From a virus (Duplodnaviria > Heunggongvirae > Uroviricota > Caudoviricetes): DNA of 4,628 nucleotides. The notes below the pieces were generated by a model that was given only the letters and a program-made list of their open reading frames with translations, ran no database searches and was not told the DNA's origin. The stretch lies in IMG/VR virus record IMGVR_UViG_2724679172_000017; one strand, 5' to 3'. The translations under genes and the position numbers were made by a program. This document shows, piece by piece, positions 1-4,628 of the stretch (positions within the stretch are counted from its first letter, which is position 1; every line of letters begins with the position of its first letter).

Positions 1-813
<813 letters not shown>

Positions 814-857
814 TCAATATCAAACCGGGCCATGATTATTATTTTTACATCCGCAGT

Positions 858-1967
858 GTGAACACCGTTGGCAAATCGGCATTTGTGGAGGCTGTTGGCC
901 AGCCGAGTGATGATGCATCCGGCTATCTGGATTTTTTCAAAGGCGAGATAGGGAAAAGCCATCTGGCTCAGGAGCTGTGGACGCAGATTGATAACGGTCA
1001 GCTTGCGCCTGACCTGGCTGAAATCAGGACGTCCATTACGGATGTCAGCAATGAAATCACGCAGACCGTCAATAAGAAACTGGAAGACCAGAGTGCGGCA
1101 ATTCAGCAGATACAGAAGGTTCAGGTTGATACAAATAATAACCTGAACAGCATGTGGGCTGTGAAGCTGCAGCAGATGCAGGACGGACGCCTTTATATCG
1201 CGGGTATTGGTGCCGGTATTGAGAACACCCCTGACGGCATGCAGAGTCAGGTGCTGCTGGCGGCGGACAGGATTGCGATGATTAATCCTGCGAATGGCAA
1301 TACAAAGCCGATGTTTGTTGGGCAGGGCGATCAGATATTCATGAACGAAGTGTTCCTGAAATATCTGACGGCTCCCACCATTACCAGCGGTGGCAATCCC
1401 CCAACGTTTTCACTGACACCTGATGGTCGACTTTCTGCGAGAAATGCGGATATCAGCGGTAACGTGAATGCGAACTCCGGGACGCTCAATAATGTCACGA
1501 TTAACCAGAACTGTCGGATTCTGGGAAAACTGTCAGCTAACCAGATTGAAGGTGATATTGTCAAAACGGTGGGAAAAGCCTTTCCGAGAAATGGCAGTTA
1601 TGCCAGCGGTACAATAACGGTCACTGTGTACGATGACCAGGCTTTTGACCGTCAGATAGTCGTCCCCCCCGTTCTGTTTCGCGGTGGTAAGCATGAAAAC
1701 TTCAACAGCAACAACCAACAGTCATACTGGTATTCAACCTGTAAGCTGCAGGTGCTGAAGAACGGACAGGAAATCTTTCAGCAACCCGCGACGGATGTCA
1801 GCAGGGTATTTTCATCAGTCATTGATATGCCTGCCGGACACGGCCATGTCACCCTGACTTTCAATGTTTCTTCATATGGTGCAAATAACTGGACGCCAAC
1901 GACCAGTATCAGCGACCTTCTTGTTGTCGTGATGAAGAAATCAACAGCCGGCATCAGTATCAGTTGA
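858..1967 (+). CDS. J: J-like host-specificity protein, downstream ORF fragment (C-terminal receptor-binding region). The frame is actually open from 723; 858 is only the first GTG and is unlikely to be a real start
   Basis: ORF track 858..1967. Back-translating frame 3 upstream of 858 gives ...[28 protein letters not shown], continuous with J. No Shine-Dalgarno precedes the GTG at 858, so independent translation is not supported. Confidence 0.5.
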
Positions 1968-1985
1968 ATTTTAAAACCCAAATTC

Positions 1986-2014
1986 GGGCACCAGAAATGG
2001 TGCCTTTTTTATTT
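1986..2014 (+). terminator. Putative Rho-independent terminator / RNA hairpin between J and stf
   Basis: Stem GGCACC (1987-1992), loop AGAAAT, stem GGTGCC (1999-2004), followed by TTTTTTATTT (2005-2014). It lies 20 nt after the J stop. Confidence 0.5.
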
Positions 2015-2025
2015 GTGGAGTGAAT

Positions 2026-4047
2026 ATGGCAGTACAGATTTCAGGTGTGCTGAAAGACGGTGCAGGAAAACCGATACAGAACTGCACCATTCAGCTCAAA
2101 GCAAAACGTAACAGCACCACAGTTGTGGTGAACACGGTGGCCTCAGAAAATCCGGATGAAGCCGGACGTTACAGCATGGATGTTGAGTATGGCCAGTACA
2201 GCGTCGCCCTGCTGGTTGAAGGTTTTCCGCCTTCACATGCCGGGACCATCACCGTGTATGAGGATTCTAAGCCGGGGACATTGAATGATTTTCTGGGCGC
2301 TGCAACAGAAGATGATGTTTGTCCGGAGGCACTGTATCGTTTTGAAAAGATGGTGGAAGAGGCGGCACGCAACGCTGAAGCCGCCTCTCAGAGCGCAGCG
2401 GCAGCAAAGAAATCAGAAACAGCAGCGGCATCGTCCAGGAACGCGGCGAAAACATCAGAGACGAATGCAGGTAACAGCGCGAAAGCGGCAGCTTCTTCAA
2501 AAACAGCCGCACAAAACGCAGCAACAGCGGCAGAACGTTCAGAGACAAATGCCCGTGCGTCAGAAGAAGCCTCCGCAGACAGTGAAGAGGCTTCCCGCCG
2601 TAATGCAGAGTCAGCCGCTGAAAATGCCGGAGTCGCCACCACAAAAGCGCGGGAGGCCGCAGCAGACGCAACAAAGGCCGGGCAGAAAAAGGATGAGGCT
2701 CTGTCGGCAGCGACACGAGCTGAAAAGGCGGCAGACCGCGCAGAAGCCGCAGCGGAAGTGACTGCAGAGCCCTGTGCGAATATAGTGCCGCCGCTGCCTG
2801 ATGTGTGGATACCGTTTAACGATTCACTGGATATGATTACGGGTTTTTCGCCATCTTATAAAAAGATAGTTATTGGTGACGATGAAATAACAATGCCAGG
2901 CGACAAGATTGTTAAGTTTAAACGTGCTTCAACAGCAACGTATATTAATAAGTCCGGCCAACTCAAGCTTGCTGAAGTTGACGAACCGCGATTTGAGCGC
3001 GATGGCTTATTGATTGAAGGACAGAGGACAAATTATCTGAGGAACTCAAATAAACCAGACTCATGGACTGTTCATTCCGCACTGAATAAAACATTTGGCA
3101 CTGATAAACAGGGGTTCAATTATGCCACGGTGACACCCACGGAAAGTATAGTGGGAACAACAGGTGGCTATACTGTGCATGGTGTGGTTGCAGCAGACAG
3201 ATTCCCGCTGGCAAGTGGTGAATGTTTCACTTTTTCGTGCCGGGTTAAAGGCGCTAAAGCACGATGCAGGTTAAGAGTTTCAGTTATTATTGGTGGAACA
3301 GATACCTTCTCTGCTGACTCTTATCTTGATCTGGATACCCGGATCGCAACAGTAAGCGGTAATACATCCCTTATAACAGCCAAAGCTGAACAACAGGGCG
3401 AGTGGACCTACTATGAGGCCACTTATACAGCTAATACGGACATTGATACCGTTAACTGTGCTTTTTATATGACAAATAAAATAAGTAATGAGCCATTCTA
3501 TGATGACTCAACATTAACCATGACGACGCCGCAAATTGAACTGGGCAATACGGCATCGTCATTTATTGTAACTACAATGCCAACAACACGCGCAAGTGAT
3601 GTAGTTACTATCCCATCGCAGAATAACCTGTCAACACGGCCTTTTACGGTATTGTGCGAAGTAAGCAGGAACTGGAGTACACCGCCCAATGTTGCGCCAA
3701 GGATATTTGATGTTGGAGGGCACAGTATTGATGATAATTATTTATCGCTGGGGTTTGTTGCAACAGGAAAGATAAGCGCCAACGTAGGAATGGTTCAGCC
3801 ACAAATTGCCTCAGATGGAGAAAGGTTCATTGTGGGTGTGAGAGCTAAATCTGATTTATCAGTAAATGCAATATGCAATGGTAATTATACAACAAACCTT
3901 AATGGTAAAATATTTGGAGTTACAGCAACATCGTACCGGTTTGGTGGGCAGACCGCAGCAGGAACGCGTCATTTGTTTGGACACATCAGAAATTTCAGAG
4001 TCTGGTTTAAAGAATTAAATGACAGGCAAATCAAGGAGGCAGTATGA
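2026..4047 (+). CDS. stf: Side tail fibre protein (lambda Stf-like N-terminus; alanine-rich repeat shaft; divergent low-GC C-terminal receptor-binding domain with a LamG/ConA-like jelly-roll signature)
   Basis: The N-terminus MAVQISGVLKDGAGKPIQNCTIQLKAKRNSTTVVVNTVASENPDEAGRYSMDVEYGQYSVALLVEGFPPSHAGTITVYEDSKPGTLNDFL is near-identical to my recollection of lambda Stf (MAVKISGVLKDGTGKPVQNCTIQLKAKRNSTTVVVNTV...). The ATG at 2026 is preferred over the ORF-track GTG at 2020 because GGAG (2017-2020) sits 5 nt upstream and lambda Stf starts MAV. The C-terminus ...GTRHLFGHIRNFRVWFKELNDRQIKEAV resembles the terminal strand pattern of LamG-like domains. Stop TGA at 4045-4047. Confidence 0.85.
   Translation: MAVQISGVLKDGAGKPIQNCTIQLKAKRNSTTVVVNTVASENPDEAGRYSMDVEYGQYSVALLVEGFPPSHAGTITVYEDSKPGTLNDFLGAATEDDVCPEALYRFEKMVEEAARNAEAASQSAAAAKKSETAAASSRNAAKTSETNAGNSAKAAASSKTAAQNAATAAERSETNARASEEASADSEEASRRNAESAAENAGVATTKAREAAADATKAGQKKDEALSAATRAEKAADRAEAAAEVTAEPCANIVPPLPDVWIPFNDSLDMITGFSPSYKKIVIGDDEITMPGDKIVKFKRASTATYINKSGQLKLAEVDEPRFERDGLLIEGQRTNYLRNSNKPDSWTVHSALNKTFGTDKQGFNYATVTPTESIVGTTGGYTVHGVVAADRFPLASGECFTFSCRVKGAKARCRLRVSVIIGGTDTFSADSYLDLDTRIATVSGNTSLITAKAEQQGEWTYYEATYTANTDIDTVNCAFYMTNKISNEPFYDDSTLTMTTPQIELGNTASSFIVTTMPTTRASDVVTIPSQNNLSTRPFTVLCEVSRNWSTPPNVAPRIFDVGGHSIDDNYLSLGFVATGKISANVGMVQPQIASDGERFIVGVRAKSDLSVNAICNGNYTTNLNGKIFGVTATSYRFGGQTAAGTRHLFGHIRNFRVWFKELNDRQIKEAV
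2362..2760 (+). repeat. Alanine-rich low-complexity imperfect repeats in the stf shaft region (AAK(K/T)SET.A / ERSETNA motifs)
   Basis: Protein motifs KKSETAAASS, AKTSETNAGNS and ERSETNARAS recur. At DNA level tcagagacGaatgc (~2454) and tcagagacAaatgc (~2539) repeat. The region is open in several frames on both strands, typical of GC-rich GCN-codon repeats. Confidence 0.6.
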
Positions 4048-4322
4048 AAGATTTAACTTTGAAATTTCCTGGTAACAGAGAGTTTAAATCCTTCCTGTCA
4101 TCTCTTGACTGGGAGGAGGATGAAGACCTCCAGAATAAACTGTTAGTCGATGAAATTGGTTTCACCTACACAGAAACAGGGGTAACAGAAGAGGGAGAAC
4201 CTGTCTGTGTCCGGAATGACGGTTATTTTGTCAACATTCGCATTCTTGATGACTTGTTTGATGTTTCTGTATTCTCTGATTATGTCGTGGAGCTGGAAAC
4301 ACCGCTTCGGGAATGGAGCTGA
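4044..4322 (+). CDS. Hypothetical small acidic protein (92 aa), translationally coupled to stf; possible tail-fibre chaperone or accessory protein, function unknown
   Basis: Its ATG (4044-4046) overlaps the stf TGA (4045-4047) as ATGA. A strong SD AGGAGG (4034-4039) lies 4 nt upstream. GC is low (~41% by my count), like the stf C-terminal domain. By my count it has ~22 Asp/Glu against ~8 Lys/Arg. I recognise no family. Confidence 0.6.
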   Translation: MKDLTLKFPGNREFKSFLSSLDWEEDEDLQNKLLVDEIGFTYTETGVTEEGEPVCVRNDGYFVNIRILDDLFDVSVFSDYVVELETPLREWS

Positions 4323-4334
4323 AAGGAGGAAATA

Positions 4335-4628
4335 ATGGATATAAGCCCCTTACTTCATGCACTTTGTGCTGTGGCTGCGCAGATACTGGTTGGTCTTTTT
4401 ACCGGAAACTGGGCTTACGGAGCGATAGCCGGTTGTACGTTCTTCATTGCGCGTGAACATACCCAGGCAGAATATCGCTGGATTGAAATGTTCGGGCATG
4501 GCAAGCGAATGAATATGCCGTGGTGGGGCGGTTTTGATCCGCGAGCTTGGGATGTGGCAAGCCTGATGGATTTTGCTGTGCCGGTGGTGGCGTGTCTGCT
4601 GGTCTGGCTGTTGGTTAATCGTGGGTGA
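4335..4628 (+). CDS. Hypothetical small membrane protein (97 aa, 2-3 predicted transmembrane helices); moron-like gene downstream of the tail-fibre module
   Basis: SD AGGAGG (4324-4329) lies 5 nt before the ATG at 4335. Hydrophobic segments are LLHALCAVAAQILVGLFTG, AYGAIAGCTFFIA and ASLMDFAVPVVACLLVWLLV, around a polar core carrying a WWGGFDPRAWD motif. GC is ~52%, higher than the preceding gene. There is no lipobox or classical signal peptide. Stop TGA at 4626-4628. Confidence 0.6.
   Translation: MDISPLLHALCAVAAQILVGLFTGNWAYGAIAGCTFFIAREHTQAEYRWIEMFGHGKRMNMPWWGGFDPRAWDVASLMDFAVPVVACLLVWLLVNRG

Follow-up and report, generated by a model that had tools for sequence, protein, structure and literature searches.

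A small acidic protein encoded directly behind a LamG-ended phage tail fibre is a candidate fibre assembly partner

Within the window, the 4,628-nt stretch of viral DNA analysed here, the side tail fibre gene stf is followed directly by orf92, a gene for a small acidic protein whose sequence context supports a functional tie to the fibre. We put it at an even chance that orf92 is a dedicated, co-translated assembly partner of one type of fibre module, acting as a putative chaperone or transient cap. A helper of the fibre is likelier than an anti-defence factor because orf92 is a real, conserved gene directly behind one widespread fibre type. The features of the junction are:

2020..4047, + strand: stf, side tail fibre gene and upstream partner of orf92; intact ORF, 675 aa
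4033..4039, + strand: Shine-Dalgarno site AAGGAGG for orf92, within the final stf codons; read directly from the sequence
4044..4047, + strand: ATGA start/stop overlap, read from the sequence as translational coupling of stf and orf92
4044..4322, + strand: orf92, small acidic protein gene; 92 aa, ATG start; phrog_1361, WP_000654172.1

The earlier note on this DNA had described an overlap with the stf stop codon and a strong Shine-Dalgarno site, and both hold: a 4-nt spacer separates the AAGGAGG from the orf92 ATG (4044-4046), and TGA, the stop codon of stf, occupies 4045-4047, hence the ATGA overlap. Its estimate of a net charge of roughly -14 agrees with the residue count (10 D and 12 E against 4 K and 4 R; pI 4.05), and the low GC content that it had reported for both orf92 and the C-terminal part of stf was recovered at 0.419 and 0.426 (distal half, 2801-4043), respectively, compared with 0.556 in the proximal part of stf and 0.527 in the gene after orf92. 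The gene sits inside the late tail operon, and no sigma-70-like promoter or terminator was found on the + strand within 3600-4628, indicating that orf92 is co-expressed from that operon.

orf92 is a real gene under purifying selection, beyond a chance ORF. Conservation, which the earlier note had left in question, is evident from the match to phrog_1361, a PHROGs family of unknown function (E 1.6e-39, with residues 1-91 aligned to positions 1-91 of the 92-position profile), and from the cluster representatives, which number 45 when clustered at 90% identity and 47 at 50%. Close variants compared in pairs gave dN/dS values of 0.22-0.41; the L053 and L073 variants were left out of these owing to a one-codon shift in register. 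The N-terminus MKDLxLKF is kept from residue 1, and in the two family alignments (A1 and A2) a hypervariable segment occurs nowhere except in the loop at aa 9-16. The family as a whole is acidic, with a net charge of -7 to -17 across 21 homologues. Two long proteins among the representatives, P0050 (2744 aa) and P0082 (731 aa), were judged to be spurious and no domain fusions, as each rested on 10-11 short matches to D/E/G-rich 'DWGDG/DWDGD' repeats.

Although widespread, the protein is annotated just as hypothetical (RefSeq WP_000654172.1; CPT_21_23 in the phage 21 record), and a literature search found no publication or proteomic data on it. The only Pfam match at E up to 1 was LUD_dom (E 0.1, under the cut-off), with PF02413 absent, and NCBIfam gave no match. 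The earlier note had not recognised the sequence, and the family searches likewise place orf92 in no known chaperone family; neither its sequence nor its fold resembles one. Structure prediction, which that note had proposed, returned a confident AlphaFold2 model (mean pLDDT 90.3) of a compact alpha/beta domain, comprising helices and a long beta-hairpin with 15 residues per strand. The model ends in a conserved extended tail, P-x-R-x-W, of lower pLDDT, which would be compatible with a docking element. A fold search with this model found no match among solved proteins, DNA mimics included.

The synteny survey that had also been suggested provides the strongest link between orf92 and the fibre. 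In all 94 loci with an orf92 homologue, the gene directly upstream ends in the LamG motif ...H[IVL]RN[FL]R[IVL]W..L.D.Q..., and the two genes meet in a 4-nt overlap (82 loci), a 1-nt TAATG overlap (10) or a 10-nt gap (2), with SD-like purine runs kept before the orf92-type start. The reverse search, with the fibre profile against species-representative genomes, yielded 13 loci, of which 12 were judged genuine; all 12 carry an orf92-family ORF no more than 40 nt from the fibre end (HMM E 5e-43 to 1.6e-5). Their hosts are Escherichia ruysiae, Escherichia sp., Silvania, Buttiauxella, Leclercia, Aeromonas and one Collinsella-labelled contig. The family extends to Leclercia, Buttiauxella, Silvania and Aeromonas. 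Among 5426 complete E. coli genomes, at least 1114 (~20%) match 80% or more of a query comprising the stf end, orf92 and orf97. Related structures are also seen in uncultured environmental phages.

The pair moves among unrelated phage backbones and fibre N-termini. It occurs in lambdoid stf genes (the window, phage 21 and Tritos), in a siphovirus prophage with connector and tail tube genes on either side, in J-adjacent fibres with other N-termini, in a 1711-aa fibre beside T7-like SSB and PD-(D/E)XK genes, on contigs that appear to come from lytic phages and encode a dUTPase and a 5'-3' exonuclease, and in Mu-like myovirus prophages between a DNA circulation gene and a baseplate hub gene; the distant loci were located by exact-protein look-ups.

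These junctions also bear on whether orf92 is a separate protein at all. Its reading frame is -1 with respect to stf, whose end it overlaps, an arrangement that could allow a programmed -1 frameshift to produce a stf-orf92 fusion as a C-terminal extension of the fibre, comparable to lambda G/GT. This is effectively refuted by the sequence: a TGA at 4020-4022 in the orf92 frame leaves 21 nt, which contain no X XXY YYZ slippery heptamer. Furthermore, orf92 has a strong Shine-Dalgarno site and ATG, homologues with the 1-nt overlap or 10-nt gap have their own SD, the conserved N-terminus begins at residue 1, and the profile search returned no fused long proteins. We therefore assign the frameshift a negligible probability.

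The gene that follows orf92 behaves differently:

4335..4628, + strand: orf97, small membrane protein gene; phrog_1443; own SD AAGGAGG at 4323-4329

Two TMDs are annotated for its counterpart in the phage 21 record. orf97 is missing behind the fibre/orf92 pair in non-lambdoid contexts, while in the Uetakevirus phiv142-3 an orf97 homologue follows the fibre gene with no orf92 homologue present; orf97 is a neighbour outside the fibre/orf92 module. A tie to the phiv142-3 orf6/orf10 serum-resistance study was rejected, as what the phage has in common with the window is an orf97 homologue alone, with none of orf92.

The small size of orf92, its net charge of -14 and the presence of other cargo in the prophage region (sitABCD, orf97) would fit a host-directed moron or anti-defence factor, either an Ocr- or ArdA-like DNA mimic or another small acidic inhibitor, hitch-hiking beside the fibre gene. 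The earlier note had raised this idea, which fares poorly here. Whether the search starts from the small protein or from the fibre, unrelated phages show obligate linkage to one fibre module; orf92 is a late-operon gene with no promoter or terminator of its own, and its ATG overlaps the stop of the fibre gene. Pfam, in a copy that may lack some anti-restriction families, gave no accepted match at E up to 1, PADLOC-DB yielded none of its families at the same threshold, and there was no match to Ocr, ArdA, a defence family or a DNA-mimic fold. The cargo neighbour orf97, which is found without orf92, follows another pattern. We consider such a role very improbable.

The partner fibre begins with a prophage tail fibre N-terminal domain (PF08400, aa 3-133, E 2.8e-67) and also matches the tail protein family phrog_1419; its phage 21 counterpart is annotated as side tail fiber. 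The part that accompanies orf92 is distal:

2782..4044, + strand: distal fibre module, stf aa 255-675 (neck, GTA-head-spike-fibre-like variable domain, LamG); always accompanies an orf92-type ORF
2911..3642, + strand: RcGTA head spike fibre (Rcc01080)-like, CBM-like domain; variable receptor-binding core
3595..4035, + strand: C-terminal Laminin_G_3 (concanavalin A-like) domain, PF13385; ends RHLFGHIRNFRVWFKELNDRQIKEAV

Over 440 aa, the module shares 45% identity with the C-terminal end of a 704-aa protein that comes from a different prophage and has an unrelated N-terminus. Its neck is conserved (PLPDVWIPFNDS...EPRFE..GLLIEGQRTN). A profile from 14 diverse members (alignment A5) matched 6tb9, 'Head spike fiber Rcc01080', among PDB sequences (E 1.2e-30, module positions 44-287), and stf also matches NF048003 GTA_spike_fiber (E 3.5e-18) and, weakly, CBM_4_9 in Pfam. 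PF13385 was found in 13 of the 14 members (best E 3.8e-10); for the window's stf, the match spans module aa 272-418 with E 4.2e-4, short of the gathering score. All partner fibres keep a LamG C-terminal motif of the RHLFGHxRNxRIW type, and this conserved C-terminus contains many R, H and K residues. An AlphaFold2 prediction of stf aa 255-675 from a single sequence reached pLDDT 34, too low for use.

orf92 evolves like the conserved fibre framework, unlike the variable receptor-binding cores. Between the window and phage 21, the divergent segment (~3024-3935) lies within stf, and from 3936 on the last 37 stf codons, orf92 and orf97 are ~94% identical; orf92 is 93% identical beside cores that are 28-31% identical. 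Locus L096 presents the converse, a LamG core at 80% identity with a small protein at 32%. The earlier note had proposed that orf92 was acquired together with this particular swapped C-terminal domain, which these mismatches do not support; the low GC content belongs to the module family as a whole and is not the mark of one recent joint transfer. Across 53 distinct pairs, which are phylogenetically non-independent, divergence of the small protein correlated at Spearman r 0.85 with that of the neck and at 0.82 with that of the final 40 aa, where genetic linkage is a confounder, and less well with that of the variable cores (0.62-0.66). The mean distance was 0.33 for the small protein, 0.21-0.29 for the fibre framework and 0.50 for the cores. 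Fine-scale co-variation of orf92 with the cores was absent from the 53 pairs and L096, which excludes a strictly cognate, lock-and-key relation.

This pattern also weighs on the proposal that orf92 is a structural accessory subunit, staying on the mature virion fibre as a distal cap or co-adhesin in the manner of Mu Tfa or T4-type gp38 and adding to receptor binding or fibre stability. Strict adjacency and coupling, which imply near-stoichiometric synthesis of orf92 and the fibre, hold for such a subunit too, its compact fold is confidently predicted, and certain fibre chaperones do stay attached (PMC10579305). However, conservation so far above that of the cores is unlike a specificity-determining adhesin, as is the lack of hypervariable segments beyond the one loop, and no virion proteomics covering the protein was found. 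On balance, we regard a permanent subunit as unlikely. In themselves, adjacency and coupling would fit a subunit built in at stoichiometric amounts, or an inhibitor, just as well. The latter might cover the lectin-like face of LamG or CBM while still in the cell that makes it, possibly as an acidic polysaccharide mimic, blocking premature binding to envelope precursors or debris until its release on or after assembly; we hold this to be decidedly unlikely.

For the assembly partner that we prefer, the conserved acidity of orf92 (net -7 to -17) and the R/H/K-rich fibre C-terminus are points in favour, and phage fibre genes commonly have a cognate chaperone gene just behind them, whose product sometimes persists as a cap (PMC10579305). 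We infer that orf92 physically binds the fibre, at which site it does so, and that it has chaperone activity. The protein would be made off the late tail-operon transcript, with ribosomes that finish stf reinitiating at the overlapping orf92 ATG, so that orf92 would arise beside the fresh fibre C-terminus in roughly matching amounts. It could then bind the conserved framework of the module, probably at the basic LamG strands of the C-terminus (RHLFGHIRNFRVW...), at the neck or at both, and aid folding, trimerisation or solubility. It may thus serve as an intermolecular fibre chaperone, possibly staying for a while as a cap.

A broader proposal, to which we give slightly less than an even chance, is that orf92 founds an unrecognised fibre chaperone or cap family with a new fold and forms, with the LamG-ended module, a self-sufficient two-gene receptor-binding cassette for siphovirus and myovirus tails, possibly also heads, across Enterobacteriaceae and Aeromonas. 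In a more daring variant, orf92 might be an acidic receptor mimic that masks the lectin domains until release. Since one would expect to find a helper encoded behind a fibre, the finding is incremental rather than paradigm-changing. Nevertheless, if orf92 assists LamG-ended fibres, a new family would join the few fibre chaperones listed so far (Tfa, gp57A, gp38 and the S74 type), the distal module plus its small gene would be the unit to transplant in host-range engineering, and a simple annotation rule would become available for thousands of hypothetical proteins.

Among known systems, the Caudo_TAP proteins (lambda Tfa, P2 G, Mu U/U'; PF02413) are likewise encoded directly 3' of a fibre gene in the late operon, are presumed to aid folding of the distal fibre and may remain bound, and travel with the distal part in recombination. 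orf92 differs in having no PF02413 match at E up to 1, in being half the size, and in a partner tip built of LamG and GTA-spike-like jelly rolls; Mu-like prophages with an orf92-type pair have, in addition, a distinct Caudo_TAP gene that goes with their own fibre. Lambda Tfa, at 194 aa, is about twice as long as orf92, a contrast in size that is consistent with the missing Caudo_TAP match.

T4 gp57A is a small, acidic, non-enzymatic fibre-folding helper, but it is an all-helical coiled coil whose gene is not beside its clients and which serves several fibres, whereas orf92 is predicted to be alpha/beta and is bound to one module type. Ocr of T7 and ArdA are comparably small and strongly negative (orf92: net -14, pI 4.05), yet orf92 resembles them in neither sequence nor fold. 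In place of early or independent expression in a non-virion context, it is a late-operon gene, coupled in every locus to a structural gene, that of the fibre. RcGTA Rcc01080 (6tb9) is homologous to the central domain of the partner fibre, a relation that concerns the fibre rather than orf92; its PDB chain has 325 aa and is matched as far as residue 281, leaving no room for a LamG domain of ~150 aa.

Finally, the 'chaperone caps' gp27 of Alteromonas phage V22 and gp9 of A5 are small proteins with helices and a protruding beta-hairpin, encoded right behind the fibre gene in a fibre-chaperone pair that is common to morphologically distinct phages (PMC10579305). Neither a PF13884 match nor a 3GW6/4UW8-like helical trimerising core with a beta-hairpin tentacle was found in orf92, but its model, like these caps and the Peptidase_S74 domains of T5 pb1 and the K1F endosialidase, combines helices with a hairpin.

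The 92-aa acidic open reading frame directly after the side tail fibre gene stf, here called orf92, is a real gene. The earlier note had placed it correctly, with its strong Shine-Dalgarno sequence and its ATGA overlap, as the ORF listing and the sequence confirm:

4044-4322, + strand: orf92, 92-aa ORF
4033-4039, + strand: Shine-Dalgarno sequence of orf92 (AAGGAGG), followed by cagt and then ATGA
4045-4047, + strand: stop codon TGA of stf, overlapping the orf92 start as ATGA

The acidity of around -14 also held (net charge -14 from D10, E12, K4 and R4; pI 4.05), as did the low GC content common to orf92 (0.419) and the distal half of stf (0.426), against 0.556 in the proximal part of stf and 0.527 in the next gene. 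Clustering of the homologues gave 45 representatives at 90% identity, while clustering at 50% gave 47, reaching down to ∼33% identity, and a profile search found 99 proteins; dN/dS among close variants was 0.22–0.41. Acidity is kept across the family (net -7 to -17), and three elements show little or no variation: an N-terminal strand (MKDLxLKF), a GYFVNxR strand and a PxRxW tail at the end of the protein. An AlphaFold2 model from a 22-sequence alignment (pLDDT 90.3) predicts strand beta1 (2–8), helices at 11–20 and 27–32, a long hairpin (33–47/53–67), a short helix (74–77) and an extended tail.

The phrog_1361 profile matches orf92 over its full length (E 1.6e-39), making it a member of a family without assigned function. 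Pfam returned nothing beyond a non-significant LUD_dom match, searches of NCBIfam, PADLOC and PDB sequences gave no match, and BFVD matches were solely uncharacterised proteins from uncultured phages. The 99 profile matches (46–190 aa) are all unnamed or ‘hypothetical’, with no Pfam domains and no fusions to other domains, and the literature, searched under the accession, the phage 21 record and similar terms, yielded no publication on the protein. Two long proteins (P0050, 2744 aa; P0082, 731 aa) matched orf92 through 10–11 short acidic DWGDG/DWDGD repeats and were rejected as compositional matches rather than homologues. The likeness to DNA-mimic or anti-defence proteins drawn in the earlier note was not upheld, given the empty PADLOC search and DNA-mimic tests in which orf92 agreed in charge and failed the remainder; an anti-defence moron unrelated to the fibre is very improbable.

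Genomic context provided the decisive evidence on orf92. At all 87 loci compared, a homologue of the distal module of stf (aa 255–675) lies directly upstream of the orf92 homologue, and all upstream proteins share the C-terminal motif ...H[IVL]RN[FL]R[IVL]W..L.D.Q.... The stop/start junction, scored at 94 loci, is a 4-nt overlap in 82, a 1-nt overlap in 10 and a 10-nt gap in two; a frameshift fusion of orf92 with the fibre at such junctions is extremely unlikely. In a quite different prophage, a homologue 55% identical to orf92 (P0031) has head-tail connector genes on one side and the tail tube gene on the other, and shares one base with the stop codon of a gene for a 704-aa protein; the last 430 aa of this protein are 45% identical to stf 255–675 and its N-terminus is unrelated. 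In the lambdoid phage Tritos the small protein is 52% and the fibre 41% identical, and an extra fibre gene is inserted ahead of orf97, the small membrane protein gene next to orf92. Distant homologues (31–43% identity) show the same fibre-then-small-gene arrangement in six further settings:

Settings of distant orf92 homologues
1: ENA contig; upstream gene of 734 aa
2: Logan contig
3: 39-kb contig; 1711-aa fibre adjoining T7-type SSB and PD-(D/E)XK genes
4: J-adjacent fibres with other N-termini
5: contigs with dUTPase and 5'-3' exonuclease genes; S74 fibre downstream
6: Leclercia Mu-like prophages; 498-aa Laminin_G_3 protein and 94-aa homologue, between DNA circulation and baseplate hub genes

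The last of these keep a separate Caudo_TAP gene farther downstream, beside baseplate and fibre-related genes; the position of their pair (L099–L101, 3505–5285) is an unusual site for a fibre-like gene.

For the reverse test, the 14-member distal module profile (A5) was searched in one genome per species, giving 13 loci, one of which (Sulfurimonas) was set aside with an A5 match of only 24 residues. The genuine loci (Escherichia ruysiae 2, Escherichia sp., a Collinsella-labelled contig, Silvania, Buttiauxella, Leclercia 3, Aeromonas rivipollensis 3) all have a small-family ORF starting ≤40 nt from the fibre end. Surveyed as the earlier note had proposed, the small gene accordingly accompanies the LamG-ended fibre module in both search directions (94 loci; 12/12). 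Two loci show prophage decay: in L037 (401–5001) the small gene is intact and only the last 43 fibre codons are still in frame ahead of it, with the stf N-terminus ∼3.7 kb upstream, and the small gene of L050 (5001–5033) is interrupted by a stop after 10 codons.

In profile A5, module positions 44–287 match Rcc01080, the RcGTA head spike fibre of known structure (6tb9; E 1.2e-30); NCBIfam names this region GTA_spike_fiber. Of the 14 members, 13 have a Laminin_G_3 match at the module C-terminus (best E 3.8e-10), the match in the window copy being sub-threshold (E 4.2e-4). The module thus consists, in order, of a conserved neck, a variable jelly roll of carbohydrate-binding type and a LamG jelly roll whose basic C-terminal strand is conserved. 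In view of the homology to the GTA head spike fibre, the 704-aa LamG-ended fibre encoded between connector and tail tube genes in a different type of E. coli prophage (L003–L007, 3887–7369) could sit on the head or neck rather than on the tail; downstream of this fibre and its small partner comes a second fibre, which has a Peptidase_S74 domain.

Identity between the window and phage 21 is ∼95% as far as 3023 and ∼94% from 3936 onward, so that the only strongly divergent block of the window, 3024–3935 (stf ∼aa 336–639), is internal to stf. This reads as a clean case of recombinational replacement of the receptor-binding core between conserved neck and C-terminal strands. The phage 21 small protein is 93% identical to orf92, versus 28% for the spike core and 31% for the LamG core; these values and the position of the block speak against the single recent joint acquisition with a swapped C-terminus that had been claimed. 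Conversely, locus L096 has a LamG core 80% identical to that of the window and a small protein only 32% identical. Over a short range, orf92 and the fibre thus do not co-evolve tightly.

Spearman r with small-protein distance (53 distinct small-protein/fibre pairs, phylogenetically non-independent)
Neck: 0.85
Last 40 aa of fibre: 0.82 (confounded by linkage)
GTA-spike-like core: 0.62
LamG core: 0.66

The small protein had a mean distance of 0.33; within the fibre, the mean was 0.21 in the neck, 0.29 in the last 40 aa and 0.50 in the cores. Given this non-independence and linkage, the correlations are only indicative, suggesting that orf92 behaves like the module's conserved scaffold, not like a specificity determinant. 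Together, orf92 and the fibre module are an ancient obligate pair, in which recombination swaps receptor-binding cores and leaves orf92 untouched.

An 829-bp stretch (3800–4628) recurs with 100% identity in many E. coli chromosomes and several lambdoid phage genomes. Strain 4/1-1 carries gpJ, a tail fibre whose annotation is split, two genes listed as hypothetical and, on the other strand, sitDCBA, which adjoins a pseudogene for a truncated dehydrogenase of the isocitrate/isopropylmalate family. The order in phage 21 agrees (J, side tail fibre, CPT_21_23 hypothetical, CPT_21_24 membrane protein, sitDCBA). The window is accordingly the late-operon tail end of a phage-21-like prophage. RefSeq/PGAP divides the intact 675-aa stf (2020–4047; L002 4227–6248) into two pseudogene fragments marked ‘incomplete’, one with the N-terminal domain and one with the head spike fibre, and skips the Ala-rich coiled region, which looks like an annotation artefact without real disruption. 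Gene J contains a 41-bp tandem duplication (732–772 and 773–813, one mismatch) that shifts its frame into two ORFs (40–804 and 858–1967). The extra copy is absent from phage 21 and the best 8 complete E. coli genomes among the matches listed, as read from two-piece matches (span 360 vs 401 nt), and identity to strain 4/1-1 is 99.7% to the right of the junction and 95% to the left, so J looks inactivated or the duplication marks a recombination or assembly junction. The 97-aa product of orf97 (4335–4628; phrog_1443; own AAGGAGG Shine-Dalgarno sequence; two TMDs per the phage 21 record) follows the fibre/orf92 pair in lambdoid backbones only, and in Uetakevirus phiv142-3 a homologue directly follows a different tail fibre gene (Orf6) without an orf92 homologue; the orf97 product may act as a membrane moron associated with the fibre region, e.g., in exclusion or surface modification.

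Neither a + strand sigma-70-like promoter nor a terminator-like site was found in 3600–4628, and with the Shine-Dalgarno sequence within stf and the start overlapping its stop, we infer that orf92 is expressed as part of the late tail operon and is translationally coupled to stf. At about an even chance, its product would be a partner translated together with the fibre. It would bind the distal module on its conserved framework, probably at the neck and/or at the basic LamG strands of the C-terminus, and would help the module to fold or trimerise, perhaps acting as a transient cap. Circumstantial backing comes from the conserved acidity, the near-invariant strands and tail, and known portable fibre-chaperone pairs, which are common to unrelated phages (PMC10579305). 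The same pairing might instead reflect a structural subunit retained on the fibre, which is unlikely, or a masking inhibitor, which is less likely still.

The gene was already catalogued, if uncharacterised, and helper genes that follow a fibre gene are of a familiar kind and unsurprising in principle. In the literature searched, we found no description of the family, of the fold predicted for it or of its strict pairing with the LamG-ended module across siphoviruses and myoviruses; the finding is of use in annotation and fibre engineering. In position, coupling and portability, orf92 resembles the fibre partners of Tfa type and of V22 gp27 type. It differs from Caudo_TAP and S74, failing both membership tests with no profile match and no fold match, and with DNA mimics it shares charge only.

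What the first reader, a model, noticed from the sequence alone, without database searches (positions are those of the whole stretch)
4335..4628. Small predicted membrane protein immediately downstream of the tail-fibre cassette (moron candidate)
A 97-aa ORF with an excellent RBS, 2-3 hydrophobic helices and a WWGGFDPRAWD polar motif. Its GC rises again to ~52%, so it appears to be a separate insertion from the low-GC fibre cassette. The region distal to tail-fibre genes in lambdoid phages (the b region) is a known site for accessory genes, including receptor-blocking superinfection-exclusion proteins such as Cor, and for anti-phage cargo. A membrane protein here is a reasonable candidate for exclusion or abortive-infection function, but this is unproven.
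Basis: inference. Interest (0 to 1): 0.55.

Follow-up and report, generated by a model that had tools for sequence, protein, structure and literature searches.

The report
Small membrane protein trailing tail-fibre genes
This is a real, strongly conserved 97-residue inner-membrane protein of unknown function that sits directly after the host-recognition (tail-fibre or tailspike) gene in many unrelated phages and in about a third of complete E. coli genomes; it is probably an accessory gene that benefits the lysogen, but nothing yet shows what it does.

Summary
The ORF at 4335-4628 is real. It has an AGGAGG ribosome-binding site, encodes 97 aa, and is 100% identical to phage 21 CPT_21_24 and WP_000355360.1 ("Ybl63", PHROG 1443, function unknown). 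pN/pS among E. coli alleles is 0.1-0.2, and it occurs at 3,932 places in 1,903 of 5,426 complete E. coli genomes.

AlphaFold gives a confident three-helix membrane bundle (pLDDT 93.7). H8, R40-E41, Q44, E46, W72, D79 and P83 are near-invariant, probably at the cytoplasmic face.

There is no match in Pfam, NCBIfam, PADLOC or PDB, and no relation to Cor, T4 Imm, SieA, HK97 gp15, GtrA or LydA.

In phages the gene is almost always the first gene after the receptor-binding gene, whatever the RBP type: lambda-like, P22-like, P2/HP1-like, P1-like, hapunavirus and Kuttervirus-like. In two virulent phages examined it survives only as a broken remnant. Solitary chromosomal copies sit at fixed loci in Aeromonas, Leclercia, Silvania and sphingomonads.

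Here it has no promoter or terminator of its own. Its GC matches the phage backbone; the low-GC fibre cassette is the foreign piece.

Verdict: a genuine accessory membrane protein of a new, uncharacterised family. "Moron" and "exclusion" remain plausible but unproven.

The parts
4324..4329 (+). Shine-Dalgarno sequence AGGAGG, 5-nt spacer to the ATG
   Evidence: Read directly from the sequence. Phage 21 annotators mark the same site.
4335..4628 (+). orf97: 97-aa three-helix inner-membrane protein. Identical to phage 21 CPT_21_24, WP_000355360.1 and 'Ybl63'; member of PHROG 1443.
   Evidence: Purifying selection.
4344..4403 (+). Helix 1 / TM1 (residues 4-23), with a conserved stripe H8-A12-Q16-G20-G24
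   Evidence: AlphaFold model, pLDDT 93.7. Conservation in 137 sequences non-redundant at 70% identity.
4410..4493 (+). Helix 2 (residues 26-53). Residues 26-39 are hydrophobic (TM2); residues 40-53 are polar and contain the R40-E41-H-T-Q44-A45-E46-Y47-R48-W49 core at nt 4452-4481.
4494..4553 (+).
   Evidence: W72 is 100% conserved, R58 91%, P62 82%.
4554..4622 (+). Helix 3 / TM3 (residues 74-96), with D79 (89%) and P83 (97%) near its start
4044..4322 (+). orf92: soluble acidic 92-aa protein (PHROG 1361). Its start overlaps the stf stop (ATGA). It is a fibre-linked partner, not part of the orf97 module.
2026..4047 (+). Side tail fibre gene stf. The N-terminal part is conserved (phage_tail_N, GC 55%). 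The distal part is low-GC (from about 2791, GC 42.8%). Positions 3024-3935 have no nucleotide match in phage 21.
1986..2005 (+). Intrinsic terminator between J and stf. Transcription of the stf-orf92-orf97 block would have to read through it (inference: by Q antitermination, as in lambdoid late operons).
   Evidence: The same element is annotated in phage 21.

Best explanation
orf97 encodes a three-helix inner-membrane protein of a conserved, uncharacterised family. It is neither a virion part nor a fibre chaperone. It is an accessory gene that travels as the 3' end of receptor-binding-protein (RBP) cassettes. In this window it is the last cistron of the late tail operon, translated from its own strong ribosome-binding site.

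The most likely role is to make the lysogen (and possibly the late-infected cell) refractory to further phage attack at the level of the cytoplasmic membrane. This would be superinfection exclusion that does not depend on the receptor. The working part would be a conserved polar pocket (H8, R40-E41, Q44, E46, R48, R58, W72, D79), probably at the cytoplasmic face, that binds a conserved host membrane component.

Shown: the gene is real and under selection; the protein is a helical membrane protein with this conserved cluster; it follows RBP genes; it is independent of RBP type; it is decayed in two virulent phages examined; solitary chromosomal copies exist.

Inferred: the topology, the spatial clustering of the conserved residues, expression in the lysogen, and the exclusion function itself.
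For: - Position. In 8 of 10 independent look-ups with Pfam-annotated neighbours the gene is the first gene after a tail fibre or tailspike (in two of the eight, one small ORF lies between). The same holds in phage 21, Gally, JEP4, 611R6 and phiHAP-1 and in four other E. coli prophage or plasmid types. Of 77 upstream ORFs from about 50 loci in other genomes, every named PHROG family among the 25 most frequent is tail or tail fibre.
- This is the slot used by known conversion and exclusion genes: Cor in N15, gtrABC in P22, and an OafA acetylase in 611R6.
- Lysogeny-linked maintenance. The gene is intact in temperate phages but is a truncated remnant in virulent phages HC6 and KFSST3, directly after their RBP genes.
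- Cell-autonomous value. Solitary copies are kept at syntenic chromosomal loci in five Aeromonas genomes, at 84-97% identity like their flanking genes. Solitary chromosomal copies also occur in Silvania and Leclercia and in sphingomonads.
- Membrane protein with a conserved polar site. Lys+Arg counts are 5.7 in the loop plus 0.7 in the N-tail, against 0.1 in the turn and 0.6 in the C-tail. This places the conserved loop in the cytoplasm.
- Purifying selection in prophages.
- In Gally the gene lies behind a terminator, as a separate unit.
Against: - There is no experimental evidence of any kind.
- In this window and in phage 21 the gene has no recognisable promoter of its own, so expression in the lysogen is unproven.
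- It shows no similarity to any known exclusion or defence protein: PADLOC gives none, and hhalign probabilities are at most 1.1% against T4 Imm, HK97 gp15, P22 SieA, N15 Cor, GtrA and a LydA-like holin.
- Known exclusion proteins are usually narrow and fast-evolving. This family keeps invariant residues across Gamma-, Beta- and Alphaproteobacteria.
- E. coli genomes carry a median of 2 and up to 7 copies. That redundancy is not expected for a host-level protective function.
- An intact copy lies between two tailspike genes in a Kuttervirus-like contig.
Confidence: 0.33

Rival explanations
1. Envelope-conversion factor or minimal membrane enzyme. The His/Glu/Asp plus Arg cluster at the membrane face would bind a metal or a phosphorylated lipid, such as an undecaprenyl-phosphate-linked glycan intermediate or a phospholipid. 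This would alter surface-polysaccharide or lipid synthesis. The surface change would be the benefit to lysogens and to the bacteria that keep chromosomal copies.
For: - Every RBP seen next to the gene is of a glycan-binding or glycan-cleaving type: CBM/Laminin_G-like fibre, P22-type tailspike, pectate-lyase spikes, GDSL-esterase spike, S74 fibres.
- In P22-like phages the gene occupies the tailspike-to-int interval that holds gtrABC in P22 and an OafA O-acetylase in 611R6.
- Invariant H8, E41, E46 and D79 together with R40, R48 and R58, plus a small-residue stripe along TM1, look more like a ligand or catalytic site than a protein-blocking surface.
- The chromosomal copy in Aeromonas lies near two lipid A acyltransferase genes.
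- Broad conservation fits a universal small-molecule target.
Against: - 97 residues is very small for an enzyme. That the conserved residues cluster in space is inferred from helix positions, not measured.
- Chromosomal neighbours differ between genera, so there is no pathway signal.
- The RBP association may simply reflect that most enterobacterial prophage RBPs target glycans.
Confidence: 0.2
2. Passenger gene and recombination anchor. The protein would have an ordinary cellular membrane role with no phage-directed activity. Its conserved DNA, together with the conserved 5' part of stf, would serve mainly as the 3' homology flank that lets RBP cassettes be swapped between prophages.
For: - Its GC matches the backbone, while the cassette between the stf N-terminal part and orf97 is low-GC.
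- Window and phage 21 align on both flanks, but positions 3024-3935 do not align.
- orf97 is at least 90% identical at the nucleotide level in nearly all of its 3,932 E. coli places, next to different upstream genes.
- Tfa remnants follow it in DLP12-type loci.
- Chromosomal copies exist without any phage.
Against: - Strong protein-level constraint across classes of Proteobacteria and pN/pS of 0.1-0.2 show that the protein itself is selected in prophages.
- A mere anchor would not need an intact reading frame.
- The gene decays in virulent phages even though they retain the adjacent RBP.
Confidence: 0.15
3. Lysis-related membrane protein: a holin, antiholin or channel-like factor made late with the tail genes.
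For: - About 100 aa with three helices is the size and shape of class I holins.
- It is the last cistron of a late operon here.
- It lies directly upstream of a LydA-like gene and LydB in a P1-like plasmid, and upstream of two small membrane ORFs plus a 183-aa ORF in a Comamonas prophage.
- The A12-Q16-G20-G24 stripe resembles a glycine-zipper packing motif (inference).
- One family member gives a weak Phage_holin_8 hit (E 0.0036).
Against: - No holin family reaches Pfam's threshold. hhalign against the LydA-like holin gives a probability of 1.1%.
- The charge distribution predicts N-in/C-out, the opposite of class I holins.
- An invariant polar loop is atypical of holins.
- From general knowledge, phage 21 has its own lysis cassette (S21, R21, Rz/Rz1) elsewhere in the genome.
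- Chromosomal copies stand alone, without an endolysin.
- The gene is decayed in two virulent phages.
Confidence: 0.08
4. Assembly or maturation factor for the adjacent receptor-binding protein.
For: Strict adjacency to the RBP gene, often with overlapping or touching reading frames (-4 to +43 nt).
Against: - The sequence is nearly the same next to unrelated RBP folds.
- It is an integral membrane protein, whereas known fibre chaperones are soluble.
- Here the fibre already has its own partner, orf92.
- Solitary chromosomal copies exist with no RBP nearby.
- Remnants in virulent phages sit next to RBP genes that are annotated as intact.
Confidence: 0.04

Closest known systems
Cor (phi80 / N15 gene 24 / HK022) and T5 Llp: receptor-blocking exclusion lipoproteins
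   Same: Small accessory genes encoded next to the host-range or tail-fibre genes. N15 cor lies after gene 21 (tail tip fibre) and genes 22-23. They are dispensable for virion formation.
   Different: Cor is an outer-membrane lipoprotein with a lipobox (LLLSGC) and, from general knowledge, is specific for FhuA. orf97 has no lipobox, has three membrane helices, and is associated with many RBP classes. hhalign probability is 0.2%.
T4 Imm, P22 SieA and HK97 gp15: inner-membrane proteins that block entry of superinfecting DNA
   Same: Small, solitary inner-membrane proteins that act without partner genes. This is the mechanistic class proposed here.
   Different: No sequence relationship: hhalign probabilities are 0.2%, 0.2% and 0.5%. 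Their genomic positions differ. None has the conserved RE-x-x-Q-x-E / W / D signature or such a broad taxonomic spread.
Lysogenic-conversion genes in the tailspike-to-integrase interval of P22-like phages (gtrABC; OafA/Oac O-acetylases)
   Same: Same slot: tailspike, then this gene, then int in Gally, JEP4 and 611R6, against tailspike, gtrCBA, attP, int in P22. All are membrane proteins acting on the envelope.
   Different: No similarity to GtrA (hhalign probability 0.1%). It is a single 97-aa protein rather than a three-gene system or a 330-aa or larger acyltransferase. It is on the same strand as the RBP gene and often translationally packed against it.
Class I holins (for example lambda S105); LydA-like holin of P1-type plasmids
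   Same: About 100 aa, three membrane helices, late expression.
   Different: No family match. Predicted topology is the opposite. It has an invariant polar loop. It is not next to an endolysin in phage 21.
PHROG 1443 / UniRef 'Ybl63' / phage 21 CPT_21_24 'putative membrane protein'
   Same: This is that protein: a full-length match at E 2.4e-58 and 100% identity.
   Different: These entries carry no function. The phage 21 annotators recorded 2 TMDs and a 29-aa signal sequence. The family-wide conservation of H8 and Q16 within that stretch, and the AlphaFold three-helix bundle, argue against a cleaved signal peptide.

Membership tests
PHROG 1443 (uncharacterised phage protein family) | Full-length match to the family HMM | tested here: met
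   E 2.4e-58, residues 1-96 against profile positions 1-96 of 97.
Moron (Hendrix/Juhala sense) | Present in some but not other related phages, as an independent module | tested here: met
   orf97 is at 3,932 places and orf92 at 1,203 places in E. coli genomes. It follows at least five different upstream RBP types in E. coli alone.
Moron (Hendrix/Juhala sense) | Own promoter upstream and terminator downstream | tested here: not met
   No sigma-70-like promoter or intrinsic terminator flanks the gene in the window or in phage 21; these are consensus scans only. In Gally a terminator (L004 4789-4809) and an AT-rich spacer do precede it, so the feature is met in some relatives.
Moron (Hendrix/Juhala sense) | Base composition different from the surrounding phage genes | tested here: not met
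   52.7% GC is close to the backbone (phage 21 genome 51%, PMC9119081; stf N-terminal part 55.4%). The atypical segment is the fibre C-terminus plus orf92 at 42-43%.
Moron (Hendrix/Juhala sense) | Expressed from the repressed prophage | not testable with these tools
   Needs RNA-seq or reporter data from a lysogen.
Cor / Llp receptor-blocking lipoproteins | Signal peptide with lipobox (L-x-x-C) and outer-membrane lipoprotein character | tested here: not met
   The only early Cys is C11, in the context H-A-L-C, which is not a lipobox. N15 Cor has LLLSGC. The model is a three-helix bundle.
Cor / Llp receptor-blocking lipoproteins | Sequence relationship to Cor | tested here: not met
   hhalign probability 0.2%. 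No Pfam hit.
Inner-membrane exclusion proteins (T4 Imm, P22 SieA, HK97 gp15) | Sequence relationship to any of the three | tested here: not met
   hhalign probabilities 0.2%, 0.2% and 0.5%.
Inner-membrane exclusion proteins (T4 Imm, P22 SieA, HK97 gp15) | Blocks DNA entry of superinfecting phage when expressed alone | not testable with these tools
   Requires plating, adsorption and DNA-entry assays.
Class I holin | Three TMDs with N-out/C-in topology | tested here: inconclusive
   Three helices are present. Lys+Arg distribution favours N-in/C-out. The TMHMM run by the phage 21 annotators gave 2 TMDs, N-in/C-in.
Class I holin | Match to a holin family, or adjacency to an endolysin | tested here: not met
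   No holin family at threshold. LydA-like holin gives probability 1.1%. Its neighbours in phage 21 are orf92 and sitD.
Known anti-phage defence systems (PADLOC-DB) | Match to any defence-protein model | tested here: not met
   0 families at E<=1.
GtrA-type O-antigen conversion proteins | Sequence relationship to GtrA, and gtrB/gtrC partners | tested here: not met
   hhalign probability 0.1%. No gtrB or gtrC nearby.

The most novel reading that the evidence does not exclude
The family is a minimal three-helix membrane machine: an enzyme, a lipid- or metal-binding module, or an oligomeric channel. It would be built around the invariant H8 / R40-E41 / Q44 / E46 / W72 / D79 site. Temperate phages of at least six architectures carry it as the fixed 3' end of swappable receptor-binding cassettes, and bacteria have repeatedly domesticated it. 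It would confer a receptor-independent, broad block to phage infection or a generic envelope change. That would be a new and very widespread class of lysogenic-conversion or exclusion function, present in about 35% of complete E. coli genomes.
Probability: 0.15. Interest if true: 0.7.

Novelty: new variant of a known kind. Interest (0 to 1): 0.45.

Why it matters
The gene is in classical phage 21 and at about 3,900 sites in 1,903 of 5,426 complete E. coli genomes, often several times per genome. It also occurs in phages of Aeromonas and Halomonas, in prophages of Citrobacter, Enterobacter, Leclercia and Comamonas, and on a phage-like Salmonella contig. Yet no database assigns it a function and no paper in the searched library mentions it.

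Its fixed place directly behind the receptor-binding gene has two practical uses. It marks the 3' boundary of RBP cassettes, which helps with host-range engineering and prophage annotation. It also makes the gene a strong candidate for a general, receptor-independent exclusion or envelope-conversion function. If that function is real, it would affect phage-therapy host-range predictions for a large share of clinical E. coli, including ST131/ExPEC-type prophages that carry sitABCD next to it.

If the protein turns out to be inert in such assays, it is still a well-defined conserved small membrane protein with an invariant polar site, and worth a structure-function study.

Tried and rejected
1. 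Homology searches found nothing usable.
- Pfam, NCBIfam and PADLOC on the protein, and Pfam on 47 family members, gave nothing. The only hits were a weak PhoR N-terminal match from membrane-helix composition, and a single sub-threshold holin hit.
- A PDB sequence-profile search gave 0 hits at E<=10.

2. Fold searches found nothing usable.
- Foldseek against viral models gave nothing at E<=0.001.
- The AlphaFold-database library was unavailable.

3. Direct profile comparisons with T4 Imm, HK97 gp15, P22 SieA, GtrA, N15 Cor and a LydA-like holin were all negative.

4. I looked for fusions or partner genes. All 437 family clusters are stand-alone proteins of 58-146 aa. Chromosomal neighbours differ between genera. 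No guilt-by-association is possible.

5. Literature searches for the accession, the PHROG number, 'Ybl63', phage 21 with sit, and exclusion proteins downstream of tail genes returned nothing on this protein. The phage 21 genome paper gives no function.

6. An IMG/VR scan returned only near-identical E. coli copies, so it was useless for diversity. The species-level genome scan was used instead.

7. My own greedy ORF caller missed the small gene in GC-rich loci. I replaced it with HMM-anchored neighbour extraction.

8. ligA as a universal sphingomonad neighbour was rejected: it is upstream in only 4 of about 40 loci.

9. orf92 structure: a confident model, but no structural neighbour.

10. Rfam gave no RNA in the window.

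11. Cleaved signal peptide (SignalP note in the phage 21 record): rejected because H8 and Q16 inside that stretch are 98% and 75% conserved across the family.
Full report
**1.

The window carries an ATG-initiated ORF at 4335-4628 on the + strand. It encodes 97 aa and its TGA stop forms the last three bases of the window. AGGAGG lies at 4324-4329, 5 nt before the ATG. The upstream 92-aa ORF ends at 4322. The peptide contains WWGGFDPRAWD at residues 63-73. GC is 52.7%, against 41.9% for orf92 and 42.8% for the distal half of the fibre gene. Rfam finds no RNA in the window.

**2. It is a real gene under selection**

- The protein is 100% identical to phage 21 CPT_21_24 ("putative membrane protein") and to WP_000355360.1 in E. 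coli prophages. UniRef calls it Ybl63.
- It matches PHROG 1443 (function unknown) over its full length at E 2.4e-58.
- A word-indexed search found 577 related 90%-identity clusters. An exhaustive profile search found 437 clusters at 50% identity with E<=1e-3 and 210 with E<=1e-10. All are stand-alone proteins of 58-146 aa.
- Among 36 E. coli nucleotide alleles, pN/pS against the window allele is 0.1-0.2. Most amino-acid changes fall in helix 1 (S4T, L6F, I17V/L, V19I), and none falls in residues 27-57.
- In complete E. coli genomes the gene occurs at 3,932 places in 1,903 of 5,426 genomes. The median is 2 and the maximum 7 per genome. 57 places are on plasmids.

**3. Surroundings in the window**

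The window is the tail end of a phage 21-type lambdoid prophage, in this order:
- the 3' part of J;
- a terminator at 1986-2005;
- the side tail fibre gene stf (2026-4047), with a phage_tail_N domain and a weak, sub-threshold CBM-like hit in the distal part;
- orf92 (4044-4322), whose start overlaps the stf stop;
- orf97.

Beyond the window, both in an E. coli chromosome and in phage 21 itself, come sitDCBA on the opposite strand, a few small ORFs, an icd fragment, attP and int.

About 30 of 80 IMG/VR prophage calls end exactly at this gene's stop. This probably explains where the window ends.

**4. orf92 and orf97 are separate modules**

orf92 is 31-32% identical (E 1e-13 to 1e-15) to the 94- and 95-aa ORFs that follow each of two Laminin_G_3 fibre genes on a P1-like Leclercia plasmid. 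It is found at only 1,203 places in E. coli, and its detected relatives come only from Escherichia and Shigella sources. It therefore belongs with this class of fibre.

orf97 occurs at three times as many places and with other upstream genes.

The composition argument needs inverting. orf97 (52.7%) resembles the backbone: the phage 21 genome is 51% GC (PMC9119081) and the stf N-terminal part is 55.4%. The stf distal part plus orf92 is the low-GC foreign piece. The window and phage 21 align on both flanks (774-3023 and 3936-4628), but not across 3024-3935. So a different distal fibre domain sits between conserved flanks.

**5. The protein**

AlphaFold2 on a 39-sequence alignment gives pLDDT 93.7 and three helices at 4-23, 26-53 and 74-96, with a loop at 54-73.

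Conservation in 137 family members non-redundant at 70% identity:

| Residue | Conserved |
|---|---|
| W72 | 100% |
| R40, E41 | 99% each |
| H8 | 98% |
| Q44, E46, P83 | 97% each |
| A45 | 96% |
| R58 | 91% |
| R48, D79 | 89% each |

A stripe H8-A12-Q16-G20-G24 runs along helix 1.

Mean Lys+Arg counts are 0.66 in the N-tail, 0.10 in the helix 1-2 turn, 5.7 in the loop (residues 40-75) and 0.59 in the C-tail. By the positive-inside rule this gives N-in, conserved loop in the cytoplasm, and C-out. This is an inference. The phage 21 annotators' TMHMM run gave two TMDs with N-in/C-in, and SignalP gave a 29-aa signal sequence. The conservation of H8 and Q16 inside that stretch argues against a cleaved signal peptide.

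From the helix positions, H8, R40/E41 and D79 all lie at the same end of the bundle. I infer that they form one polar site, but I could not inspect the model coordinates.

**6. No known relatives**

- Pfam, NCBIfam and PADLOC give nothing at threshold.
- A PDB sequence profile gives no hit at E<=10.
- Profile comparisons with T4 Imm, HK97 gp15, P22 SieA, GtrA, N15 Cor and a LydA-like holin give probabilities of 0.1-1.1%.
- N15 Cor has a lipobox. This protein has none.
- No paper in the library mentions the accession, the PHROG number or Ybl63. The phage 21 genome announcement assigns no function.

**7. The main new result: a positional rule**

In phages the gene is the first gene after the distal receptor-binding gene, on the same strand, with spacing from -4 nt to a few tens of nt. 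Sometimes one small ORF lies between.

| Phage type | Example and arrangement |
|---|---|
| Lambda-like | Phage 21 and E. coli prophages |
| Lambdoid, DLP12-type loci | After a "tail fiber domain" protein, followed by a tfa remnant |
| Prophage at dusA | After a pyocin-knob S74 fibre, followed by a retron |
| 106-kb plasmid | After a "tail fiber domain" protein |
| P22-like | Gally, JEP4 and 611R6, between tailspike and int. P22 holds gtrABC in this interval; in 611R6 an OafA acetylase lies just upstream |
| P2/HP1-like prophages | Leclercia, Enterobacter and Aeromonas |
| Hapunavirus | phiHAP-1, after the tail-fibre assembly gene. A Halomonas chromosome has a fibre gene, then a 128-aa ORF, then the gene |
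| P1-like plasmid | Before a LydA-like gene and LydB |
| Kuttervirus-like contig | Between two tailspike genes |
| Citrobacter prophage | J, then a pectate-lyase spike, then the gene |
| Metagenomic prophage | After a GDSL-esterase spike |
| Comamonas prophage | After a 2,520-aa J-like protein and a 72-aa ORF |

Eight of ten look-ups with annotated neighbours follow the rule. Of 77 upstream ORFs from about 50 loci in other genomes, every named PHROG family among the 25 most frequent is tail or tail fibre.

The RBP classes differ widely, while the membrane protein stays about 60-100% identical.

**8. Two further patterns**

- In virulent phages HC6 and KFSST3 the gene survives only as a broken remnant directly after the RBP gene. 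In HC6 a 51-aa ORF ends just after the WWGGFD motif. In KFSST3 the reading frame stops after residue 35.
- Solitary copies with no phage genes nearby sit at fixed chromosomal loci:
  - Between pirin and a RIO1 kinase in five Aeromonas genomes, at 84-97% identity, like their flanking genes.
  - Next to a porin and pyruvate:flavodoxin oxidoreductase in Silvania.
  - Next to metabolic genes in Leclercia.
  - After ligA in four sphingomonad-type loci.

Together these patterns say three things. The protein is not needed for lytic growth. It is kept in temperate phages. It has value to a cell on its own.

**9. Expression signals**

Consensus scans find no promoter or terminator around orf97 in the window or in phage 21. 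It therefore reads as the last cistron of the late tail operon.

In Gally a strong intrinsic terminator (L004 4789-4809) and a 190-nt AT-rich spacer separate it from the tailspike gene. There it looks like an independent unit.

Whether it is expressed in a lysogen cannot be decided here.

**10. Interpretation**

My best-supported reading (about one chance in three) is an accessory inner-membrane protein that protects the lysogen, and perhaps the late-infected cell, against further phage attack at the cytoplasmic membrane, independently of the receptor. It would act through the conserved polar pocket.

A close rival (about one in five) is a minimal ligand-binding or catalytic module that alters lipid-linked envelope synthesis. 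Its support is the glycan-directed RBPs beside it, the gtr/OafA slot, and the look of the conserved site.

Less likely are:
- a passenger gene whose conserved DNA serves as the 3' homology flank for RBP-cassette exchange;
- a lysis-related channel;
- an RBP assembly factor.

**11. Novelty and score**

The ORF is catalogued but uncharacterised. If it works as proposed, it is a new family within the known kind "phage accessory membrane protein encoded next to the RBP". It is unrelated in sequence and fold to the known examples and far more widespread.

The positional rule, the decay in virulent phages and the domesticated chromosomal copies are, as far as the searched literature shows, undescribed.

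Interest is moderate (0.45). It is a solid, testable lead in a classical phage and in a third of E. coli genomes, but there is no functional evidence yet.

Noticed in passing
window 732-813: A 41-nt tandem direct duplication (732-772 and 773-813, 98% identical) lies inside the J gene and shifts the reading frame. The J ORF ends at 804 and a new ORF starts at 858. Identity to the E. coli 4/1-1 prophage switches from 95.2% (1-772) to 99.7% (774-4628) at this junction. It could be a recombination scar, a real J pseudogene or an assembly chimera.
   Followed up: partly
window 3024-3935 (within stf): The window aligns to phage 21 on both sides (774-3023 at 95.6% and 3936-4628 at 94.4%) but not across this 0.9-kb stretch of the fibre gene. 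A different distal receptor-binding domain appears to sit between conserved flanks. The low-GC segment starts near 2791.
   Followed up: partly
[not shown]
   Followed up: partly
L003 6386-9835 (phage 21); L001 12721-16170: The iron/manganese transporter operon sitDCBA lies convergent to orf97, between it and attP/int, both in phage 21 and in human-isolate E. coli prophages integrated at icd. This is a virulence-associated cargo carried by the phage.
   Followed up: no
L169 4396-6295: In an E. coli prophage at dusA the family gene, here with an internal stop, is followed directly by a reverse transcriptase plus a SLATT-domain gene (retron-type defence), then DinI and int. The position just beyond this gene acts as a cargo and defence hot spot.
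   Followed up: no
L014-L087 (IMG/VR loci): About 30 of the 80 IMG/VR prophage predictions that carry the gene end exactly 3 nt after the match, at its stop codon. Prophage-boundary callers seem to cut here and lose the sit cargo, attP and int.
   Followed up: no
L166 3965-4120; L165 4980-5105: Virulent phages HC6 (and, by identical partial matches, ST1UNAM, PBM-2 and PBM-3) and Kuttervirus KFSST3 carry unannotated, truncated remnants of the family gene directly after their RBP genes. This suggests the RBP cassettes were imported from temperate phages.
   Followed up: yes
L008, L094, L096, L100, L101 around 8001-8310: A chromosomal copy of the family is syntenic in five Aeromonas genomes, in the order polB, pirin, the gene, RIO1 kinase, two lipid A acyltransferases, SLAC1. 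No phage genes are nearby.
   Followed up: yes
L007 6300-7521: In a Comamonas prophage the family gene is followed by two small multi-helix membrane ORFs (125 and 99 aa) and a 183-aa ORF. None has a Pfam hit. They could be a lysis cassette, but this was not tested.
   Followed up: no
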